Below are positions 1 to 64,000 of a DNA stretch of 64,000 nucleotides, piece by piece. Within the stretch, counting starts at the first letter, position 1. Every line of letters starts with the position of its first letter. The DNA comes from a virus, in the IMG/VR virus record IMGVR_UViG_3300033429_000001, positions 1 through 64,000 of that record; one strand, written 5' to 3'. The translations under genes were made by a program, and so were the position numbers. Below the pieces are notes generated by a model, which saw nothing but the letters and a program-made list of their open reading frames with translations, did no database searches and was not told the origin of the DNA.

Positions 1-99
1 ACGCTGTCAATAATATAATCTTGCTTATCTAACATTTTATTCTCCTTTTTGCTATTTCAGTGAGTTTATCTCTCTGAACTGTCTATATAATACCACATT
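1..99. repeat. 99-bp exact repeat (other copy 16724-16822): -10 box, RBS and first codons of a small leftward ORF (MLDKQDYIIDS...)
   Basis: Direct comparison of the two segments. Confidence 0.95.
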
Positions 100-115
100 A
101 TAGCTATAATGTCAA
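87..115 (-). promoter_or_regulatory. Leftward sigma70 promoter TTGACA-17-TATTAT overlapped by the perfect palindrome CATTATAGCTATAATG (96-111)
   Basis: Consensus -35, TGn extended -10, 17-nt spacer. Confidence 0.75.
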
Positions 116-196
116 CCCCTTTTTCTCTACAATCTCACCAATTTTTCTCTACAATTTGTAGAGTTTTGACACATCCTGCTAATTTTAATTTTCCTG

Positions 197-291
197 CGCT
201 TCTCCCTGTCTGCAATCTTCGCGCTAGGATTGCTTTTAATTATCGCGCTGACTGGCCCAGGAGGTCACCAGTCGAGACAGGGAGGAGAGCG
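197..291 (-). ncRNA. Putative structured element (multi-branch junction), copy A; copy B at 16455-16545
   Basis: Two intergenic copies share three helices with compensatory changes. Confidence 0.6.
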
Positions 292-312
292 GGAAATGCC
301 TGGGTATCTTTT

Positions 313-993
313 CTACTTCTTACTGGACTTCCTTAGCCATCTGTCCCTGGCCATTCTGCAATAGTCTGACCTGGACCAGTGAGTCACGTCACCATACAAT
401 CGTCCGCTTGTGCCCTGGCCAGGCTCACCAGACACCAGGCGAGCGTAGGACAGGATATAGAGACAGCAGTAGTACTCATCATCAAGGAAGCGAGGATTTA
501 CACGTCTTGTAAAATGAGCCTTCGACAGTACCCAGTTGATTTTTATTCTCTGGTAGCCGCCACCCGTCCAGCGCATGGAGAACTTGGTGTCATTGACAGA
601 GTTGGATTGTCTACGCCAGGCGATGCCGACGAATCTCATAAATGTGGATTCTGGTATGGCGATAGGTAGCCCCCGCCCAAAGAATTGAAATTCCTCTGGC
701 TCTGGCTCTCTCCGATCATGCCATTTAATCAGCCGGCCCCCATCATGATGTCCAGGGGCTATGCTGTTGAACGTAGAGACGGCCCGATTCCAACGGGGAG
801 TCCGTTGACCAGGCCGTCGCCAGGGCCAGCGACGGGATAGGACGGTCACAGCAGCAATACCACCGAATCCGTATAGCATCGGTGGCCACCCGTCGCCGTT
901 AGCAAGGGCCGAGAAACAGGCGATGGCGACCGTTGACAGGCCGCCATCAATCAGGAAATTTTGGGTTTCTTGGCGTAGGTTTATTTTGGTCAT
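313..993 (-). CDS. Hypothetical membrane-anchored protein
   Basis: 226-aa ORF, two N-terminal hydrophobic segments, co-oriented with neighbours. Confidence 0.65.
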   Translation of the reverse strand: MTKINLRQETQNFLIDGGLSTVAIACFSALANGDGWPPMLYGFGGIAAVTVLSRRWPWRRPGQRTPRWNRAVSTFNSIAPGHHDGGRLIKWHDRREPEPEEFQFFGRGLPIAIPESTFMRFVGIAWRRQSNSVNDTKFSMRWTGGGYQRIKINWVLSKAHFTRRVNPRFLDDEYYCCLYILSYARLVSGEPGQGTSGRLYGDVTHWSRSDYCRMARDRWLRKSSKK

Positions 994-1009
994 TATCTAT
1001 CCACATCGC

Positions 1010-1939
1010 TTAAAATGGCAAATCCTCTTCTTCGCTCGGGTCGGAATTATTTTGATTACCCAGTCTTGAGTCCGCCTCTTGGTTGGCGAAATTTGCCAAC
1101 TCGTTATAGATAAATTCCTCATTGGCTGGATCGTATCTTAAGTTCAATTCGGCCATTGCGGTTTCTATTCGAGCGCCGTTGGTAAAATACGTTATGTTGT
1201 CCAGTATTCTTTTCTCGAATTTGCCATAATCAGCCGTGCCGTCCATTTCGTCAGGATTGGAGACGGCGGAGACCTGACTATCAAAAATAGACTGCCTAAT
1301 TTGCTCCTCATTCTTTGACGAATAGGCCAATTGTGCTTCTGAGTATTGCTTCTCTAGCCATTCCAGGCCGTAGAAATAATCATCCAACGAGTTGAGGAAT
1401 TTGTGGAGCGGCACAGCTACCTCAACCATTTCGTCGTAGGCGTCTTGGGGTCTGAAATGGTCACCGGTCAAATTGGCCATGCTCAGAACATACGACATAA
1501 TTCTTGTAATGTTGACCGGGTCATAGGGAGGATTCCAGATTTTGAGTGTGTTCTTGCAGTGCGTAGCCAATTGGCTTTTAGTCATTTTTGATACGTCAAT
1601 ACTGACACTATGGGTAGTGGGCTGTATCCTGGTAACGATCATTTTCTTACCGGCCACGGTTTCAGCATTGTCAAAAACTTTGACCCGCTTCCCGATCCAT
1701 TCACCTGGGGGGCCGTATGCCTCGCAAAGGATTCGTCCATATGATAGCGGAATTCTAACCTTCAGGGGACTTTCCATAAAATGAACCAAGCAAATCGTCT
1801 CGGTGTCCTTGCTCTGGAATTTTCGGCGATCTTCGGCGGTAACGTCTTTAATAGTCATAATTTCTGCTCCGTCAGGTAGATCAATACCACCCCGCATAAT
1901 GCCGGTTTGGTTTGGGAATAATTCAGCCATTGTTTTCAT
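1010..1939 (-). CDS. Phage ssDNA-binding/recombination-type protein; likely start 1939 (the frame stays open to 2164/2191)
   Basis: GAGGTG RBS before MKTMAELFP; YG...WIGKRV OB-like pattern; acidic C-terminus EEEDLPF. Confidence 0.55.
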   Translation of the reverse strand: MKTMAELFPNQTGIMRGGIDLPDGAEIMTIKDVTAEDRRKFQSKDTETICLVHFMESPLKVRIPLSYGRILCEAYGPPGEWIGKRVKVFDNAETVAGKKMIVTRIQPTTHSVSIDVSKMTKSQLATHCKNTLKIWNPPYDPVNITRIMSYVLSMANLTGDHFRPQDAYDEMVEVAVPLHKFLNSLDDYFYGLEWLEKQYSEAQLAYSSKNEEQIRQSIFDSQVSAVSNPDEMDGTADYGKFEKRILDNITYFTNGARIETAMAELNLRYDPANEEFIYNELANFANQEADSRLGNQNNSDPSEEEDLPF

Positions 1940-2351
1940 GATTTCACCTCGTGTTAATTCTTTGGCTACGCCTCTATGGATAAACCCATAGTGTTGATGA
2001 TTATCAGAGCATTTAAGCCCGTGGTTTTTTATCTCTAAATCAGATAAACAATACAGGCACTTGTACACGATTTTGGCAAGATGGATATTTATTCGTTCGC
2101 CGTGTATTGTTGTCAGATCATGGCCGCCGGTCGTCATGGCGGCGCGTCGGGCGATTCTGGTCACAATTTGCCCTTTCCCCGCCCGGCTCATCCCTTACCG
2201 GGCAGGTATATGGCGGGGTGATTCGAGACCACTATAACCGGCCCAAGTTTGCCGGTTGCAAGCCTCCCCAGTTGCGGCTTTGTACATGCATGCATTGGTG
2301 AGTTGGGTGGGGGAGACACGCCCTTGCGGGCATCAGGGACGCCGCCAATAA

Positions 2352-2798
2352 TTAAAGCGACTGAACTTTTTCAAGCCATGATTTTGTGGCTTGAATATAT
2401 CCTGCTGTCGTGTGCCAGCCCTGATAAAATTCCAGGATTTTGGCACTATCCAACACGCGGCCACCGTCATACTCCAGTCTAAGCACCAGACTGGCATCAC
2501 GTATCCCAAACAAGCTAATCCTGGCCCCGTTTTCCCGGATACCCAGGAGGGTCATTTTGTGATACGTTGGGGCGGCCTTGCGGTCGATGGCTAAAAATAC
2601 TTTTTCCAAAACGTCGGCATGGGTCAGGCCGACGAAAAGACTGTTTTCATTATTGGCTTCATAAGCCTCTTGGCAATCATTTGCCAATAAACACGGTGGG
2701 CAACGATGGCCAGAAGGGAGATTGAGACCGAATAATTCACAGCTGATTTGTGTCATCTTAATCCTGCTTTCTTTGTTTATTGCGCTTAATCCGAACAA
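2352..2798 (-). CDS. Hypothetical protein (Cys cluster)
   Basis: ORF in leftward operon; start uncertain. Confidence 0.55.
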   Translation of the reverse strand: MFGLSAINKESRIKMTQISCELFGLNLPSGHRCPPCLLANDCQEAYEANNENSLFVGLTHADVLEKVFLAIDRKAAPTYHKMTLLGIRENGARISLFGIRDASLVLRLEYDGGRVLDSAKILEFYQGWHTTAGYIQATKSWLEKVQSL

Positions 2799-3244
2799 AC
2801 AATCCGTTTGATCTCAACCGTTTTTGTGCCCACGGTCTCGACCCGGCAACTGGCGCCGTCGGCGTAGTCGGCGTCGACGACAACGAGAAGATGCGGGGGA
2901 AAATCGTACGGAGAGATTGGTTCGTCCCGGCGGAAATAATCAATAAAAATGTCCCCGTCATCATTCACAAATTGACGGGCTCGCTGCCAGCCACTGCCAA
3001 TGGCCCGCCGCATCTGTCTGAAGTTTTCCCGGCCCGGGGCGATTTTGATGGCCAGGCCTTCGGATACGTAGGCATCCCGCACTAAGCCGTCCGGCAGGTC
3101 AAGCAAGCCGTGTTTATCGGCCCACTCGATGGCCTGTTCAGTTTTTTTAATTCTCTTTCGCTCTTGGTCTATTTTGTGATTGATAATAGTATTACTCATT
3201 GTTGCACTTTTTTGCGTATTTAATGCAGTGTATCGTTTGTCCAT
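2786..3244 (-). CDS. Hypothetical protein
   Basis: GGAGG RBS, 152 aa, operon context. Confidence 0.65.
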   Translation of the reverse strand: MDKRYTALNTQKSATMSNTIINHKIDQERKRIKKTEQAIEWADKHGLLDLPDGLVRDAYVSEGLAIKIAPGRENFRQMRRAIGSGWQRARQFVNDDGDIFIDYFRRDEPISPYDFPPHLLVVVDADYADGASCRVETVGTKTVEIKRIVCSD

Positions 3245-3342
3245 TTTGTGCCTCCGGTTACTGTTTGCTTGCTTTACTCACTTAACTAACTACAAAAAGG
3301 GGGCAATGTCAACCCCTAAATACCCAACGTTCGTTGAAATTT

Positions 3343-3567
3343 TTATTTCACAAAACCCAGCCACCGCAGGACCAAAGCGACGGCCATCGCGCTGGCGTCA
3401 ATCACGCGGGCAATTTTGACGATGTTTATACCTGCAAACCACATCACCTGGATTTCCTCCTTTTTCAATTTGAGCAACTCTTGCGCCTCTTGTTGGACTC
3501 GTTCGGTCGGCCCTGGCGACATAGCTCCGCCGGTCGTCATGGCGGAGCGTCGGGCGATTCCGGTCAT
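3343..3567 (-). CDS. Small hypothetical protein, possible HTH
   Basis: GAGG RBS; GINIVKIARVID helix pattern. Confidence 0.55.
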   Translation of the reverse strand: MTGIARRSAMTTGGAMSPGPTERVQQEAQELLKLKKEEIQVMWFAGINIVKIARVIDASAMAVALVLRWLGFVK

Positions 3568-3834
3568 TTATAGTTCCTCTTTTTTGGCAGCCTGCCATAA
3601 TTCGGCTGCATCTTTCATAGTGCCACCGCCACGAATGACGGCGCCAACGTGTGCATTGTACGCCGATTGGCCACGCCTGGTCTTCAATTCAGATAGAATC
3701 TTCTCAAGCAATTCGGCAATATAGATTAATAAAAACTGTGATAGTTGCGACTCTTGCGACCAGTAAGACTCCAGTCCTCTATTCTGAGCAAGTGCTTGTT
3801 TTGCCTTCGTTATTTTCTTTACTTTTGCCTTCAT
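3568..3834 (-). CDS. Hypothetical protein
   Basis: 88-aa ORF abutting neighbours. Confidence 0.6.
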   Translation of the reverse strand: MKAKVKKITKAKQALAQNRGLESYWSQESQLSQFLLIYIAELLEKILSELKTRRGQSAYNAHVGAVIRGGGTMKDAAELWQAAKKEEL

Positions 3835-3846
3835 GATTTCCCTTTT

Positions 3847-4344
3847 CTACACCCATTCTACCGGAATAGTCCCCCGGCGCGGCTTCGGTTGCTGATTTCC
3901 AAACGCCCAACGTAGCCCCGCTTCCTTTTCAGCCTCCGTGATTGTTACGGGCTGCATCTCAACCGGGGTCTGTCCGAGCATTTTTATTATGCTCTCCCCG
4001 ATATTGGGGGCTTTGTAAACCGGACCGATGGGGTCATCGTAGCCCAGCGCGCTGGCGACGGTTTCGTCTGAGGCATTATCAGGTAATTCTACCATTTTTT
4101 CAAGCGACGGGCAGCCGCACCTACGCCAACCCTGCCTGCAGTTCTTACAGATATCTGAGCGGGCAGGGACTTGGGGGGCCGCCGTGGTATGGGTAAGTCT
4201 CGTATTTAGTAATTGCATCCCCGCTACAATAGACTTAGCCGCCGCGTCCGTTTTACCGGCCAGGATTTGAGCGGCAATAATTTGGACGGTGGTAGAGCGA
4301 CGGCGGACTAATTGACGAAGTTGATTAATATGATGTTTTTCCAT
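3847..4344 (-). CDS. Hypothetical protein with CxxC...CxC motif
   Basis: 165 aa, translationally coupled to the upstream ORF. Confidence 0.6.
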   Translation of the reverse strand: MEKHHINQLRQLVRRRSTTVQIIAAQILAGKTDAAAKSIVAGMQLLNTRLTHTTAAPQVPARSDICKNCRQGWRRCGCPSLEKMVELPDNASDETVASALGYDDPIGPVYKAPNIGESIIKMLGQTPVEMQPVTITEAEKEAGLRWAFGNQQPKPRRGTIPVEWV

Positions 4345-4571
4345 TACGCCACCGCCATACTGTCGCTAGGGCAGCGGAGGCTATGCAGTCTCTTTGTGGC
4401 GATGGCATCATTGTACATAAACCAGGCCGTACTTTGGTGTGTGGCATAATTAACGACCTGACCGTCAAGCCACACCTCGTATTCTTTTATTGCCGGGTTG
4501 TAGTGTAACCCGTCCGGCCTGCTTTGGGTTTGACTTTGAGTGGTATAGTGTGGTATACTTTTTTTAGACAT
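4344..4571 (-). CDS. Hypothetical protein, first gene of the leftward early operon
   Basis: AGGAG RBS downstream of a consensus promoter. Confidence 0.65.
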   Translation of the reverse strand: MSKKSIPHYTTQSQTQSRPDGLHYNPAIKEYEVWLDGQVVNYATHQSTAWFMYNDAIATKRLHSLRCPSDSMAVA

Positions 4572-4658
4572 TTATCACTCCTGTTTAGTGATTTTTGTTA
4601 GCCCTCGCTGAGCGTTAGATCCGCTCGTCGGGGGCGTTTGTTTTTTAAATGTAAGGGA

Positions 4659-4730
4659 ATTATATCAGGAATTTCTCTATGTGTCAAATTAACTTGATAG
4701 ACTTGACACTATGCAAAAGCGATGTATAAT
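4659..4730. promoter_or_regulatory. Divergent sigma70 promoters: leftward TTGACA-17-TATAAT (4687-4659), rightward TTGACA-16-TATAAT (4703-4730)
   Basis: Perfect consensus hexamers between divergent genes. Confidence 0.85.
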
Positions 4731-4739
4731 ATCATCACT

Positions 4740-4961
4740 ATGGAAAATAAAATACCTGAAATTTTGAGCGATAGGGGTCTAACTATCTCCGACCTACACG
4801 CCATGATAATTCGAGGGGGTGACAGATTTAGCTATACTGGCCTGCTTGAATTAGCCAAGCCAACTGCTGGGCCATTGGCCGATGGTGTAAAGATCGGCAC
4901 ATTAAGAAAGATTGCTTTTGCATTGGGCGTAAAGGTCAGGGATTTGATCGGGGAAGAATGA
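4740..4961 (+). CDS. XRE/Cro-like HTH regulator, probably leaderless
   Basis: IPEILSDRGLTISDL...TLRKIAFALGVKVRDL; ATG 9 nt after the -10 box. Confidence 0.85.
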   Translation: MENKIPEILSDRGLTISDLHAMIIRGGDRFSYTGLLELAKPTAGPLADGVKIGTLRKIAFALGVKVRDLIGEE

Positions 4962-5018
4962 AACACGAACTAAAAACATGGTGCATCAGGGCGGGGCTTA
5001 CGAAAGGCAACCTAACAC

Positions 5019-5183
5019 TTGAAAAAGAAATATGATGTAACATACGAAATTGTTAATCTTAAAACACGCAAAACAGAAGAACGTATTTTTGTATCTGAAA
5101 TTGATTACAAATCTGCATTAGCAATTAAACGCAATCACAAAAAGATTTGCGCGATGCGCGTCAAACGTTCCGCCCAGCAATAG
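5019..5183 (+). CDS. Small basic hypothetical protein (TTG start), duplicate of 13880-14041
   Basis: Frame open in both copies. Confidence 0.5.
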   Translation: MKKKYDVTYEIVNLKTRKTEERIFVSEIDYKSALAIKRNHKKICAMRVKRSAQQ

Positions 5184-5187
5184 CAAT
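5031..5187. repeat. 157-bp direct repeat with 2 mismatches; other copy 13889-14045
   Basis: Direct comparison. Confidence 0.95.
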
Positions 5188-5258
5188 GGTACGCAACCAG
5201 TCTTCGGGCGGGGGCTGATTCACTTCTGGCCCCGGAACAATTGAGTCTATTTTAATAT

Positions 5259-5395
5259 GTGGTTGTGGCGCACTGGCAACGCCTGGGTCATGAGCGTGAG
5301 GAATCGAGACGACAGCGCGCATTGTCACGATTTCAAAAAAGCAGACAGCCGACCGGATGGATGCCCGGAAGCGGGTTCGACTCCCGCCAGCCACA
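5259..5395 (+). ncRNA. tRNA-like RNA with an enlarged anticodon arm
   Basis: Acceptor GTGGTTG/CAGCCAC-A, D arm GCG..TGG..CGC, T arm GCGGG-TTCGACT-CCCGC, CTGGG/CCCGG stem around a ~75-nt loop; no encoded CCA. Confidence 0.65.
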
Positions 5396-5602
5396 CATGC
5401 CATACAAATGAAATGGAGCGACAATGAGGTCCAGCGATCTTGGCTGTGCGTTGGTTATAGTAGCGTATTTGGTCATGTTGACAATCCTAATTCTGTCTGG
5501 ACATCTCATGGGTGGGTATTCTTTTTTATAATTTTCCCCATCTTTATACTTTCAGCAATGGGAATAGATAATGAGAGATAGCAAGAGGAAGGCGGTAAAA
5601 CC

Positions 5603-6022
5603 TTGAAAGAAATACATATTCAGAAAATTTTAGAGGATCATAAGCTTTGGCTGCTAAATAAAGATGGTGAGCAGGCTGACTTGAGGTGGGCAAAACTGAG
5701 CGGGGCCAACCTGAGCGGGGCCAATCTGAGCGGGGCCAATCTGAGCGAGGCCGATCTGAGAAGGGCCGACTTGAGCGGGGCCGACTTGAGCGGGGCCAAC
5801 CTGATCGGGGCCAACTTGAGGTGGGCCAACCTGAGCGGGGCCGACTTGAGCGGGGCCAACCTGACCGGGGCCAATCTATCCAGGACAAGTTTTTGTCAGG
5901 CTACTTTGGATGGGGTAGTCTTAAGGCCAAAAGACATTGGTGGGCCAGGACATATACTATGCGCACTCACAAAACAAGAATGGGATATGATACGAGATAA
6001 TAGGGAGGATAATGGCCGATGA
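5603..6022 (+). CDS. Pentapeptide repeat protein
   Basis: Tandem A(N/D)LxG repeats after ILEDHKLWL..G..ADL. Confidence 0.92.
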   Translation: MKEIHIQKILEDHKLWLLNKDGEQADLRWAKLSGANLSGANLSGANLSEADLRRADLSGADLSGANLIGANLRWANLSGADLSGANLTGANLSRTSFCQATLDGVVLRPKDIGGPGHILCALTKQEWDMIRDNREDNGR

Positions 6023-6057
6023 CAACCAAAAAAAATCCGTTTTGGTCGGGGTGTTGA

Positions 6058-6435
6058 ATGGATAAAACGGAAGCACAAAGACAGTTAGCCAAAGAATCCG
6101 ACAAAACCCTTGAGCGCAATTTTGATACTCTTTGGGCCTGGCTTAATGGTCCAGAATTACAATCTGAGTTTAAATTTCATCCCTCTCGAAAATGGAGATT
6201 TGATAGGGCCTATCCATCTCTAATGATAGGCATAGAGATCGAGGGCGGCACCTGGTCAGGCGGGCGACACAATCGTGAGCCAGGGTTTACTAATGATTGC
6301 GAGAAGTACAACTCGGCAGCCCTCATGGGCTGGAGGGTGTTTAGATTTTCTGGCCCAATGATGAACGATCCAGGCAAATACATTAAACCCATTGCCGATT
6401 TTTTAAGCGAGTGGCATGGAGGTCAGGATGGGTAA
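6058..6435 (+). CDS. PD-(D/E)xK endonuclease (DUF559/Vsr-like)
   Basis: EFKFHPSRKWRFD..IEIEGG..H...DCEKYN.A...GWRVFRF. Confidence 0.85.
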   Translation: MDKTEAQRQLAKESDKTLERNFDTLWAWLNGPELQSEFKFHPSRKWRFDRAYPSLMIGIEIEGGTWSGGRHNREPGFTNDCEKYNSAALMGWRVFRFSGPMMNDPGKYIKPIADFLSEWHGGQDG

Positions 6436-6499
6436 ATACCATCTCCCAAAGATTAAGCCGGCGACAAAAAACCTCTGACCTCGTTGTCGAAAGGAACAT

Positions 6500-6982
6500 A
6501 TGAAACACATCGGAAGTTTTTCGACTGGCTTATCGTCAGCACTCACAATTGAACGGATGCTAAACCGATACGGCGAAGAAAATTGTGATATTGTCGGGAT
6601 GGATACGCTTTGCGAAGACGACGACAATTGGCGTTTCGCTTCAGAGTGTGAAGCTAGGTGGGGAAAGACAATAACCGTCCTATGTGATGGACGCGACCCG
6701 TACCAGGTGGCTGAGGAGAAAAACATCATCCCCAATCAGAAAATAGCCCCTTGTACATTTAAACTAAAAATAGAAGTTTTCCAAAAATACTTACTGAGGT
6801 TCAACGAACCACTAACCATCCATATAGGCTACGACATTTTTGAGGCTCACCGATGCGACGCCACCCGCGACAACTACGAAGCTGAGGGATACGCTGTTGA
6901 CTTCCCATTGTTCTGGAAACCGATTGAACACCGACCATACTCACAGGTAGTACGAGATGACTGCGCCCACCAGAGGCGTTAG
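6500..6982 (+). pseudogene. PAPS-reductase/adenine nucleotide alpha-hydrolase-like protein, apparently C-terminally truncated
   Basis: SFSTGLSS loop, DT..ED.DNWRF, CT..LK, IGYD..E..R, FPL; the expected Cys-containing C-terminal part is missing. Confidence 0.6.
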
Positions 6983-7146
6983 CACATCGAGCCTAATTGC
7001 TAAAGTTGAGTTTGGACAAGCGTTAAAATGGCACCCACCAATATCGCAATTGTCCAAGAATACACCTCTAGAGTTAGGCTCTTTTAGGCTGCACCGACAA
7101 GGACCATTATCAATAGATCGCCCGGCGATCAGAAAGGCAGGCACAA

Positions 7147-7491
7147 ATGGATGCGCATAGAGTTTTATTTCTTGATAAGCAGTACCAACTATTGGATGTG
7201 GCCAAGAAGGCAATGGCTTATCTAAAAATTCTCAATGCGGCCAAAGAGGCGCTGGGGGTATCAACTCACGAGGAGATCCCGGAGGCGATTCACCAGTTGA
7301 AAAAATGCGGACTGTTCCACGGATTGATCGGAATAATCAATGAGCAGCAGGAATTGATAAGCCTGCTGATTGACGAACGTCCGAAAACGGAAAAAACTAA
7401 AGAGATTAAGGCCGCGATGGAGAGAATTATCGGAAAAACGGAAACGGTACGCAACCAGGCCAGCTTTGCGTTAAAAAGTCTGGCTAACTAA
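7147..7491 (+). CDS. Hypothetical coiled-coil protein; C-terminal ~55 aa duplicated in 11097-11342
   Basis: ORF plus repeat. Confidence 0.65.
   Translation: MDAHRVLFLDKQYQLLDVAKKAMAYLKILNAAKEALGVSTHEEIPEAIHQLKKCGLFHGLIGIINEQQELISLLIDERPKTEKTKEIKAAMERIIGKTETVRNQASFALKSLAN
7300..7460. repeat. 161-bp diverged direct repeat; other copy 11145-11305
   Basis: Direct comparison; both copies encode KKCGLFHGLIGIINEQQELI...ETVRNQA. Confidence 0.9.
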
Positions 7492-7512
7492 TTATTCTAA
7501 AGGAACTGATCC

Positions 7513-7788
7513 ATGACGACAAATCAAATATTTCTTCACTGGCGTGATCTGGCGCCCAGCCCGCTGAACCGGCTGGTGCGGGGCGAGATCGACGACGATG
7601 CGCCGGACATCGCCTACGACAGGGAACAAAAAACGATCAGCGAGCAACTCAAACGCCTCCGGCAGGCCCTGACCGCCCATAAAGCCCGATTTAAAGATAA
7701 TGGCCAATTCAGCCACGTGGGCGAATTGAACGAAGTCAGCCGGGAGTTAGAGAGCCTGATTGGGTTTTTGAAAAGCAGCACGCCATGA
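7513..7788 (+). CDS. Hypothetical protein
   Basis: AAGGA RBS; ATGA overlap with next gene. Confidence 0.65.
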   Translation: MTTNQIFLHWRDLAPSPLNRLVRGEIDDDAPDIAYDREQKTISEQLKRLRQALTAHKARFKDNGQFSHVGELNEVSRELESLIGFLKSSTP

Positions 7789-8930
7789 AAATACAACTCA
7801 TGCTGGCCACCAACAACCCGTGCAACGGCCTGCCGTCCGGTCAGGCCGCCAGCCTCGAGATCCCCAACCTGATCTCCCTGGAGGGCGAGCCGGTATCCTG
7901 CGATTTCGTGAGTGACCACCTGTTAGAGCTGGACGGCATCCGCTTCAGCATCTATGGCCACACGCCCTGGGCCGGTAATTGGTGCTGGACCGGCTGCCAC
8001 ATCGACGCCGGCAACCTTGTCCTGATCCTCGACCGACTGCGGGGCCAACACTGGACCTGCACCGAAGCCGAGTCGACACTATTCCGGATATATAAGACCG
8101 GCGGGTACATCGCCCCCAGGTGGCTGGAGCGGTTGTACGGCGACCGGGTCACCTGGACCGACCGGCTTTACATCCACCGGCTGGATTTGCAGGAGTGGTG
8201 GTACGAGTCGGCCAGCCGCGCCTATCTCCGCCAGGAGCGACACCGCCGCCAGGCCCGGCGCTGGCTAGAGGCCGGCGACGCCACGGGCCTGGTCTGCCGG
8301 CTGATGTTCGAGCTAAATCGTCACGCCCGTAGATACCGGTACTCCGCCCGGCGCAAAACCATCTACGAACTGAAAAACCGGCTGGTCCGCCACCTGTACG
8401 AACAAGATTATTGCCGGAGCGTCTCGTTCCAGAAGCAAGAGCTTGAATGCTGGAGTTGTCACGGCGCCGGGCAATATGATGATACGTCGACTTGCTGCTA
8501 CAAGTGCGACGGCACGGGGGTGTACCGGACGTATTGGCTCTACAGGTTCGTCTTTGCCATCGGCAGCCGGCATTACATCTGGCATCAACCCAAACCGCTG
8601 GTCGATTGGCAACTGGGAACCGTTACCGGGGATTGGCAGAGTAAGTACACAGGGCCGGTTGGCAATTCTAAAGAGCTTGACCAGGCAGCCCTCGATCTTT
8701 ACCTGGTCACGCTCTACGAGTACCTGGTGGAGTTGACCGGTGGTGACCTGCCACAGTTGGAGACATTCAAGGGAGCCATAAAGAAGGATTTTGGCCGCCG
8801 CCTCGAACTCTGGTGGTGGCGCAGGAAGCGGGATCTATCGGTGCTGAAGGATCGGGCGGACCGGGTCAGGCATTTCCTGGCCACAGGCGATTGGCCGGTC
8901 ACGGTATCGGAAGACGAGATCCCGTTTTAG
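7785..8930 (+). CDS. Hypothetical protein with DnaJ-type CxxCxGxG zinc motifs and EDEIPF tail
   Basis: CWSCHGAG...CYKCDGTG; 381 aa; GC-rich codon usage. Confidence 0.75.
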   Translation: MKIQLMLATNNPCNGLPSGQAASLEIPNLISLEGEPVSCDFVSDHLLELDGIRFSIYGHTPWAGNWCWTGCHIDAGNLVLILDRLRGQHWTCTEAESTLFRIYKTGGYIAPRWLERLYGDRVTWTDRLYIHRLDLQEWWYESASRAYLRQERHRRQARRWLEAGDATGLVCRLMFELNRHARRYRYSARRKTIYELKNRLVRHLYEQDYCRSVSFQKQELECWSCHGAGQYDDTSTCCYKCDGTGVYRTYWLYRFVFAIGSRHYIWHQPKPLVDWQLGTVTGDWQSKYTGPVGNSKELDQAALDLYLVTLYEYLVELTGGDLPQLETFKGAIKKDFGRRLELWWWRRKRDLSVLKDRADRVRHFLATGDWPVTVSEDEIPF

Positions 8931-9282
8931 AACATCAGGCCCATAGGCGGCCACAACAGCCTATCCGCCCACCAGACGCCCCCAAGGGCACGGACGCCTC
9001 CCCCGGCGAGAAACCGGGGCCTGAATAGACAGGCACGAACCCCCACCGGCAGGCAGGGCGGCACTACGCCGCCCTGCTCAACGGCAAGATTTTGGTGCTT
9101 GAGCCGGATAAGCTCAGAGAGGCCATGCCGGAATTGAAACAGCGGTTCCGGGAGGTGCCGACGGCCAATAATCAGAATGAGGGTTACAGAACCTGGGGCT
9201 TGATCGTGCCGTTGCATGAGGCCGAAGAAATAGCCGCGCGGGTGATCGAGGTCTGGGCGGTGGATGAAAGGGAGTTTGCCTG

Positions 9283-9711
9283 ATGGGGTCGACAGTTGAC
9301 TTGATCTATTGCGCTGATGGCAATGCCCGGTTTGCCTCAATCGCTATTGGGGCCGAATTCACATACGGAGCGCAGCTTCCCAACACTGTCTACTTTCGGC
9401 CCGATTTCGTAGATCAGGATTGGAAAAATCCAAACTTGGAGCGATACATGGTGGCATTAGCGCAACACCGTCCCCGTCTGGCCACCGTGCTGGATTTGGA
9501 GAGGTGGGAACAATTGGCGAGGGTGATTTGGTGGGCCGTGATTGCAGCGCAATATGTTACAGAAGCGATTATTATCATACCCAAAATCACTGGGGTTATT
9601 GAGCATCTGCCGACCGATATAAACAACATTCCAATACGGTTAGGATTCAGTTGGCCGACTGGACATGGAATTGAAAATGACAAAGCGTGGATATTGGCCC
9701 ACCCTGAATGA
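9283..9711 (+). CDS. Phage hypothetical protein (DUF6610-like), probably truncated or chimeric
   Basis: LIYCADGN...FVDQDWKNP...ATVLD; C-terminus switches to a WILAH MTase-like fragment. Confidence 0.5.
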   Translation: MGSTVDLIYCADGNARFASIAIGAEFTYGAQLPNTVYFRPDFVDQDWKNPNLERYMVALAQHRPRLATVLDLERWEQLARVIWWAVIAAQYVTEAIIIIPKITGVIEHLPTDINNIPIRLGFSWPTGHGIENDKAWILAHPE

Positions 9712-9976
9712 GAAAGACGGTCAGAAATGGGGAAATGGTGGTAAAAATGCAGACGCGCCATACGAAGCATTTCGGCGCAGTTGTAAGGCCATTGTAGATA
9801 TGTGGCAGGGATCGCTAGGCAATGATTTGCAACAAAAGCTATTCTAACCAGACCGTTCCAGGCGATAGATTGGAATTGATCTAATGGCCGGCTTATTATG
9901 GTTCGCCGGCATATGTTTCGTCCTTCTGGTGATCTATTTTTCTGGCCCTGGAACAATGTCTCAATCTCAATGGAAT

Positions 9977-10005
9977 TTGACATCTAAGTAGTTTTGATTT
10001 ATAAT
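9977..10005 (+). promoter_or_regulatory. sigma70 promoter TTGACA-17-TATAAT for the replication operon
   Basis: Perfect consensus. Confidence 0.85.
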
Positions 10006-10020
10006 ATCTGTACTTAACAA

Positions 10021-10145
10021 ATCGAGTTTGGCGACTCGTAACCCAGGACAGAAACCGCTTTTTTGGGGTTTCTATTTGTCAACCTGTTACCTGGACAGGT
10101 CGCCAACTAGAGACAAGTAGAAACCCCACAGGGGCGGTTTTTTGT
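10021..10145 (+). promoter_or_regulatory. Structured leader/attenuator upstream of the replication initiator
   Basis: Long hairpin 10052-10140 plus T tract; TTGGCGAC (10028-35) complementary to GTCGCCAA (10099-106) in its loop. Confidence 0.65.
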
Positions 10146-10261
10146 TTCCATAAAAGTTAGAAAGGCTAAGATTTTGCCCACCTCAAAGCCTGGATTAAAG
10201 CAACGGGGACAGATTGTTATTATTGGCTAGAGAAGGCAGAGGTTAAGTCAAGGGATGAATC

Positions 10262-11074
10262 ATGAGCGGTAAAATAATGGGAATTGCCTGGGAGGGCAAA
10301 CTTCCCCAAAATGAGAAATTTGTACTTTTAGCCTATGCCGATCACGCAGATCATGAAGGCAATGGGATATTTCCCTCAATTGGGTTAATAGCCTGGAAAA
10401 CTGGTTACAGTACCAGGAATGTGACTAGAATAAAGCAGGGTTTAATCAAAAAAGGCATTCTAGTTCAGACGGGCACAAAAGACAGCGGGACGCAGATATA
10501 CAGAATAGACACAGAAAAGATTCCAAAGTTGCCTGATAGAAAACGCAATTTTTTAAGTAGTGACAATTTGTCACCCCATGACAATTTGTCACCCCCCCCT
10601 GACACCCGTGTCACCCCCCCCCTGACACCCGTGTCACCCCCCCATGACATAGCTATGTCACCCGAACCGTCATTAACCACCAAAGAAACGTCAGGGAACC
10701 AGCCCCCTAAAAATCCCTCAAAATACACCACCCAACAACTCCTTTTCGGCAAGCTGGCCCTAATTTGCAAAATCGACCTCGACCTGATGACCCCCAACCA
10801 AGAATCCGTCCTTACCAACACCTCCACCCGTCTCGACAAGGCCGGCGTTCAGCCTGACCAAATAGATTCATTTGCCACCTGGTGGGACGCCAATGACTGG
10901 CGCGGCCAAAAGGGGAGTCCGCCGACGCCGGGGCAAGTAATTGAAACCTGGGGCCAGTTCAAGGCGAGCCAGGGGCCGGGAAAGAAAAGAGGTCAACGTT
11001 CGTTCAGTAAAGAGGAGTTGGCAACCATCGAGCGGTTACGGGCGATGGATGAGAAAACAGCGTTCAGGATGTGA
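10262..11074 (+). CDS. Phage replication initiator (N-terminal winged HTH, lambda O-like organisation)
   Basis: KFVLLAYADHAD..G...FPSI..IA.KTG.S.R.V; internal iterons; upstream of DnaB. Confidence 0.85.
   Translation: MSGKIMGIAWEGKLPQNEKFVLLAYADHADHEGNGIFPSIGLIAWKTGYSTRNVTRIKQGLIKKGILVQTGTKDSGTQIYRIDTEKIPKLPDRKRNFLSSDNLSPHDNLSPPPDTRVTPPLTPVSPPHDIAMSPEPSLTTKETSGNQPPKNPSKYTTQQLLFGKLALICKIDLDLMTPNQESVLTNTSTRLDKAGVQPDQIDSFATWWDANDWRGQKGSPPTPGQVIETWGQFKASQGPGKKRGQRSFSKEELATIERLRAMDEKTAFRM
10560..10663. repeat. Iteron array, putative replication origin: five TGACA-N-TGTCA-CCC palindromic units inside the initiator gene
   Basis: TGACAATTTGTCACCCC x2, TGACACCCGTGTCACCCCCCC x2, TGACATAGCTATGTCACCC. 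Confidence 0.85.
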
Positions 11075-11096
11075 TTTTATCAGCGAGGAGTCAACT

Positions 11097-11342
11097 ATGG
11101 ATACTCAAGAAATGGAACAACAATATTGTGAGGACAACCACTGCAAAAAATGCGGACTGTTCCACGGATTGATCGGAATAATCAATGAGCAGCAGGAATT
11201 GATTAACCAGCTTATTGACGAACGTCCGAAAACGGAAAACACTAAAGAGATTAAGGACGCGCTAAACCGAATTATCGGAAAAACGGAAACAGTACGCAAC
11301 CAGGCAGGCTTTTTTGCGTTGGGGCCAGGGGAGCTTGATTGA
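11097..11342 (+). CDS. Hypothetical protein, paralogue of the 7147-7491 C-terminus
   Basis: GAGGAG RBS; repeat. Confidence 0.65.
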   Translation: MDTQEMEQQYCEDNHCKKCGLFHGLIGIINEQQELINQLIDERPKTENTKEIKDALNRIIGKTETVRNQAGFFALGPGELD

Positions 11343-12130
11343 TGAATGAACTCGCCCTCTTCGCCGGTGCAGGCGGCGGTCTGCTGGCCACTCACCACCT
11401 GCTTGGCTGGCGCTGCGTTGGCTACGTGGAAATGGCTGAATACACTTGTAAGGTGTTGGAGGCAAGAATCAATGACGGACTATTGTCCAAAGCACCAATC
11501 TTTCAGATGCACACCAAAGACTTTATCCGACTCGGACTCGCTGAAAAATATCGAGGCGTGGCTGACGTCATTACTGCGGGATTTCCCTGTCAGCCGTTCG
11601 CAATTGGAGGCAAACGGCGAGGCGCTAACGATGACCGCAACGCCTGGCCCGATACCATTCGCATTATTAGAGAAGTCAAGCCGCAATGGGTTTTCCTGGA
11701 AAACTCTCCAAACCTCCTTTCAGTTCAGCATCAAGGGACAACTCCCCCCTACATTCAGCAGATCATTGGAGAGTTGGCCTCAAGCGGGTATGTGGGACGA
11801 TGGGGCTGCCTATCGGCTTCTACTTTGGGAGCCGACCACAAACGGAAACGGGTTTGGATTGTTGCCCACGCCATTGGCCAGGGACGGAAAATCATTCTAC
11901 GTGGTCACACGCAAAGCAGCCAAGCGACGAGTTATGCGCCAGAAGCCATTGAAACAACTCCATTGGATACACTATGGAGTCGTTTATCACGACTTGAGGA
12001 AAGGCTGGGCGAACCCTCGGTTCTCCGAGATGATGATGCTCTGGCCCATCGGGTGGACCGACTTGAAGCCGCTGGACAAGGCCAAGTTCCAGCAGTGGTT
12101 GCAGAAGCTTGGCGGTTGCTGATGGAGTAG
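11339..12130 (+). CDS. DNA (cytosine-5)-methyltransferase, alpha-type polypeptide
   Basis: LFAGAGG (I), GFPCQPF (IV), ENS (VI), H.R.R (VIII), RL.A.G.GQVP (X). Confidence 0.9.
   Translation: MMNELALFAGAGGGLLATHHLLGWRCVGYVEMAEYTCKVLEARINDGLLSKAPIFQMHTKDFIRLGLAEKYRGVADVITAGFPCQPFAIGGKRRGANDDRNAWPDTIRIIREVKPQWVFLENSPNLLSVQHQGTTPPYIQQIIGELASSGYVGRWGCLSASTLGADHKRKRVWIVAHAIGQGRKIILRGHTQSSQATSYAPEAIETTPLDTLWSRLSRLEERLGEPSVLRDDDALAHRVDRLEAAGQGQVPAVVAEAWRLLME
11346..12122 (+). CDS. Overlapping +1-frame ORF, putative beta polypeptide of the C5 MTase; start uncertain
   Basis: 258 codons open inside the MTase; LLPTP..RD and NPRFSEMMMLWPIGWT (motif IX-like), which the main frame lacks. Confidence 0.65.
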   Translation: MNSPSSPVQAAVCWPLTTCLAGAALATWKWLNTLVRCWRQESMTDYCPKHQSFRCTPKTLSDSDSLKNIEAWLTSLLRDFPVSRSQLEANGEALTMTATPGPIPFALLEKSSRNGFSWKTLQTSFQFSIKGQLPPTFSRSLESWPQAGMWDDGAAYRLLLWEPTTNGNGFGLLPTPLARDGKSFYVVTRKAAKRRVMRQKPLKQLHWIHYGVVYHDLRKGWANPRFSEMMMLWPIGWTDLKPLDKAKFQQWLQKLGGC

Positions 12131-12275
12131 CAGCGCCCGCCCCTATTCTCGGGGTCGGGTCGCCTAGAGAGGGCCGAGCGCAGCAGGGCGGGAGGCGGGG
12201 TTTGACGGGGAATTTTTTCTAACACGATTGCTGAAACCACTAGAATACGCCATAGCGCAAAAGGAGATCAAAATA

Positions 12276-13745
12276 ATGACAACCAAAAACCAAAAACAAT
12301 TACCCGCTGTAGTTCCTGACAAGCTACAGCCCCACAACGTGGAGGCTGAGGAGGCGGTGATCGGCTCGCTACTCATCGACCCGGACGCCATTATCCGGGT
12401 GGCTACGTTCCTGAACGGCCCGGATTTCTTCATTGAGCGACACGGCATGGTCTTTGACGCGATTCAGGCGTTGAGCGCCCGCAATCAGCCCGCTGACCTG
12501 GTTACTCTGGCCGATGAGTTAGAGCGCCGGGGGGAGCTGCGGGAGGTTGGAGGGGGGGCTTATTTGACGAGCCTTATCAATCAAACTCCAACCTCGATTC
12601 ACGTGGAATATTACGGGCGTATTGTTGAGCGCTGCGCTGTCCTGCGGCGGCTGATAAATGCGGCAGGCCAGATTTCCAGATTGGCCTACCGGGATCAGGA
12701 GGCTGACGCTATGGAGGTGGTTAATCGGGCCGAGGAGATCATTTTTAATGTGTCGCCTGGCGGGGACAAACATGGGTTACAGCATGTAAGTGTAGCGGTG
12801 CAGGAGCTACTAGATCAAGTAAATTATTTACAAAATCATAAGGGCCAGGTTGTGGGGCTACCCACCGGCCTTACTGACCTGGACAAGCTGATAGGCGGCT
12901 TGCAGCGTTCAGATATGGTCGTGGTGGCAGGTAGACCGGGGATGGGAAAATCGAGTCTTTCCCTGAATGTAGCCCACCATGCGACCCGGAAATTAAACAA
13001 GCGAGTAGCTATTTTTAGCCTGGAAATGTCAAAAGTTCAGTTAGTGCAGCGGCTAGTCAGCGCAGAGACGGGTATTGATAGTTTTCGTATTCGCGTGGGT
13101 GACATCCGAGGGAATGAATGGCCGACATTTATAGCAGCGTCTAAGATAATCCACGACGCGCCTATTTTCATTGACGACACCCCGGCTATCTCGGCGATGG
13201 AGCTTAGGGCCAAAGCTCGCCGTTTGCATGCCGAGTATGGCCTTGATTTGCTCATTGTGGACTACCTACAACTGATGACTGGCGACCGCAAAAGCGAGAA
13301 TCGGCAACAGGAGATTAGCTATATCTCACGCTCGATCAAGGCCCTGGCCAGAGAGTTGAATATCCCGATTCTTGCTTTGAGTCAATTGTCAAGGGAGTGT
13401 GAGAAGCGGCATGACAAGCGGCCACACTTGAGCGATTTGAGAGACTCCGGAAGCATCGAGCAGGATAGCGACGTGGTTATCTTTATCTATCGTGATGACG
13501 TTTACAATCCTGATACTGAATTTCCAGACCTGGCCGAGCTTATAGTGGGGAAACATCGAGGCGGGCCGACAGGTATGTTCTCTGTGTATTTCCGTAAGCC
13601 GCTTTGCCAGTTTGTTGATCTGGAAATCCATCACCAACAACTTGAACCCGCCCCCGGCACGCCGGCAGCCAACGGCAACGGGCGCGGGCCTGCGGGGCCT
13701 GCGGTGACTGGGAACGGGACGATTGTCAGGGAAAAGAGGTTGTAA
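12276..13745 (+). CDS. dnaB: Replicative DNA helicase DnaB
   Basis: PHNVEAEEAVIGSLL, GRPGMGKS, FSLEMS, IVDYLQL, LSQLSR, DLRDSGSIEQDSD, KHRGGPTG. Confidence 0.97.
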   Translation: MTTKNQKQLPAVVPDKLQPHNVEAEEAVIGSLLIDPDAIIRVATFLNGPDFFIERHGMVFDAIQALSARNQPADLVTLADELERRGELREVGGGAYLTSLINQTPTSIHVEYYGRIVERCAVLRRLINAAGQISRLAYRDQEADAMEVVNRAEEIIFNVSPGGDKHGLQHVSVAVQELLDQVNYLQNHKGQVVGLPTGLTDLDKLIGGLQRSDMVVVAGRPGMGKSSLSLNVAHHATRKLNKRVAIFSLEMSKVQLVQRLVSAETGIDSFRIRVGDIRGNEWPTFIAASKIIHDAPIFIDDTPAISAMELRAKARRLHAEYGLDLLIVDYLQLMTGDRKSENRQQEISYISRSIKALARELNIPILALSQLSRECEKRHDKRPHLSDLRDSGSIEQDSDVVIFIYRDDVYNPDTEFPDLAELIVGKHRGGPTGMFSVYFRKPLCQFVDLEIHHQQLEPAPGTPAANGNGRGPAGPAVTGNGTIVREKRL

Positions 13746-13879
13746 ATGGTGCGACCCAGGCAACTATCGTTTTTTGACAATGAACGTTTGGGAATTGATA
13801 GCTCAATTGAGTTGAGCTTGTCCAGTCTCAGAGAATACGGCCATGCCTCACCGCGGTGCGGAGAAAGTAGGCAAGACAA

Positions 13880-14041
13880 ATGAAATATTATGATGTAACA
13901 TACGAAATTGTTAATCTTAAAACACGCAAAACAGAAAAACGTATTTTTGTATCTGGAATTGATTACAAATCTGCATTAGCAATTAAACGCAATCACAAAA
14001 AGATTTGCGCGATGCGCGTCAAACGTTCCGCCCAGCAATAG
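13880..14041 (+). CDS. Small basic hypothetical protein (MKYYDVTYEIVNLKTRK...)
   Basis: 53-aa ORF, duplicated at 5019-5183. Confidence 0.55.
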   Translation: MKYYDVTYEIVNLKTRKTEKRIFVSGIDYKSALAIKRNHKKICAMRVKRSAQQ

Positions 14042-14141
14042 CAATTAACCCGACCATCTTCCCGACTTAACCAGTATTCGCACAGACGAACGTTAAAAAT
14101 AAATTCGTCCAGATAGCTATCGTATCCCGCAGCGAGGAACA

Positions 14142-14483
14142 ATGACCGTCAAATGGGACGCAGAAAACGAAAACGGGACAACTATTTACAGACTGCGACC
14201 TGAATTTTGCCACCAGGAGGTAGAGGTTACGATTCGTCCGGTGTTTACTCACTGGACGTTTGTCCTGAGAAATCGCCGCAACTGTCCAATGAGCAACGAT
14301 GAGATTTCGCGCGAGGCCGGGGAGTATGAGCCGGGCACGTTGTACGGTGGGCGGCCTGACACCTGGAAAAATTTGCAGACGGCCAAGGCCAAAGCGCAGG
14401 GAGCGGCCGGGGATCGGTTGTATCTATCACGCTGTGGGATAACGTTCAAAAATGGGAAGTGTGAAAATGGAAACGGCAGGTAG
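14142..14483 (+). CDS. Hypothetical protein
   Basis: GAGGA RBS. Confidence 0.55.
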   Translation: MTVKWDAENENGTTIYRLRPEFCHQEVEVTIRPVFTHWTFVLRNRRNCPMSNDEISREAGEYEPGTLYGGRPDTWKNLQTAKAKAQGAAGDRLYLSRCGITFKNGKCENGNGR

Positions 14484-14493
14484 GGAGAGCAAA

Positions 14494-15201
14494 ATGAACG
14501 AGTTTCAAATCATCGTCGCCGATCCTCCGTGGCGCTTTAAAAATTGGTCAATGTCTCAATTAACCCAACGCGGGGAGAAATGGGCCAGGCGCAATGGTCG
14601 CAGCCCTTACCCGGTGATGACGACAGAGGATATTTGTAAAATTCCTGTTTGGGAAATTGCCGCAAAGGATTCATTGTTGTATCTGTGGGCTACGTGGCCT
14701 AAAATGATGGATGCTTTACAGGTGATGGACTCTTGGGGATTCGAGTACATCACCCAGGCATTCACCTGGATAAAACAGAATCCTTCCGGTTGCGGTTGGC
14801 ATTTCGGCCTGGGTTATTACACGCACGGGAATAGCGAAGTGGTTTTAATTGGGAAAAGGGGAAAAGGGGTCAAAAGAGTCGACAAAGGGGTTTCAAGCCT
14901 AGTGATCTACCCCAGAGGGCAGCACTCAGCCAAGCCGCCGACAGTCGCCAGTAGAATTGAGCGACTACACGGTGATGGTGTGCCGAGGGTTGAGTTATTC
15001 GCCCGCCGTCCTGTGACGGGGTGGTCAACTTGGGGGAATGAGGTAGAGCTATCCCCAGGAACGGAACCCCTTTGGGATTATGTTGCTCCCCCATACGAGG
15101 CCATTGTAGATGAAGATGAGTATAACGGCCTCCCTCCAGAACAGGAAGCAAATATGCCAAATGGGGCATATGAGCCGGGGGAGCAAATGTTGTTGGTTTG
15201 A
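14494..15201 (+). CDS. MT-A70 family adenine methyltransferase
   Basis: IIVADPPW, Y..M, LYLWAT, WGFEY....F.W.K, G.GYYT..N.E, HSAKP, ELFAR, GWSTWGNE. Confidence 0.93.
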   Translation: MNEFQIIVADPPWRFKNWSMSQLTQRGEKWARRNGRSPYPVMTTEDICKIPVWEIAAKDSLLYLWATWPKMMDALQVMDSWGFEYITQAFTWIKQNPSGCGWHFGLGYYTHGNSEVVLIGKRGKGVKRVDKGVSSLVIYPRGQHSAKPPTVASRIERLHGDGVPRVELFARRPVTGWSTWGNEVELSPGTEPLWDYVAPPYEAIVDEDEYNGLPPEQEANMPNGAYEPGEQMLLV

Positions 15202-15583
15202 GAGATGTGTCACTAATGATAGTCAGAAAGCCTGATTGATGATAACCTTTTATTGCGGTATCAATGAAACAGCTTGGAATCACCACCGGACAGCCCCAGA
15301 GGCAAATTTGCCTGTATAGCCCCCGTATATGGCTCGTCTGAGGTGACGAGGGCCGAGGTAAGGTGCAGATGAGCCGCGAGGTCGCCACCGAGTTTGTTGA
15401 GTTACTAAATTTATCGAGGCCAATGTTCGATCATTGGATTGAGAAAATATAGGAGGATTAAATGAGATGGCGAAGCAAGACGAAGGGCTGCCGAGACAGA
15501 AAGGTAAAATGGTGGCGTTTATGGCTGGAATTGTGGGTGAAATAATTTCATATACCACCTATTCAATATCTGCACCTTCTCGC

Positions 15584-15775
15584 TCATCCCAAAACGATAT
15601 TAATATTTATTGACAAAAACACCATCTGCAACAGTAACAAGCTCCACGTCTTGCGCTTACTGAAATAGACTATCAGCAATAGATTTGAGATTATGTAACA
15701 CCCCGCACCTACTTGGGGGTTGTTAACTATTGTCGCGTTACCTACTACGGCCAAGATTGCTGCTATCCAGTCCAT
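15584..15775 (-). CDS. Small membrane protein
   Basis: AGGAG RBS; three hydrophobic segments. Confidence 0.6.
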   Translation of the reverse strand: MDWIAAILAVVGNATIVNNPQVGAGCYIISNLLLIVYFSKRKTWSLLLLQMVFLSININIVLG

Positions 15776-15817
15776 TGCACACTCCTATTTTGAATTTAGG
15801 AGTGATTTAGTTGTGTC

Positions 15818-16021
15818 TTATTTGGTTCTTGGCCCCGGCTTGGGCCTGCCTGGTAAAGTCTTCAACTGGCCCACCTCAATGTGATGCGTGCCACCAAAAT
15901 AGGTTGACTTTAGCCACCCCTTGTCAATCCATTGCTGGACGGTACGTCGCGTGACGATGAATTTTTTGGCCACCTCTGCTACAGTCATGTAATGGCCTTC
16001 TGTAAAAAATGTAGGCATCAT
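15818..16021 (-). CDS. Excisionase-like HTH DNA-binding protein
   Basis: YMTVAEVAKKF.VTRRTVQQWI..G.L. Confidence 0.8.
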   Translation of the reverse strand: MMPTFFTEGHYMTVAEVAKKFIVTRRTVQQWIDKGWLKSTYFGGTHHIEVGQLKTLPGRPKPGPRTK

Positions 16022-16229
16022 AGCACCTCAATCAATGTCATAATTTCAGTGAGTGCGGAGAAACTTGCAGCCATCTTTGACCAGGCCGTAAGCGATTCCG
16101 GTAAAAAACCGGTCTCCCTTAAAGGCCGGGTAAGCCTGGCCCCCGGTCAGGGTAATGCCCTTTTGGGCTAGTTGTCGGACGATTCGGCCTTCCCGGTTTG
16201 CCGGGTGACAAGTTAGGCTGAATGCCTGA

Positions 16230-16430
16230 TCATTGCTTGTTATTAAGGCGTGGTTGAAATAAAGACACTCTTTTGGCATCCCTGTAATCAATCCAGCCAC
16301 GTTGACCATTTTCCCAATCTACAAAGAAACCGTTTGATCCGATTTCTAAAACCATACCAAGGTCGTCGGGATTATTATCCCACATCACCGCTGTCATCTT
16401 CAGTAATCGCTTCGCTTCGTTTGTTGACAT
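16230..16430 (-). CDS. Hypothetical protein (SH3-like)
   Basis: TAAGGAG RBS. Confidence 0.6.
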   Translation of the reverse strand: MSTNEAKRLLKMTAVMWDNNPDDLGMVLEIGSNGFFVDWENGQRGWIDYRDAKRVSLFQPRLNNKQ

Positions 16431-16454
16431 TTTATTCTCCTTACTTAAAATTTA

Positions 16455-16545
16455 CGCCCTTCTCCTCGCCTGCAAGTTTCCGCCGACTTGCTTTGATTGT
16501 CGCGTGACTGGCCGAAAGTAACCAATCGAGGCGAGGAGGAGAGCG
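16455..16545 (-). ncRNA. Putative structured element, copy B (homologue of 197-291)
   Basis: Covarying helices. Confidence 0.6.
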
Positions 16546-16584
16546 GGAAGCTCTCGTTACCCCCACAATGTGGGGAATTGATTG

Positions 16585-16758
16585 TTAGTTGACTTCATCA
16601 TAGATGTTTTTGGCCAGATCATCGTTGTTGTCGCTGGTGAACATTAAGTTGAGCGCATCTTTGACTTGCTGTAATGTTTTTCCGGCAAATTCACTAACTA
16701 CCTGTTGCCAATTCTCGGCTCCTACGCTGTCAATAATATAATCTTGCTTATCTAACAT
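16585..16758 (-). CDS. Small hypothetical protein (57 aa, MLDKQDYIIDSVGAENW...), not in the ORF track
   Basis: AAGGAG RBS, own promoter, 5' end duplicated at window start. Confidence 0.7.
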   Translation of the reverse strand: MLDKQDYIIDSVGAENWQQVVSEFAGKTLQQVKDALNLMFTSDNNDDLAKNIYDEVN

Positions 16759-16923
16759 TTTATTCTCCTTTTTGCTATTTCAGTGAGTTTATCTCTCTGA
16801 ACTGTCTATATAATACCACATTTGGTACTAATTGTCCACCCAAAGTTTCGCTGAGTGAAACAAAAACAGACGAATTTCGATAACTTTAAGGTTAGCCCCT
16901 AAACGCGCCTTAATGAAATAATT

Positions 16924-16952
16924 TTGACTTGCATAGTCGTTTGTGATAATAT
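16924..16952 (+). promoter_or_regulatory. Rightward sigma70-like promoter TTGACT-17-TAATAT
   Basis: Near consensus, upstream of AGGAGGT RBS. Confidence 0.6.
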
Positions 16953-16991
16953 TATTATAACATCATAATTCCACAAATTTAGGAGGTAAAA

Positions 16992-17498
16992 ATGAAGTTA
17001 AGTTTGATTTTGGTGAGTATCTTTGTTCTCATGTTTATGGTCAACCCATTCTTTATGCCGGTGATGGCTCAGGAGCAACCGGTGAGCCAATTCGAGTCAC
17101 CGGTTCCGCCCGTTGAAGAGCCAGAACCAGTTGCTCCTGGGATTGACTGGAAACAAATTCTCGATGACCTATTTGCTGGTGAGTCTATGGTTGAAGCGGT
17201 AGAACTGGCAATTGCGGCCTTACTGGGGCTGTTCGGCCTGGGTAATCTAACTCAGGTTATTGTCAATGCCCTCAAAAAGATAAACTGGGGCCTTTTGACG
17301 CTTGGGCAAAAGGAGAAGCTGGGTGGCGAGGTGGCCGAAGTTGTCGCTTATTTGGTGGCCGTCCTGCTGACATATGTCTCTACCAATTTTTTGCTGCCAT
17401 TGGCGGACAAGATAGACACGCTCGGCATCTTCGCAATTGGGGTGACAGTGTGGGCCTTTGCAAGGCAGATATACTTTAACAGAAAACGAAACGCCTAG
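16992..17498 (+). CDS. Membrane protein (signal peptide plus 3 TM), possibly holin-like
   Basis: Strong RBS, hydrophobic segments, basic C-terminus. Confidence 0.65.
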   Translation: MKLSLILVSIFVLMFMVNPFFMPVMAQEQPVSQFESPVPPVEEPEPVAPGIDWKQILDDLFAGESMVEAVELAIAALLGLFGLGNLTQVIVNALKKINWGLLTLGQKEKLGGEVAEVVAYLVAVLLTYVSTNFLLPLADKIDTLGIFAIGVTVWAFARQIYFNRKRNA

Positions 17499-17530
17499 CC
17501 TCATATCCAGGAGGCGCAATAAACAATATT

Positions 17531-17569
17531 CTGCCTCTCTGTTAAATTCAGGGAGGCAGTTTGTTTTTT
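17531..17569 (+). terminator. Intrinsic terminator
   Basis: CTGCCTCTCTG/CAGGGAGGCAG hairpin plus T tract. Confidence 0.7.
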
Positions 17570-17582
17570 AGGCCGAGAAATT

Positions 17583-17900
17583 ATGAACAGGTGGAAACGC
17601 AGAGCCAGGGCGCTGGCCCGACTTGCCGAAGATCAATGCGGCAAACCAGAGGGTGACGCTGCCAGAGCAAAACTGCTTGAGATGGTTAATAAATATCCTC
17701 AAGCCAGAGATTATGAGGCTGTTCAAGAATTGGCTCAACGTGACTTTTCAATGGCAGATTTTGGCAATATGAAACGACAGGGTATCTCAACAAGCGGCAG
17801 TTGGACGGGAACAAATTTGGCAAATGCACTCAAGATAATGGTAGAGGATTACCGGCAAAGGCGGGCAAACCACAAGCCACGACTACCGGAGGGCCGATGA
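17583..17900 (+). CDS. Hypothetical protein
   Basis: 105 aa; ATGA overlap with next gene. Confidence 0.6.
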   Translation: MNRWKRRARALARLAEDQCGKPEGDAARAKLLEMVNKYPQARDYEAVQELAQRDFSMADFGNMKRQGISTSGSWTGTNLANALKIMVEDYRQRRANHKPRLPEGR

Positions 17901-18121
17901 AAGCTCTTTTCGCTTTAGCCATAACCGCATCACTAATCGTACCATTCCCCCCGCGTTTCTTCTATTATGTCGTTGAGCCGGGCGATACCCTTTGGGACAT
18001 CTCCTCCCGTTACCTTGGGGCCGGCTGGCGTTACCCAGAGATAGTAAAACTCAATAGTCGTCAGATTTTGGATCCAGATTTGATATATCCAGACCAGGTG
18101 TTTATCATACCAGACGAGTGA
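17897..18121 (+). CDS. LysM-domain protein with N-terminal anchor
   Basis: YVVEPGDTLWDIS.RYLG...YPEI..LN..I.DPDLIYPDQ. Confidence 0.9.
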   Translation: MKALFALAITASLIVPFPPRFFYYVVEPGDTLWDISSRYLGAGWRYPEIVKLNSRQILDPDLIYPDQVFIIPDE

Positions 18122-18444
18122 GGGAAATGAATATTTCAAATCCTGAAATAATTATAGTGGCATTGATAACAGCTACAGCTTCAGCCATAACCGGCGCTTT
18201 GACTTGGCTATTTGGTCGTCGCAAAAGCGACGCAGAGATAGCAGAAATTTCCGCCAGAGTTTACAATACTCTGGTCGAAGACTTGGAAGGTCGAGTCGAG
18301 AAACAAGGCGAGACCATCAAAGACCAGGGCAAGATGTTGGAAAAAATGCGTATTTACGTTGAAAAATTGGAGCAACTGCTTTTGACGAACAACATAATCA
18401 AACGTCACGAACTGGAAGAAATTAAGGGAACCATAGGGTTATGA
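18118..18444 (+). CDS. TM plus coiled-coil protein (holin/lysis-cassette type)
   Basis: N-terminal TM followed by coiled coil. Confidence 0.6.
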   Translation: MREMNISNPEIIIVALITATASAITGALTWLFGRRKSDAEIAEISARVYNTLVEDLEGRVEKQGETIKDQGKMLEKMRIYVEKLEQLLLTNNIIKRHELEEIKGTIGL

Positions 18445-18782
18445 AGATAGTTCTTGTATGCCTGATACTCGCGGTCTTATCAGCATTACAGTATCGTGTG
18501 ATTTTGCGCGGTCGATGGTATGTCGAGAAGCCCATAAAAATACCCAACCATTGGGCCGGCCATGCAGTGATTGGGATTGTTGTCGTGGTAAGCCTAAATC
18601 GTATGTTTCTTGATATGCCACTCGAGATCTACCGATCCCTATTTGTTACGTTTTTATCTCCTTTTATGTTTATTTATATGGCAAGCCTTAAATCGTGGCG
18701 AATTTATACAGATATTGCCCCGGCGATTTTGGGAGTGCTGACAAAGCTTAATGAGTTGAAACCTGGCAATCCTGGGGTGTAG
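18441..18782 (+). CDS. Membrane protein
   Basis: Three hydrophobic segments; ATGA overlap. Confidence 0.6.
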   Translation: MKIVLVCLILAVLSALQYRVILRGRWYVEKPIKIPNHWAGHAVIGIVVVVSLNRMFLDMPLEIYRSLFVTFLSPFMFIYMASLKSWRIYTDIAPAILGVLTKLNELKPGNPGV

Positions 18783-18790
18783 GTAAAAAA

Positions 18791-19441
18791 ATGACCAAGC
18801 CAAAAATCACAATCATCAAGATGGCGGATTTAAAGCCAGACGGTGCCAATGCGAATGAGGGTACTGAACGCGGTCGGGAAGTGCTTAGAGATAGCGTCAG
18901 GGAATTTGGAGTAGCCGAGGCTGGAACACTGGACAAAAACGATAGAATCGTCGGTGGAAATAAGAGATTTGAAGCCTACGGCGAGGCTGGCATGGATGAT
19001 GAGGTTATTGTCATAGAGGTTGATGGCAAGCAGCCAGTCTACATCAAGCGAAATAACATTGACCTGAAGACCCCGGAGGGCAGACGCCTGGCGCATATGC
19101 TGAACCGGTCACATGAGCTTAGTTATACTCTGGACGTAGATCAATTATTTGTAGACATAGATGGCGTTGAGTTGAAAGATTTATGGGGCGAGGATGAGTT
19201 GGCGGGGCTGTTTGGGGCGATTTTGCAAGATGCTGAACCCTCTAAGGGCGGCAGATCGTTGGGTGATAAAAAAAAACAAATAAAGCCCGTCTTGTACGTG
19301 GACGAGGTAAAGATATTCGAGTTGGCAATCAGGGCTACCGGTGAAAAGAACCGGGGGCAGGCACTAATCAAAATATGCGAGGCATATCTTGGGACAGAGG
19401 GACAATTCGACATTGGCCTTGAAAATATCCTTGAGACGTAA
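18791..19441 (+). CDS. ParB/Srx-like N-terminal domain protein
   Basis: DLKPD..NAN..T.RG...L..S..EFG...D...IVGGN.R. Confidence 0.7.
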   Translation: MTKPKITIIKMADLKPDGANANEGTERGREVLRDSVREFGVAEAGTLDKNDRIVGGNKRFEAYGEAGMDDEVIVIEVDGKQPVYIKRNNIDLKTPEGRRLAHMLNRSHELSYTLDVDQLFVDIDGVELKDLWGEDELAGLFGAILQDAEPSKGGRSLGDKKKQIKPVLYVDEVKIFELAIRATGEKNRGQALIKICEAYLGTEGQFDIGLENILET

Positions 19442-19985
19442 TTTACTCAAGGAAATAGAATCCCCTGTGGTCATGGAGACGCACGGCGGTAACGGTGTTT
19501 TGTGGCGTCGCTGTTATGATAGCGTACCCGATGGTGTTGTTTTTGAGAAGGACGCCAAAAAAGCGGATATACTAGGTAAGCAGCGTCCGTGCTGGGCAGT
19601 GTATGAGGCTGACTGTATAAGTGCAATTTCCGATGGAGTAGGAGGGCACCTGGACATCAACTTTGTGGATTTTGATCCATACGGCGAACCCTGGCCAGCG
19701 ATTGACGCATTTTTTGAGAGTGAACGCCCACGGCCTGATAGGTTGGCGGTGGTGGTGAATGACGGGTTAAGAGGAACATTAAAAATCGGGGCATGGAGTG
19801 TAAAATCTATGACCGAAGCCGTTGAAAGATACGGCAATAGCATCTACCATGACTATCTCAAAATCTGCCAAGAATTACTACAACAAAAAGCGGCCCAACG
19901 AGGCTACAAGTTAACTCGTTGGGCCGGGTACTATTGCGGCCACGCCAAAGAAATAACTCATTATGGCGCGGTGTTTGTTCTTTAG
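19389..19985 (+). CDS. Putative SAM-dependent methyltransferase-fold protein
   Basis: ETHGGNG.LW, FEKD, DFDPYGEPW. Confidence 0.55.
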   Translation: MGQRDNSTLALKISLRRNLLKEIESPVVMETHGGNGVLWRRCYDSVPDGVVFEKDAKKADILGKQRPCWAVYEADCISAISDGVGGHLDINFVDFDPYGEPWPAIDAFFESERPRPDRLAVVVNDGLRGTLKIGAWSVKSMTEAVERYGNSIYHDYLKICQELLQQKAAQRGYKLTRWAGYYCGHAKEITHYGAVFVL

Positions 19986-20833
19986 TTGTGTTGAGGGACG
20001 CGCCTGGGGTTGTGATAGCCTTCGGGCAAGTACTTCTGCAAGTCTCTTTTAACATAGTGTGTTGCATTGAGACTATTTAACAATTCAATAACCTCACCCG
20101 TGAAACGCTTCCAGTCTGTGGTTTTGGTTAACTTATGATAGTTGACCCGTCCGACTTTATAGAGACTTACAAAACCGTGAGTTTGCCTGATTATTTCCAG
20201 GGTGGTTTCGGTGTCGATGACCGGTTCAAGGGAGACCCAGGTAAAGATACCGGCGTCGTGAAATTCCTTTAGGGTATCGATTCTGTCTTGAGGTAGGGCA
20301 GCGGCTGGCTCCCACTCTTTGGATACATCTGGGTCAAGACTGGTCAGGGTGCTGGCGAAGGCATCGCGGTTTGGACGGAAAAGGTCAAGATCGCGGAGGG
20401 CACGAGAGCCACCTTTTGTCAATGTGCATACTGCAAGCCCGAAGGCTTGTAGGTTTATGATTGTGGTGCGGGTCAGGCTGTTTGTGATGGGGTTGTAGGG
20501 GTCTGTGGTAAAGCTGAGTAAGACCTGCTCAGTGATCCCGGCGGCCTCGTACTTGGCAGCATCCTTTTGAAGCTTTTGGATGAAGCCTGACCTGGGGGCG
20601 GCCGTGGAGTCGAATTCCTGGCGAGACATTCGGAGGACGGCGGGAACGTAGCAATACACGCACTTGTGACCGCATCCCCGGTAAGGGTTGCAGGCCAGCT
20701 TGGCATACTCGCCGGCCTGCCCTGCCGGGGCGTAGATGTGTGAGCAGCCCTTAATAGAGTGACCGTCGGGGTTGAGTGTAAATTTTGGTTTGATTACCTG
20801 GGTTGGTTCAGATAGTAAAGATAGCTGAGTCAT
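19982..20833 (-). CDS. Radical SAM protein (spore photoproduct lyase-like)
   Basis: NPYRGCGHKCVYCY (CxxxCxxC), TDPY, LTK, SLEP. Confidence 0.9.
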   Translation of the reverse strand: MTQLSLLSEPTQVIKPKFTLNPDGHSIKGCSHIYAPAGQAGEYAKLACNPYRGCGHKCVYCYVPAVLRMSRQEFDSTAAPRSGFIQKLQKDAAKYEAAGITEQVLLSFTTDPYNPITNSLTRTTIINLQAFGLAVCTLTKGGSRALRDLDLFRPNRDAFASTLTSLDPDVSKEWEPAAALPQDRIDTLKEFHDAGIFTWVSLEPVIDTETTLEIIRQTHGFVSLYKVGRVNYHKLTKTTDWKRFTGEVIELLNSLNATHYVKRDLQKYLPEGYHNPRRVPQHN

Positions 20834-21018
20834 TATGATTTCTCCTTGTTTGGTTCGGTAAGTTTGATTTTTCCGTCTGCAATGGCTCGAACAAGTTGAC
20901 TAATTGAGCCAACCTTACCAGCACCGGTACCGCGAGTTTGCAAAAATCCAAGCTCGCGGGCCTTTGCCTCAAGGCTATTGGATTGCTCGTCTGAAAAATA
21001 TACTGACGATCTTTTCAT
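20833..21018 (-). CDS. Ribbon-helix-helix-like small regulator
   Basis: AAAGGAG RBS; MKRSSVYFSDEQ...SISQLVRAI. Confidence 0.6.
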   Translation of the reverse strand: MKRSSVYFSDEQSNSLEAKARELGFLQTRGTGAGKVGSISQLVRAIADGKIKLTEPNKEKS

Positions 21019-21191
21019 TTTCTGATACTCCTTTCGGCCTCTTCTTTTGTAGAGTGGGGGCCTGATATTATTTCGTAAAATTTGGCGATAATGCCAGGGA
21101 TAGGTTGGCGACTTACCCATTCGTAAGTGTACCAGCCTGGGCAGTTTTTACTCTGCCGGGTTTAACCACCCACCCGGCGAAGGATTAAGAA

Positions 21192-21590
21192 TTATGATCT
21201 ACATTGTTTACTGACGATGTGGTCGGCCAGGTAATCTCTGGCGGTGTCAATCAACTTGAAGAGGTCAGAGTTTGGCACATCGCCTTCTGAGCATTGGTAC
21301 ATCCATTCTTTGATCTCTTGGTAAGTTTTGATCTGCACAGGAGGCATAACAAATTGGTAATGAAAGTTCAGCGGACGAAATTCTTCGGCTGCCCCTTTAC
21401 CGTATCGCTCGTTAACTGCCATTACGTTCAGTTGGAACATGTCATTTGCTAATCTGGAACAATCTTCATTACGATTCAGATTATATCCTGCGTCCTCTAT
21501 TTCTCTGACAATGTGGGTCAGGTGTTTGGTAGCCTTGAAAAAACTTACAATTCTGTTAATAGTATCGTCATTTACTACATATGAACTCAT
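21192..21590 (-). CDS. Conserved phage-type hypothetical protein
   Basis: Own promoter and RBS; N..AVNERY...YQCSE. Confidence 0.7.
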   Translation of the reverse strand: MSSYVVNDDTINRIVSFFKATKHLTHIVREIEDAGYNLNRNEDCSRLANDMFQLNVMAVNERYGKGAAEEFRPLNFHYQFVMPPVQIKTYQEIKEWMYQCSEGDVPNSDLFKLIDTARDYLADHIVSKQCRS

Positions 21591-21599
21591 CTTTTGTTT

Positions 21600-21712
21600 C
21601 TCCTTAAAAAGTAATATCTAACTGTAAATATTATAACATACTTATGCCGTAAACACAAGTGGAAGTTTCGCTGAATGAAACAAAAACAAACAAAATTTGA
21701 TAATTTTAAGGT
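21600..21712 (-). promoter_or_regulatory. Repeated leftward promoter cassette (TAACCTTAAAATTA box, TTGTGT-17-TATAAT, AAGGAG); second copy 22791-22903
   Basis: ~113-bp near-identical repeat, each copy directly before a gene start. Confidence 0.85.
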
Positions 21713-22587
21713 TAAACGATGTAGGCAAGAGCAGACTTGAGGGCCAGGGCTGCGGCGGTACACTGGTCGCGCTTGAAGTTCTTTCCCAGTGCATTCCAGG
21801 CTTCGGCGGCCTGTTGCCAAAAATTGATTTGATTATTAAGTACTTCGTGAGGCTTATTACCGCTTGTTGGCGGGATAGTTGTTGATGGTAGAGGCGGGTC
21901 TGCTGGAACTTCTGTTGGTTGGTCGTTGACGCTAATTTGACCGCCAAACAACGGGGCGTCAAACAAGGTGGCCTGGGCCTGCTGCTGGAACAATTCGCCG
22001 CAGACTCTACGGAACCATGCCGGGGTAGGGCTGGTGTTGTCTCGAAGCTTGCGGATGGCTAACATTTGGAAGTTGGAGTCAAGGTCGGCTTGGGAAATGA
22101 TTTGAGCGTAGCCTAGACCAATGTCGCCGGTTCTAACTAAGTCTTGAAGGTCATCACGAAGCTTCAGAAGCTTGAGACGAAATTCAACTCTTACGGAACT
22201 GACACCGGCTTGCTTGGAACACTTTTTAGCGTCCCACCCGTAAAGGCTAATCCGGCTGGCGTAAGCGTTGGCCTCGTCGATGGGGTCGAGGTCGTCGCGG
22301 CTGACATTTTCGGTGAGCATAACGGCGCTGGCTTCTTCATCGTTGAGGCTAACGACGATACACGGAACCTCTGACCAGTTCAGGAGTTCAATGGCTCGTG
22401 TACGACGCTCGCCGGCAACTATCTGGTACATTTCCGTGCTGTCTATATGGCGCACGGTAATCGGCTGAATTAGGCCATTCTCGCTGATACTGTTAGCCAG
22501 TTCTTGCAGGGCCTTTGGGTCAAAGCGAGTGCGGTCATTGTTGCCGGGTACTATGAGGGTTGTGTCAATCATTTTGATGTTGGACAT
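21712..22587 (-). CDS. parB: ParB/RepB/Spo0J family protein
   Basis: R..FD...LQELANSI..NGLIQPITVR...YQIVAGERRTRA...EN..R.DL.PIDEA. Confidence 0.9.
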   Translation of the reverse strand: MSNIKMIDTTLIVPGNNDRTRFDPKALQELANSISENGLIQPITVRHIDSTEMYQIVAGERRTRAIELLNWSEVPCIVVSLNDEEASAVMLTENVSRDDLDPIDEANAYASRISLYGWDAKKCSKQAGVSSVRVEFRLKLLKLRDDLQDLVRTGDIGLGYAQIISQADLDSNFQMLAIRKLRDNTSPTPAWFRRVCGELFQQQAQATLFDAPLFGGQISVNDQPTEVPADPPLPSTTIPPTSGNKPHEVLNNQINFWQQAAEAWNALGKNFKRDQCTAAALALKSALAYIV

Positions 22588-22781
22588 TATAATTGCTCAC
22601 TTTTGCCGTTTGACCAGATGGCTTCTTCTCTCTGAAAAACATCGACTGCAAACCAGAAGTTATCTTCTTCTGCTACGTGGTATTCTATGTGACCTTCTTT
22701 GTCGTCACTATAAACGATGAAGTTATCATCTGATTTTAATGATTTTTCTTTTGCTAATTTACTTGCTTTTCCGTAGGTCAT
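22587..22781 (-). CDS. Hypothetical protein
   Basis: AAGGAG RBS from the repeated promoter cassette. Confidence 0.65.
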   Translation of the reverse strand: MTYGKASKLAKEKSLKSDDNFIVYSDDKEGHIEYHVAEEDNFWFAVDVFQREEAIWSNGKSEQL

Positions 22782-22790
22782 AATTTTTGT

Positions 22791-22903
22791 CTCCTTAAAA
22801 AGTAATATCTAACTATGAATAGTATAGCATACTTATGCTGTAAACACAAGTGGAAGTTTCAGTAGGTGAAACAAAAACAAACAAAAATTGATAATTTTAA
22901 GGT
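22791..22903 (-). promoter_or_regulatory. Second copy of the leftward promoter cassette (TTGTGT-17-TATACT)
   Basis: Repeat of 21600-21712. Confidence 0.85.
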
Positions 22904-22928
22904 AAAATACTAAACACAGGAACTGAAC

Positions 22929-23438
22929 ATGGCCAGTAAAGAGGCTCTAATGGAACTGAGGCGGTCTCTGATCGCTGCCCTTCTATCTGCTGACCCGAGA
23001 ATTACGCAACGGCAGATATTGACCGCATTGGAGAGAAAGGGACTATTTAACCCAGATTCGGGGAATCCCTATTCTGTGGGCACCATCAACACGGACATCA
23101 AGGTCATAAAAGTGCAATGGCGCGAGCGGGCAGGGATAGATGCAGAGGGCTGGTTGAGCGAGGTTTTGGCCAAACTTGACGAATTGGAAAAAAAGGGCTG
23201 GACTACGGGAAAGCCTGATTTGGTACTGAAGTGTATTCAGGAGCGCAATAAATTACTGGGATTGTACTCCCCCTCCAGGCAAGAAATCACCGGTGCCGGT
23301 GGCGGCCCGATAAAGACAGAGGATGCAACCCTTACCGACGAAGAGCGAATTAATAGAATTGCAGCCATATTTGACCGGGCAAGAGCTAAACGAGACAGGC
23401 AAGCTGACACACAACAAGAAAAGTTGCCAGGCGAATAA
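22929..23438 (+). CDS. terS: Putative terminase small subunit
   Basis: N-terminal HTH, R.KLLGL..P...EITGAGGGPI tail; upstream of terL. Confidence 0.7.
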   Translation: MASKEALMELRRSLIAALLSADPRITQRQILTALERKGLFNPDSGNPYSVGTINTDIKVIKVQWRERAGIDAEGWLSEVLAKLDELEKKGWTTGKPDLVLKCIQERNKLLGLYSPSRQEITGAGGGPIKTEDATLTDEERINRIAAIFDRARAKRDRQADTQQEKLPGE

Positions 23439-23452
23439 TTGCATGGTATACT
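23424..23452 (+). promoter_or_regulatory. Promoter of the TIGR-Tas cassette, TTGCCA-17-TATACT (extended -10)
   Basis: Near consensus, overlapping the terS stop. Confidence 0.7.
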
Positions 23453-23457
23453 CTCAA

Positions 23458-23538
23458 TGTTCGTGAGTGGTATCAAAATTGTAAAAAACCGTTTTGGGGA
23501 GTGCAGGCCACTCGCGAACACCCAAGGCGGTTTTTTTT
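23458..23538 (+). promoter_or_regulatory. Leader attenuator: terminator hairpin whose loop is complementary to the transcript 5' end
   Basis: AAAAAACCGTTTTGGG/CCCAAGGCGGTTTTTT stem; TGTTCGTGAGTGGT pairs with GCCACTCGCGAACA. Confidence 0.7.
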
Positions 23539-23567
23539 ATTGCGTTGTAGGCGAGGCAGGCGAAGAT

Positions 23568-24191
23568 ATGGAAACAAAAGAAGATATGGCAAAGCAGAGC
23601 AAAATGACGAAGGGAAAAATTACCATTGACGTGCGTGACTGGCAAAAAGAATTTGCCGAGATAGAGCCGGATTTAACCGGCGATGACCCGATAATTGACC
23701 TTGCCCTGACAGGATTAAAACCACAGCAAGCGGGCAGGATGATAACCATCGCCGGAGAGCGTGGTGATTTAAAAGACTTTCCGGGTTCAAAGCTTTTGCT
23801 GATGGTCGGGGGAGCTAATTTCTTTAGTAGTCACGTGGCGCGGGCCAAGCGAGAAATTACGCTGAAGAACGGCAAGACCTTTAGCGGTCGGGCCTACATC
23901 GCCCCGGCTCGTGAGGTGGCGGGAGAGGATGAGGAGGATCAGTCTGATAATGATACCCATCTACAACATGCTGCCTCATCCCTTCCTGCCTCAAATTGGC
24001 TTGATGAGAAAGTAGTCAGCACAATCGACCCGGCTACTTTTGACCGGGCCGTCAGGTATCTTTTCAACCAAGTGACGGGTAATATCTGGAAGCGTTTTTT
24101 ACACATTGCCGAACACAAGCCGGGTGAAGTGGAACGGATAGCCGGCGAGTTGAAAGATAGGATAGATGAGATGGTAGAGCGGTTGAGTTAG
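23568..24191 (+). CDS. Hypothetical protein in the TIGR-Tas cassette; contains one array unit
   Basis: ORF between leader and array; the ORF-track start 23439 falls in the promoter. Confidence 0.75.
   Translation: METKEDMAKQSKMTKGKITIDVRDWQKEFAEIEPDLTGDDPIIDLALTGLKPQQAGRMITIAGERGDLKDFPGSKLLLMVGGANFFSSHVARAKREITLKNGKTFSGRAYIAPAREVAGEDEEDQSDNDTHLQHAASSLPASNWLDEKVVSTIDPATFDRAVRYLFNQVTGNIWKRFLHIAEHKPGEVERIAGELKDRIDEMVERLS
23918..23990 (+). ncRNA. Orphan TIGR-type unit inside a CDS
   Basis: stem-TCA-gtctgataa-TGATACCCA-tctacaaca-TG-stem. Confidence 0.75.
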
Positions 24192-24700
24192 CCAGCCGGC
24201 GCGTAATACCCAAGCATCTTGTGCTACCAATCGCAACCGGTGGGGCGGCCACATGCCGCGTGATACCCAAACTTCATGTGCCGCCCCACCTTAAAAGCTT
24301 ACTGAGGGCCAAATCCTAAGTGATGCCCAGTCCAACGGTGCCCTTGACAAAATCCGAGGTTGAGCCAGGTTGAACGTGATACCCACGATAATTGTGTTCA
24401 ACCCCGGCTTTTGGAGAGAAGCCAGTAGCATAGTGATACCCATGAAACGTGTGCTTCTCTCCCAAATCAAGGCAATTGGTCTTGACCAGATTAGCGGTGA
24501 TACCCACCTAGACAGTGAAAGGACAAAAATAATGAACCAAAGTGAATGTGATACCCAGAATCAATGTGTTCAAATTGAAGGCAACAACGGAGAGGGCCAG
24601 GAATCCTGTGATACCCAGTTAATGGACGTCCCCTCCGACGATAACGGGACGGGCGTCCATAAAAGTCATGATACCCACTCCCCATGTGACACCCGTCCCG
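24180..24700 (+). repeat. TIGR-type stem-loop guide RNA array, 9 tandem units (stem-CCA-N9-TGATACCCA-N9-TG-stem)
   Basis: CCA at 24192, 24249, 24309, 24365, 24422, 24486, 24537, 24597, 24657; both spacers always 9 nt; each unit has its own inverted repeat. Confidence 0.9.
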
Positions 24701-25461
24701 ACCCAAAGCCCCGCAAGCATCCCCACCTATGGCAAGCCTATCTATGGTGGTACGAGTTGATGGAAATGCGCAAGCGTCACAACTCGCGTATTTCCTCAAT
24801 CGAAAATGGCAAGAGCAATCTTGACGCGGGATTTGAACGGGAAATGATAGCGATGCTTCAGCTTGACATCCTGGTTGACCCGAAGAATAAGACCCAGCGA
24901 GCTATGTCTGCCAAGCAGATAATGGTGAATTATGGCGAGGCTGTTGGGCCAATATGGGACTGGTGTTTGGCCCATAAGGGAATGGGGGAAAGCCTGACTG
25001 CCCAACTATTGGCCCAGATAGACGACATCAACAATTCCCCATCGGTGTCCAGTCTGTGGAGGTTTGCCGGGTTCAGTATTGACGGGGGGAAGGCAGAGAA
25101 AAATCATAAAGGGGTCAAGTCGCCCTTTAACCACAAACTCAAGGGTATCTGTTTCAATATTGCCGATCAATTCATCCGGCAGCAAACGCCGTACTATGTC
25201 GATATTTATTATGCCGAGAAACAACGCCAGCGAGAATTATATCCCGAACCAGTTTGTCGGGGCTGTGGAGAGTTGGCAGTACAGAAACGGAAAAAGGTTA
25301 GAGGCAAAATGGTGATGACCTGGGGCTGTCCCGAGAATGGCAAGCACGTTGTAAATTATACCGATGCCCACCTGCATATTAGAGGGTGGCGTAAGATGAT
25401 AAAGGAATTTCTTAAGGACTTGTGGGTAGCGTGGCGCAGGATTGAGGGTCAGATAGAATGA
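24532..25461 (+). CDS. tasA: TasA-like protein: coiled coil plus IS110 C-terminal/Nop RNA-binding domain, no nuclease domain, zinc-ribbon insertion
   Basis: PIWDW...KGMG..L.AQLLA.I.DI.....SSLWRFAG...N..LK...H.H.R..RKMIK.FL.DLW..WR; no DEDD RuvC or HNH; GAAAGGA RBS; adjacent array. Confidence 0.82.
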   Translation: MNQSECDTQNQCVQIEGNNGEGQESCDTQLMDVPSDDNGTGVHKSHDTHSPCDTRPDPKPRKHPHLWQAYLWWYELMEMRKRHNSRISSIENGKSNLDAGFEREMIAMLQLDILVDPKNKTQRAMSAKQIMVNYGEAVGPIWDWCLAHKGMGESLTAQLLAQIDDINNSPSVSSLWRFAGFSIDGGKAEKNHKGVKSPFNHKLKGICFNIADQFIRQQTPYYVDIYYAEKQRQRELYPEPVCRGCGELAVQKRKKVRGKMVMTWGCPENGKHVVNYTDAHLHIRGWRKMIKEFLKDLWVAWRRIEGQIE

Positions 25462-25485
25462 GATAAACACAGCAACGCAAACCCA

Positions 25486-25514
25486 AGAGGGCCAGAGTTA
25501 TCTGACCCTCTTTT
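25486..25514 (+). terminator. Intrinsic terminator closing the TIGR-Tas cassette
   Basis: AAGAGGGCCAGA/TCTGACCCTCTT plus T tract. Confidence 0.7.
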
Positions 25515-25517
25515 ATT

Positions 25518-25546
25518 TTGACGCCAGCCAATCAATATGATAAAGT
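25518..25546 (+). promoter_or_regulatory. Promoter for terL, TTGACG-17-TAAAGT, near-leaderless
   Basis: ATG 9 nt after -10; no SD. Confidence 0.55.
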
Positions 25547-25555
25547 ATCATTAGC

Positions 25556-27103
25556 ATGCAAATACCGACGAAGAGCGAATTGATAGAGTTGCAGCCGTAT
25601 CTGACGAAATCGCAACTGGAAGAAATAGACAAACTGGCGAATGAGATCGAGATACCGCTTTGGTATCCCAATCCTGACCACGAAGACGGCTCCCCGAATC
25701 CTCAGCGATTGGCCTATGAGAGCGAGGCTGACATCTTGGGGTATGGCGGTTCGGCGGGATCGGGCAAAACGGACCTACTCCTCGGCGTCGCTGCCACCCA
25801 GCAAACCAACTCCGTAATCTTCCGCCGCGTCTTTCCCAATCATCGAGGAAACATTGAGCGCAGCCGAGAGATATTTAACCCCACCGGTGTCCCTCATGGC
25901 AAAAACAGCTTCAATGAACAGTTTCACCGTTGGAAATTAGCAAGCGGTAAACAAGTAGAATTCGAAGCCTGCCAACACGAAAAGGACAAAAACAACCAAC
26001 GCGGACGCCCCCGAGATTTCTATGGCTTTGATGAGGCCACCGAATTCACCCGCTCTCAATTTGATTTTATCATCGGCTGGAATCGCTCGACAGACCCCAA
26101 CCAACGATGTCGAATCATTCTTACTTTTAATCCCCCCACCGACGAGGTCGGCTCCTGGGTGGTGGATTTCTTTTTACCCTGGATTTCCTACCTTTTCCCC
26201 AAAGACTTTGAGCATCCCCGCCCGGCCAGGCCGGGGGAGTTGCGATGGTATGCCACCGTCGAGGGACAAGAGACCGAATGCACAGACGGAACCCCATTTG
26301 AGCGTGATGGGCTTCTCGTCAAGCCCCTTAGCCGGACTTTCATCCCAGGCAAACTCAAAGACAATCCACATTTGATAAATACCAATTATGAGGCTATCCT
26401 TCAGTCACTGCCCGAGCCGCTACGTAGCCAGGTGCTACACGGCGATTTTGCGGCAGCCAAAGAGCGCGACCCCTGGCAGGTGATTCCCGTCGAATGGGTC
26501 AAGCTGGCTCAAAAGCGGTGGCTGGAAATGGAGAGGCCGGCGGTGCCTATTTCCGGTACGGGGGTTGATGTGGCCCGAGGAGGCCAGGACAAGACAACAA
26601 AATGCGATAGGTACGACAATTATTTTGATGAGGTCAAGGTATGGCCTGGGGTGGCCACCCCAGACGGTCCGACGGTGGCCGCGTTGGTCGAGGGCGAATT
26701 GGAGGGCGAACCTGCCTACATCAACATTGATGTAATCGGCGTTGGGTCGTCTGCCTATGACAGCTTGAAGCCAATGTATAAGCGGGTCAACCCGATCAAT
26801 GCCGGGGAGAGGTCAGACTACCGGGACCGCTCTGGCAAATACAAAATGAGGAATGTTCGGGCGGAATATTACTGGCGGATGCGGGAGGCGTTGGACCCGG
26901 ATCACGGGGAAGACCCGGCGCTGCCACCGGGTAACGAGGTGGTAGCAGATTTGTGTTCGGCTCGGTATAAGGTGACGACAGCGGGGATACAGATTGAGAG
27001 CAAGGAGGAGATTAAGGAGCGGATAGGCCGGAGTCCTGATGTTGGGGAGGCTATTTTGCTGGCGAATTATCCGGGGGAGCCGCAGGGGATATTCTTTGGA
27101 TAA
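25556..27103 (+). CDS. terL: Terminase large subunit
   Basis: YGGSAGSGKT Walker A, FDEATEF Walker B, TFNPP, GVDVARGGQD nuclease motif, RSPD.G.A. Confidence 0.95.
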   Translation: MQIPTKSELIELQPYLTKSQLEEIDKLANEIEIPLWYPNPDHEDGSPNPQRLAYESEADILGYGGSAGSGKTDLLLGVAATQQTNSVIFRRVFPNHRGNIERSREIFNPTGVPHGKNSFNEQFHRWKLASGKQVEFEACQHEKDKNNQRGRPRDFYGFDEATEFTRSQFDFIIGWNRSTDPNQRCRIILTFNPPTDEVGSWVVDFFLPWISYLFPKDFEHPRPARPGELRWYATVEGQETECTDGTPFERDGLLVKPLSRTFIPGKLKDNPHLINTNYEAILQSLPEPLRSQVLHGDFAAAKERDPWQVIPVEWVKLAQKRWLEMERPAVPISGTGVDVARGGQDKTTKCDRYDNYFDEVKVWPGVATPDGPTVAALVEGELEGEPAYINIDVIGVGSSAYDSLKPMYKRVNPINAGERSDYRDRSGKYKMRNVRAEYYWRMREALDPDHGEDPALPPGNEVVADLCSARYKVTTAGIQIESKEEIKERIGRSPDVGEAILLANYPGEPQGIFFG

Positions 27104-27214
27104 TTAGAGATTTGGTAAATTTAACAAAATAGCGACCAGAATCAAAAAGATTGCTTTTTCACTTGGCGTTCCATCTGGGGTCATTGTAATGTTTGATAAC
27201 TGCAAGAAACATTT

Positions 27215-27688
27215 TTACCTTCTTTCTGGTAGGCTATTTAGAAGCCAAAGGACATACTCAGGCTTATCTTTCTTCCTATAAATTAAGCCCTTCTTTTCCA
27301 ATTCCAGGCAGCCAGAGTGTATAATTTTGTTGTTTTCATCACCATTGGGATAGGTATAGATGCCGGGGCCAAGATAGGGAATTGTTTCACCGCTTATGAA
27401 TTTATATAATTTCGCCAAGTCTTCCTCAATGGGAGTTGGCCATACAAGGCGACCCGTTTCATCAACTATTTTCAGTAGGTCAATTCGCCTGGTGGTATCG
27501 TCTTTTGGTCGATTACAAGGCAATTCTTTGTCTTCGTCATCCCATAAGACTAAAGACCGGTTGCAATCACATGCATATTTACCCTCAAGCCATTGGAATC
27601 TTATATGCTCATCGGAGTAATTATGGGGTTGGGTATATTCTTTTTGGTCGCCTGTAACTCGGTCTCTTAGTGTTACTGTGTATTTCAT
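27215..27688 (-). CDS. Hypothetical protein
   Basis: W.EG.YACDCNR motif; coupled leftward operon. Confidence 0.65.
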   Translation of the reverse strand: MKYTVTLRDRVTGDQKEYTQPHNYSDEHIRFQWLEGKYACDCNRSLVLWDDEDKELPCNRPKDDTTRRIDLLKIVDETGRLVWPTPIEEDLAKLYKFISGETIPYLGPGIYTYPNGDENNKIIHSGCLELEKKGLIYRKKDKPEYVLWLLNSLPERR

Positions 27689-27867
27689 CTAAGCTCCTCA
27701 ACAATCTCCCATTGTGGCCCGCACTCATTGCACGCAGGCCGAAGTGGTACTGATGAATCAATTTGTAGATCATCATCAAGCCTGGCCTCTCCGGTCGTTT
27801 CTTTACCGCAATTAAAGCACTGCTTAATACTGGTTAGTCTGGCGATTTCGTTGTCTTTATTTGACAT
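27685..27867 (-). CDS. Small zinc-finger protein
   Basis: CFNC...CNEC; GAGGAG RBS. Confidence 0.6.
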   Translation of the reverse strand: MSNKDNEIARLTSIKQCFNCGKETTGEARLDDDLQIDSSVPLRPACNECGPQWEIVEELR

Positions 27868-28130
27868 AGGTTACTCCTCTGGTTTTTCTGAACACCAACT
27901 TCCCACAAACCGGACACCTGACCGCTTGATTGCGAGCCACTTTTTTGACAGAATGGCCGAAGATTAGGCAGAATAGTTTTAGCATTTTATTTGTTTCCAA
28001 ACATCGGAGCCACAAATGTATCCAACAGTCCATCCTATCATAAAATTCCAAGTTGGCAGCGTGCCATAATAATAAAGTACAATCAAACAAGCTATTATCC
28101 AGACCAACAATGTGACGAATATTTTTAGCA

Positions 28131-28418
28131 TTATTCTCCCCTATCCTTGAGACTAATTTGTTCAAAGGCTTCTGAGAAGTCTGGCATTCTTGGCGGCGTG
28201 ATTATGCTTGTAACAGTATCATAGGGCCATCCCAGCCCAGCCAATTCAAATTTTCTGCACACTTCCAAGATTTCATTATGGGTATCAACTGTAATGTTGA
28301 GGCGTTGGCATTCCGTTTGTTGCCATAACTCAAACCTATTGAGAAGGGCTTCGGCGGACTGGCTGATACGAGCAAAGTCTGGCGTAAACTCAATTAACCG
28401 ATCTTTGAGGTTTTTCAT
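28131..28418 (-). CDS. Hypothetical protein
   Basis: 95-aa ORF in leftward operon. Confidence 0.55.
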   Translation of the reverse strand: MKNLKDRLIEFTPDFARISQSAEALLNRFELWQQTECQRLNITVDTHNEILEVCRKFELAGLGWPYDTVTSIITPPRMPDFSEAFEQISLKDRGE

Positions 28419-28420
28419 AT

Positions 28421-28642
28421 TTATACCACGCCAAAGAATCGCAAGAGCATAATTACGATCCAGATAACAAAACCGACCAAGCCTAGGCCGATAACCAAGC
28501 TACCGAAGATAAGGGCGCTGATTGTCCTTTTTGTACGTGCGAAATCACGATCAAATTCTTTGCTCTGCTTCTTAAATCGTTTGTCAAAGTCATTCATAGT
28601 TGGTTTCTCCCTTGATAGTCTCTGCGTCTGGCCAAACCTCAC
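28421..28642 (-). CDS. Small membrane protein; probably starts at MNDFDKRF
   Basis: C-terminal TM; GGAG RBS before the internal Met. Confidence 0.6.
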   Translation of the reverse strand: MRFGQTQRLSREKPTMNDFDKRFKKQSKEFDRDFARTKRTISALIFGSLVIGLGLVGFVIWIVIMLLRFFGVV

Positions 28643-28673
28643 GTCTGTACATGGTTAACTCCTCAATTTAATT

Positions 28674-28835
28674 TTAATCCTTAATCCTTATCCCCCGCCG
28701 CTTTGCTTCCTCTACTACCAAGCGGTGGAGCAACGCAACGATGGACTCGTCAAGACGCGCTGACAGTATCTTGGCAAAGCGGCGGGTGGAAGCCCAGATT
28801 TTAATGGTCTTGAATTGGTTTGTATCTTGTGCCAT
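28674..28835 (-). CDS. Small RHH-like protein (MAQDTNQFKTIKIW...), not in the ORF track
   Basis: 53-aa ORF with beta-helix-helix pattern. Confidence 0.5.
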   Translation of the reverse strand: MAQDTNQFKTIKIWASTRRFAKILSARLDESIVALLHRLVVEEAKRRGIRIKD

Positions 28836-28975
28836 CTGTATGAAATCCCAGTATCATCGTTATATTTCTGAAACTCATCTTCGGTTTTTCTCTATACTAA
28901 ATCCCTAAGAAAATTTAGATGTTGTAATTTTACTACATCTCCCCCAAATCAGCAAATATCCCCCAGTTTTTCCTT

Positions 28976-29004
28976 TTGACTTGCCGGGGTAAACGTGATA
29001 AAAT
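28976..29004 (+). promoter_or_regulatory. sigma70 promoter TTGACT-17-TAAAAT; leaderless start at 29012
   Basis: Near consensus with TGn. Confidence 0.7.
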
Positions 29005-29011
29005 ATAGTGA

Positions 29012-29218
29012 ATGAAGTCAGCGAAGGATGCCCGAAGGCAGCAAATAGCCCATCAACTTAGCCGTCAGCTATGTTCAATGAGTTACCTGATTGCCGAGAT
29101 CAAGCTAGGATACAAGCCCAATGAGTGCGGCGTTTTTGCCCGCGCCAAAGATGGCGCATGGGTCAACCTGGCTAATGAAAAAGAGGTTGGGATAGATGAA
29201 GAAAATAAACAGGCGTGA
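29012..29218 (+). CDS. Hypothetical protein
   Basis: ATG at the predicted +1. Confidence 0.55.
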   Translation: MKSAKDARRQQIAHQLSRQLCSMSYLIAEIKLGYKPNECGVFARAKDGAWVNLANEKEVGIDEENKQA

Positions 29219-29405
29219 TTTTTTTGGGTTACTTGGTAAGGGAGCCGCTGCTGCTATTGGTGCTACAGTTTGCCTGTACACTAGGCTAACAAGTTCGACT
29301 CCTGTATCAGGGGTAAGTGGAACTGATAAAGTTGCAGGTTGTTTCAAGGGAGAGTTTACCCCCTGGGCGACTATCTGCTACCCCATCACATCGCGGAAAC
29401 AATGA
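29196..29405 (+). CDS. Small protein with twin-arginine-like signal (NRRDFF)
   Basis: MKKINRRDFFGLLGKGAAAAIG. Confidence 0.5.
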   Translation: MKKINRRDFFGLLGKGAAAAIGATVCLYTRLTSSTPVSGVSGTDKVAGCFKGEFTPWATICYPITSRKQ

Positions 29406-29578
29406 AAGAAATGGCAACAGAAGAGGACGAAAAATACTGTAGAGGGGTAAGCCCTCTTAGTTGATTAGTGTTCCGGTTGATGGATGCCTTGTATTAAGTC
29501 AATGAGGCATCAACATCTTTTTCTCCTGTTAGGGGGTTGGTGCTGACGACACCAACCCCCAACGGAGGTCTTTATAAC

Positions 29579-29651
29579 CAAATAACCCGGCCCCCAGGTC
29601 AATCGACCCAACAGCCAGTCAGTGCTTAACAGCACGGCTGGCTTTTTTTAT
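29579..29651 (+). ncRNA. Repeated structured late-gene leader, copy 1 (copy 2 at 52364-52438)
   Basis: Near-identical sequence with compensatory changes in a terminator-like hairpin. Confidence 0.7.
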
Positions 29652-29663
29652 TTAGGGAACTGG

Positions 29664-31871
29664 ATGACACAGAAACCAAGCACACTACAACGAGCCAAAA
29701 TAGCATACGAAGTCTTCAGGAACGGATTTCCAAGAACGGCAATTCAGTCCAATCAGCAACAAAAGCAGGCCCCGTTTATGTGGCCCGCCTACCGGGAAGG
29801 TCAGCCGGTCTGGAAAATAGTTGACATTGAATCCTATATCAATGAGGGATTCAATCTCAACACCTTGATCTATTCGGCGGTGATGTACAAGGCTCGAGCC
29901 TCGGCCACGGCCCCCCTCAAGGCGTTTCGGGGGACACCAGAGCGGTCAATCCCTCTTGAACCCGAACACCCCCTGTCCCAATTGGTAGCCCGACCAAATT
30001 TGCATCAGAGTTGGGTAGAATTCCAGATGCAAAATATCGTTTATGAGAACATTGCAGGGAATGTCTTCATCTTTCTTGACCGGCCCAAGGGTGGCGGGCT
30101 ACCCGAAGCAATGTACAGCCTGAGACCTGATCGGGTATTTGTCATTCCTGGTCGAACTAACGGGCAGACCGGCATCAAGGGCTACGCCTACTTTCCAGAA
30201 GGCGTGAGCCATGCCGGTGCCAACCGGGACGCAGTGGGAATCTTGCCGGAAGATATGATACACATCAAGCTGCCAAACCCGGGCGACCCCATGGAGGGAA
30301 TGGGAGAGGGTCTTTCGCCTCTCTCGCCCGTTGCCAGAAGTGCCGATGTAGACAATTCGATTACAAAGTTCCTGAAAATGTTTTTTGATACCGGGGCGAT
30401 GGTAACAGGAGCTTTATCGTTTGATGTTCCCATTGATGACGAAATCCTGGCCAGGGTAAAAGAACGCTGGCGCGAAATATATGGCGGATTTGAAAACTGG
30501 GATATTGGAGTATTTGACCGAGGGGCTACCTACCAGCGAGTTGGCCTCACCTTCGAGGAGATGGGATTCGAAGGCCAGGACGAACGAAACGAAACCAGAA
30601 TCCTGGGGCCGTTTGGGGTTCCGCCCATTTTGATTGGTTCGCGCATTGGTCTGATGCGCTCGACTTATGCGAATTATAAAGAGGCCAGGACAGCATTCTG
30701 GGAAGATACCTTTGTTCCTGAAATGTCGCTATTTGAAGTTGACTTTCAATATTTCTTGCAGACCCCAGACGGGGGCTTTGTAAAATTCGATTATAAGAAC
30801 GTCCCCGCTCTACAGCAAGACATCCCGGCCATCGTAACGGCCTGGGGAGAATTGGTTGACCGGGGAATTTCCAGAGAGGACGCGGCGACGACGGTAGGTT
30901 TATCCTTACAAAAAGCCGCACCGCTGGAGATGGAAGAGCCAGAACTTATTGAGACTGAGCCGGAGCCAGATGCCAACGTTGGGGCAATAGAGGCCGAGAC
31001 GGATGAGCGCAGAGAAAGTGACACTGATAAACAACTAAAATTACTCACAGAAGAAAAGCAACGTCTGGCCAAGCAGGTTGATGACACTGCCGTTGAGTTT
31101 GAACCGCAATATGAGAAAGTAACAGAGCAGGCGTTTGAAAATGACCGGCGTGAGATTTTGGCCATTGTCAATGAAGCCAAAAAGAAATCGTTGGCCCGGA
31201 AAGCAACGCCTGACTGGGATGCGGCAATGGTGGCAATTAACGCCTACCTTGCTGACTCAGAAAACTGGCAGATAGAATTTACGCCAGTAACAGAGGCCGT
31301 CTTTGTGGCTCAGGCCGAGATGTGGCAGGCTATTATTGAACCGCCCGGTGTTGACCTGACCCCGGAATATTTCAATAATCAATTCAGCCAGGAATGGTTT
31401 GACGAGTACAAACTTGTTTTTGCTCAACCCATCAACGATACGACGAGCAAAGAAATTAGCCAAGTGCTGGCCCAAGCCCAGGCTGAGGGGTGGTCAGTTG
31501 ATAAGGCAGAAAATAGACTCGGCCAATTATTTGACCAGTGGATTGACGGGGACTTGACAGCGGAGGACTTCGAATGGCTTGACGCCCGGACGCCTCCATA
31601 CCGTCGAGAGATGATTGTCAGGACTGAATCTATTCGGGCGGCGAACGCCTCGTCTGATAAGCTCTTTAATGACTGGGGTGTCGAGAAAAAAGAATGGCTG
31701 ACCGCCAGGGATGAGCGGGTCAGAGATGCCCACAAACGGGCTGACGGCCAGGTGGTGGCGGCTGACGAATCATTCAGGGTTGGTGGAGAAGCGTTAAGAT
31801 TTCCGGGTGATCCAAGAGGAGCGCCAGAGAATACAATCAATTGTCGATGCGTGGCATTGCCGGTGGTGTGA
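29664..31871 (+). CDS. HK97-family portal protein fused to a MuF/SPP1 gp7-like minor head domain
   Basis: HPL..L..RPN, GN.F, L.PDRV, GLSPL, FGVPPILIG; C-terminal RTE, KKEWLT..D.RVR.AH, PGDP, INCRC. Confidence 0.92.
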   Translation: MTQKPSTLQRAKIAYEVFRNGFPRTAIQSNQQQKQAPFMWPAYREGQPVWKIVDIESYINEGFNLNTLIYSAVMYKARASATAPLKAFRGTPERSIPLEPEHPLSQLVARPNLHQSWVEFQMQNIVYENIAGNVFIFLDRPKGGGLPEAMYSLRPDRVFVIPGRTNGQTGIKGYAYFPEGVSHAGANRDAVGILPEDMIHIKLPNPGDPMEGMGEGLSPLSPVARSADVDNSITKFLKMFFDTGAMVTGALSFDVPIDDEILARVKERWREIYGGFENWDIGVFDRGATYQRVGLTFEEMGFEGQDERNETRILGPFGVPPILIGSRIGLMRSTYANYKEARTAFWEDTFVPEMSLFEVDFQYFLQTPDGGFVKFDYKNVPALQQDIPAIVTAWGELVDRGISREDAATTVGLSLQKAAPLEMEEPELIETEPEPDANVGAIEAETDERRESDTDKQLKLLTEEKQRLAKQVDDTAVEFEPQYEKVTEQAFENDRREILAIVNEAKKKSLARKATPDWDAAMVAINAYLADSENWQIEFTPVTEAVFVAQAEMWQAIIEPPGVDLTPEYFNNQFSQEWFDEYKLVFAQPINDTTSKEISQVLAQAQAEGWSVDKAENRLGQLFDQWIDGDLTAEDFEWLDARTPPYRREMIVRTESIRAANASSDKLFNDWGVEKKEWLTARDERVRDAHKRADGQVVAADESFRVGGEALRFPGDPRGAPENTINCRCVALPVV

Positions 31872-31878
31872 AAAAATT

Positions 31879-32250
31879 ATGTCAATGATAGATGAGTTGC
31901 TAGAAATCAAAAATCAGATTGATGCGTCAAAACCAAAAGATTATGTTGATATAATTTTAAGTACCAGATGCCCCATTAAAAATAATGACGGCGTCATGGT
32001 CAAGTGTGAAGGCAAAATGTATTTAATTTTGCCTTGGGTGATTATAGAAAAGATAAAATTACAATGCCCGCTAATTAGCTATATAGCACCATCCGTGTAC
32101 GGTATTCCAGTCGTGGAAAACGAAAAGTTAGTAAAAGACCTGCTTTCTCATATCCATCTTGAACCAGACAATGATTTTGAATTATCTGAGGAGGCTTTCG
32201 AGTGGGTTTTTAGGGTTAGTCTTGGTCAAATCCTTACACTTAGGCGTTAG
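31879..32250 (+). CDS. Hypothetical protein (AT-rich)
   Basis: ORF between portal and protease. Confidence 0.5.
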   Translation: MSMIDELLEIKNQIDASKPKDYVDIILSTRCPIKNNDGVMVKCEGKMYLILPWVIIEKIKLQCPLISYIAPSVYGIPVVENEKLVKDLLSHIHLEPDNDFELSEEAFEWVFRVSLGQILTLRR

Positions 32251-32255
32251 TAAAA

Positions 32256-32459
32256 ATGGCCAAAGATAATCGACTTGACTATAAACTTTCTGATCTGCAA
32301 ACGCAGGTCAATAGCATAAACGAAAGACTTTACCAAATTGAAAGACGTTTGGACGCTCTTGAAGTCAGGCAGTCGGTGAGCGTACCGTGGAGCGAGCAGA
32401 AGGCTGCCCAAGAGGAGGTCAATCATGGAAAGAAAGTCTATCCCGTTTGTAGCGACTAA
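32256..32459 (+). CDS. Small coiled-coil protein
   Basis: Heptad pattern. Confidence 0.5.
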   Translation: MAKDNRLDYKLSDLQTQVNSINERLYQIERRLDALEVRQSVSVPWSEQKAAQEEVNHGKKVYPVCSD

Positions 32460-33879
32460 GATCGATGAGGAACAGGGTATTGTTGAGCATATCGTGGCCG
32501 TTATGGGCAATGTGGATTTGGGGAAAGATGTCATCCACCCCGGCGCATTTACGAAGACCATTAGCGAGCGCGGGCTACAAGTGCGCGTTCTTGACCAACA
32601 CCAGGCCGATTCGGTCATGCGTGCCCTGGGTAAACCCATAGAATTACGGGAAATTAGCCGAGAAGAATTACCTCAAAAACTTCTCGCAGAATGCCCAGAG
32701 GCAACAGGGGCATTATTGGCCAAGACCCAATTTTTGATGGACACCCCAGAAGGAGAGGGGGCGTTTAAGCGGTTAAAACAGGGAGCAATCGGCGAATGGT
32801 CATTTGGCTACGATGTGATTCAGAGCGACTTCAGCAAAAAAAAGGATGGTGATAAAGCCATCACCGTGAGAAACTTGAGGGAACTCAAGCTTTATGAGTA
32901 TTCCCCGGTTTTATTTGGAATGAATCCAGCTACGACAACACTTGACGCCAAGGCCAAAGCTGTCAGTGGCAAAACAAGCCTCGGTATTGCCCCCCGTGAC
33001 CGCGAATGGGATGCCGCTGCTGCTGACCGCCGGGTTCGTGAATGGGCTGGCGCCGAAGATGAGCCAAACGCTAAATACCGTCAAGCCTTTTTCTACTACG
33101 ACGAGGAAGCCCCCGAGAATTTCGGGTCATACAAGTTGGGCTTTGCTGATGTCGTTGACGGAGAACTGCAAGCCGTACCACGCGGCATCTTTGCGGTGGC
33201 CGGCGGGCGCGGTGTTGATGCCGCTGACATCCCAGAGGATGACAAGGAGGCCATCAAGACCAAAGTCAATCACTACTATGAGCGGATGAGCGACGAGTTT
33301 GGCGATGACAGTCTGGTATCGCCATTCGAGAAATCAGACAATGGGACAGCCGAGCAAAAGGACATGTTTAAGCCATTGGGCAGCAGCTTGCAGGGGGCCG
33401 TTTATAATGCGGCGGCCAACAAGCTTGGTTATTGGCTGGCTTGTGGCCAGATTGACGTTAGTGAGTTGGCAGCACTAACTACAAATATCAATAACGCCGT
33501 TATCGCTTTGACGGCTGGATTGCCTGAAGACCTAGTTATGCGTGAGACGGAAGGCTATGGCTACTATGGATATATGAGTGCCGACCTGGAAGCCGATGTC
33601 AAAGCGGGCCGCACTATTTCAAAGCGAAACGAGGGCAGACTCCGGTCTGCCCTAACTGAGTTGATGAGCATCTTTAGCGAGGCCGGAATCGTCCTGGATG
33701 AACCAGAACCATTAGAGGACGCAAGCTCTCACCTTGTTGATGATGAAGAAGAGCAACACCCAAAACCAAAAAATGCACCTGACAAACAGGCCGCTACTGA
33801 GGCCGGGCCGGACGTTGTACCACCCACCTTCAACCTAATTGAGGAGCATGAATTATTCAAACTGCAAATGGAGGTATAA
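32425..33879 (+). CDS. HK97-family prohead protease with extra C-terminal domains
   Basis: GNVDLGKDVI.PGAF.KT, L.QH, WSFGY, LYEYSPVLFGMNP. Confidence 0.92.
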   Translation: MERKSIPFVATKIDEEQGIVEHIVAVMGNVDLGKDVIHPGAFTKTISERGLQVRVLDQHQADSVMRALGKPIELREISREELPQKLLAECPEATGALLAKTQFLMDTPEGEGAFKRLKQGAIGEWSFGYDVIQSDFSKKKDGDKAITVRNLRELKLYEYSPVLFGMNPATTTLDAKAKAVSGKTSLGIAPRDREWDAAAADRRVREWAGAEDEPNAKYRQAFFYYDEEAPENFGSYKLGFADVVDGELQAVPRGIFAVAGGRGVDAADIPEDDKEAIKTKVNHYYERMSDEFGDDSLVSPFEKSDNGTAEQKDMFKPLGSSLQGAVYNAAANKLGYWLACGQIDVSELAALTTNINNAVIALTAGLPEDLVMRETEGYGYYGYMSADLEADVKAGRTISKRNEGRLRSALTELMSIFSEAGIVLDEPEPLEDASSHLVDDEEEQHPKPKNAPDKQAATEAGPDVVPPTFNLIEEHELFKLQMEV

Positions 33880-33883
33880 CAAA

Positions 33884-35200
33884 ATGAAATGGCAAGAAAA
33901 ACTGGCTGAGGCAAATACTCTCTTCGAGAAGATTAAGAAAATCGAAACCGAAGGGTCTGACGAGGAGAAGGCTAACCTGGCAGAAATGGTAGAAGCGTAT
34001 CAGGAGTTGAAGGCCGAGGCTCTTGATATGAAGGGGCTGGAAGAAGTAAAGGAAAGACGAAAAGCCGAAATCAAGGCCGAAGCTGCTGAACTGGCTTCTC
34101 TTGATCGTGAGGCCAAAGCCCGCGAAATGGGCGCCCAGGATCAGGAAGAGGACAAGTTGCCCGAGTTCAAGACCTGGGGTGAATACTTGCAGGCGGTTCA
34201 TTATATGAGCCACAACCGACAGTTTGACCCCCGTCTTGCACGGTTCGACGATCAGGCCGTAAAAGGGGAGAAGCAAATGGTAGAGGGCGTAGGTGCCTCT
34301 GGTGGCTTCCTGGTTCCCGCTGAGTTTCTGGCCCAGATGAAGGCCGTTATGCAAGAGCAGGCAATGGTACGGCCCCGGGCCACCATTATCCCGATGCGCC
34401 GGCGCGAGTTGCAAATTCCGGTGCTTGACCAAACCGGGACCACCGCCGGCATCCCTCATTGGTTCGGGGGCATGCAATTCTATTGGGAGGAGGAGGCTGC
34501 TGAGAAGACCTTAACAGAAGCCTCTTTTCGCCAGATCAAGTTAGTGGCTCACAAATTGATTGGCTACACTCGCGCGTCTGATGAGTTGCTTGATGATAGT
34601 GCTATCAGCCTGGAGGCATTCCTGGCCGGCCCGATGGGCATGGGCGGTGGTATTTCCTGGATGGAGGATTATGCCTTTATCAACGGTACCGGCGCAGGTC
34701 AACCGTTAGGCGTCATCACTGCTGGGGCAACCATCACTGTGGCACGGGCCGCGACCGGTGCGATTGGGTATCCTGACCTGGCGAACATGCTTGAGAATTT
34801 CCTGCCTTCGGGGCGGGGCGTTTGGTTCATCACCCAAAGCGCAATGGCCGATTTGGTTCAGCTTAATGGGCCGGCGGGCAATCCGTCCTATATCTGGGGT
34901 GACGCGGTACAGGGTGTGCCTGGAACCCTGCTTGGTTATCCTGTAGTCTGGACTGAGAAAGTCCCCCGAATCGGCACGGCTGGTGATGTTGTCTTGGCCG
35001 ACTGGAACTACTACCTGGTTGGAGACCGGCAGGCAACGACCGTCGAGAGTACCAAGTTTGACTACTGGCGGTATGACCAGACTAGCTGGCGGGCGGTGCA
35101 TCGAGGGGACGGGCAGCCTTGGCTGAGTGCGCCACTGACGTATCAAGACGGCACAACTCAAACAAGCCCCTTTGTCATATTAGGTGACAAGGATACCTAA
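33884..35200 (+). CDS. Major capsid protein, HK97 fold
   Basis: Coiled-coil delta domain, GGFLVP.EF, SDELLDDS, F.NGTG.GQPLG, TLLGYPV. Confidence 0.95.
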   Translation: MKWQEKLAEANTLFEKIKKIETEGSDEEKANLAEMVEAYQELKAEALDMKGLEEVKERRKAEIKAEAAELASLDREAKAREMGAQDQEEDKLPEFKTWGEYLQAVHYMSHNRQFDPRLARFDDQAVKGEKQMVEGVGASGGFLVPAEFLAQMKAVMQEQAMVRPRATIIPMRRRELQIPVLDQTGTTAGIPHWFGGMQFYWEEEAAEKTLTEASFRQIKLVAHKLIGYTRASDELLDDSAISLEAFLAGPMGMGGGISWMEDYAFINGTGAGQPLGVITAGATITVARAATGAIGYPDLANMLENFLPSGRGVWFITQSAMADLVQLNGPAGNPSYIWGDAVQGVPGTLLGYPVVWTEKVPRIGTAGDVVLADWNYYLVGDRQATTVESTKFDYWRYDQTSWRAVHRGDGQPWLSAPLTYQDGTTQTSPFVILGDKDT

Positions 35201-35265
35201 ACCGTTCTTGTGGTTTAACGGAAACTACGATTAAAATTTAGTCAAAGTCCATAGGAGGTAAACAA

Positions 35266-35712
35266 ATGGCAAATTATACGGAACGTTTCAGCGAGGGGCA
35301 CTATCCCCTTGTATCCTACAACGCCGACAGCCAGGCCATCGCAACCGTCAATAGTGCCTGGGTCTCTCTGGCGACTTACCACCGAGCCGTGCTGATACTT
35401 AACGTTGGTGACATGGCCCAGGGCGCGACTCTTGACCTGTCTATCCGGCAAGCGTCGGACGGCACCGGCACCGGCACCAAAGCAATTACCGGCAAAGCCA
35501 TCACCCAGCTGACTCAGGCTGGCGCAGACGGCAATCAGATGCTTGTAATTGAGTTGCAAGCCGAAGAACTTGATGTTGATGGCAACTTTGAAAATATCGG
35601 CATCAGGCACATCGTGGCAGGTGGAGCGGTGGAGATGGCCTGGACTCTGTTCGGCATCCAGCCTCGTTTTGCTCCAACCCCGACTACTAATTGGGCCGAA
35701 ATCGTTGGTTAA
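35266..35712 (+). CDS. Putative head decoration/virion protein
   Basis: AGGAGGT RBS directly after the capsid gene; terminator follows. Confidence 0.65.
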   Translation: MANYTERFSEGHYPLVSYNADSQAIATVNSAWVSLATYHRAVLILNVGDMAQGATLDLSIRQASDGTGTGTKAITGKAITQLTQAGADGNQMLVIELQAEELDVDGNFENIGIRHIVAGGAVEMAWTLFGIQPRFAPTPTTNWAEIVG

Positions 35713-35741
35713 TTTCTCTACCCGGAGATTTAGTTTTAGTA

Positions 35742-35776
35742 TGCGGGGAGGCGATTTCCGCGCCTCCCCGCTTTTT
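35742..35776 (+). terminator. Intrinsic terminator after capsid genes
   Basis: GCGGGGAGGCG/CGCCTCCCCGC plus TTTTT. Confidence 0.85.
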
Positions 35777-35789
35777 GAAAGTCATCAAC

Positions 35790-36419
35790 ATGTGGGTACA
35801 ATTAGCTTGTATACAGTACATCGAGAGATACGGACGCCAGATCACCTACTTCCCTGGCGACTGGGTTGATGTAGGCAAGCAACAGGCCCTACGCTGGATT
35901 GCCAACGGGGATGCACATGCCCTTGACCCGTCCGTCAAAAATGAGGCAATAGATTACAGCGCCGGAATTGTGGCTACGACGACTCCGCCAGACGATGCGA
36001 TAGCCAAGCTAAAGGAGATTCCGCAACTACAGTTACAAGTCGGGACGCCAGAGTTGGCTTTTAGTGAGACAATGCTCTGGAACCCATCAGTGCCGCTTAA
36101 ATTCGAGATGATGCCAGTCGGTTTTAAGCTATTGGAGAAATGGCAGATGGCCGTCCCGCTTTTGAACTATGAGACACTGGCCTGTCACATTGGTAGCGAG
36201 GCCGACAGAGAGCGGGCTAAGGGTATCATCAGGGACTTACGCATACCAGTGAGGGACACCCGCCTAATTTTTCTCAGGCGCTGCGAGGCCACCAGGAATC
36301 TGATTACGTTCTGGCAAAAGGAGGTGGCCGGGGGGACAAATGATTATCTAGCTTTTTTGATGGCTATCTACAAGGTAAAGCCGGTGGTATGTGACCTGCC
36401 AACGACATGGACGGTGTAG
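35790..36419 (+). CDS. Hypothetical protein with degenerate GT-A-like domain
   Basis: C-terminal pattern parallels the next two GTs. Confidence 0.6.
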   Translation: MWVQLACIQYIERYGRQITYFPGDWVDVGKQQALRWIANGDAHALDPSVKNEAIDYSAGIVATTTPPDDAIAKLKEIPQLQLQVGTPELAFSETMLWNPSVPLKFEMMPVGFKLLEKWQMAVPLLNYETLACHIGSEADRERAKGIIRDLRIPVRDTRLIFLRRCEATRNLITFWQKEVAGGTNDYLAFLMAIYKVKPVVCDLPTTWTV

Positions 36420-37012
36420 CATTCGTAGCCTACGGCGACAAGGCAAAAAGCGAATTAGAGCAGAGCATCAAGGAATTAAGAAAACATTGCAATCATCCTT
36501 TTATCGTTATTTCTGATAGAAAGATCAAGCCTTATCGTACCGTCGTTTTTGATGCTCTTTACAAGCCGATCCGTTGGCCAAAGCTGTGTATCAATCTGTT
36601 GACACCGTTCAAAAGGACGCTTTACCTTGATGTTGATACCCGAGTACGCCAACCCATAGAGGCAGGCTTTCAGATGCTGACTGATGGGTGGGACATCGTT
36701 ATTGCCCCCAGCGGCCAGCAGGATGAAGAATCAATGTGGCACGTAGAGAAAGACGAGAGAGAATTGACACTCAATGCTCTGGGATTTAATCAAGTTCTAC
36801 AGCTACAGGCCGGGGTGTTTTGGTTCAAGAAGTCCGAACGGGTAGATGAGTTTTTTTTCAACTGGCGGATGGAATGGACTAAGAAGTTTAAGGGTCAGGA
36901 TCAGGCCGCGATGTTGAGAGCGTTGTATCAGACGCCGGTGAAGGTTTGGTTATTGGGCCGGTGCTGGAATGGCGGAGCGGTTATCAATCATTTATTTGGC
37001 AGATTACGATGA
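36407..37012 (+). CDS. GT-A glycosyltransferase (GT8-like)
   Basis: TPF.RTLYLDVDT, AGV.WF, QDQ.A. Confidence 0.82.
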   Translation: MDGVAFVAYGDKAKSELEQSIKELRKHCNHPFIVISDRKIKPYRTVVFDALYKPIRWPKLCINLLTPFKRTLYLDVDTRVRQPIEAGFQMLTDGWDIVIAPSGQQDEESMWHVEKDERELTLNALGFNQVLQLQAGVFWFKKSERVDEFFFNWRMEWTKKFKGQDQAAMLRALYQTPVKVWLLGRCWNGGAVINHLFGRLR

Positions 37013-37182
37013 TTTACACCATTGGCCATGAGCAGAATTATCTCAAAGCAATAAGGGCGTCTATCTTGCCCCGACTGGCAGCCATGAAACGAATCCATTT
37101 GACGAAAAGGGAAAAGAAATGAGCAAGCTAGACAAAATCGAAAAACAAGGTGGTAGTACAACAGTTTTCATAGAGTAAATAA

Positions 37183-38811
37183 ATGCACATACACATAATC
37201 AGCCGTGACTACAAATCAGATAGAATCCTCTCCCGACTGGCTCAAATCCTGGCAGCCCAGCGCGGCTTTACTATTGCCGATGTACCCAACGCCGAAGCCG
37301 ACATCAATTACTTTTTTCCCTATCTCGAATATGACAAAAGTCGTGATTTCAATGCCACCAAGACCGCCGGTTGGTTCACGCACAAGGATACCAACCGCAA
37401 AGAGAAAGTGCCGATGTGGGAAATGGCGGCCAAGGCTGTTGACTTACGGTTGACCAGTGCGGCGATGTACCAAGAACAATTGGAGAAGTTTGGCCCGACC
37501 TCGTTGGTGACAGTACCCCTGGATCGGGAAAAGTTTAGCCCGACTAAAAAGGAGCCGCGCAAGAGGCTTGTCGTCGGCACCAGCGGTTACGTCTATCCCG
37601 AAGGCCGCAAGGGTGAGCAATTGATTACGCGACTCTTCCATGACCATGACCTTGACCTTGACCTGGTGGCCTCTGGTCGAGGCTGGCCAATCCCAACCAA
37701 TGAGTTTACCTGGGACAATATCCAAGAATTTTACCAGGGCCTTGACATCTATCTGTGTACGTCTTTAGTCGAGGGTATCGGGTATGGCCCAATTGAAGCT
37801 ATGGCCTGCGGGGTCCCGGTGGTGATTCCAACAGGGGTAGGCATCTTCGATGAGTTGCCAAACCTGGAAAATTTACACAGGTATGAGGCCGGCAACTATC
37901 AAGATATGAAGCGGGCCATCAAAGAGGCGTGGGACAGACTGAAGCAAGGGGCCTATAACCCCGAAAGCTTGCGCGGTGGTACCCTGAAATTTACAAATGA
38001 AGCCTGGATAAGCATACACCTGATGGCTTTTGAGGAAATGCTCTATGGAATACCGGAGGCAGGTGAATGTCCGAAGTGGAAGAAATCAGCGGGGGTCTAC
38101 TACGTGGCCTATGGTGATCCCTCGCGTGATTGTGCCCGACGAGCTATAAAAAGTTTCAAACAGCACATGCCTGACATCCCGGTGGCCCTGGCCAGTGACA
38201 ATCCGCTCAATGTTGGTGAGGACATTTTCATTGACAACATAGATGAGGATATTGGAGGCCGGTCAGTCAAAACCAAGATTTACGACCTGACCCCAAAAGA
38301 TTGGAATTATGTTTTGTACCTGGATGCCGACACTGAGATTACCGCAGACATCAGCTTTTTATTTCAGGCCCTTGAAGACGGTTGGGAGGCGGTATGGTGT
38401 ACCAACCCAGGCAAATATTCCATTCTCAGTTATGCCAAGCGTCCTGACTGCGAAGAAGAATTTAAGCTAACGCTTGATAAGGTTTCAGCGGCCAATGGCT
38501 CTGAAATTTTACAACTCAATGGCGGCGTCTTTGCTTTCCGGCGCAGCGAACGAACAGCCGCATTTTTCAGAGCATGGCATAATGAGTGGCAGCGGTATGG
38601 GGCCAGGGATCAAATGGCCCTTCATCGGGTACTGTACGACAACCCCATCAGACTGCTTGTGCTGGGGGTCGAGTGGAACACCTCGACCCGGTATATCGAG
38701 GCTGAAAGAACAGCGGGTATTTTGCATTACCAGATGTCAGCCAGGCGGTGGCGGGGGCCGATCAATGGGCGGCTAGATAGTCAGGAAGCTTGGTCTAAGG
38801 TAGAGGTGTAA
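37183..38811 (+). CDS. Bifunctional glycosyltransferase: GT-B (GT4-like) plus GT-A
   Basis: S..EG.G.GPIEAMACGVPVV; LYLDADT, NGGV..F, RDQ.A. Confidence 0.88.
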   Translation: MHIHIISRDYKSDRILSRLAQILAAQRGFTIADVPNAEADINYFFPYLEYDKSRDFNATKTAGWFTHKDTNRKEKVPMWEMAAKAVDLRLTSAAMYQEQLEKFGPTSLVTVPLDREKFSPTKKEPRKRLVVGTSGYVYPEGRKGEQLITRLFHDHDLDLDLVASGRGWPIPTNEFTWDNIQEFYQGLDIYLCTSLVEGIGYGPIEAMACGVPVVIPTGVGIFDELPNLENLHRYEAGNYQDMKRAIKEAWDRLKQGAYNPESLRGGTLKFTNEAWISIHLMAFEEMLYGIPEAGECPKWKKSAGVYYVAYGDPSRDCARRAIKSFKQHMPDIPVALASDNPLNVGEDIFIDNIDEDIGGRSVKTKIYDLTPKDWNYVLYLDADTEITADISFLFQALEDGWEAVWCTNPGKYSILSYAKRPDCEEEFKLTLDKVSAANGSEILQLNGGVFAFRRSERTAAFFRAWHNEWQRYGARDQMALHRVLYDNPIRLLVLGVEWNTSTRYIEAERTAGILHYQMSARRWRGPINGRLDSQEAWSKVEV

Positions 38812-38917
38812 TGGTCGCTATTCCAGAATGCTCAGCACATGGTAACCAATGTGTACCACATGCATTAGAGTGGATTGCAGAGCAAGCAAAAGTTAGCGAG
38901 AAAGAGATGGCCAGACC

Positions 38918-39754
38918 GTGAAAATTGCCATAGTAGTCCCCATCGGCCCGCTTGACAGATTTGGCTATCAGCACATCTATAGAGAGTGCATTGAGAGCAT
39001 GGCCAATTTTGCTGATCAAGTATTTTTAGTTTCTACGACCAGAGAAGTTAAGCGAGCCGATAACTTTAATTGGCCTCAAGATAAAGGCATTGATTTAGAG
39101 AACCTTAATATAATCTCAGACTCCCGCACCTGGTTTGCTCGCACCCCCGAAGGCGACGAATGGTTCGACGCCTACAAAGTTCTTGAAAATGTCAATGTCG
39201 GAGTTTACGCAGCCAGAAGCGAAGGCGTTGACGTAGTTATGTGCCTTTTCTGTAATAACTACATCCCGGAAATGGCCTATGAGGGCCTGCGGGCGCGGTG
39301 TGAAAAAGTGGCGACCGGTGAACAAGCAACGGCATCGTACTATCGCAAGGATCAGTTGTACAACCAAATGTTTTCAGCCAGCGTGTCAATGCCGTTCATC
39401 ATCAACTCAAGAGACACTTACCGTTTTGCAGCCGACGCAATCACCAACGAACGAGAGGTGGCCTGGATGCAACGGGGAGACTTTTCAGAGTTTGATGGGG
39501 AGGCCGTGGTTGACGTTCAACTCGAAGTGACGACTAGAGACTTGCGCGAAAAAATGAATTTTATGAGATGCTACTCTGATTTGGTTCCGAAGCGCAAGCC
39601 AGAATTTGATGAAGGGTACTGGCTTGATTATTACGTCAAAAAGTTTCAGCAAAAAAAGATGTTGCTAGATAGCAATCTGGACAAAACCGGGCAGGCGATT
39701 GCCAGATTGAGTCAACCGGACTTTGCGAGCCGGTATGTGTTGGAGCAGATATGA
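38918..39754 (+). CDS. Divergent GT2-like protein
   Basis: IAIVVP...ECIESM..FADQV start; cluster context. Confidence 0.55.
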   Translation: MKIAIVVPIGPLDRFGYQHIYRECIESMANFADQVFLVSTTREVKRADNFNWPQDKGIDLENLNIISDSRTWFARTPEGDEWFDAYKVLENVNVGVYAARSEGVDVVMCLFCNNYIPEMAYEGLRARCEKVATGEQATASYYRKDQLYNQMFSASVSMPFIINSRDTYRFAADAITNEREVAWMQRGDFSEFDGEAVVDVQLEVTTRDLREKMNFMRCYSDLVPKRKPEFDEGYWLDYYVKKFQQKKMLLDSNLDKTGQAIARLSQPDFASRYVLEQI

Positions 39755-40008
39755 GTCCCATCAGCCTGGATGACGTAAACAAAAAAGTTTACCCTGATTA
39801 TTTCCAGCCCCGGCAATGGGATGCCTTGCAACTAAAATTATTGGGCTACACAATTGATGGAATGGCAATCGAATTGGGAGTAGCGTATCATACCGCCTCT
39901 GACCTGTGGGCAGAGGTCAGGGAAATACTGGGCATAAGTGGTAGCAATGGCCAGAGGAAGTTAATGAGATGGGCATTAAAGAATGGTTTAATAAGCAAAA
40001 ATTTCTAA
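39751..40008 (+). CDS. LuxR-like HTH protein
   Basis: PRQ......GYT...MA.ELGV...T. Confidence 0.65.
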   Translation: MSPISLDDVNKKVYPDYFQPRQWDALQLKLLGYTIDGMAIELGVAYHTASDLWAEVREILGISGSNGQRKLMRWALKNGLISKNF

Positions 40009-40595
40009 TTCTGGTAATACTAATCATTGTTTTTATTATTATGATCGGAGTAGGATTCTTTGAGTCTGCAATTATTCCTCAAGCCTCATCGCTAAAGAGT
40101 CAAGTTGTTAATGAAGAGTTTGACAATCTGGACGGTGAGGGAGAAATAAAATGGTATGATGGTTTTTTTACCTGGAACCCTACCGCGCAGGTCACAGGCT
40201 ATCCGTTCATTACCGGGTCAGTTACCATTCGTTGGGATGACTTTGACACCGGCTTAATGGCAGTATCCGTACCATACACGACCACCAAACTGGTAGTAGA
40301 ATTAGAGTTGCGAGGCACTAAAACATACACTCAAATATTGACTAGCGATTTGCCTGGTGCATCTCAACCGCAAACAGGAATTTTCGATAAGTTGATTTGG
40401 GTATGGATAGATGTTGAGCCAGGTGACTACGATGAGCACATTAAAGGATATTGGTCAGTCAAGGAAGAGAGAATACCTTTACAATTTGTCAGAAACGGCG
40501 AGATTGTACAGCCAGTGACAAACTTCGTTCTTTATCGAGGTGGCCTGACCATTCCTCAATTGCTGTACTTGCCGGTAGTGATGAAGGCTAATTGA
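39969..40595 (+). CDS. Exported/membrane-anchored protein ending LYLPVVMK
   Basis: N-terminal TM; Chloroflexota-type YLP terminal motif. Confidence 0.65.
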   Translation: MGIKEWFNKQKFLILVILIIVFIIMIGVGFFESAIIPQASSLKSQVVNEEFDNLDGEGEIKWYDGFFTWNPTAQVTGYPFITGSVTIRWDDFDTGLMAVSVPYTTTKLVVELELRGTKTYTQILTSDLPGASQPQTGIFDKLIWVWIDVEPGDYDEHIKGYWSVKEERIPLQFVRNGEIVQPVTNFVLYRGGLTIPQLLYLPVVMKAN

Positions 40596-40619
40596 TTTGA
40601 CAGAGCAAGATGAACTATT

Positions 40620-40650
40620 AATGAAACCCTTAAAAATCGCCCTCTTCCAT
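40620..40650. repeat. 31-bp exact direct repeat (start of a GT gene); other copy 42484-42514
   Basis: AATGAAACCCTTAAAAATCGCCCTCTTCCAT at both sites. Confidence 0.95.
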
Positions 40651-40688
40651 TTAGACGGCGGTCTAGGCTGCCGCATTTTCTACAAGGT

Positions 40689-41114
40689 TTAGTCATGATG
40701 TTTACCAGAAATCTTTTCTCTAATTGCTTCAACAATGAAACCGTTACGGTTGGTGGTATTTTCTGCTAACCACTTGATAAGGTCAGGAGGCAACTTGAGC
40801 GGAACTTGTTGGTACTTTTCAGTTTTAGGTTTTGGTGGGCGACCCCCGGGTGGGTTGCGAAGGCCGCCGCGTTTGGATCTAGCTTTCATATATTCCCTAC
40901 CTTCATCTACGCTCACTCGGTTGCCACAAATTGAGCAAAAATATGAGCTAAATACAATGCCCTCTGTTACACTTGGGTGGTCTGGATGAATCTGGTAAAC
41001 GGTTTCTGGATGTGCAATCTTAGAAAATCCTTCAACTCTATAATCGTGAGAACAAGCCGAGGCCTTTTTATCCATTGCCTCAGCTTGTTCCCTTAGTTCA
41101 TTGTAGGTTATCAT
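40689..41114 (-). CDS. Zn-binding plus RHH-type DNA-binding protein
   Basis: CSH...CSICG; RGG.R..GGRP and LPPDL..WL....NRN.FI.EAI. Confidence 0.7.
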   Translation of the reverse strand: MITYNELREQAEAMDKKASACSHDYRVEGFSKIAHPETVYQIHPDHPSVTEGIVFSSYFCSICGNRVSVDEGREYMKARSKRGGLRNPPGGRPPKPKTEKYQQVPLKLPPDLIKWLAENTTNRNGFIVEAIREKISGKHHD

Positions 41115-41299
41115 TAGATTACACTATCTGTAATCATATCGTAAGCAACACTATTTAGGGCTTTTTCTTCTGCCTGATGTCGGCTGGTTCGTTGATAATT
41201 TGCGGCTTCATAGAGATACATTTGGATATAATCTACAAATACTGACATCCAAAAATTGTCATTTTTTAGAATTTGTTGGGCCTTTTGTCCGTTAGTCAT
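41114..41299 (-). CDS. Hypothetical protein
   Basis: AGGAG RBS, own promoter. Confidence 0.65.
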   Translation of the reverse strand: MTNGQKAQQILKNDNFWMSVFVDYIQMYLYEAANYQRTSRHQAEEKALNSVAYDMITDSVI

Positions 41300-41340
41300 T
41301 TTTGTTATCTCCTGTTGATTAGTGTTTACTCTATGGTTAC

Positions 41341-41416
41341 AGTATATACTAAAATCAAAGAAATGTCAATAGGTTTCTTTACATAATTACAATGAGTTTT
41401 ACTAATTTTAAGGTTA
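41341..41416 (-). promoter_or_regulatory. Leftward promoter TTGACA-17-TATACT with upstream TAACCTTAAAATTA box
   Basis: Consensus match; box shared with the 16.9, 21.7 and 22.9 kb cassettes. Confidence 0.8.
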
Positions 41417-41458
41417 GAAAATGAAACCCGCGAAATGAAATGAAAAACGAGGACCAAA

Positions 41459-41773
41459 ATGGATTTTTCAGACTTCAAGGTTTATCGGTGGTGGATAGGT
41501 GGGAAATGGTATTTCTATAAATTAGGTATAGATACACCAAATATCTGTCTATTCACAGCTTGGTTGCAAGTTCCGCCAAACCGTATAGACGAAAATTTTT
41601 GTACGTTATTAGACACTGAAGATTATTGCCTAAAAAGCGGATCGTATGAAACGCCGTCTATGCTGGGGAGACAGCCGGTTGCCGAAGGAAAAGAGCGTAA
41701 GGGCGGCCTAAATCAACCGCCCAATTTTCCGAAACCAAACATAAAGCCTCCGGCGCAACATCGAGAAATATGA
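41459..41773 (+). CDS. Hypothetical protein
   Basis: GAGGA RBS. Confidence 0.5.
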   Translation: MDFSDFKVYRWWIGGKWYFYKLGIDTPNICLFTAWLQVPPNRIDENFCTLLDTEDYCLKSGSYETPSMLGRQPVAEGKERKGGLNQPPNFPKPNIKPPAQHREI

Positions 41774-41789
41774 TAGCAGAGGTAAAAAA

Positions 41790-42488
41790 ATGCACGATCC
41801 AAAAACAGTAGCACATGAAATTAAAATAAAAAATTGGTGTCTTCTTACTATTTGGCACGTTGACCCAGAAAGCGACGGGACAGATGACAGTTGCGGGTGG
41901 GGACGCCCAAGACTGACAGAGAAGGAAAACAAAATTATCAATGATGTGATAGAGTGGGAAAAATCATTCCCGTATTACTCTTCTCCCTCTCTCCCTGTGG
42001 TGCAAGTTAACCCGGAATACGATTTTAATCAAATGTTGGCCGGCGATTGCTTGGCGCATGTTGCTGGCGCTTGGCAGCATATTGCTTTGACACGTGATCG
42101 ACGAAAAAAAATGACGAATGCCGAGTGGTGGGAAATAGTTGGGTTGGCAACGAATCCTGATGATAATTTACGGGCTACTCTGGCAGACATGGAGGAAAAG
42201 CCAAGGGAAAGAATTTGGCGCTTCTTCTCTTGTGTGATGCGGGCATATTTACGTTTCCATCGTCATTGGTGGCGCCATCCACGTTGGCATATTCATCATT
42301 GGGAATTCCAAGTGCATCCAATTCAGCGATTAAAGCGTTGGTTATTTAGCAGATGTGCTTACTGTGGAGAGCATTTTAAGTATGGTTATGCGCCAACGTC
42401 AACGTATGGAGGCGGGGGGCCTCGTTGGTTTAAAAGCGAGAAGCAGGTCTATCATCATAATTGCTATTCTATAGCAAGGAGAAAATGA
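41790..42488 (+). CDS. Conserved phage-type hypothetical protein
   Basis: MHDP.TVA..I...IWHVDPE.DG.DDSCGW...W..HPRWHIHHW...C..CG. Confidence 0.75.
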   Translation: MHDPKTVAHEIKIKNWCLLTIWHVDPESDGTDDSCGWGRPRLTEKENKIINDVIEWEKSFPYYSSPSLPVVQVNPEYDFNQMLAGDCLAHVAGAWQHIALTRDRRKKMTNAEWWEIVGLATNPDDNLRATLADMEEKPRERIWRFFSCVMRAYLRFHRHWWRHPRWHIHHWEFQVHPIQRLKRWLFSRCAYCGEHFKYGYAPTSTYGGGGPRWFKSEKQVYHHNCYSIARRK

Positions 42489-43444
42489 AACCCTTAAAAA
42501 TCGCCCTCTTCCATCGAGATAACTGGTACCGCCACAAGCGCATTGACGGACAATTTGCCTACGCTGTACCAGAGTTTACTTTTGAACACTACATTGTTCC
42601 GAAAGCGTTTCAATTTGACTTAGACATATTGCCAAGTGATGTAGATATCGCCTGGCTTGATGAGGGCAAATACCGGGGCAACCGGCTCTTTCTCCCGTTG
42701 CGAGACTCACGCAGCATTCCGGTAGTCTGCCATTTTATCTACACGACTTTACAACAGCACATCTACTGGAGCCGGGTGGAGCGGGCCAAGAAAAATGCTG
42801 ACATGGTATTATTGGACTATGACCAGTTAGATAGATTCCAATCGTACCTTGAGATGCCGGTCAGACGCCTGGCCTATGCGGTCAATGAGAAGTACTATTT
42901 TGATCGGGGTTACAGGCGAATTTATGACGTAGGCTTTTTTAGCATCTGGAAGTACAACCCGGAACGTCCAAAACTTGACATGTGGCTGGAATGGTTTTGC
43001 AAACGAAAAGGTTACGCCTACTGCACAAACCGGGGCCGTGATATGAGAGAAAAGTACGCTGACTTTTTGGCCCAATGCAAGGTAGTGATTCATCTCAATC
43101 GAAATGAGGCCACCAGACCGGCGCGTATCTTTGATGTGGCAGCCAGCCGAACGGCAATGTTAAGCAATCCCATGCCAGAGGTGAGCGGAGAGGAATTCGT
43201 ACCATACCAGCATTACGTTCCGTTTCGCTATCCTACCTCAGATTACACCGAGGAAAAGAGGCGGGTAGCAACATACACGGATAATGATTGTCGGGAGATT
43301 GCCAATGGCCTTGAGTACTTGCTGGACGATGGCCATTGGGAAGATATAGCTCAACAGTCATATGATTACGTGCTGACCAATCATACTTGGGCAACCAGAG
43401 CAACGCAATTGAGACAGACATTTGATGAGGCGTTGGGACTATGA
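42485..43444 (+). CDS. CgeB/YkvP-like glycosyltransferase
   Basis: YDVGF, Y...L..CKVVI, RIFDVAA, NHTW..RA. Confidence 0.82.
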   Translation: MKPLKIALFHRDNWYRHKRIDGQFAYAVPEFTFEHYIVPKAFQFDLDILPSDVDIAWLDEGKYRGNRLFLPLRDSRSIPVVCHFIYTTLQQHIYWSRVERAKKNADMVLLDYDQLDRFQSYLEMPVRRLAYAVNEKYYFDRGYRRIYDVGFFSIWKYNPERPKLDMWLEWFCKRKGYAYCTNRGRDMREKYADFLAQCKVVIHLNRNEATRPARIFDVAASRTAMLSNPMPEVSGEEFVPYQHYVPFRYPTSDYTEEKRRVATYTDNDCREIANGLEYLLDDGHWEDIAQQSYDYVLTNHTWATRATQLRQTFDEALGL

Positions 43445-43589
43445 CTCAAATAGATTCAGATAAAGCCATGCCGGTTGATATGAACAATGCCTATATTTGG
43501 GCAGGTGGTTGATAATGACGCCATCAGAATTAGGTCATGAAACTGGTGGAAGCAATTGAAATCTTTCTAAAAGAGATAACAGATTAACT

Positions 43590-44732
43590 ATGACCATTCA
43601 AGTATTCAAACCTAACTTTGATAAGGTAGAAGTCGAAGCGGTAAGAGAAGTACTGCTTTCCGGTTGGGTCGGTCTGGGTCCAAAAACCGATTTATTCGAG
43701 CGAGAGTTTGCCAACTATGTGGGCGCATCGTATGCGATAGGGGTCAATAGCGGCACATCTGCCCTCCACCTATCTCTAGCCGCGCTAGGCATTGGCCCCG
43801 GCGATGAGGTTTTAGTACCAACCATCACCTTTGCATCGACAGCGCATGCGGTGAGCTATTGCGGAGCCACGCCGGTTTTTGTGGACATTGAGGCCGATAC
43901 GCTCAATGTAGATGTTGATAAGCTTAAGCAATACGTCACACAAAATACCAAAGCGATTATTCCGGTTCATTTTGGTGGCCATTGCTGCAACATGGAATCC
44001 ATCTGGAGATTCGCCACGGCACATGATCTATTTGTAATTGAGGATGCGGCACATGCCTGTGGCAGCAAGCACGATACAAGGATGGTCGGCTCTCTGCCCA
44101 GCGAAACCACCTGCTTTAGTTTTCACGCCGTCAAGAATCTGGCCTGTGGCGACGGTGGGATGATTACCACCAGTCGGCTAGACATCGCTCAGGCGTTGCG
44201 AAAACTTAGATGGTGCGGCATTGACAAATCGACCTGGGACCGGGTTGGTGAGTACCGGGCAGCGATCAATACACAGTATGCAAAATATAGCTGGTATTAT
44301 GAAATCCATCAGCTTGGCTTCAAGGCTCACATGAATGACATCACCGCTGCCATCGGGTTGGTGCAACTTGGCAAGCTAGACGGGGCCAACGAGCGGCGGC
44401 GGAAAATTGCCAGGCGTTACACAGATGAGTTGTCTAGCCTGGATTGGCTGACCTGTCCCGGTGTGTTAGATGTAGATTACGGCAAAAGCGCATGGCACAA
44501 TTATGTAATCAAAACCGACAGGCGCGATGAGTTAAACACTTATCTCAAGGAATTCGACATTATGACCGGCGTTCATTACATGCCGTTGCACTTGCAGCCG
44601 TACTATCGGACAACCTCCGCTTTGCCGGTTGCCGAGAGAGTATGGCCCAAACTATTGACCTTGCCTCTTTATCCGTCACTGACTGATGATGAGGTAGGGC
44701 AGGTTATTCGTAGGATTAAGGCGTTTCAATGA
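43590..44732 (+). CDS. DegT/DnrJ/EryC1/StrS PLP-dependent sugar aminotransferase
   Basis: NSGTSALHL, GPGDEV.VP..TF, IEDAAHA.G, FSFHAVKNL..GDGG. Confidence 0.95.
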   Translation: MTIQVFKPNFDKVEVEAVREVLLSGWVGLGPKTDLFEREFANYVGASYAIGVNSGTSALHLSLAALGIGPGDEVLVPTITFASTAHAVSYCGATPVFVDIEADTLNVDVDKLKQYVTQNTKAIIPVHFGGHCCNMESIWRFATAHDLFVIEDAAHACGSKHDTRMVGSLPSETTCFSFHAVKNLACGDGGMITTSRLDIAQALRKLRWCGIDKSTWDRVGEYRAAINTQYAKYSWYYEIHQLGFKAHMNDITAAIGLVQLGKLDGANERRRKIARRYTDELSSLDWLTCPGVLDVDYGKSAWHNYVIKTDRRDELNTYLKEFDIMTGVHYMPLHLQPYYRTTSALPVAERVWPKLLTLPLYPSLTDDEVGQVIRRIKAFQ

Positions 44733-45493
44733 CACGAGTGCTTTTTTTAGGTGGCAAGTCAATCGGGTGTTTATGTTTTGATTACTTGCTATCAATTGAG
44801 GATATAGAAATAGTTGGAGCATTCGTCAATCCAGGTGATGACGACCCGGATAGGCGTTATCCCTCTTTGGGAGAGTTGGCCCGGGGGGCGGGTGTACCGG
44901 TGTATACCACCAATATCAACCAGGAGGTAGCCGCACTTATCGGAGATATACAACCGGCCTTGATTGTGGCCGTGTACTATGACCGCATCCTCAAACGGGA
45001 AGTTATTGACATCCCGCCAATGGGCTGTGTCAATCTACACTTTGCTTTGGCTGAAGAGTATCGGGGTTGTTACCCGACGACTTGGGCAATTACAGACGGC
45101 AAAGATCATGCCGGGGTGACCATCCATTACATTGACGAGGGTGTCGATAGCGGGGACATTATCAGTGAGAAGCGCATAGATATTATGCCGACAGATACGG
45201 GCCGGAGTCTGTATGAAAAATGTACCGTTGAGGGAGCCGCATTGTTTAGAGAGACGTTACCGAAAATTTTGGACGGCACAGCGGTTCGGCGACCGCAGGA
45301 ATACACCCACCACACCCGCAGTCATTCCAGAAAATTCCCATCTCAACGGGTTTTGATTTCGCAGCAAACAGCAAATAAAATAAGGGCGCTCTATTTCCCG
45401 CCATTCCCACTCCCATATGTACTGATTGGCGGCAAAAAATTTGTCGTTGTGGAGGAAGAGTATGTCTCAATTCCAGAGACAACGAGTTTTTAG
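44729..45493 (+). CDS. Sugar N-formyltransferase (Fmt/ArnA-like)
   Basis: NLH..L...YRG..P..WAI, GVTIH.IDEGVDSGDII. Confidence 0.9.
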   Translation: MTRVLFLGGKSIGCLCFDYLLSIEDIEIVGAFVNPGDDDPDRRYPSLGELARGAGVPVYTTNINQEVAALIGDIQPALIVAVYYDRILKREVIDIPPMGCVNLHFALAEEYRGCYPTTWAITDGKDHAGVTIHYIDEGVDSGDIISEKRIDIMPTDTGRSLYEKCTVEGAALFRETLPKILDGTAVRRPQEYTHHTRSHSRKFPSQRVLISQQTANKIRALYFPPFPLPYVLIGGKKFVVVEEEYVSIPETTSF

Positions 45494-46577
45494 GAATATC
45501 GAAACCGAAGAAACGTCAACTAAACTTATCAACATCTTGCCAAAGTCGCTGACAGTTGATGCTGATTATCTCATCCAGACGCATGAGTCCAAGTTTACGT
45601 CTCTGTTCAAGGAGGTCGAGATCGTCAGGCCGCTTGATACTTTGGGTGATGCACAAAAGAAATTGATTAAGATGTCACCAGGTACGAGTAAGATGGGTCA
45701 GCCAAAGGAAACGGCTGGAATAATAAAAGCCATTGAGAAGTACATCGAGTCCAGTTGGCATCCTGACAAGTTTCATCTCATCTATCATTCGTCCGGACTC
45801 GATAGCCGGATTATGTCGGGCCTCATCAAGCAAATTTTTAAGCGCAATGGGCATGAGTGGCTGGGCAATATTCTCTTTGTATGCTTTGGGCCGGAAAGCT
45901 TACAATTTGAACACATTATGGAGTACCAGGGATGGGGAAAAAATCAATACTGCACTGCCAAAAACTTGGTCGAATACCTTCGGCTGAATGTCGGAGATTT
46001 CAAGACGGCGGCTCGATGGCTGAATGGGCCAACGCGGGGTTGCCATAATCTCAATTATACCCTGACTGAATTATTGCAAGAGCAAGGGTTGATACCGGAT
46101 AACGATAACGAAATTCAAATTTTCAACGGCTATGGTTCAGATTATGAATTCAGGGGGGCCAATGACCCCAATGGTAACCGATTAGAACTCGAATTTGAGA
46201 AGGGCTACAAAGCCATTACCTCAACATCGTTCTTCAAAGTTGATGACGTGGTTTACCCATTCCTGGCTTACAGCGTTTTGGGGAGATTGATTAAGGCCCG
46301 TTTTCGGTATGGGTACGGTATCAGGGGAATGTTACTTGAAAAAATAGATCCGACTTTGGCGGTATTTGGTAGAGTTTCCAGGCAGATAGTCAAGCCGTTG
46401 CCGGGTGCGCTATTCAATAATTTGGTACTGAATTATAAGCGGTCATGGTACGGCCAAGTTGTCAGGCCCAACGCCATCCCGGTCAATAAATTTGAGGCGT
46501 CAGACTGGTGGGCTAACTGGACGGCGGCGGCTTACTGTGAGTATTTGATTGATAGGGGGTATATGGTGGATGTCTAA
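45462..46577 (+). CDS. Asparagine-synthase-like ATP pyrophosphatase domain protein
   Basis: SSGLDSR PP-loop, NGYGSD, YPFL. Confidence 0.6.
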   Translation: MSQFQRQRVFRNIETEETSTKLINILPKSLTVDADYLIQTHESKFTSLFKEVEIVRPLDTLGDAQKKLIKMSPGTSKMGQPKETAGIIKAIEKYIESSWHPDKFHLIYHSSGLDSRIMSGLIKQIFKRNGHEWLGNILFVCFGPESLQFEHIMEYQGWGKNQYCTAKNLVEYLRLNVGDFKTAARWLNGPTRGCHNLNYTLTELLQEQGLIPDNDNEIQIFNGYGSDYEFRGANDPNGNRLELEFEKGYKAITSTSFFKVDDVVYPFLAYSVLGRLIKARFRYGYGIRGMLLEKIDPTLAVFGRVSRQIVKPLPGALFNNLVLNYKRSWYGQVVRPNAIPVNKFEASDWWANWTAAAYCEYLIDRGYMVDV

Positions 46578-46795
46578 ACTAGAGGAAATTATGAAAATAT
46601 TTGAGTGGACCCGCCACAATCTTAATGGAGAACTTAATCATAGAACCGGCTATGGCGTTGGCTATGAAATAGATTTCTTTAGCTGCGTTTTTGGCATTTC
46701 TTGGTCAAGTTTCTTAATGAGATTTACAGTTCATATATTGTTTTTGATAATATGGGCAAACTTTCCGAGGAATTTACCACAAGCTGGAGATAAAC

Positions 46796-47464
46796 ATGCC
46801 TGACATAAAGGCCACACGTAAAGCTGGCTGGCAAAAAATATGGACAGCCGATCACATCAAGTCCGTATGGGATGAGAAGATAGCGCAAGCAGCTTGGCTC
46901 AGTACGCCGGCTTACAAAATGATTACGGACGCCTGCGAAGATTACGAATCCGTTCTTGATGTGGGCTGTGGCGGTGGTATTCAATATGCTGCGTTTCGGG
47001 AGTATGCACCAGAGATCAAGTACACCGGCATCGACATTCATCCGGGCATGGTGAAGTATGCCCGGCAAGCCTTCCCAGAAGTGACCTTTGATGAGGGGGA
47101 CGCCACCGAATTGCCTTATGCAGACAATGAGTTTGACGCGGCAATGCTGCGGCTGGTGATCGTTCACTACAAACCTGATTTTGTTGAGCAGATTTTGGCC
47201 GAAGCAATCAGGGTGTCTAGTAAGGCCCTCATTATTTTATTCGGGGCACCGCCGGTCGACATGGTTGACGCGGTTCGTTTGGGGAGGGAAGGCAATGCAG
47301 ATTTTAACATCTACGGGCGGGAGTGGTTGAAGTCGAAAATTGGGCGGTATTCATCTCAGTGGAAGTTTACAAAATTCACGTTAGAAGAGACGTACATCTA
47401 CAAAAAAGCCGTCTCAACCGCTGAGGGCAATCAAGAATTATGGGTAGTGAGGTACGATGTCTGA
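46796..47464 (+). CDS. Class I SAM-dependent methyltransferase
   Basis: VLDVGCGGG, GIDI, GDA..LPY.DN.FD. Confidence 0.9.
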   Translation: MPDIKATRKAGWQKIWTADHIKSVWDEKIAQAAWLSTPAYKMITDACEDYESVLDVGCGGGIQYAAFREYAPEIKYTGIDIHPGMVKYARQAFPEVTFDEGDATELPYADNEFDAAMLRLVIVHYKPDFVEQILAEAIRVSSKALIILFGAPPVDMVDAVRLGREGNADFNIYGREWLKSKIGRYSSQWKFTKFTLEETYIYKKAVSTAEGNQELWVVRYDV

Positions 47465-48014
47465 TTGGAAAACAATGCTAAAAGACAGGTCGCGCTTCTC
47501 AAGGGAATGGTACGAGGAGCATCCCGTCACTAAGGAGCTATTGGCTCAGGAAAAGGTATTCGCCGGCGGCCGAGTGCTAGACATTGGTTGCGGAATTGGT
47601 ACCAGAGCATGCATCGCTGCTGATTTTTATGACGGTGTACAAATCACCGGTATTGACAAGTCTGCCTATGCCATCAGCCAGGCTCGCGGTCTCTTTCAGC
47701 CAAATTTGAACTTCGAGGTCGGTGACATTATGACCGACCTGGATTATGACAACGAACATTTTGACGGGGCTTACATGCTGGCAGTTATTGAGCATATCAA
47801 AGATACCGCCCGGCTACTGGCCAAGATTAAGAGACTATTGAAAACAAATGGTTACCTGTTCATTTCCGTAACCGAAAACAACTACCACGGTGACCCAGAT
47901 CACGTCCATAGTTTCAGCCAGGAAAGTCTTGCCCAGGCCCTGACCGGCTTTTTTGCCGTCAGAGACATCTATGTAAAAGAGCATATTATTTTCGCTTTGG
48001 TGAAAAACGTATGA
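47457..48014 (+). CDS. Class I SAM-dependent methyltransferase
   Basis: VLDIGCGIG, VIEHI, LK.NG. Confidence 0.9.
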   Translation: MSDWKTMLKDRSRFSREWYEEHPVTKELLAQEKVFAGGRVLDIGCGIGTRACIAADFYDGVQITGIDKSAYAISQARGLFQPNLNFEVGDIMTDLDYDNEHFDGAYMLAVIEHIKDTARLLAKIKRLLKTNGYLFISVTENNYHGDPDHVHSFSQESLAQALTGFFAVRDIYVKEHIIFALVKNV

Positions 48015-48601
48015 CCGTCACAATAGTAATGCCTACCCTGGATTTTGAATCGGCGGCCAAAATGCTGACACAGGCAGAAAAGACCGCTGGCATGCCGTGT
48101 GCTACCGTTCTGGTGAAGGATTATGACAGGCGCGGTTCTACAATCTGCGGTAACGCTGCGCTCAAGGGGGGCATTGAGCTACGGACTCCGTTTGTGGCAT
48201 ATATCAACGACGATACTTTGATCACTCAAGAAAATTGGCTAAAGAGAATGATTGAAGCTCTGGGAACAAATCCAACTTATGGGGTGGCGGTACCCGGCGG
48301 CGGTTGCCGCACATCGCCTCAGAATACTGGTGAGCCAGGAATGCCAAGAGGCATAGAGGAAATAGAGGAAGCGGCCTTTATTTGTGCCGTGTTCCGACGC
48401 GATGTGCTGACCAGTATCGGGATTTTCGATTACAACTTTACGCATTACGGCAACGACAGCGATTTATTCCGCCGGATGCGGCGGGCAGGGTGGCGCGGCA
48501 TCTGGGTCAAGGATGTTTTTGTTGAGCATACGACAAGGCAGATAGCCAAGAGATGGCAAGCGAAAGACAAGAAAGTATTCAAAGAAAAATGGTCAAACTA
48601 A
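48011..48601 (+). CDS. GT2 family glycosyltransferase
   Basis: IVMPT, INDDT, G.FD..F..YG.D.DL..R. Confidence 0.85.
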   Translation: MTVTIVMPTLDFESAAKMLTQAEKTAGMPCATVLVKDYDRRGSTICGNAALKGGIELRTPFVAYINDDTLITQENWLKRMIEALGTNPTYGVAVPGGGCRTSPQNTGEPGMPRGIEEIEEAAFICAVFRRDVLTSIGIFDYNFTHYGNDSDLFRRMRRAGWRGIWVKDVFVEHTTRQIAKRWQAKDKKVFKEKWSN

Positions 48602-49095
48602 ACATAGGTTGCGGTAAGCAGCGCTTAGATGGGTATACCAACATTGACAAATATCCCACTGATGCGGCTGATATTATCAGCCCGGCTCATGAGTTGAAGT
48701 ATGCTGATGATTCAGTGGATGAAATTCTATCATCGCATATGATTGAGCATCTCATCCAGACGGAGCTTGATCTTGCTTTGGCCGAATGGTTCAGAGTATT
48801 AAAAAGCGGTGGCAAACTGGTTATTCGTTGCCCCAACTTTGAGCTTTACGTCAAGGAATACCTTGAGGGTAACGAGGAGTACAAAGCCGGGTGGGGGCTT
48901 ATCAACATCTTTGGCTGGCAAGATCGTGGTGAGGGGATGCTGCACAGGACTGGGTTTACTGTCAGTAGACTGGCGAAGTTAGTCGGTCATTATGGCTTTA
49001 CCGTCCAACGATGTGAGACGACCCAAACCCGTCAAAAACGCGGCCCAGAATTCAGAGAAAATGGAGATATAATCTGTGAAGCCATTAAGCCCTGA
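48589..49095 (+). CDS. Methyltransferase (type 11-like)
   Basis: KLNIGCG...GY.NID, SVDEI.SSH.IEH, EW.RVLK.GG. Confidence 0.88.
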   Translation: MVKLNIGCGKQRLDGYTNIDKYPTDAADIISPAHELKYADDSVDEILSSHMIEHLIQTELDLALAEWFRVLKSGGKLVIRCPNFELYVKEYLEGNEEYKAGWGLINIFGWQDRGEGMLHRTGFTVSRLAKLVGHYGFTVQRCETTQTRQKRGPEFRENGDIICEAIKP

Positions 49096-50065
49096 AAAAA
49101 TCCTATACACAGACGCCCTCAGCGATACCCAGGCCCAGGCCAATATTAGGGGGATTCGCAAGGCTTATGAGAAAATAGGCGAGGTCATCGCGTTTGATTA
49201 CCGGATGGCCACCAGGTCGGTTGGTATGATTGATGCCAATGACCAACTGGTAAGGCTTGCCGTAGAAAACGGGATAGACTTTATTCATTTGGGTAAGGGC
49301 GAAAGCATCTTGGGAGAAACTATCAAGAGAATCAAGACGGTGTTTCCGGCGATAAAAATAATCCATTTCTATGGCGACTATCGGCCAAGCCCCCCGGCCT
49401 GGGTCACTGATTTGGGACGATATGTTGATGTGACTTTCATTCAGGGCAGAGACGAGGGCCTGCGAGAAAAATATCAACAAGCCGGCTGTCGTCGGGTAGA
49501 GTTTCTTAATTGCGGCACCGACCCAGATATTTTTTATCCGCAATCGGTAGACAAAGAATACGACATCGTTTTTATGGCCAACTACTCAAAGCCTGACAAG
49601 TTCGAGTGGATGAAAGGTCGGTTGGAATTAGTCAAGGCAATAGCGTCCAATGGATTCGGTATTCATATTTTCGGTACCGGGTGGGGGAAATTGGGGGAGA
49701 CTAAAAATATAACCCTTCATCCGTTTGTAGCCGGCGAGGCTTTCGCCCGAGAATGCTCGAAGGCAAAGCTGGCCTTGGCCTACGGCACAAACAAGGTACG
49801 AGGTTATACCTCTTGGCCCAGATTGCTCAACTCTATGTCGAGCGGGACAATGGTACTGACCAAATATTTCCCAGGCCTCGAGGACGTTTTTGAAAACGCC
49901 TACGACTTGCAATGGTTCACCAGAGAGAAAGATTTAATCAACCTAGTCCGCTACTATTTGGACAATGACGAGGAGCGAAAAAAAATAGCCGAATCTGGGC
50001 GGAACCAAGTACTAGAAAATCATACCTGGAATCACCGCATAGAAACGATTTTATCTTATGTCTAA
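49076..50065 (+). CDS. CgeB/YkvP-like glycosyltransferase
   Basis: DP.IFYP, YDIVF..N, FG.GW, R..IA..G...V..NHTW..R. Confidence 0.85.
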   Translation: MKPLSPEKILYTDALSDTQAQANIRGIRKAYEKIGEVIAFDYRMATRSVGMIDANDQLVRLAVENGIDFIHLGKGESILGETIKRIKTVFPAIKIIHFYGDYRPSPPAWVTDLGRYVDVTFIQGRDEGLREKYQQAGCRRVEFLNCGTDPDIFYPQSVDKEYDIVFMANYSKPDKFEWMKGRLELVKAIASNGFGIHIFGTGWGKLGETKNITLHPFVAGEAFARECSKAKLALAYGTNKVRGYTSWPRLLNSMSSGTMVLTKYFPGLEDVFENAYDLQWFTREKDLINLVRYYLDNDEERKKIAESGRNQVLENHTWNHRIETILSYV

Positions 50066-50723
50066 CATAATTGTCTACACAGCAATCATGGGGAATTATG
50101 ACACTCTGCGCGAACCGAAAGAAAAAGGATCGGCCAAATTCGTTGCATTTTTAACCCATCAGTTCAAGAGTCGCGGATGGGAAACTCATTTAATTGTCCC
50201 GATGCAGGACTTGGTGAGAACGGCGAGAAATTACAAGATTATGTCTCACATCCATTTCCCTGAAGCCGAGTACACAATTTGGGTAGATGGAAATATAATT
50301 CCCAGGATTGCCCCTGATGTTTTGGTGGAGGAGTGCCTAAGTGACGGTATCGACATTGCCGCTTTCCGGCATCCTTCACGGGATTGCGCCTATCAGGAGG
50401 CAGCCAGGTGCATTGTCAAAGGTAAGGACAAGTCGGAAAAATTAACAGGCCAGGCGAACATCTATAGTACAGAAGGATTTCCAAGAAATTATGGTTTGGT
50501 AGAGACTGGATTTGTCATTCGACGCAATACACCACAGGTGACTTTGCTCAACGAAAAGTGGTGGGAGCAAGCAGAAAAACACTCAAACCGGGATCAGGTT
50601 GGTTTACCATATGCCCTATGGAAAACTGGTACAGAAATCAACCGACTAGAGGGGTCGCTTATCAAACATAATTGGTTTGAGCATAAAGCGCATAGCAGTA
50701 AGGAGGTCTTGCATGGTAGCTAA
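50058..50723 (+). CDS. DUF616 (TOD1/MUCI70-like) glycosyltransferase
   Basis: VYTAI.G.YD.L, R..KI..H, IWVDGN, HP.RDC.Y.EA, RDQ. Confidence 0.88.
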   Translation: MSNIIVYTAIMGNYDTLREPKEKGSAKFVAFLTHQFKSRGWETHLIVPMQDLVRTARNYKIMSHIHFPEAEYTIWVDGNIIPRIAPDVLVEECLSDGIDIAAFRHPSRDCAYQEAARCIVKGKDKSEKLTGQANIYSTEGFPRNYGLVETGFVIRRNTPQVTLLNEKWWEQAEKHSNRDQVGLPYALWKTGTEINRLEGSLIKHNWFEHKAHSSKEVLHGS

Positions 50724-51060
50724 TTTGTACGCCTTGAAAAAATATAAGCACAGTACCACCAGTACATTTGTCCTGGTAGTTGAGCCGGGGAACGATGCCA
50801 GGCTCATTAGCGTAACGGCAAAATTTGATGTAGCCCCAACCACCAGCGAAGATTTTACAATTGTACAGCGATTTGCCGATGGTGGAGAGTACAATACTCA
50901 GCTTTTAGTCACTGACCCGTCGGCAGCCAGTACAACGGACATTTTCTGGCAACCAGATTCAGAGTACCTCATCGAGAAGGACGATTCGATTCGAATCGCG
51001 TATACCAATACCGATGCCCGGAAATTGTCAGTTATGGTAACAATGGAGGTCGAGCAATGA
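50713..51060 (+). CDS. Hypothetical virion-associated protein
   Basis: AAGGAGGT RBS; beta-rich. Confidence 0.65.
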   Translation: MVANLYALKKYKHSTTSTFVLVVEPGNDARLISVTAKFDVAPTTSEDFTIVQRFADGGEYNTQLLVTDPSAASTTDIFWQPDSEYLIEKDDSIRIAYTNTDARKLSVMVTMEVEQ

Positions 51061-51617
51061 CACTGATTTTGAATGGAGCAAGCACTGTTGCCCAACAGTC
51101 AACCCTTGAGGAGATAGAAGAAGAGGTCGAAGAAATCGACCAGCACAGCCACAACGTAGAAAGGTGGTGGGGGGCGGTAGCTGTCCCGGATGAAACAAAC
51201 GCAATTGACGCCACCGTAACTGTACCATTTGTGGCAGCCAGTGGCAATGATGACTGGGGTACAGCTATTCCGATTTGCGGTACGGCAGATGTGCCCGTAT
51301 TGGCCAATCAAACTACATTTGATCCTCATCGGGTTTTGGTAACTGCCCTGGACGATCAGACGGATCCCTGGCGTCTACGAATCATTTGGGGCACCGGTAC
51401 CTCAGCGGATGCAATCAGTGCCGGGCAATGGTCAGAGGTGATGGCAATAGCCAATGCAGTACCGGGCAACAGGGCGGGCGGAGCGCCGGTAGATATTAGA
51501 ATGCCACCGATAGCAGTAGGCACAAAAATGTGGGCGCAAGTCTGGAATGATACCAACCTGGAAGAATTAGAGTTTTTCTGGGGTGCCCACGGCTATCCCT
51601 ACCCACCACCAGCATAG
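51057..51617 (+). CDS. Hypothetical virion-associated protein
   Basis: GGAGG RBS; ATGA overlap. Confidence 0.65.
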   Translation: MTLILNGASTVAQQSTLEEIEEEVEEIDQHSHNVERWWGAVAVPDETNAIDATVTVPFVAASGNDDWGTAIPICGTADVPVLANQTTFDPHRVLVTALDDQTDPWRLRIIWGTGTSADAISAGQWSEVMAIANAVPGNRAGGAPVDIRMPPIAVGTKMWAQVWNDTNLEELEFFWGAHGYPYPPPA

Positions 51618-51625
51618 GAGGAATC

Positions 51626-52294
51626 ATGGCTTATTGCACAGCCGCCGAAGTGAGAGCGCAGATAGATAAAGATAGCAACGCAGATGACGCGACGATTACA
51701 GCCATGATTGCTGCGGCTGAGGAAGCCATCAACAATTTTTGTAATCGGCCCGATGGGTTCGAGGCTGGGGTGGCTGCCGCTCGTACCTTTGGAGGTAGCG
51801 GCAAGGCGTGGCAGTGGATAGATGAGACCGAATCCATTACAACGGTAGAGGTTAAGGACAGTCCGACGGATACGGGCTATACCACGTGGGCGGCAGATGA
51901 CTGGGTAGCCTTTAGCGGATCGGCCAAGCATCCGAATTATAATTTGACACCCTATCAGGCGTTGATGGTTACGGCAAGTGGAGACTACGCCACCTTTACG
52001 AGTGGTAAATTCTCAGGGCGGCGTGGATTCAGGCCAGACCGGGAACAGCCGTTTGTCGTCGAAACGGTGCGGGTAACGGCTCGGTGGGGGTATTCAGTGA
52101 CGGTGCCGGATGCGATTAAGCAGGCTTGCATTACGCAAACGGCGATTTGGTATAAAAGAGGTCAAGGTGGCTGGAGTAAAATTTTGGCATCAAATGAGTT
52201 TGGCGCGCTTGAATTTGATGAGGAGCTTGATCCAGCAGTCAGGTTACTACTTTGGTCAGGTAGATTCATCAAGCCAGCAACCGGCAACAGGTAA
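51626..52294 (+). CDS. Head-tail adaptor (gp6/gp15-like)
   Basis: MAYCT..EV....I.AA...I..FCNR...V.VTARWG....VPDAIKQA. Confidence 0.85.
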   Translation: MAYCTAAEVRAQIDKDSNADDATITAMIAAAEEAINNFCNRPDGFEAGVAAARTFGGSGKAWQWIDETESITTVEVKDSPTDTGYTTWAADDWVAFSGSAKHPNYNLTPYQALMVTASGDYATFTSGKFSGRRGFRPDREQPFVVETVRVTARWGYSVTVPDAIKQACITQTAIWYKRGQGGWSKILASNEFGALEFDEELDPAVRLLLWSGRFIKPATGNR

Positions 52295-52327
52295 TTAGAA
52301 TTAAAAACATGTACACCGTGTGCATAT

Positions 52328-52356
52328 GTGACAAAGACACTGCGTCACGGTATAAT
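52328..52356 (+). promoter_or_regulatory. Promoter GTGACA-17-TATAAT upstream of leader copy 2
   Basis: Spacing and -10 consensus. Confidence 0.6.
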
Positions 52357-52363
52357 AAATAAT

Positions 52364-52438
52364 CAAATAACCCGGCCCCCAGGTCAAACAGACCCAACAG
52401 CCAACCAGTGCTTAACCGCACGGTTGGCTTTTTTTTAT
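52364..52438 (+). ncRNA. Repeated structured late-gene leader, copy 2
   Basis: Homologue of 29579-29651. Confidence 0.7.
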
Positions 52439-52464
52439 GGCATTGAGAAATCAAGAGGGAAGCA

Positions 52465-52941
52465 ATGGCAGTCGAAGTTGTAGGAGCTAAAGAGCTTGTA
52501 GCCAAGCTTTGTCAAATTAGCGAAGACCTGACAGGCCCTCCAATGATAGACGCAATGAGGAAGTCTACATTACTGGTCACGCGCACCGCTCGCCAACGGG
52601 CACCCATTGACCGGGGTGGCCTGCGGGCAAGCATCATGCCAGAGGTAGTGATAGAAACGAAAAAAGTTATCGGCATCGTTGGTAGTAATAAAATTCATGC
52701 CCCGGCTCAGGAACTTGGCACCAAGCCATATTGGGCACCCCTTCAGCCGCTTATTAACTGGGTACGCCGAAAAGGGATGGCAACCGGTAACGCTATTTAC
52801 GCGGTGGCCAAGGGGGTCCAACGAGCCATTGCCCGGCGAGGCATAATACCAAAGGAATTCCTCAAAAAAGGACTTGAGGAGAATACAGAGAGAATTATCA
52901 ACATTTTAGATCAAGCAGTAACCAGGATTATAAAAAAATGA
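52465..52941 (+). CDS. HK97 gp10-like tail completion protein
   Basis: AP.D.G.LRASI, VGSN..HA...E.GT, P..FL. Confidence 0.85.
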   Translation: MAVEVVGAKELVAKLCQISEDLTGPPMIDAMRKSTLLVTRTARQRAPIDRGGLRASIMPEVVIETKKVIGIVGSNKIHAPAQELGTKPYWAPLQPLINWVRRKGMATGNAIYAVAKGVQRAIARRGIIPKEFLKKGLEENTERIINILDQAVTRIIKK

Positions 52942-53186
52942 CCGAGGTCAGGGCGAGAGATTTACCAAGTGGCATCGTGGATCATACAAAGATCATGTAT
53001 GGTGACATTGATATATCAAGTATCTGCGTTGCTGCCGATCAACGGGCAGGATGGGCGGACGTGATAATCCATACCCAAGAAAATGAAGTACTCAGGGATT
53101 TCAGGGAGAATAGCCTACAACCACTCATAGTAAGAGTAACTGGCCCAATACGGGTAATCTATTATGGCAACAATAACCACCGCTGA
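52938..53186 (+). CDS. Hypothetical protein
   Basis: Overlaps both neighbours in the operon. Confidence 0.55.
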   Translation: MTEVRARDLPSGIVDHTKIMYGDIDISSICVAADQRAGWADVIIHTQENEVLRDFRENSLQPLIVRVTGPIRVIYYGNNNHR

Positions 53187-53613
53187 AATAAATACCGCCA
53201 TTGCCACCACCCTGGGGGCAGCGGCTTCACTGGTCAGAACTCAGGACTACGACGAATTGACCGAAGGAATGGCCGATACTCCTACCCTGCAAGTGTATTG
53301 GGAGGAGGAATTAAGCGACCCCAGCGGCACGGCTGACCGGACGGCCTTTAGGGGTGGCATACGCCAAACAGATATAACATTTCATGCGGATATTTACGTC
53401 AATCAACGGGCCAACATCGGCGAAGACATGGGTAGGTTGTACACCGCAAAAGATGAGATTGACGACATATTGCAGGCCCAAGATACCAAGCCATACTTTG
53501 GCCTGACCGGGATAAAAGCCTTAATGCAGTGGAGCGCAACCAGAGTAATCTTCTCGTATGGCGGGGCTGATTACATCGGAATAAGGTACTTTATTCCCAT
53601 AAAAATATTTTAA
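53164..53613 (+). CDS. Putative tail terminator
   Basis: Size and position between gp10-like and tail tube genes. Confidence 0.65.
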   Translation: MATITTAEINTAIATTLGAAASLVRTQDYDELTEGMADTPTLQVYWEEELSDPSGTADRTAFRGGIRQTDITFHADIYVNQRANIGEDMGRLYTAKDEIDDILQAQDTKPYFGLTGIKALMQWSATRVIFSYGGADYIGIRYFIPIKIF

Positions 53614-53625
53614 GGAGGTGATGCT

Positions 53626-53958
53626 ATGGCTTTGTACAGAATTCATAAGCCGATGGACAAGCCAGGGCTGGCAGTAGGTGGTATAGATTCATTGGCCTGG
53701 CTCAGGCCGGAGCAGATAGCCATCTTGGTGGATCGAGAGATTATATCAAGGGTGGCCGCATTGCCTTTGTCAGAAATTCCGGGCTGGAAGACCAGGGCTA
53801 ACAAGTTGGCGACCGCCAATATTGACAATGCCGAACAATTTATTGAGGCCGATATTGGCCTGATTAAAAAGGTGTTACGGGCCAAACCTGAAACGATTCA
53901 GAAATGGAAAAGAGAGCTACTCAATCAGTGGATTGTCATCAGTAAAAAACGCAAATGA
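53626..53958 (+). CDS. Hypothetical protein with HhH-like motif
   Basis: AAGGAGGTG RBS; LSEIPG...RA.KL..A.I. Confidence 0.65.
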   Translation: MALYRIHKPMDKPGLAVGGIDSLAWLRPEQIAILVDREIISRVAALPLSEIPGWKTRANKLATANIDNAEQFIEADIGLIKKVLRAKPETIQKWKRELLNQWIVISKKRK

Positions 53959-53997
53959 TGTACAAAAATAGTTTAGTTAAACGAAAGGAGTTTTATC

Positions 53998-54444
53998 ATG
54001 GCACAAACCACGACAGCCATTAACGCATGTGACGCAGTTGTACAACTTACCAATAGCGCCGGCCTGTGGATTGATATTTCCGGCAGTTCCAACGAGGTAT
54101 CAATCGACATCGCCAACGATGTTGGAGATGTGACGGTTTTTGGGGGGCAGTGGAAGAATACGCTGAGCTGTAAGTCAGCGGCCACCTTTGCCCTTAACGC
54201 CGTTTACACCACGGCAGCATCAGAAGCCAAGGACTTGCTGATTGATTGGCAATTCACCAACACCGGAATCCGCATTTTGCAAGTCAACATTCCGGATAAC
54301 TCAATTGGCAGCGACCGGTATCAGAGCAATGTGGTTCTGGAGAGTCTTGGCATTCCAGCAACGTCCGGTGATGCGGCCCCAATCATTATTGCGGCCTCGA
54401 TGCGTAATGATGGCGAAGTGACAGCAGCTACTGTGGCAACCTAA
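53998..54444 (+). CDS. Tail tube (major tail) protein
   Basis: DISG....VSI......DVT.FG; followed by hairpin and chaperone. Confidence 0.8.
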   Translation: MAQTTTAINACDAVVQLTNSAGLWIDISGSSNEVSIDIANDVGDVTVFGGQWKNTLSCKSAATFALNAVYTTAASEAKDLLIDWQFTNTGIRILQVNIPDNSIGSDRYQSNVVLESLGIPATSGDAAPIIIAASMRNDGEVTAATVAT

Positions 54445-54452
54445 ATTTCAAT

Positions 54453-54480
54453 TGTGCCTGGGGCAATAGCCCCAGGCACA
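54453..54480 (+). terminator. Hairpin after the tail tube gene
   Basis: TGTGCCTGGGGC/GCCCCAGGCACA; weak T tract. Confidence 0.55.
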
Positions 54481-54497
54481 TATACTATGAGGACGAA

Positions 54498-54818
54498 ATG
54501 GCAAAACGTAAAACATCAATGCGGGAATACAAAACGCCGGCCTTGCAAGGGGCGGGTTCGTATGTAATATTTAAGGCTTTGACAGTTGGCGAGATCAAAG
54601 AAATCAGAGAAACCAGAACCGAGGTAGATGACGGCGATGCGTTCGAGGTTGGCCTTGACACTATCGCCAAGCATCTGATTGGATGGAACTGGGTAGATGA
54701 TGACGGGGACGCTCTCCCGCTTCCCTCAGAGGACCCGGAAGTCATTAACCTTCTGACTGATGACGAATGTACATTTCTTGCCGAGAAACTAATCGGCAAG
54801 GCTGACTCAAAAAACTAG
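54498..54818 (+). CDS. Tail assembly chaperone (gpG-like)
   Basis: L.GWNW.DDDG..LP.P; between tube and tape measure. Confidence 0.85.
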   Translation: MAKRKTSMREYKTPALQGAGSYVIFKALTVGEIKEIRETRTEVDDGDAFEVGLDTIAKHLIGWNWVDDDGDALPLPSEDPEVINLLTDDECTFLAEKLIGKADSKN

Positions 54819-55018
54819 CCGAGCGCCTCAGAATTCACTTAATGATGCCTAATCACGCGAAATTTGAAGCGCCTTGGGAGTATGTCGAACTCTTGCTATG
54901 TCGAGATGTTTATCATTGCCTGCCGTCCCAGTTGCAGGATGAGGACTGGGTAGACATCCAGAACACCATAACAATGATAAACACCGAGGCAGAGGTCAGG
55001 AAACTTAAAGGAAAATAA
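54809..55018 (+). CDS. -1 frameshift extension (gpGT-like) from slippery site A AAA AAC
   Basis: Heptamer 54809-54815 before TAG; -1 frame open to TAA overlapping the TMP ATG. Confidence 0.85.
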   Translation, partial: KKLAERLRIHLMMPNHAKFEAPWEYVELLLCRDVYHCLPSQLQDEDWVDIQNTITMINTEAEVRKLKGK

Positions 55019-57852
55019 TGCCAACAACTTCCAGAACCATAGAGGTCAGAATAACCGGTGAAGATGCCGGGGCGTCCAAGACTCTTGATAAAGTCGGGGG
55101 CGCGGTCACTTCTTTGGGAAACGTGGCTCTGGGGGTGGCTGCCGGAGGATTGGCCGCATTGGGGGCTGGACTGCTTGGGATAGGGGCAATTGCCTTTGAT
55201 GCTGCCCTTGACTTTGATAATGCCTCAAAAAAGATTCAGGCTTCAATGGGGCTATTGCCAGAGGAGGCCGAAAAATTCGACAAGATTATCACACAGGTTT
55301 ATCGTGATAACTTTGGTGACTCTATGGCCGATGTCGGGCAGGCGGTTACGGATGTCGGACTGAAGCTCAAAACGCTTGGCATTGAATCTGAGGGGGCAAT
55401 CACAAGTGCCACCGAGGATGCCTTATCTTTGCGCGACGCCTTCGACGTAGATGTAAATGAAAGCATCGAGGCGGCGGCTGAATTAGTAAGAACTGGACTG
55501 GCCCCTAATTTTGATTCTGCCTTTGACCTCATTACCACTGGCTTCCAGCGAGGCTTGAATTCAAGCGGAGATTTCTTAGATTCTATCTCAGAATACTCAA
55601 CCCAATTCGCTGAACTTGATGCAACCGGCGGCGAGTTTTTCTCAGCACTTGAAACCGGGCTGGCAGGCGGGGTACTTGGAACTGATAAAATTGGTGATGC
55701 CTTTAAGGAATTCAGATTGAGAATTTTAGACGGTTCTGACGCAACATCGGAGGCAGTCACGGCCCTGGAGGGTATTCTTGGGGTTCCAGCAGAGGACTTC
55801 CTGGATGGCATCGCAAGCGGCCAAATACGCGGAGTGGATGCTGCACAGCAATTAGTTGACGCTTTATCCAAGGTAGAGGACAAAGAGGAAGGGCTGGCAA
55901 TTGGGGCGGCTCTATTCGGCACTCAATTCGAGGATTTGGGAGACACAACCCTGGCGGCAGTCAATATAATGGAAACCGGTATGGACGACTTGGCCGGGGC
56001 CACTGACAGTTTAGGTGTACAGTATGACACCCTGGGGTCGGCAATGGAGGGCCTGAAGCGGATAGGGATATTGGCCTTAAAGCCTATTGGGGATATTTTG
56101 CTTGATTTGGCAAAAAAGGCACTACCTGCTTTGGAAAGCGGAATGGAGGCTCTTGAACCAATCATAGCAAACGCGGTCAGCGCCTTTGAGAGTATCATAC
56201 TTACAATTGAGGCCTTCATTGGTGGTGCCTCTGGCGATTTTCCATGGGAGGATATTTTTCCTCCCTGGTTGGCAGACTTGATGTATGAAGTTAGTCTTGC
56301 TTTTGAGCCAATTAGAGATGCAATAAAAGAACTGACAAAGACAATTTTTGGAGACTTATCAAAAGGCACATCTTCGGCGAAAGATTCGTTAAAAAATATT
56401 CTGGGCGGGGCACTTAAATTTTTGGCAGATACGGTATTTCCTGCCTTGACTAAAGTCATAGGCTTCGTCAACGACCACTGGGACGAATTCAAGGGGGCCA
56501 TCCTTGGCGTCGGTGCGGCACTGACCGGAGCCGGAATCGTGGCTATCATTGCTACTATCGGCAGCGTAATCGCCTCTCTTGCTTCTCCAATCTTGGCGAT
56601 TATTGCTCTGGCGGCCCTCTTGGGGGCGGCATGGGCTGGTGACTGGGGCGGAATTCGCACCATAATCACCGAAGCCTGGGAGGGCACTATCAAGCCGGTT
56701 CTGATGGAGCTATGGGAATGGTTATCAATCAATGTCCCCGCAGCCATCGCAACATTAACGGCATTTTTCAATGATACTTTACTTCCTATTTTCAATTCAG
56801 TATTTGGCTCAATTCAGGAGACCGGAACCGGTGCCCTGAGTGCCCTGACCGAGTTCTGGGCAGAGCATGGCGAAAGTGTGATGCTGATTGTAGCAACTTT
56901 CCTGAATTTCATATGGGGCAACATCCAGAGCGTTTTAACCAGCATCCAGAATTTCTGGGACAAATGGGGTGATGAAATCATCGCTATTGTCCTAATTATG
57001 TGGAGGGTCATGCAAGCTCAATTCAAGACGGCCCTAAAAATCATCGGCGGAATAATTGAAGCTTTCGCCGCACTGATAAAAGGAGACTGGAGCGCGTTCG
57101 GCGAGGCCCTAAAAAGCATCTGGACAGCATTATGGGAATTTCACCAGACAATCATGCAGGCAGCTTTCGACATAATTTTGGTGCTTATTGATGAGGTGAT
57201 TGTATCTATAAATGAATCGTGGGCCGCATTCATACAAAATATACAGGATTTATGGGAGGCCGGCTGGCATGCTGTGGCTCAAGCTGTCACAGATGCCAAG
57301 CAAGCTATCATTGACGCGGTGAATAAAATTATCGATGCGATCAAGGCCCTATTCACCACCGATAAATTCAAGGAAATGGGCGAAAAGATCATAGACGGCA
57401 TAAAGGACGGGATCGAGGATGCAAAATCCGAGGTAACGTCGAAAATAAACAGTATTATTTCGGACATCAAGGCCCTATTCTCGGCAAGTGCTTTCAAAGC
57501 GTTGGGAACTAATATTGCCGATGGATTACAGCAGGGCCTCGCGGACAGCAAGCAAGCCCTGATAGATTTCATCAAAGGAATCGCGGGGGATATGATTCAG
57601 GCCGTAAAAGACATGTTCGGAATCGAGTCTCCATCGAAGGTGTTTGTCGGTATCGGAGAAAATATCAACCAGGGGTTGGCAATGGGCATTGCGTCCAGTG
57701 CCGACTTGCCGGCCCAGGCCATCCAGAACAGCGCATCAAGCGTAGTAAATAATACCACAAACATTTTTAATCAAACCATTAACGGCGGCGTACCGTCTGC
57801 CGGTAGAGAATTTGAGATGATGAGATCGGAGGCGGCAGCCTTTGGGAGCTAA
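55018..57852 (+). CDS. Tail tape measure protein
   Basis: 944 aa, helical, W/F periodic repeats, FGIESPSKVF..IG.NI..GL..GI. Confidence 0.93.
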   Translation: MPTTSRTIEVRITGEDAGASKTLDKVGGAVTSLGNVALGVAAGGLAALGAGLLGIGAIAFDAALDFDNASKKIQASMGLLPEEAEKFDKIITQVYRDNFGDSMADVGQAVTDVGLKLKTLGIESEGAITSATEDALSLRDAFDVDVNESIEAAAELVRTGLAPNFDSAFDLITTGFQRGLNSSGDFLDSISEYSTQFAELDATGGEFFSALETGLAGGVLGTDKIGDAFKEFRLRILDGSDATSEAVTALEGILGVPAEDFLDGIASGQIRGVDAAQQLVDALSKVEDKEEGLAIGAALFGTQFEDLGDTTLAAVNIMETGMDDLAGATDSLGVQYDTLGSAMEGLKRIGILALKPIGDILLDLAKKALPALESGMEALEPIIANAVSAFESIILTIEAFIGGASGDFPWEDIFPPWLADLMYEVSLAFEPIRDAIKELTKTIFGDLSKGTSSAKDSLKNILGGALKFLADTVFPALTKVIGFVNDHWDEFKGAILGVGAALTGAGIVAIIATIGSVIASLASPILAIIALAALLGAAWAGDWGGIRTIITEAWEGTIKPVLMELWEWLSINVPAAIATLTAFFNDTLLPIFNSVFGSIQETGTGALSALTEFWAEHGESVMLIVATFLNFIWGNIQSVLTSIQNFWDKWGDEIIAIVLIMWRVMQAQFKTALKIIGGIIEAFAALIKGDWSAFGEALKSIWTALWEFHQTIMQAAFDIILVLIDEVIVSINESWAAFIQNIQDLWEAGWHAVAQAVTDAKQAIIDAVNKIIDAIKALFTTDKFKEMGEKIIDGIKDGIEDAKSEVTSKINSIISDIKALFSASAFKALGTNIADGLQQGLADSKQALIDFIKGIAGDMIQAVKDMFGIESPSKVFVGIGENINQGLAMGIASSADLPAQAIQNSASSVVNNTTNIFNQTINGGVPSAGREFEMMRSEAAAFGS

Positions 57853-58016
57853 GAATGAAACGACTATTTTGGATACTATGTATCCTGACAATAATTTTTT
57901 ATCTGGGAGTGATACCGGCAGAGGCCCAGGAGCCAACGGGCCAACGATGCGGAAAACCATCACAGACGTTACCGGGCAAAATCCATCTACCAGTAATCGT
58001 AAAAGAGGTAAATACT

Positions 58017-61000
58017 ATGGCAGTTAACACAGATTTATGGTGGGTGGTTATTCCAGAATCAACGACAAATTTGGTATTAAACCCATCAGCAGAAAAAGAT
58101 TTAACTGGCTACGCCATCATTGACACTCTGGGAGGCGGGAGTATCGCCCGCTCAACAGTTCACCAACGCAGGGGGGTATATTCAATTAAGGTATCTCCAT
58201 CGGCAGGTGTAACTGACGGGATAAAATATTCAATCAGTCTATCCACTGTCACGTGGTACACGTTCAGCGTAGATGTGCGGGGAGAGGACGGCGAGGGTTA
58301 TGTTGTTGATATTTATGACAGCGCGACATCCACCGTTTTGGAATCAATTTCGTTTATAGCTGACGGGGCTTGGGCCAGATATGCAGTCAGGGCCAAGACC
58401 GGGACAAATACGACGATTGATGTCAGGGTCTACAAAAATAACGATGCCAACACATTTGGCTATTATGTTGATGGCTTCCAGGTAGAGCAGAAATTGTATG
58501 CTACCGACTACTGTGACGGTGATCAGGACGGATGTCGGTGGGCAGCCGGGGCACATCAATCGACCAGTAGCAGACAGGAGCAATTTAGTGGAGCCGGCAG
58601 GCCGGTCAGTTTGTTTGATTATGATTTCAATGTGGGGGGGCCAACTATTGGGGCAGGAATGACATCTGTGCAAATTACGGCGGATCGTCCAGCCCTGGGA
58701 GAGGGAACGGTATTCAGACGGCAATCGCTTTTAGAGAGGATAACGAGCATCCCAGGTTTTCTTAAAGAGGATGATTTACAAGCCCTCCATGCTACCCGGA
58801 GTCAGTTGCTACAGATTTTTAATCCGAATAGATTCGCAACTCTGCAACCGATTCACTTGCGCTACATCGGCAGCGGCAAGACGCTTGACTGCGCGTTTTA
58901 TTATCAAGATGGTCTGGGTGGAAAAATAGACGGTTGCGAAAGTGAGTTTATTGAAAGTTTGAGACTTTACGCAGCTGACCCGTTTTGGCTTGAGAGTGAT
59001 CGCATTTTTAACGCGGTAGATATTTCCGAGGGTATCGGTACCGGGGACAGTGCCAGCACGGGAGCCGCGAGCAATAATGGTGGTGGAGGAAATGATGTGG
59101 CATTCGCGGCGACAACTCAGGAAGACATTGTTAACGTGAATTACATTATCCAGAAGGATAGCCTGGGGGATTATAGTAGAATGGGAACGGGGTTGGCGTT
59201 GGCGGCTCCAGGAATTCTTAGTAGTGCTGTAAATTCAATAGCCATTGCCCCAGATGGCACATTATATGTAGGTGGGGTATTTACAACAGTAGGGGGAGCT
59301 ACGGTCAATCGTATCGCCAGATGGGACGGCGCAAACTGGACGGCTCTGAATAACGGAATGAATGGTATCGTCTATTCAGTAGCCGTAGCCCCGGATGGTA
59401 CATTATACGCGGGTGGATTGTTTACATTAGCTGACGGCGTTGCTAACACAGCATATATAGCCAAATGGGACGGCGCAAACTGGACGGCCCTCGGTACTGG
59501 AATGAACAATTGGGTAAAGACCGTAGCCGTAGCCCCGGATGGTACAGTTTACGCGGGGGGCGCGTTTACACTGGCAGGCGGTGTTGCTAACACGGCATAT
59601 ATAGCCAAATGGGACGGCGCAGTCTGGACACCTCTTACCACCGGGATGAATGCCGCCGTAAATTCAATAGATATTGCCTCGGATGGGACAACATTGTATG
59701 TAGGTGGCACTTTCACAACATCTGGCGGAGTAACCACCAATCGTATCGCCAAGTGGGACGGTGTAGCTTGGACGGCTCTTGGTACTGGAATGAATAATAT
59801 TGTTTGGGGTGTAGCCGTTGCCTCAGATGGTACAGTATATGCGGGCGGAACTTTCACAACATCTGGCGGAGTAACCACCAATCGTATCGCCAAGTGGGAC
59901 GGTGTAGCTTGGACGGCTCTTGGTACTGGAATGAATGTTTACGTGAATGCAATTGCCGTAGCCCCAGATGGTACATTTTACGCGGGGGGAAATTTCACAA
60001 CATCCGGTGGGGTAACTACAAACTATATAGCCAAGTGGGAGGGCGCAGCCTGGACGGCTCTTGGTACTGGAATGAATAATGAAGTCAGGGCAATAGTCAT
60101 TTCCCCAGATGAAACATTATTTGTAGGTGGGCTTTTTACAGTATCCGGTGGGGTAACTACAAACTATATAGCCAAGTGGAGTGGTGTATCATGGCGCACA
60201 ATAGCCGAAGCCGCAAAACAAATTTTACAAGCAATGGACGGTAAAATTTATGTGGGGGGCGGATACACTAACGCGGGCGGGGTAGCAAATGCAGATTATA
60301 TAGCGTACTGGGATACAATCGGGGGGGACTGGAACGCTCTATCTACCGGCACAAATGGTATTGTACAAGCCATTGCCGAAGCCCCAAACGGAGACATCTA
60401 TATCGGCGGTTCGTTCCCTCTGGCCGGCGGCGTAGGTAATACCGTAAACATTGCCTACTGGGATATAAGCGCGTCCGTTTGGCTTCCATTGTCCACTGGG
60501 GTTAATGGTACTGTTTCATCTCTGGCGATTGCGCCCAACGGAGACTTATACATAGGAGGGCTATTCCTTGATGCTGGCGGCGTAGCCGATACTAAAAATC
60601 TGGCAATGTGGGACGGGGCTGCATTCAACGCACTATCAGCAGAACCAAATAGCGCAGTTAATGACCTAAGATTCAATTCTGCCGGACAACTCTACATCGG
60701 CGGCGCATTCACCGACATAGGCGGTACGACCTATGATTACGTGGCCCTCTACACTCCTTCAACCGATACCTTCTCAGCCCTTGAGAATGGCTCAAACGGT
60801 TTTGTCAATTCCATCGACATTGGCCCAGACGGGTCGGTTTATCTCGGCGGAACTTTCACGCAGGCCGGCTCAGTGGCAGCCAACTATGTGGTTTGCTGGA
60901 ATGGCACGGCATTTTCACCGCTTGGGGATGGCCTCAATAATGTGGCCTATGTTGTCAGGACTGACCCGACCGGATTGGTACATGTCGGGGGAGCGTTTAC

Positions 61001-61178
61001 AGAGGCCGGCGGCATCTCTCTGCCCGACAAAATAGCCGTTTGGAATGGCAGCAACTGGGTACCGCTTGATGTTGATCTGCCCGGCACCGCCGCCGTGGAA
61101 GCTATCCTATTCGCCCAGACAATCACCGTCTTTGGATTTGATACCAGCGGCACAGCCGTCGCAGCAAAGGTAAACTAG
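58017..61178 (+). CDS. Distal tail/baseplate protein with carbohydrate-binding-like domain and beta-propeller repeats (frame open upstream to 57855)
   Basis: GAGGT RBS; TNLVLNPSAE, DGFQVE, A.DPFW; ~47-aa LYVGG.FT..GG...N.IAKWDG..W..LG.G repeats. Confidence 0.85.
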   Translation: MAVNTDLWWVVIPESTTNLVLNPSAEKDLTGYAIIDTLGGGSIARSTVHQRRGVYSIKVSPSAGVTDGIKYSISLSTVTWYTFSVDVRGEDGEGYVVDIYDSATSTVLESISFIADGAWARYAVRAKTGTNTTIDVRVYKNNDANTFGYYVDGFQVEQKLYATDYCDGDQDGCRWAAGAHQSTSSRQEQFSGAGRPVSLFDYDFNVGGPTIGAGMTSVQITADRPALGEGTVFRRQSLLERITSIPGFLKEDDLQALHATRSQLLQIFNPNRFATLQPIHLRYIGSGKTLDCAFYYQDGLGGKIDGCESEFIESLRLYAADPFWLESDRIFNAVDISEGIGTGDSASTGAASNNGGGGNDVAFAATTQEDIVNVNYIIQKDSLGDYSRMGTGLALAAPGILSSAVNSIAIAPDGTLYVGGVFTTVGGATVNRIARWDGANWTALNNGMNGIVYSVAVAPDGTLYAGGLFTLADGVANTAYIAKWDGANWTALGTGMNNWVKTVAVAPDGTVYAGGAFTLAGGVANTAYIAKWDGAVWTPLTTGMNAAVNSIDIASDGTTLYVGGTFTTSGGVTTNRIAKWDGVAWTALGTGMNNIVWGVAVASDGTVYAGGTFTTSGGVTTNRIAKWDGVAWTALGTGMNVYVNAIAVAPDGTFYAGGNFTTSGGVTTNYIAKWEGAAWTALGTGMNNEVRAIVISPDETLFVGGLFTVSGGVTTNYIAKWSGVSWRTIAEAAKQILQAMDGKIYVGGGYTNAGGVANADYIAYWDTIGGDWNALSTGTNGIVQAIAEAPNGDIYIGGSFPLAGGVGNTVNIAYWDISASVWLPLSTGVNGTVSSLAIAPNGDLYIGGLFLDAGGVADTKNLAMWDGAAFNALSAEPNSAVNDLRFNSAGQLYIGGAFTDIGGTTYDYVALYTPSTDTFSALENGSNGFVNSIDIGPDGSVYLGGTFTQAGSVAANYVVCWNGTAFSPLGDGLNNVAYVVRTDPTGLVHVGGAFTEAGGISLPDKIAVWNGSNWVPLDVDLPGTAAVEAILFAQTITVFGFDTSGTAVAAKVN
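59709..59936. repeat. Two identical 87-bp segments 141 bp apart (59709-59795, 59850-59936) in the propeller repeats
   Basis: Direct comparison. Confidence 0.85.
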
Positions 61179-61532
61179 ATGACCGTCACAAACAATGGCA
61201 CCGCTGAAGCTTATCCGATAGTTGTGTTTACCTGTACCGGTAGCGACGGCGTTTTGTATCATCTAAAAAACACCTCGACCGATGATGAGATATATTTCAA
61301 CTACACCATGCAAAACGGGGAGACGGCTACACTAGATTTGAGGAGAGGTAAGAAGACTTTTACCTCGACATTCTTGGGTAATCTATTGAGCCAGGGGGCA
61401 ATCATCGAGGGTAGCGACGTAACAACGCTGCGGTTGCTATCTGGCTCATTAAATAATATTAGCATTTTTACCGGGGCAGATGTGTCTGCCTCGTTGAAGT
61501 GGGATACGACATATTTGAGCTTTGACGGGTAG
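61179..61532 (+). CDS. C-terminal domain of the distal tail protein, in frame after a single TAG
   Basis: VTNNGTAEAYP, L.N..T...IYF...GE..T.D...GKKT..S, L..G.NNI. Confidence 0.7.
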   Translation: MTVTNNGTAEAYPIVVFTCTGSDGVLYHLKNTSTDDEIYFNYTMQNGETATLDLRRGKKTFTSTFLGNLLSQGAIIEGSDVTTLRLLSGSLNNISIFTGADVSASLKWDTTYLSFDG

Positions 61533-61586
61533 GGATTTGTAGCCTTATCCTTAGTTGCTCAACACAAATGGAGTTTACGTAAAACG

Positions 61587-62813
61587 ATGAAAAAAGTTGC
61601 AATCTTCACAGATTTTATCAATTTCGATGAGGCATACTCCCTATGTCGAGTGGTAAAGAATCAAGTAAAGATGCTCGTCGAGAATGGATACAAGCCAATG
61701 TTGCTTGTCAGGAAAGGCTTTAATCATAGTCAATTTTTCCCAGGTGCTGACATAAAAATCCTGGACCACGGAGAGACCGGCAGCAACACTGTCAAAATTA
61801 CTGGCCAATCTGAGGGTGACATACAGGGGTTGGTTGAGCAAATAGAGAAGTGTCTATCTGATGTAGACGTGATCTTGACGCATGACTTAATCTACCAGGC
61901 TAACATGTGGAAGGCCCAAGTAGCAGCGCGTAGATTCGCAAGTAAAAATCCTGACAAAAAGTGGTTGCATTGGGTACATTCTGCTACTGGTCATAACGTG
62001 GCCAGGCAGGTTGGGAAATTCAGAAACGAATTAAAGGGTAAGTTTCCTAACTCATTGCTTGTGGCAATGCACCCCGAGGAGATCAATCGCAAGGGAGGAA
62101 TGTACGGCTATGAACAGGATGAGATTGTCATCATTCCCAACTCGCTTGATTTGACAGAATATTACCACCCTATGGCGGCAAAGATAATCGAAAAGGCCGA
62201 CCTGGTCAACCAGGATATTATTGCCGTCTACCCGGCCCGACTGGATCGTGGCAAGCAGCCCCACATCATCTGCGAGATATTCAAAGAATTGGCTGGAATG
62301 GGTTATCGGGCCAAGGTGATTATTGTAGACTTCCATTCTGTAAGCGGTGATAAGGAAAAATATCGCAAAGAGATCAAAAAAGAATTTGGCGATGTTGTTT
62401 TCTTTTCCTCAGACATCGAGAAATATTGCATTCCCCACCAGGCAGTGATGAATCTATTTGAGTATGCTGACATCCTGATACACCCTTCCAGAAGCGAAAG
62501 CGATCCCCTCATTTTACCTGAAGCGGCGTGGCAGCGGTGCGGGCTGGTATTGAACTTCGACTTGCCATTATTTCGACAATATGACGGTCAGGCCCTACTC
62601 TATAAATTTTCCTCGAATATTGACACCGTGACCGGGCAGTCAGGCGAGACGAACACAGAGTACGCTGATAGGGCAGACTACATGCGGCACGTGGCCGCAG
62701 GGGTGGCCTATCAGATGGAAAACAACGCCCAACTAAAAAACCATGCCAGGATGAGACACGAGCGAAGCCTTGAGGCGGTGTGGAAAAAATTATGGGGAGC
62801 GATTGAGCGATGA
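61587..62813 (+). CDS. GT-B (GT4-like) glycosyltransferase
   Basis: THD, VIIPNS.D, PARL..GK, PSRSES..L...EA. Confidence 0.85.
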   Translation: MKKVAIFTDFINFDEAYSLCRVVKNQVKMLVENGYKPMLLVRKGFNHSQFFPGADIKILDHGETGSNTVKITGQSEGDIQGLVEQIEKCLSDVDVILTHDLIYQANMWKAQVAARRFASKNPDKKWLHWVHSATGHNVARQVGKFRNELKGKFPNSLLVAMHPEEINRKGGMYGYEQDEIVIIPNSLDLTEYYHPMAAKIIEKADLVNQDIIAVYPARLDRGKQPHIICEIFKELAGMGYRAKVIIVDFHSVSGDKEKYRKEIKKEFGDVVFFSSDIEKYCIPHQAVMNLFEYADILIHPSRSESDPLILPEAAWQRCGLVLNFDLPLFRQYDGQALLYKFSSNIDTVTGQSGETNTEYADRADYMRHVAAGVAYQMENNAQLKNHARMRHERSLEAVWKKLWGAIER

Positions 62814-63361
62814 CTATTCCAGTTTACCCGTGGCAGGAACTTGGGGTGTGGGCTGAACCAGACCCCTGCACCATACATCTGCACTGGGTTTTTTACAGTC
62901 TCCTAAAATTTAGGAACGCTCGGCACCCTCAACAGACCGTAGAAATCGGTATAGGGCGCGGGTACGGAACATATCTTTTTGGAATGTTTGCCAAGGAGGA
63001 AGGCGGTCACCACGCGGCCATTGACGTAGCCTCTGCCCCTATACAGAGAGCGGTGAAAATAAGAGACAAATTTGACTTGCCGGTCGAGGTAATCCAGGCC
63101 GATAGTAAAGAGGTGGATTGGACAGGCAAGCCCATTGACTTAATTTTTATTGACGGCAATCATACCTATGACGGCGTCATCGGCGACATTGATAATTTTG
63201 TTCATCTGGTACGGCGAAATGGATTAGTATTTTTTCACGATTACCACAATCAGAGGTGGGAGGTAAAAAGGGCGGTAGATGAACGGTTCGACCAACAAAA
63301 ACACGAAATGCTTGAATTGCCGTATACCTCGATTGGATGTGCCGTATGGCGTGTGAAGTAA
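62810..63361 (+). CDS. Class I methyltransferase (Methyltransf_24-like)
   Basis: VEIG..RG, IDLIFIDGNHTYDGV..D, G...FHDY. Confidence 0.88.
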   Translation: MTIPVYPWQELGVWAEPDPCTIHLHWVFYSLLKFRNARHPQQTVEIGIGRGYGTYLFGMFAKEEGGHHAAIDVASAPIQRAVKIRDKFDLPVEVIQADSKEVDWTGKPIDLIFIDGNHTYDGVIGDIDNFVHLVRRNGLVFFHDYHNQRWEVKRAVDERFDQQKHEMLELPYTSIGCAVWRVK

Positions 63362-64000
63362 GTATCATAATCCCAAGCAGAAACGAATTCAAAAATCTCA
63401 TTTGGACCTTGCAGGGGTTGCAACTTGAATTACAAGACGTAGACTATGAAATAATTGTGGTCTTGAACCAATGCGAAGAAAAAGAGCAGGAGAGGCTGTT
63501 AAAGTACTGGCCGGTGAGTACGGGCCGATTGAAGGTGCTGGCATATGACGAAAAGCCCTCCTGCTGGCAGGCGCGAAACTTTGGCGCAAGTCAGGCTCGG
63601 GGTGATTATCTGCTGTTTTGCGATAGTCACGTTTTGCTTACGCCTGGCAGTTTAAGAGGTGCCCTGAAGTACCATCGAGAGTTCAAGGGTATTTTACACT
63701 TTGGTATCAACTATTGGCTAGACCATCCTGAAAGAACACTCTTCCAGTACAAGTGGCAACCTCAAAAATTCTGGGGGGCCTGGACAAGAATAAAACCAGA
63801 GCCACCAGATTACCGAATTTTAATGAGCGGCCTGGCCGGGACGATGATTGACCGGTCAATTTTTCAAGAGCTTGGTGGCTTTCACCCGGCTCTCGGTATT
63901 TACGGTGGAGGCGAGCCGTATCTTGACTTAAAAACTCAGATGCATGGTTACCAGGTGCGCTGTCATCCTGACTATCAATTGTACCATCTGGCTGAGAGGC
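63346..64000 (+). CDS. GT2 family glycosyltransferase, truncated by the window end
   Basis: VSIIIPSRNE, EIIVV, ARN.GA..ARGDYLLFCDSH. Confidence 0.88.
   Translation, partial: MACEVSIIIPSRNEFKNLIWTLQGLQLELQDVDYEIIVVLNQCEEKEQERLLKYWPVSTGRLKVLAYDEKPSCWQARNFGASQARGDYLLFCDSHVLLTPGSLRGALKYHREFKGILHFGINYWLDHPERTLFQYKWQPQKFWGAWTRIKPEPPDYRILMSGLAGTMIDRSIFQELGGFHPALGIYGGGEPYLDLKTQMHGYQVRCHPDYQLYHLAER

Follow-up and report, generated by a model that had tools for sequence, protein, structure and literature searches.

Do ten short hairpins and the protein gene beside them, flanked in a phage genome by the large terminase gene and a gene that is likely the small terminase, form an RNA-guided system, or are they the remains of a transposase? 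The question is raised by a 64-kb window (64,000 nucleotides, the whole stretch of DNA analysed here) of a near-complete phage genome of 72.7 kb. A first-pass annotation, made from the letters alone, had proposed a TIGR-Tas-type locus; a TIGR array is indeed recognisable by reading the sequence without tools. Systems of this kind were described in 2025–2026, and the family, its stem-loop arrays, gene-embedded guides and TasA-mediated repression have all been published already. The tasA gene of the window is probably already contained in Table S1 of the discovery paper (Faure et al. 2025, PMC12045711). We consider it very likely that the locus is a complete stem-loop TIGR-TasA operon, with a proposed role as an RNA-guided binder that does not cut. 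It offers a compact ten-guide TasA operon in a near-complete phage genome, with several directly testable points: a conserved partner gene, guides within two coding regions and one guide that matches its own locus.

The array occupies positions 23918-24699 of the window, on the plus strand, and consists of ten units of the form stem-CCA-N9-TGATACCCA-N9-TG-stem. A search for CCA-N9-TGATACCCA-N9-TG, allowing at most one mismatch, gives ten matches in the 64-kb window, all on the plus strand between 23939 and 24688. The mean in shuffled sequence is 0.01, and none of 100 shuffles reaches ten. The units and their twenty 9-nt spacers are present exactly as first listed: the A/B pairs are gtctgataa/tctacaaca, gccggcgcg/agcatcttg, catgccgcg/aacttcatg, aatcctaag/gtccaacgg and ggttgaacg/cgataattg in units 1 to 5, and gtagcatag/tgaaacgtg, gattagcgg/cctagacag, aagtgaatg/gaatcaatg, ggaatcctg/gttaatgga and taaaagtca/ctccccatg in units 6 to 10. 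All 20 spacers differ and the boxes are kept, with departures in unit 1 (TCA for CCA), unit 2 (loop TAATACCCA), unit 4 (loop TGATGCCCA) and unit 9 (CG for the final TG). UG...CCA is found on both the stem side and the loop side of the units, which is the box C/D pair symmetry needed by a dimer. Together with the five units of a stem-loop relative from the related loci (L001), the set numbers 15 units, of which 14 retain the loop G-C pair and all retain the stem-base pair.

Closing stems are clear in six of the ten units and weak in the other four. The fold z-scores of units 1, 3, 5, 6 and 10 range between -3.2 and -5.5. Unit 1 (23918..23991, core 23939-23970) folds at -32.7 kcal/mol (z -3.2), unit 3 (24238..24291, core 24249-24280) has a perfect 11-bp stem, GGTGGGGCGGC / GCCGCCCCACC (z -5.45), unit 5 (24354..24407, core 24365-24396) reaches z -4.45, unit 6 (24412..24463, core 24422-24453) has a 10-bp stem, GGAGAGAAGC / GCTTCTCTCC (z -4.4), and unit 10 (24646..24699, core 24657-24688) reaches z -4.0. 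Unit 9 (24588..24637, core 24597-24628) forms eight of nine stem pairs, yet its z is just -1.0. The weak stems (z -0.7 to +0.4) are those of unit 2 (24181..24235, core 24192-24223; z -0.4), which spans the stop codon of the upstream gene, unit 4 (24303..24346, core 24309-24340; z +0.4), unit 7 (24479..24524, core 24486-24517; z -0.7) and the AT-rich unit 8 (24528..24577, core 24537-24568; z +0.1). The first-pass annotation had given each unit its own closing stem and called only the one at 24486 weak; the stems do differ from unit to unit, whereas the weakness extends to four of them. Taken together, the weak stems and the motif variants suggest that part of the ten units may be decaying.

The stems also covary. 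Across the 15 units of the window and L001, 69% of the stem cells are paired, compared to 51% in shuffles, and none of 500 shuffles is as high. When the 3' partners are slid as a control, 36-47% of the cells are paired. The covariation score is 0.51, against 0.21 in the shuffles and at most 0.25 in the slid controls. The window units are thus bordered by variable palindromic stems and not by edge repeats.

The open reading frame that ends at 25461 is a TIGR-associated protein of the TasA type. The gene tasA (24532..25461, plus strand) codes for 309 residues; its likely start is indicated by AAAGGA 9 nt upstream and by the same MNQ start in homologue P0002, and the collection's own gene call begins at 24376 (361 aa). 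The NCBIfam model TIGR_Tas_endo (NF052498) matches residues 126-356 of the 363-aa ORF with 151.8 bits, where the cut-off is 100, and the best PDB sequence match is TasR (9mty, E 3.5e-23). In a Foldseek search with the AF2 model (mean pLDDT 87.5), TasR (E 3e-11) and TasH (2e-8) come out best, followed by IS621 (5e-3). HMM and structure comparison, which had been suggested as a check of the early reading, thereby bear out the TIGR-Tas-type protein that it had named.

In the model, residues 1-55 are disordered and are followed by a coiled-coil helix (64-91), the Nop C-terminal domain and a last helix (278-304). A β-hairpin insertion carries a CxxC...C...H motif (C242, C245, C266 and H272). Where a nuclease domain would sit there is just the disordered 55-residue N-terminus, with the Nop core directly after it, and neither the Pfam search nor the AF2 model gives an HNH or RuvC domain, as the first-pass annotation had also described for 24532-25461. 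It is this absence that assigns the protein to the TasA type. The chain stops five residues past the last helix and has no C-terminal Y-x6-H tail. In the core, 55 positions hardly vary among 50 homologues. Units 8, 9 and 10 lie in the disordered 5' end of tasA, at residues 2-13, 22-33 and 42-53, respectively, and the 3' stem arm of unit 10 codes for the start of the conserved RPDPKPRK motif.

A second coding region carrying a guide lies upstream. The gene at 23568..24191 (plus strand) codes for a conserved 207-aa protein that matches no known family. Of 75 fetched loci, 9 have it on the tasA strand immediately before tasA, and its family comprises 330 clusters in a representative library. Unit 1 codes for a disordered acidic linker of this protein (residues about 117-142); the AF2 model has a mean pLDDT of 87.9, dropping below 50 at residues 125-139. 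L001 also has a unit at this place of its homologous upstream gene; its spacers differ, and its stem carries a compensatory change. Searches of the 207-aa protein against Pfam, PHROGs, the PDB by sequence, the PDB and BFVD by Foldseek, and the atlas gave no match. VIA-align reached a Z of 4.8 at most, for the C-terminal helical hairpin alone, with the N-terminal domain barely covered. TasParB-linked TIGR-TasA systems carry a ParB-like gene and tasA in a single operon (Faure et al. 2025). In the phage, a ParB gene is located 1 kb upstream of the operon, on the other strand (21712-22587), and is not a part of it; a ParB signal was found in none of 57 members of the upstream family (Pfam), and hhalign gives a probability of 0.1% against the ParB profile.

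The operon is framed by candidate signals on the plus strand. A sigma-70-like promoter candidate at 23424..23452 (TTGCCA, 17 nt, TG-TATACT) matches the consensus at 10 of 12 positions and has an extended -10 TG; it is a consensus match only. It is followed by a structured leader (23458..23538), in which a long hairpin, GTTCGTGAGTGG / CCACTCGCGAAC, precedes a GC stem and a run of eight T. The leader folds at -30.3 kcal/mol (z -3.6, equalled by none of 200 shuffles) and may be either an attenuator or the preceding gene's terminator. A terminator-like hairpin with a T run marks the operon end at 25485..25520 (-15.9 kcal/mol, z -3.8). The sole Rfam result is a weak, sub-threshold match on this hairpin, and is due to the terminator hairpin alone. 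No tRNA genes were found in the phage.

Which known system does the locus resemble most? The units match the published stem-loop unit of PlTIGR-PlTasA from a Peromyscus leucopus gut contig (Faure et al. 2025, PMC12045711; Guan et al. 2026, bioRxiv 10.64898/2026.08.11.744272), and PlTasA likewise lacks a nuclease. The PlTIGR unit, stem-CCA-N9-CGATACCCA-N9-CG-stem (Table S1, sheet 1), repeats the window design almost letter for letter. Both share stem-CCA-N9-(C/T)GATACCCA-N9-(C/T)G-stem with an own stem for each unit, a conserved 9-nt loop and 9+9-nt spacers. The two proteins also share a D-T-Q-rich N-terminus, which is unresolved in PlTasA and suggests that in PlTIGR, too, guides lie within the 5' coding region. 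Box D is UG in the window and CG in PlTIGR; in the window, the coding part of the upstream gene divides the ten units, whereas PlTIGR has 13 units in three sub-arrays; and the upstream genes differ. The TasA proteins themselves appear divergent.

According to Xu et al. 2026 (bioRxiv 10.64898/2026.09.09.750476), stem-loop systems have no C-terminal Y/H processing loop, and the tail-less proteins of the window and L001 fit this rule at the level of sequence. MbTasA, BlTasA and an inactive TasR are presented there as RNA-guided repressors; with MbTasA, a reporter is repressed, and EMSA shows binding to the target. As in the window, these systems have stem-loop arrays, no Y/H loop and guides inside the tas coding region, at disordered segments; they use a CUU box C with a processing motif, while box C of the window is CCA. 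A guide inside a neighbouring non-tas gene is present in the window and was not found in the sections of the preprint that were covered. TaTasR and SpTasH (PDB 9mty, 9w04) are the closest in sequence and fold and have the Nop-domain fold and box C/D recognition in common with the window, but they are DNA-cutting proteins with a RuvC or HNH nuclease; both domains are missing from the window TasA. IS110/IS621 bridge-RNA recombinases and archaeal Nop5 box C/D RNPs share the RNA-binding fold and the logic of a two-spacer guide; in the window, the DEDD recombinase domain and the single bridge RNA are missing, and fibrillarin or L7Ae partners were not identified. CRISPR-Cas can be set aside: the sole conserved element is 9 nt long, each unit has two spacers, and there is no cas-like ORF between 20000 and 29000.

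The published relatives suggest how the operon would work; that it is transcribed and processed, and that its complex binds and represses, we infer from them. A single transcript running from about 23450 as far as the terminator near 25520 would contain the 207-aa gene, the ten tigRNA units and tasA. In each unit the hairpin loop would present box C (CCA), spacer A, a box D/loop/box C segment (UGAUACCCA), spacer B and box D (UG), and a TasA dimer is predicted to bind the two box C/D pairs. In dual-repeat systems the Y-x6-H tail of Tas serves the self-cutting of the precursor. As the window TasA has no such tail, a host RNase cutting in the linkers probably releases the units. Each of the two 9-nt spacers would then base-pair with a different strand of an 18-bp site, in agreement with PlTasA cryo-EM, in which each spacer forms 9 bp, on opposite strands. 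Since a nuclease is absent, the complex would bind and block transcription or replication instead of cutting. The targets are most likely foreign DNA, either competing mobile elements or the host.

For the target searches we used the site 5'-[spacer A][reverse complement of spacer B]-3', the geometry that would follow from published 3' overhangs of 8 nt and from the C-5 rule. This search had been proposed by the first-pass annotation, and it returned no convincing natural target in the phage, 75 related loci, IMG/VR or metagenome contigs. With the exception of guide 5, no guide has a site with up to two mismatches in the 72.7-kb genome, in both strand geometries and two same-strand controls, and sites with three mismatches occur there at chance level. 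The 75 related loci (1.0 Mb) yielded 3 and 1 matches with two mismatches, against about 0.4 expected, located in unrelated, distant loci.

Guide 3 shows an excess of matches. In the geometry given above, its exact 18-mer occurs in 23 IMG/VR contigs, where a composition model predicts about 0.6 and background 18-mer scans of IMG/VR found 2, 0, 0 and 1. The contigs contain the site in a primase-helicase gene (15), a small ORF of a provirus family (4), high-GC sequence (2), a Dam-like gene (1) and one other context. One spacer cannot derive from five unrelated genes at once, and we treat the excess as a lead and not as a target. Five of the records, fetched whole, contain no match to any other guide with up to three mismatches. 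Metagenome contigs gave 100 matches, of which the 80 listed belong to 65 unrelated clusters whose flanks are not conserved; the background scans apply to IMG/VR only.

Guide 5 matches its own DNA, at 24386-24403, because its spacer A can also pair with box D and the 3' stem arm of the same unit. The match comprises eight Watson-Crick pairs and one rG:dT pair, and unit 5 is the only one of 271 units, from the window and 15 related loci, with a self match of at least 7/9. One may ask, then, whether the system serves the phage's own biology, as a timing switch, an autoregulator or a helper of packaging or partition, and not the fight against other DNA, with guide 5 acting on its own array ~130 bp upstream of the tasA start to limit tasA and units 6-10. 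The position between the terminase genes and the nearby ParB gene would suit such a function, and lifecycle regulation is among the possible roles in published discussions. The self match, however, may be a by-product of local duplication, as the 5' stem arm of unit 5 (GGTTGAG) resembles spacer A (GGTTGAACG). L001 has no self match, the nine other guides find no site in the phage with up to two mismatches, and ParB lies outside the operon on the opposite strand; we regard a role in the phage's own biology as unlikely. Rather doubtful, too, is a self-limiting operon of three parts, in which the 207-aa protein, encoded beside tasA in 10 loci, would be an undescribed partner of TasA and guide 5 would be autoregulatory, parking TasA upstream of tasA.

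The weak stems, the variants in units 1, 2, 4 and 9 and the lack of a target would also be expected of a relic in which TasA or most units are dead and the pattern is left by recent descent. A relic is very improbable given the intact TasA frame with a score well over the family cut-off, the nearly invariant core, twenty distinct spacers between kept boxes, covarying stems and the compensatory change by which L001 retains the unit in the upstream gene. We give practically no credence to a broken IS110-family transposase with bridge-RNA-like remnants, or to a mere D-T-Q/H peptide repeat in a disordered tail. Standard pipelines would choose the former, as the first-pass annotation foresaw: PHROG 4285, which TasA matches, and the RefSeq entry of a distant homologue in Mycobacterium phage Omega are both labelled 'transposase', and Pfam gives a weak Transposase_20 match (E 0.09, 13.6 bits, under the cut-off of 21.3). 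Translated in frame, the loop does give D-T-H or D-T-Q in units 1 and 7-10. Yet units 2-7 lie outside any conserved reading frame, with units 5 and 6 read in another frame, and the stems covary at the RNA level. Neither Pfam nor the AF2 model contains a DEDD/RuvC catalytic domain, there are ten tandem units in place of one bridge RNA, and the protein passes the curated TIGR-Tas model. The absent catalytic domain, the TIGR-Tas score and the covariation contradict both versions and leave the stem-loop TIGR-TasA operon as the preferred reading.

The clade of the window TasA includes proteins from a different type of array. Eleven dual-repeat TIGR-TasA loci of IMG/VR (L002-L012) encode TasA proteins that are 39-53% identical to that of the window (best tblastn segment), and in a tree of 18 Tas proteins they form one clade with it (support 99/100). 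The inner branches of this clade, which holds both array types, are not resolved, so that no direction of change can be read from it. Six of the loci (L002, L005, L006, L008, L009 and L012) have the same 207-aa-type gene upstream. Their arrays consist of regular 36-nt units with the edge repeat TGCGAGCCA, in contrast to the unique stems of the window. An EGLPxSEP[Y/F]...GH C-terminus, with the spacing of SpTasH Y289/H296, is found in all eleven and in L032, which has a degenerate array only, whereas the proteins of the window and L001 end right after the last helix, without this tail. TasA matches in named phages are all below 60% identity (25-34% for the best-covering ones), and the relatives found in genomes come from MAGs of many phyla.

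The locus clearly belongs to the described TIGR-Tas family, and the first-pass annotation was right to interpret it as a TIGR array with a nuclease-less Tas protein. Ten units on the + strand carry the loop motif TGATACCCA with at most one mismatch (23951-24677; seven exact and three one-mismatch copies), and an eleventh one-mismatch match at 23740 lies outside any unit. With their flanks, all ten copies have the proposed layout of box C, 9-nt spacer, loop, 9-nt spacer and box D, and the twenty spacers read earlier are found letter for letter in the sequence. Departures of one letter are TCA in unit 1, the loops TAATACCCA and TGATGCCCA in units 2 and 4, and a terminal CG in unit 9. The composite 32-nt pattern, allowing one mismatch, matches 10 times in the window against an expectation of 0.01, and none of 100 shuffles reached 10 matches. 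The final spacer base is mostly G in the window (23939-24688; 8/10 copies for spacer A) as well as in the arrays of the related IMG/VR loci L001-L012, so that box D in effect reads GUG(A) and closer to 8 nt of each spacer are free to vary.

Folded singly, units 1, 3, 5, 6 and 10 clearly beat their shuffles (z -3.2 to -5.5), units 2, 4, 7 and 8 are no different from shuffles, and unit 9 forms 8/9 stem pairs yet reaches a z of only -1.0. For covariation, the ten window units were aligned without gaps to five units of L001, a stem-loop relative, and the 13-pair closing helix was scored together with the loop G-C pair. In this 15-unit alignment, 69% of the helix cells are paired, compared to 51% in shuffles (0/500 as high) and 36-47% with slid partners. 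Pairing above both controls, with changes on both sides of 12 of the 14 pairs, indicates that the closing stems are real and unlike between units. The claim of a different stem for each unit is thereby upheld by covariation, but the single weak stem assigned to the unit at 24486 is not: four are weak (units 2, 4, 7 and 8).

Family searches were carried out with the long ORF at 24370-25461. Pfam returned Transposase_20 alone, below threshold, and PHROGs returned family 4285, labelled 'transposase' (1e-34). The NCBIfam equivalog model TIGR_Tas_endo covers residues 126-356 with 151.8 bits (cut-off 100), and a PDB sequence search retrieved TasR (9mty, E 3.5e-23) and TasH (E 1.6e-4), with no others. 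The AlphaFold2 model of TasA, built on a 50-sequence alignment, has a mean pLDDT of 87.5. Following a disordered segment (residues 1-55), it contains a long coiled-coil helix, a helical domain, a beta-hairpin insertion and a final helix, which stops at residue 304 of 309. Foldseek ranks TasR above TasH, followed by the bridge recombinases IS621 and ISCro4. No HNH or RuvC domain is present in the window's Tas protein, identifying it as TasA. The hairpin insertion (residues 242-272, window 25255-25347), placed before the last helix, bears C242, C245, C266 and H272 in a CxxC...C...H arrangement. It is probably a zinc ribbon at the position of the literature's insertion 2, and these residues would bind the metal. 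Many homologues have the CxxC...C...H insertion and others are without it.

The locus is probably already in the published catalogue. Table S1 of Faure et al. 2025 lists the L001 protein, and places its row and 17 others (at least 18 rows) under one node at 50% identity. The gene that represents this node is given as 24375_25461 (+), equal to the window's gene call. The coordinates match and the window's own TasA sequence was not found among the rows listed, so the representative is only probably the window gene. The PlTIGR units in the same table, stem-CCA-N9-CGATACCCA-N9-CG-stem, have almost the window's design. PlTasA is reported to bind processed stem-loop guides (PMC12045711), and in its cryo-EM structure each spacer forms 9 bp, the two pairing with opposite strands (bioRxiv 10.64898/2026.08.11.744272). 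For MbTasA, reporter repression and target binding in EMSA are described (Xu et al. 2026, bioRxiv 10.64898/2026.09.09.750476). What is added here is descriptive: the exact operon anatomy, the absence of the processing tail from TasA, a conserved upstream partner gene whose linker region holds a guide, the match of guide 5 to its own DNA and a negative target search.

A word-index search detected 320 proteins at E <=0.001 among 531 candidates, and IMG/VR yielded 58 loci. The close loci L002-L012 have regular dual-repeat arrays of 36-nt units, whose edge and loop repeats are TGCGAGCCA and TGAAACCCA, respectively. The L001 array is of the same stem-loop kind as the window's, with loop TGTTACCCA; that of L060 looks stem-loop and that of L059 mixed. 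The C-terminal TasA motif EGLPxSEP[Y/F]-x5-GH is found in 11/11 dual-repeat loci (L002-L012) and in L032, which has a degenerate array. Its Y-x6-H spacing is the same as in SpTasH, where Y289 and H296 are reported to cut the precursor (PMC13421893). TasA of the window and of L001 stops right after the last helix, without this tail, which agrees with the published rule that the processing loop is absent from stem-loop Tas proteins (Xu et al. 2026). Presence and absence of the tail both occur in one clade (99/100 support), whose inner branches lack resolution. Among the dual-repeat arrays, three consecutive units are identical in L008 (9955-10062), and two consecutive units of L009 (9875-9946) share spacer A and differ at 2/9 positions of spacer B. 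Such arrays look as if they had grown by tandem duplication and then acquired point changes.

Against 23 aligned homologues, the conserved part starts at RPDPKPRKHP, from residue 107 of the long ORF (nucleotide 24688) onward, which is where unit 10 has its 3' stem arm. The coding region must therefore start within the array. On sequence grounds the ATG at 24532 is the favoured tasA start, since AAAGGA lies 9 nt upstream and a 68%-identical homologue (P0002) has the same MNQ start; the collection's own gene call begins at 24376 (361 aa). If tasA starts at 24532, residues 2-56 would come from units 8, 9 and 10 and coincide exactly with the disordered N-terminus; the loops of these units translate as D-T-Q or D-T-H. 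The N-terminus of PlTasA is D-T-Q-rich (Faure et al. 2025, Table S1). Guides located within the coding sequence of tas, at places that correspond to disordered protein segments, have already been described (Xu et al. 2026).

Unit 1 is located in the upstream gene (23568..24191, +, 207 aa), directly 5' of tasA. It encodes residues 117-142, the sole disordered stretch in an otherwise confident model. In L001, whose upstream protein is 36% identical, a unit with different spacers occupies the same place; its stem reaches -38.8 kcal/mol, with a z of -6.5 relative to mononucleotide shuffles. One compensatory change separates the inner helices, GGAUGAAG/CUUCAUCC in L001 and GGAUGAGG/CCUCAUCC in the window. 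At the protein level only, D-T-Q/H is seen in the linker of at least 6 of 55 other aligned family members. A guide inside a gene neighbouring tas did not turn up in those sections of Xu et al. 2026 that the comparison covered. The family profile finds a same-strand copy directly 5' of tasA in 9/75 loci (L001, L002, L005, L006, L008, L009, L012, L059 and L060), all in the close TasA clade, and 330 clusters at E <=0.001 in a representative library. The upstream protein matched no known family or fold in searches whose structural part chiefly covered the C-terminal helical hairpin. Some tasA genes share an operon with a ParB-like gene according to Faure et al. (PMC12045711). The upstream gene has no detectable ParB likeness (hhalign probability 0.1% against a 25-sequence ParB profile). 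A ParB-family gene (ParB_N 1.5e-23, HTH_ParB 1.9e-10) is located at 21712-22587 (-), 1 kb upstream, on the opposite strand and outside the operon.

In published papers, cleavage leaves 8-nt 3' overhangs, and the cut adjoins the nucleotide that pairs with base 5 of the spacer. From this geometry, the target strand would read spacer A and then the reverse complement of spacer B, the same orientation that had been suggested first. The only site with up to 2 mismatches in the 72.7-kb genome is that of guide 5 on its own DNA (24386-24403), with 8 Watson-Crick pairs and one rG:dT. Unit 5 is alone in having a self match of at least 7/9 among 271 units of the window and 15 related loci. Guide 3 matched 23 IMG/VR contigs, four other IMG/VR scans gave 2, 0, 0 and 1 contigs, and the 80 matches listed for metagenome contigs fall into 65 unrelated clusters. 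The guide-3 matches lie in five unrelated contexts, and five of the matched records, examined whole, contain no match to any guide besides guide 3. The guide-3 matches are regarded as an unexplained excess and not as a natural target; Xu et al. 2026 warn of exactly such false-positive targets. In L086 and L089, two otherwise unrelated phage genes are identical over 23 nt that include the 18-mer which guide 3 would target, and they read this stretch in different frames.

The window belongs to a virus record 72,741 bases long. A single sequencing run was found, the record's probable source, which is a sediment metagenome, and no RNA runs are listed. The large terminase gene (25556-27103) follows the TIGR operon. 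A 169-aa ORF at 22929-23438 (+), whose L008 homologue immediately precedes the large terminase gene there, may encode the small terminase, in which case the operon would sit between both terminase genes. The operon is bracketed by a promoter-like site with a structured leader and by a terminator-like hairpin. At 23424-23540, a good sigma-70-like promoter match is flanked on one side by the stop codon of the ORF before it and on the other by a 14-bp hairpin that folds strongly; another GC stem and eight T come next. This region could represent either a small RNA or a leader of the TIGR operon that resembles an attenuator. The phage also has a gene for a radical SAM protein (Pfam 1.9e-11), at 19982-20833 (-).

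Follow-up and report, generated by a model that had tools for sequence, protein, structure and literature searches.

The gene at positions 23568-24191 of the phage DNA studied here (the window, i.e., the whole stretch of 64,000 nucleotides that was analysed, taken from a virus record of 72.7 kb) is, on balance, best explained as a companion gene of a Tas protein, in which the codons of an acidic linker double as a guide-like RNA unit under selection, with an inferred feedback of guide processing on the synthesis of the companion. TIGR-Tas has been described as a one-protein system, and the maturation of the guides, the role of the phage TasA proteins and helper proteins are stated to be open questions in the accessible parts of the two reports (Faure et al., 2025, PMC12045711; Xu et al., 2026, 10.64898/2026.09.09.750476). 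From this perspective, the companion represents a concrete candidate auxiliary factor for TIGR-Tas, belonging to a family of at least 200 clusters without a recognisable domain.

The TasA cassette and its neighbourhood

In the window, a cassette of about 2.2 kb comprises the companion gene, nine tandem stem-loop units and tasA, all on the same strand, and lies between a terS-like gene (22929-23438, plus strand) and terL (25556-27103, plus strand), the latter starting with the ATG at 25556 and matching phrog_979 (E 1.2e-42). The cassette is bordered by two copies of a 43-nt direct repeat, which a repeat search and alignment found to be 91% identical and 2230 bp apart: the left copy (23333..23375, plus strand) lies in the 3' part of the terS-like gene, at the left cassette edge, and the right copy (25563..25605, plus strand) in the 5' part of terL. 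In the reading frame of terL, the left copy can still be recognised as a terL-like N-terminus; the 5' end of terL was therefore duplicated on the arrival of the cassette, and the flanking duplication shows the trio, i.e., companion gene, array and tasA, to be an insertion in the terminase region. Further upstream, on the minus strand, a canonical ParB gene is found (21712-22587), which according to tblastn is present in none of the related loci described below.

The tasA gene (24534..25461, plus strand) encodes a nuclease-free Tas with a Nop-type domain and starts about 340 nt downstream of the companion, its likely start being the ATG at 24534, behind an AAAGGA. The conserved protein begins at RPDPKPRK (around 24694) and has a conserved core of about 250 aa. 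Among the PHROGs it matches phrog_4285 (E 6.5e-35); 254 homologues were found, some of them with PF02371, and its profile matches the solved Tas structures 9mty_A (9.3e-35) and TasH (5.2e-11). Neither an HNH or RuvC nuclease domain nor any Pfam domain at E <= 0.01 was detected. The TasA closest to that of the window, from locus L001, is entered in Table S1 of Faure et al. (2025, PMC12045711), among the readable parts of its supplements. Judged by these similarities, the Tas of the window is a TasA free of a nuclease domain and accompanied by a stem-loop TIGR array, which is what a previous reading of the DNA without database searches (hereafter, the sequence-only reading) had assumed. In the accessible text of Xu et al. 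(2026), TasA is described as an RNA-guided repressor.

The array (24185..24700, plus strand) consists of nine tandem units with loop cores at 24203, 24260, 24320, 24376, 24433, 24497, 24548, 24608, and 24668, each laid out as CCA, 8 nt, GTGATACCCA, 8 nt and GTG (in the RNA, core GUGAUACCCA and GUG), on stems of 4-13 bp. Allowing one mismatch at most, the loop core occurs at 12 sites on both strands of the window, and 10 of them fall at 23950-24677. A covariance model (R1), built from 24 canonical tandem units of the window and of six related loci, matches all nine array units, eight of them at E <= 2e-4 and one at E 0.19; in these 24 units from seven sources the stems are 84.4% paired, with compensatory changes in seven of eight pairs. 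Rfam gave no match at E <= 1 in 23300-24800. The last three units of the array lie inside the tasA reading frame, and at the other end the first unit (24185-24230; 32.7 bits, E 1.8e-5 with the covariance model) overlaps the companion gene, whose TAG stop codon (24189-24191) makes up three of the four nucleotides of the 5' arm (TAGC/GCTA), in agreement with the sequence-only reading, which had placed the stop in this stem. As there is no gap between the companion stop and the first unit, it is plausible from the gene arrangement that the companion is co-regulated with the array and tasA.

Stem-loop arrays accompanied by TasA are already known (Faure et al., 2025; Guan et al., 2026, 10.64898/2026.08.11.744272, as far as their texts are accessible). 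Like the PlTasA-type arrays described there, that of the window has two short spacers, a conserved centre, edge box motifs and a variable palindromic stem, and the effector would likewise be a nuclease-free TasA dimer; unlike them, the clade of the window retains a genuine 10-nt loop repeat, and among its close relatives are dual-repeat forms in which the GTG...CCA edge repeat is intact. On account of this loop repeat and of these relatives, it looks like the "intermediate" form of Faure et al., as defined in the accessible part of their text. In the dual-repeat relatives, the 10-nt repeats GTGCGAGCCA and GTGAAACCCA lie between companion and tasA, and extra units are found upstream in L004, L009, and L023, as well as downstream of tasA in L004, L010, L022, and L023. 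A TasA clade with both dual-repeat and stem-loop arrays is useful for studying the conversion of one array type into the other.

That the gene is a partner of the nuclease-less Tas had been proposed from the sequence, with a gene-neighbourhood survey as a check, and the survey bears the proposal out. Scans with the companion-family alignment identified 15 distinct contigs besides the window, 11 of which contain enough downstream DNA to be evaluated (L030 is not counted among them). In 10 of these 11 loci (L001, L004, L005, L009, L010, L012, L013, L014, L016, and L023) an array and tasA follow directly downstream on the same strand. The exception is L027, where the companion homologue continues into unrelated DNA, and the 628 nt left on the contig hold neither an array nor tasA. 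Three further contigs (L006, L007, and L008) end before tas, their array units beginning at the companion stop. In the reverse direction, a scan with the TasA alignment gave 10 contigs, nine of them evaluable, and the companion lies directly upstream of tasA in six; the other three (L020, L024, and L025) contain no companion upstream, nor elsewhere in their incomplete records. In L022, too, tasA is located downstream of the companion on the same strand. Phage TIGR-TasA systems of one clade thus have a genuine partner protein in the companion, which in the loci sequenced is the usual, not an obligatory, partner of the TasA clade of the window; that the ORF at 23568-24191 is a true gene and accompanies Tas is almost certain.

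The place of the companion between terS-like and terL genes would also suit a gene of the phage proper, such as a packaging helper, whose position beside the array is accidental. In fact, the trio recurs in 11 other contigs and in three different contexts, i.e., between terS-like gene and terL in the window, between RecT-like and primase genes in L001 and between head-tail adaptor and Neck1 genes in L004, and thus moves as a cassette. Recurrence in replication and head-tail contexts, the duplication that marks the trio as an insertion and a survey at odds with chance adjacency make such a bystander extremely improbable.

The companion protein and its relation to TasParB

The 207-aa open reading frame that the sequence-only reading had placed between a leader and the array is present, from the ATG at 23568 to the TAG at 24189-24191 on the plus strand. 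The in-frame ATGs at 23586 and 23604 are equally possible starts, and a longer form beginning with TTG covers 23439-24191; in most homologues, the alignment sets in at residues 13-18 of the ORF. An exhaustive HMMER search retrieved 200 clusters of homologues at E <= 1e-3, 86 of them at E <= 1e-10, with proteins of 156-232 aa that align over their full length and belong to a mostly viral family. Other searches gave less: the word-indexed homology search with the ORF returned the self-match only, the single-protein scan of viral contigs and the DNA-level scan of a phage GenBank collection gave nothing, the profile scan of genome contigs with the companion alignment found no relative, and the protein atlas offered unnamed viral clusters only, at 0.91.

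In the alignment of 54 family members, the N- and C-terminal parts are conserved (with D24, W25, E33, K75, G102, R108, Y164, L165, G171, R176, and L206 as conserved columns) and the acidic middle, the linker, is the most variable region of the companion. The linker carries a net negative charge in 54 of the 54 members; the charge of the N- and C-terminal parts averages slightly below zero, and that of the whole protein is net negative on average. An AlphaFold2 model of the companion alone, computed with the 54-member alignment as input, is a confident two-domain model (pLDDT 88.4, pTM 0.73), predicting an alpha/beta N-domain at about residues 11-110, a low-confidence segment at about 112-150, with pLDDT around 50 at residues 121-140, and a C-terminal helical hairpin at 156-206.

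As for the identity of the protein, the 54 members gave no informative Pfam match even at E <= 1, there was no PHROG match, and no catalytic motif or known domain was found. Foldseek searches of the model against the PDB gave nothing at E <= 1e-3 and the BFVD fold search no match; VIA-align reached Z 4.7 at best with the whole model, confined to the C-terminal hairpin, and Z 3.8 at best with a model of the N-domain only (pLDDT 72.7), among scattered weak helix-turn-helix-like rows. The best match of the sequence profile in the PDB, an RNase III/L3 entry at E 0.0085, falls in the acidic linker region and was judged compositional. The predicted fold therefore has no match that can be named, which is not the same as proof of a new fold. 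The suggestion of the sequence-only reading that the protein might be an effector does not find support in this acidic protein, devoid of a catalytic motif, known domain or fold match. With its acidity throughout, a predicted hairpin capable in principle of dimerisation and no catalytic motifs, the companion is more likely a modulator or chaperone of the TasA ribonucleoprotein than an enzyme.

The only published partner of TasA found in the accessible literature is TasParB, a name that occurs in just one of the searchable papers, described as the most abundant gene operonised with tasA and as possessing a C-terminal dimerisation region, with co-folding (Faure et al., 2025, PMC12045711). In passages of the tigRNA and TasA literature that mention "accessory" no partner protein is described, and both "ParB" and "accessory" are absent from the accessible text of the Xu et al. 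(2026) preprint. That the companion is itself TasParB is a serious possibility, somewhat short of an even one; in this case the partner would already be named, the novelty would be limited to the embedded unit and the lack of a ParB signal, and the ParB assignment would deserve a second look. The description of TasParB loci in the accessible text, with dual-repeat arrays whose 10-nt repeats lie upstream, downstream and sometimes between TasParB and tasA, fits the dual-repeat relatives of the window strikingly well. Moreover, the companion is likewise an operonic partner of a nuclease-free TasA, and its predicted C-terminal helical hairpin might dimerise and correspond to the dimerisation region of TasParB. 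Against this identity, none of the 54 companion members matches PF02195 or PF17762, even at E <= 1, hhalign gives the companion profile a probability of 0.12% against a ParB profile of 18 sequences, and the best match to the structure of a ParB DNA-binding domain has Z 2.7, one among many weak helix-turn-helix-like rows. Furthermore, the name TasParB and four motifs of the companion family are absent from the readable parts of the supplements of Faure et al. (2025). Compared with TasParB by its published description, as far as accessible, the companion thus differs in two respects: neither Pfam HMMs nor the comparison of profiles nor fold searches detect a similarity to ParB/Srx or ParB-HTH, and the protein is acidic, with about 180-210 aa.

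The guide-like unit in the linker

The embedded unit (23918..23990, plus strand) codes for companion residues of about 117-141. Its arms, 23918-23934 and 23974-23990, are 17 nt long, 82% complementary and 39 nt apart, and the interior reads, as DNA, TCA, 8 nt, ATGATACCCA (23950-23959), 8 nt and ATG. In the RNA, UCA (23939-23941) is followed by spacer A (23942-23949), the core AUGAUACCCA (23950-23959), spacer B (23960-23967) and AUG (23968-23970), so that the register, 8 nt on either side of AUGAUACCCA, is that of the nine tandem units. Around its 30-nt interior, the unit has a proximal stem of 4 bp and, beyond a bulge of one base, a distal stem of 17 bp; its hairpin folds with -33.3 kcal/mol (z = -3.26; 1 of 200 shuffles was equally stable). 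In the protein, it is translated as ...AGEDEEDQSDNDTHLQHAASSLPA..., i.e., GEDEEDQSDNDTHLQHAASSLPA, which agrees with the acidic linker of the sequence-only reading; the frame is unbroken, and the unit falls within the linker, of low model confidence and predicted to be disordered, between the two folded parts.

That reading had considered the unit complete, with a long stem. Layout and arms stand, but the match to the tandem-unit covariance model reaches only 13.5 bits (E 0.82), which is the best non-array match in the 64 kb and not significant alone. The low score is accounted for by the long stem being set back, by a closing pair that has changed from C-G to U-G and by mismatches in two proximal pairs. 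The window copy, with edge boxes UCA ... AUG, keeps eight of the nine invariant and all three near-invariant unit positions; it is the most degraded among five embedded units, and may be decaying in the phage of the window.

It is the evidence from relatives that takes the unit beyond chance. An embedded unit is present at the same linker site in all five stem-loop loci with a full ORF (the window, L001, L005, L007, and L008) and absent from all eight dual-repeat loci (L004, L006, L009, L010, L014, L016, L022, and L023). With the tandem-unit model, searching 42 kb, the units of the relatives score E 3.6e-6 (L005), 0.01 (L001), 0.029 (L008), and 1.1 (L007). Their edge boxes are CCA ... (A/G)UG, and the general interior reads CCA or UCA, 8 nt, (A/G)UGAUACCC, 8 nt and (A/G)UG; from phage to phage the spacers differ, and CCA, the UGAUACCC core and (A/G)UG are kept. 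The common stem of the five sequences, which represent only two well-supported clades and hence few independent comparisons, has 21 pairs that are 91.4% paired, a value that falls to 45-62% when the partner is slid by 1-3 columns, and 11 of the 21 pairs show changes on both sides. None of 500 column shuffles reached the observed values, in a test that is favoured by the structure having been derived from the same five sequences. A stem kept by compensatory changes points to selection on RNA (or single-strand) structure and not on the protein alone, and by this comparison the embedded unit is very probably a selected guide-like RNA element.

The same data bear on whether the unit is a fossil, namely an array unit captured by, or expanded into, a permissive linker and carried along as a neutral passenger that gives rise to no functional RNA, its hairpin arising from purine-rich acidic codons facing pyrimidine-rich Ser/Pro/Leu codons. 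The lost closing C-G pair and the E-values of the window and L007 copies would fit such an origin, as would the confinement of the unit to two clades and the presence of acidic linkers, ancestral in the companion family, also where there is no unit. A passenger would hardly be expected, however, to preserve pairing through changes on both sides of the stem, nor to hold to the 10+10+10 register and to nearly every invariant position in proteins that share no more than 33-45% identity, and in a linker that elsewhere varies more than any other region of the companion; a fossil is therefore improbable.

A similarly low probability is assigned to an mRNA element that works independently of TasA, in which the 21-bp bulged hairpin would serve for cleavage by RNase III, for mRNA stability or for pausing the ribosome at the boundary between the companion domains, and would owe its guide likeness to its origin only. 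The stem of 17 + 4 bp, much longer than the 4-13 bp of the tandem units, speaks for such an element, and so does the location of the hairpin exactly between the two folded domains of the companion. Moreover, in the L001 clade the embedded core is GAUACCC or GACACCC versus GUUACCC in the array, so that the embedded unit does not follow the array in the way that might be expected of a guide used together with it. On the other hand, an element of this kind would not need the unpaired interior, which nevertheless keeps CCA, the UGAUACCC core and (A/G)UG in register, and the unit occurs only alongside stem-loop arrays (5/5 versus 0/8). For the selected guide-like element preferred here, the chances that it is actually loaded as a guide are about even.

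Guides inside the tas coding sequence, in disordered regions, have been reported by Xu et al. (2026, 10.64898/2026.09.09.750476) on the basis of small-RNA-seq for BlTasA, in the accessible part of the preprint; no mention of guides within other genes was found in the searchable TIGR-Tas texts. Like those intragenic tigRNAs, the embedded unit is in frame, occupies a disordered stretch flanked by folded elements and is a member of a stem-loop array, and the 5' end of tasA in the window also holds in-frame units. Unlike in the accessible descriptions of Xu et al., the host gene is here the upstream companion and not tas, and the stem is much longer than, and bulged compared with, those of the tandem siblings. 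In addition, the units of Xu et al. were seen by small-RNA-seq, whereas the embedded unit is a prediction from the sequence.

A possible coupling of guide processing and translation

The whole cassette may be transcribed as one RNA, both pre-tigRNA and mRNA, so that the companion mRNA would probably be part of the pre-tigRNA. In this case, TasA would probably bind the embedded unit, and the RNases of the cell would trim it like the other units. Excision of the unit would split the companion mRNA and couple the synthesis of the companion to TasA and to processing, as a negative feedback; by the same logic, the tasA message would be cut when the three units in its 5' end are excised. The extra-long stem might allow the unit to refold behind the ribosomes, or might provide an entry site for a double-strand RNase of the RNase III type. 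As regards the protein, an acidic and possibly dimeric companion could modulate or chaperone the basic TasA ribonucleoprotein.

The feedback coupling, which takes up the control by guide processing suggested in the sequence-only reading, is put forward tentatively, and a TasA-binding modulator is a comparably cautious suggestion for the function of the companion. Slightly less likely is the more elaborate version, in which the companion is a new fold-orphan accessory distinct from ParB, TasA and an RNase excise the nested guide so that each transcript yields either protein or guide, and the companion tunes the engagement of TasA with DNA. If true, the proposal would amount to a two-layer self-regulating circuit arising from an overlapping protein and guide-RNA code. 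The cassette is in any case a natural test case for the coupling of guide maturation and translation, and with about 2.2 kb it is small enough for direct expression and for assay by the published reporter and small-RNA-seq protocols.

With respect to possible targets of the units, the spacer pairs of all 10 units were compared with the 72.7 kb of the phage itself, and no match with at most one mismatch was obtained, except for the 24376 unit itself; therefore, no self-regulatory target is evident. With two mismatches, matches occur in five places of this genome, about the number expected by chance.

The signals around the cassette leave the transcription pattern ambiguous. The best consensus match in 22700-25700 is a putative promoter just inside the cassette (23424..23452, plus strand), with TTGCCA, 17 nt and TG-n-TATACT, which agrees with the consensus at 10 of 12 positions, includes an extended -10 and is identified by consensus match alone. 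Between this only good promoter-like site and the companion ORF, in the region that had been called the leader, a long hairpin with a T-run (23483..23544, plus strand) resembles a terminator or an attenuator, and it is this position that gives rise to the ambiguity; the segment 23453-23570, which contains an inverted repeat, folds with -36.7 kcal/mol (z -2.46). The region upstream of the companion is neither alignable nor conserved among the relatives. A 74% complementarity between 23457-23475 and the core plus spacer B of the embedded unit was judged to be due to chance. At the other end of the cassette, 3' of tasA, the hairpin AAGAGGGCCAGA/TCTGACCCTCTT with a T-rich tail (25485..25519, plus strand), read directly from the sequence and not listed by the consensus scan of 22700-25700, is terminator-like.

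Borders and surroundings of the cassette

The cassette formed by the companion gene, the array and tasA is bordered on both sides by a duplicated 5' end of the large terminase gene terL (23322-23410 and 25556-25640), in which a 43-nt repeat is 91% identical. Translation of the left copy in the reading frame of terL still gives MQPLPTKSELIELQPYLT..., which resembles the genuine terL start, MQIPTKSELIELQPYLT.... The duplication is an insertion scar and shows that the companion gene, the array and tasA came in jointly.

Before the companion gene lies the one good promoter-like site in the cassette (23424-23452). A hairpin of 16 bp comes after it, within about 90 nt, and the two together span 23424-23544. 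Preceded by an A-run and followed by a T-run, the hairpin has the shape of a bidirectional terminator; it could be an attenuator, or else the promoter match could be spurious.

On the strand opposite to the cassette, a canonical ParB gene (PF02195 and PF17762; 21712-22587, minus strand) is located 1 kb upstream of it, and a second ParB-like gene (18791-19441) is found still further away in that direction. Neither is a conserved tasA neighbour among the related loci compared, where a relative of the second is present only in L024. Two intergenic regions of the window share a 130-nt direct repeat, 88% identical (21587-21716 and 22778-22907), whose copies sit upstream of the minus-strand genes 21192-21590 and 22587-22781. 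The repeat probably arose by duplication of a region serving as promoter or operator.

A companion homologue on the related contig L027 (3001-4161) reads through into other sequence: its C-terminal helix continues, with no stop codon, into an unrelated extension in which one stretch is hydrolase-like and two segments are hydrophobic. Neither an array nor tasA was found in the 628 nt left on the contig past the homologue. Either the locus has been rearranged or the contig is chimeric.

Two array types within one clade

A single TasA/companion clade holds both dual-repeat arrays (L004, L006, L009, L010, L014, L016, L022 and L023) and stem-loop arrays (the window, L001, L005, L007, L008, L012 and L013). 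The former consist of an edge repeat, GTGCGAGCCA, and a loop repeat, GTGAAACCCA, with 8-nt spacers and a period of 36 nt, while in the latter a variable stem divides the edge repeat into ...GUG and CCA.... Their coexistence seems to show, among close relatives, how one of the two published array types passes into the other.

On L020, a 259-aa 'ORF' rich in GSH...GFH repeats (3815-4594, minus strand) is an annotation trap: it results from translating, on the reverse strand, a long dual-repeat array that follows tasA.

The tasA start and TasA variation

The tasA start seems to lie inside the array, the putative start region overlapping it in the window (24534-24700), in L001 (4734-4960) and also in L005, L012 and L013. 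In the window, an SD-like AAAGGA and the ATG at 24534 fall within one unit's 5' arm, and three units would therefore be translated as an N-terminal extension of TasA. The unit spacings from 24497 on (51, 60 and 60) are all multiples of three, and the final unit encodes, in its 3' arm, the conserved (A/T)RPDP of TasA. This putative unit-encoded extension is variable and would comprise five units in L001.

An insertion rich in Cys (CRGC ... GC; about 25250-25350) is present in the window TasA and looks like a small zinc ribbon. In the TasA alignment A6 it is common to the window and L013, partial in L001 and L009, and missing from the other relatives.

Follow-up and report, generated by a model that had tools for sequence, protein, structure and literature searches.

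Three guide units of a viral stem-loop TIGR array probably lie within the tas reading frame and encode its N-terminal tail

The window (the whole 64-kb stretch of viral DNA that was analysed) carries a 207-aa ORF (ORF207), a tandem array of TIGR guide units and a tas gene. The features of the locus are as follows.

23424..23452, + strand: promoter-like site, TTGCCA, 17 nt, TG-TATACT (10/12 matches, extended -10 TG; consensus match only)
23568..24191, + strand: ORF207, function unassigned, conserved directly upstream of array and tas in relatives
23918..23990, + strand: orphan unit-like hairpin inside ORF207, loop repeat ATGATACCCA at 23950 (exact pattern match), read as ..DNDTH..
24179..24530, + strand: units 1-6, the untranslated part of the array (pattern matches, shared geometry, alignment)
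24518..24523, + strand: Shine-Dalgarno (SD) sequence AAAGGA, inside the unit 6 3' arm (GAAAGGAC, 24517-24524)
24532..24534, + strand: ATG, most likely tas start codon (SD 8 nt upstream; accessibility; MN start in homologues)
24532..25461, + strand: tas coding sequence, 309 aa, TasA-like
24533..24572, + strand: unit 7, the first intragenic unit, stem TGAAC/GTTCA, encoding NQSECDTQNQCVQ
24584..24641, + strand: unit 8, stem GGAGAGGGC/GTCCCCTCC with 1 mismatch, -18.3 kcal/mol, encoding ..GEGQESCDTQLMDVPS
24644..24701, + strand: unit 9, 13-position stem CGGGACGGGCGTC/GACACCCGTCCCG with 1 mismatch, -25.2 kcal/mol
25444..25510, + strand: 12-bp perfect inverted repeat with a T-rich run, overlapping the tas stop codon

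The site at 23424..23452 is the sole good promoter candidate upstream of the ORF207-array-tas unit, and a scan of the + strand found no promoter-like site between 23452 and 24821. TTGACC at 24481 and TTGACA at 24345 were considered by eye for an internal tas promoter in the array and rejected for lack of a usable -10. The inverted repeat at 25444..25510 is the likely end of the transcription unit; the terminator scan made no call there, the loop being 43 nt. ORF207 had no Pfam or PHROG family above threshold. Its tblastn matches (E 4e-25 to 6e-5) occurred in 30 locus rows, some of them duplicate contigs, and each lay upstream of a tas match. The ORF207 stop codon sits in the 5' arm of unit 1. 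The orphan hairpin within ORF207 has a long stem (RNAfold -32.7 kcal/mol for 23915-24000). Among the 15 loci listed, a long flanking direct repeat was seen only in the window.

Nine tandem stem-loop TIGR units with the loop repeat GTGATACCCA were identified at 24179-24700. Allowing at most one mismatch to RTGATRCCCA, the loop repeats start at 24203, 24260, 24320, 24376, 24433, 24497, 24548, 24608, and 24668, with start-to-start spacings of 57, 60, 56, 57, 64, 51, 60, and 60 nt in that order. The same pattern has 26 matches in the whole 64-kb window against 15.9 expected, and none of 100 shuffles reached 26. The nine units have a common layout, in which a variable 5' arm with a final C is followed by spacer A (10 nt, beginning with CA), the loop repeat (10 nt), spacer B (10 nt, ending with GT in eight units and with AC in unit 8) and a 3' arm beginning with G. 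A gapless 58-column alignment of units 1-6 showed invariant positions C14, C15, A16, G25, T26, A28, T29, C31-A34, G43, T44, and G45, with variable stems. The stems are 5-14 bp long and differ from unit to unit. That of unit 6 is imperfect and is missing from the MFE fold, and that of unit 7 is the weakest of the array (5 bp, -7.0 kcal/mol); given these weak stems, units 6 and 7 may be poor guides.

Two short variable stretches thus flank a conserved loop repeat, in tandem and next to tas, as in TIGR arrays, and each unit is closed by its own variable stem in place of an edge repeat, as in the stem-loop architecture. The edge-repeat motif, which is GTGCGAGCCA in dual-repeat relatives, was absent from the window. 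A search of Rfam gave no match at E up to 1 across 23300-25700. For the CUU processing motif described in the preprint by Xu et al., inspection by eye found CTT close to several stems among units 2-6 and none following units 7-9.

A covariance model was trained on units 1-6 alone and run over the 64-kb window at E up to 10. It recovered unit 9 (28.7 bits, E 1e-5), unit 7 (25.8 bits, E 7e-5) and unit 8 (21.2 bits, E 1.5e-3), and no other non-training site in the window; with default filters the orphan hairpin in ORF207 was also missed at E up to 10. In units 7, 8, and 9 the loop repeats match at 10/10, 10/10, and 9/10 positions and the junction bases are kept. Since one geometry holds for all nine units, and since a model built from units 1-6 matches units 7-9 and nothing else in the window, it is strongly supported that the last three are genuine array members.

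The best fold matches of the protein encoded downstream were TasR (9mty) and TasH. A phmmer search against PDB sequences gave 9mty_A at E 1.9e-23 and TasH (21kl) at E 1e-4. The AF2 model of Tas has a mean pLDDT of 86.6, and Foldseek with this model ranked TasR/TasH chains 1-10 (probability 1.00, E 3.6e-11 to 8e-7), followed by IS621 and ISCro4. In Pfam, a weak Transposase_20 match was the only one. The protein consists of a coiled coil, a Nop domain, the two being related in fold to TasR/TasH and IS110, and a Zn-ribbon-like insert. It has no nuclease domain. As in TasA proteins, no HNH or RuvC precedes the coiled coil; residues 1-50 are modelled with low confidence and show no fold, and the core begins at residue 53. 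The core motif is D-x-RPDPKPRK-x3-LWQ, in which R61, L66, W67, Y70, and W73 are invariant among 42 sequences. Model confidence is low over residues 1-41 (pLDDT below 50) and becomes high at about residue 51, so that the 52-residue N-terminal tail is predicted to be disordered. The tail is acidic, with a pI of 4.06 and ten D+E against one K+R.

The C-terminus, WRRIEGQIE, ends nine residues past the last conserved helix motif and lacks the Y-x6-H loop that dual-repeat relatives of the family have. Among loci with a readable C-terminus, Y-x6-H was found in none of 10 stem-loop loci and in 10 of 13 dual-repeat loci. Absence of this Y/H processing loop agrees with stem-loop systems as described in the accessible part of the Xu et al. 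preprint. In SpTasH the self-processing site is Y289/H296 in the C-terminal loop, according to the accessible part of its description (PMC13421893).

The tas frame is open from 24364. In-frame starts upstream of ATG 24532 are TTG 24370, GTG 24376, 24394, 24433, and 24451, and ATG 24442. An earlier sequence-only reading of this DNA had named ATG 24622 as the only other upstream ATG; this holds between 24532 and the core but not further upstream, where ATG 24442 and the TTG and GTG codons are in frame. The conserved Tas core begins at 24688, within the 3' arm of unit 9, and the next starts beyond its beginning are TTG 24757 and ATG 24760 and 24766. Since no in-frame ATG, GTG or TTG occurs between 24623 and 24756, at least unit 9 must be translated. 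As that reading had stated, a start at ATG 24622 would still leave one unit within the coding sequence. Initiation downstream of 24700 is very unlikely on the same grounds.

ATG 24532 is the best supported tas start. It is preceded by the AAAGGA SD; its initiation region (-20..+13) has a mean unpaired probability of 0.62, the highest of six candidate starts, the zone around the SD and ATG being the most open RNA of the array in a naked-RNA prediction; and an MN-x4-D[TA][QH] N-terminus with two to three units downstream is present in 8 of the 11 closest homologues (protein sequences only). Translation from this codon reads MNQSECDTQ..CDTQ..HDTH.. with units 7-9 in frame, and the first 52 codons of tas are these three units. 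The 5' arm of unit 7 is made of the TG of ATG 24532 and the next codon, AAC, and the 3' arm of unit 9 (24688-24700) of the conserved codons D-T-R-P-D. The array, the retained frame and the CDTQ/CDTQ/HDTH residues were all present as originally described, with the last two spacings at 60 nt and spacings of 56 and 64 nt upstream. The arrangement is that of intragenic tigRNAs, with units inside a coding sequence, the frame kept and the encoded residues predicted to be disordered, a placement that hangs on the inferred start codon. Translated units cannot carry stop codons in their spacers, as had been pointed out. This constraint is mild; with about six spacer codons per unit, we estimate that it would rule out about one in four random spacer pairs.

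If translation instead began at ATG 24622, unit 9 alone would be translated into a 22-residue tail, and units 7 and 8 would lie in the 5' UTR with their frame a coincidence. This codon is in frame and nearest to the core, its initiation region is moderately unpaired (0.51 for -20..+13), and two 60-nt spacings are not improbable when four of the six upstream spacings are also multiples of three. We consider such a start unlikely, since ATG 24622 has no purine-rich SD (the preceding bases are cctgtgatacccagtta), its methionine (M31) is not conserved, being Tyr at that place in the closest homologue, P0003, and the homologues with an MN N-terminus start two to three units further upstream. It is very improbable that an error of assembly or a frameshift created the long N-terminal ORF and hides a canonical start beside the core. 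Most relatives do have such a start, at most 27 nt from the anchor in 36 of 44 loci, while the nearest in-frame start in the window, 66 nt upstream of the core, is the farthest among 43 loci, the remaining locus having no such start. An out-of-frame ATG is also found at 24684, four nt before the anchor; it is, however, part of a CATGT/G junction common to units 2, 7, and 9, and the same three-unit tail of 49-54 residues is present in P0003, P0025, P0040, P0042, and P0064, which come from independent contigs.

Position 3 of the conserved Arg codon (+8 from the anchor) forms a base pair with position 1 of a codon in the tail. This pair is A-T in the window, G-C in L001, L057, and L059, and C-G in L058; across it, the Arg change is synonymous and the tail residue switches between Thr, Ala, and Pro. 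Stem pairs were counted by script, as the MAFFT alignment of the last units had misaligned 5' arms. At the corresponding G-x-G site, the 28 homologous proteins that combine a long tail with a D[AT]RP anchor carry Ala in 12 cases, Pro in 8, Thr in 2, Ser in 1, and Gln in 1, and 3 lack the motif, a comparison of protein sequences only. P0043 has GAG just before the GKG picked by the script, which if read by eye raises Ala to 13. Thr, Ala, Pro, and Ser are the four amino acids encoded by NCG. Compared with P0003 (68% identity over the whole protein), residues encoded by loop and stem are kept and those encoded by spacers differ. The compensatory Arg-wobble/tail pair, the G-x-G residues and the loop and stem residues kept relative to P0003 strongly support, at the level of sequence comparison, that units 7-9 are maintained by selection on the RNA. 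The sequence of the tail is by the same token largely dictated by RNA, and it offers a clean example of a protein segment set by RNA pairing and not by protein function.

A different view of the overlap is that units 7-9 are fossils captured by an upstream shift of the start codon, translated with neither a guide nor a regulatory role. The 5-bp stem of unit 7 and the predicted disorder of the tail fit this view. So does L059, where tas is intact even though the last loop repeat has decayed and the ORF upstream, which is not in the tas frame, ends 42 nt short of the anchor; in at least this relative the tail appears to be dispensable. Moreover, a search of the 72,741-base contig with four 8+8-nt layouts, allowing at most 2 mismatches in 16 nt, found no target of the spacer pairs, a result that does not bear on targets in a host. 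Fossil units would nevertheless hardly retain their loop repeats and junctions so well that a model of units 1-6 detects all three, nor would the stem of the last unit be compensated at the cost of a tail amino acid. Without selection on the RNA a disordered tail should decay, and D[TA][QH] motifs persist, 29 in all, in 11 proteins that are just 50-68% identical overall; the sequence-only reading had proposed to check homologues for variable N-terminal repeats of this kind, and the outcome is positive. A functionless overlap is accordingly improbable in our view. We favour, with a probability of roughly 0.6, the reading that array units 7-9 sit between the tas start codon and the TasA core, are under RNA-level selection and would be translated as a 52-residue acidic tail.

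Related arrangements were found in other loci. An SD at the place of a unit's 3' arm followed by an ATG was seen in L001, L057, L058, L059, L056, L085, and L066. In L001, L057, and L058, AGGAG or AAAGGA with an ATG lies inside the array 168-225 nt upstream of the anchor. These three also have an in-frame GTG at -6 that could be the real start, yet it coincides with the TGT/G junction consensus of the units. An open frame is weak evidence by itself, since that of L085 is open 171 nt upstream with -6 as its sole start codon. Of 80 homologues that lack a C-terminal Y-x6-7-H, 31 have a called N-terminal extension of at least 40 aa, against 0 of the 22 that carry the motif, a contrast that is descriptive, as it depends on gene callers' starts and mutually related sequences. 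The count leaves out 17 of the 119 homologues listed, 2 without the anchor motif and 15 without a recognisable C-terminal motif.

The relatives have the order SD-ATG-(M-T-D-x-R-P-D) and the clade of the window SD-ATG-units-D-x-R-P-D, and the array units were probably inserted just behind an ancestral start codon. The 3' arm of unit 6 contains the SD and the 5' arm of unit 7 the AUG, so that guide formation and translation would compete for the same RNA. Because these elements are in the stems, a maturation step that frees units 6-9, or a Tas dimer on units 6 and 7, would be incompatible with initiation on the same transcript, so that any one transcript could serve either as mRNA or as a source of unit 6-9 guides. 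Negative autoregulation would result if Tas binding promotes processing or occludes the ribosome binding site (RBS). Of the original interpretation, the position of the units in the tas coding sequence and the choice of ATG 24532 are supported, the underlying observation being confirmed. Negative feedback by excision of the guides, which would cut the tas mRNA, is hypothetical; both the existence and the direction of such feedback are inferred from sequence. The sequencing runs listed for this DNA comprised a single DNA run of a sediment metagenome, possibly the source, and no RNA run. The cutting enzyme would probably not be Tas itself, given that the Y/H loop is absent; any cutting would then need a host RNase or some other activity.

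Feedback might also act on translation and without a cut, with a Tas dimer on units 6 and 7 of the intact mRNA hiding SD and AUG in the way of K-turn binding proteins. We regard this as possible though doubtful. The core of the SD is paired in the unit 6 stem and the AUG in that of unit 7, the naked RNA is most open here, so that a protein stabilising two weak stems would have its largest effect, and Tas has no Y/H processing loop. The weak stems may on the other hand equally mean poor binding of Tas, and occlusion would in any case be a variant of the main explanation and not an exclusive rival to it. In its widest form the favoured explanation is tentative: the tas RBS would be built of guide units, and assembly of Tas on its own transcript would choose, molecule by molecule, between making Tas and making guides. 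Such a system would be a self-titrating RNP, its tail a by-product of RNA constraints, with an Arg wobble base fixing Thr, Ala or Pro 15 codons upstream, and arrays would grow by unit insertion across the start codon.

Autoregulation of comparable form is known elsewhere. The mRNAs of L7Ae and L30e carry in the UTR a single regulatory mimic, a K-turn to which the encoded protein binds. The window resembles these cases in having a box C/D-world RNA-binding protein with its cognate motif at the 5' end of its own mRNA, but its motifs are complete guide units with a second role as coding sequence, and Tas binding is putative. In the eukaryotic Microprocessor, Drosha cleaves hairpins in the DGCR8 mRNA, the enzyme being the complex itself. 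In both cases hairpins resembling the substrate lie in the mRNA of a subunit of the complex, at its 5' end or where the coding sequence begins, and processing would destroy that mRNA; Tas in contrast lacks the known processing dyad.

Stem-loop TIGR-Tas systems with tigRNAs encoded in frame within the 5' end of tas, small-RNA reads from intragenic BlTasA units and a hypothesis of coupled maturation and translation are all contained in the accessible part of Xu et al. (bioRxiv 10.64898/2026.09.09.750476). Intragenic overlap of guide units is as a class already known from that source, and the clade of the window may already be within its data set; intragenic units were absent from the accessible parts of PMC12045711 and 10.64898/2026.08.11.744272. 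As far as those systems, BlTasA among them, are described there, the window agrees with them in its nuclease-less TasA without a Y/H loop, its variable stems and a conserved loop of roughly 9-10 nt, and in having units in frame inside the tas coding sequence that encode a disordered region. The accessible description places the tested intragenic unit of BlTasA at an internal wedge loop, whereas the three units of the window form the extreme N-terminus. Relative to BlTasA as described there, the window further differs in that SD and AUG lie within unit stems and the 3' arm of the last unit consists of conserved core codons.

The dual-repeat TIGR-Tas loci (for example L009, L061, and L067) share with the window a core that is 40-55% identical, an array immediately upstream of tas and the same 207-aa ORF upstream. 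They differ in having a period of 36 nt, the edge repeat GTGCGAGCCA and the loop GTGAAACCCA, and in a tas start 6-27 nt before the core with a frame that in many cases closes about 54 nt upstream.

Research on TIGR-Tas is young, and the maturation of stem-loop guides and the control of Tas levels are open questions. At about 2.1 kb (23424-25520) the locus is compact and can be cloned, and its RBS and start codon, together with codons 1-52 of tas, are built from guide units. It is relevant to the annotation of Tas N-termini and to the recoding of tas for expression, as codon optimisation would destroy three guides and any feedback.

Further relatives were sought in several collections. A pattern scan of viral contigs for the loop repeat gave 18 loci, none of them with the Tas anchor motif, and a protein search with residues 1-75 gave 14 matches and no new close relative. 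By tblastn, cultured phages held relatives at only about 25-34% identity, mostly in mycobacteriophages. The scan of a genome collection found one relative, a Nitrospirales MAG.

The array and the tas gene were found to overlap as follows:

24179-24700: nine tandem stem-loop guide units (units 1-9), units 7-9 lying inside the tas coding sequence when this is read from ATG 24532
24364 to 25459-25461: open frame reading units 6-9 as xDT[QH], closed by the stop codon at 25459-25461
24532: ATG with AAAGGA 8 nt upstream, giving a 309-residue protein that begins MNQSECDTQ...CDTQ...HDTH
24688: first conserved core motif of Tas, D-x-R-P-D (the anchor; the residues before it are termed the tail)

The loop repeat of the units is 10 nt, GTGATACCCA, with two variants, and starts at 24203, 24260, 24320, 24376, 24433, 24497, 24548, 24608 and 24668 (start-to-start distances 57, 60, 56, 57, 64, 51, 60 and 60 nt). 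Set in register, all nine units share one plan: 5' arm (ending in C), variable 10 nt (starting with CA), loop repeat, variable 10 nt and 3' arm (starting with G). Each 3' arm pairs with its own 5' arm, and the stem sequence varies between units. Variable stems and a missing edge repeat place the array in the stem-loop type (the terms TasA and stem-loop array follow PMC12045711 and 10.64898/2026.09.09.750476).

A PDB sequence search with the Tas protein returned 9mty_A (E 1.9e-23) and TasH chains (E 1e-4). The ten best Foldseek matches of an AlphaFold2 model built from 42 homologues (mean pLDDT 86.6) were TasR and TasH chains (probability 1.00), followed by the IS621 and ISCro4 recombinases. 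No nuclease domain is present, and the protein is therefore a nuclease-less, TasA-like Tas. The first protein search gave 320 homologues, of which the best 120 were considered and 42 of these aligned. In the 42 the conserved core begins D-x-R-P-D-P-K-P-R-K-x3-L-W-Q; R61, L66, W67, Y70 and W73 do not vary, and P56, K59 and K62 hardly do. The first core codons of the window, GAC ACC CGT CCC G, constitute the 3' arm of unit 9. With a pI of 4.06 the translated tail is acidic, and disorder is predicted for it: pLDDT is below 50 for residues 1-41, and the confident fold begins at about residue 51. Within the Nop domain, a Zn-ribbon-like insert (CxxC ... C ... H; 25255-25350, Tas residues about 242-273) varies across the family: it is long in the clade of the window, shorter in some relatives and missing from others, which show gaps in the protein alignment.

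The sequence-only reading had proposed that the N-terminus of Tas is translated from the last guide units, starting at ATG 24532. Its description of these units was accurate with respect to the 60-nt spacing, the kept frame, the CDTQ/CDTQ/HDTH residues and the Shine-Dalgarno (SD) sequence. The two starts it named, 24532 and 24622, are present, but further in-frame starts upstream of 24532 went unmentioned (TTG 24370; GTG 24376, 24394, 24433 and 24451; ATG 24442). No in-frame ATG, GTG or TTG was found between 24623 and 24756, and the next starts (24757, 24760 and 24766) lie inside the first long helix of the model (H64-91) and would remove invariant residues. Since the core begins at 24688, the sequence implies that at least unit 9 is translated. 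A start downstream of 24700, which would have placed the units outside the coding sequence, is very unlikely. The comparison covered 113 loci from viral, genome and metagenome contigs; with the window, 51 have the anchor motif, and 44 were left after removal of duplicates. An in-frame start is located at most 27 nt from the anchor in 36 of the 44, typically as M at -6 nt in M-T-D-x-R-P-D. The nearest one in the window is 66 nt away, the farthest among the 43 loci having one; a single locus has none.

An SD is present before ATG 24532 and absent before ATG 24622. In a partition-function fold of 24192-24800, the mean unpaired probability of the initiation region was 0.62 at 24532, 0.51 at 24622 and 0.21-0.43 at the other candidates (six in all); the most open 34-nt windows begin at 24499-24509 and 24700-24703. 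The nearest relatives with DNA compared, loci L001, L057 and L058 (loop repeat GTGTTACCCA), carry AGGAG or AAAGGA and then an ATG; this ATG is located within the array, 168-225 nt ahead of the anchor and 15 nt before a loop repeat. The variable N-terminal repeats that had been suggested as a check are present in homologues: among the matches listed, eight of 11 proteins with the D-T-type loop repeat of the window start MN-x4-D[TA][QH], and six of the 11 have three-unit tails of 49-54 residues. M31, encoded by ATG 24622, is Tyr in P0003, the closest homologue among the matches listed. Together, SD, RNA accessibility, the relatives and the homologue N-termini favor ATG 24532 over ATG 24622, and translation of the intragenic units as the Tas N-terminus is well supported at the sequence level.

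P0003 ends ...EGQITNDTQLARA, and a unit may overlap the 3' end of its tas gene. The homologous Tas protein P0004 has a second D-A-R-P-D segment, with about 50 extra residues between the array units and the M-T-D-A-R-P-D core start, which suggests a duplicated tas 5' end.

A covariance model built from units 1-6 only (58 positions, 8 pairs) matched four training units, unit 9 (28.7 bits, 1e-5), unit 7 (25.8 bits, 7e-5) and unit 8 (21.2 bits, 0.0015) in the 64-kb window, and nothing else at E up to 10. Relatives retain the stem of the last unit, with one compensatory site that pairs the wobble base of a conserved Arg codon (T/C/G) with the first base of a tail codon (A/G/C): A-T in the window, G-C in L001, L057 and L059, and C-G in L058. 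Arg thereby stays Arg, while the tail residue becomes Thr, Ala or Pro. Among the matches listed, 28 homologues have a tail of at least 25 residues and a D[AT]RP anchor; their G-x-G residue is Ala in 12 (13 if the GAG of P0043, just before the script-picked GKG, is taken by eye), Pro in eight, Thr in two, and Ser and Gln in one each, the motif being absent in three. NCG codons specify precisely Thr, Ala, Pro and Ser; the comparison of these homologues was made at the protein level. Between the window and P0003 the loop- and stem-encoded residues are the same, while the spacer-encoded ones differ. Altogether, these observations indicate that selection acts on the RNA of units 7-9, with the peptide as a probable passenger.

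All loci inspected (the window, L001, L057, L058, L059, L056, L085 and L066) have the SD exactly at the place that the 3' arm of a unit would take. In clades without embedded units the core directly follows the ATG, and in the clade of the window units lie between M-T/M-N and D-x-R-P-D; it looks as if units were inserted just behind an ancestral start codon. The SD-ATG-MTNKQVLP ORF is also found in L059, but there it runs in a different frame from tas and ends before it, and the last loop repeat of this locus has decayed; the array-tas fusion is thus dispensable. In L085, 171 nt are open upstream and the sole start is at -6, so open frames in arrays are no proof of translation. L001, L057 and L058 also have an in-frame GTG at -6, coinciding with the TGT|G junction consensus of the units, which may be their start.

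The sequence-only reading had further suggested that guide excision could autoregulate tas. The SD falls within unit 6 and the AUG within unit 7, the units with the weakest stems of the array (-9.4 and -7.0 kcal/mol, 66-nt contexts). If either unit were released, or if a Tas dimer clamped them, initiation on the same molecule would be prevented, and feedback would depend on whether Tas promotes processing or binding there. The known self-processing loop of Tas, C-terminal Y-x6-H, follows the array type within the family. Among dual-repeat loci whose C-terminus is readable, 10 of 13 have it, the remaining three keeping the loop with a different aromatic residue; none of 10 stem-loop loci does. 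The catalytic residues of SpTasH are Y289 and H296 (PMC13421893). As the Tas of the window, ending WRRIEGQIE, has no such loop, cleavage by this protein itself is not expected. A host RNase is proposed for stem-loop systems in the discussion of a preprint (10.64898/2026.09.09.750476), and a host RNase cut or simple occlusion appears more likely than Tas-catalysed cleavage. Feedback on tas is plausible, with Tas-catalysed excision probably not the route. A search of sequencing runs found no RNA run that contains this DNA, and no targets of the spacer pairs were found in the contig.

Xu et al. (10.64898/2026.09.09.750476) describe tigRNAs that lie in frame within tas, at its 5' end, in stem-loop systems, raise a possible coupling of their maturation to translation, and show small-RNA reads from an internal unit of BlTasA. 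The window locus is a new, clear example of an overlap already described there in general. The ribosome binding site built from unit arms, the core codons as stem arm and the wobble-to-tail covariation are added details, not found in the preprint sections consulted.

Both array architectures occur within a single Tas family whose members share 40-55% identity (L003, L007, L009, L061, L064, L067, L069, L071, L060 and others). Traced back from the core, the tas frame of many dual-repeat loci meets a stop after about 54 nt; by arithmetic on the positions, this is an in-frame TGA belonging to the last loop repeat.

ORF207 (23568-24191, 207 aa) immediately precedes array and tas and is conserved in that position: 30 locus rows were matched by tblastn (E 4e-25 to 6e-5), dual-repeat and stem-loop types alike. 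No Pfam or PHROG family was found for it, and its product is a possible partner of the Tas proteins of this family. An orphan tenth unit lies inside ORF207 at 23918-23990, with an exact loop repeat ATGATACCCA at 23950 and a long stem (-32.7 kcal/mol for 23915-24000). It encodes ..SDNDTHL.., part of an acidic linker, and gave no hit with the unit covariance model at E values up to 10.

Two copies of a 43-nt direct repeat, 91% identical (23333-23375 and 25563-25605), flank the promoter-ORF207-array-tas-terminator cassette. One falls in the 169-aa ORF that comes before the cassette, towards its 3' end, and the other at the start of the large terminase gene; they are read in different frames, and only the window has such a repeat among the 15 loci printed. 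An inverted repeat of 12 perfect base pairs around a 43-nt loop (25444-25510) overlaps the tas stop, is followed by TTTTATTTT and is probably a terminator; its loop contains GCAAACCCAA, loosely resembling the loop repeat of dual-repeat relatives. Between a promoter-like site (23424-23452) and ORF207, a 16-nt inverted repeat followed by a T8 run (23483-23536) might act on the whole unit as a leader terminator or attenuator.
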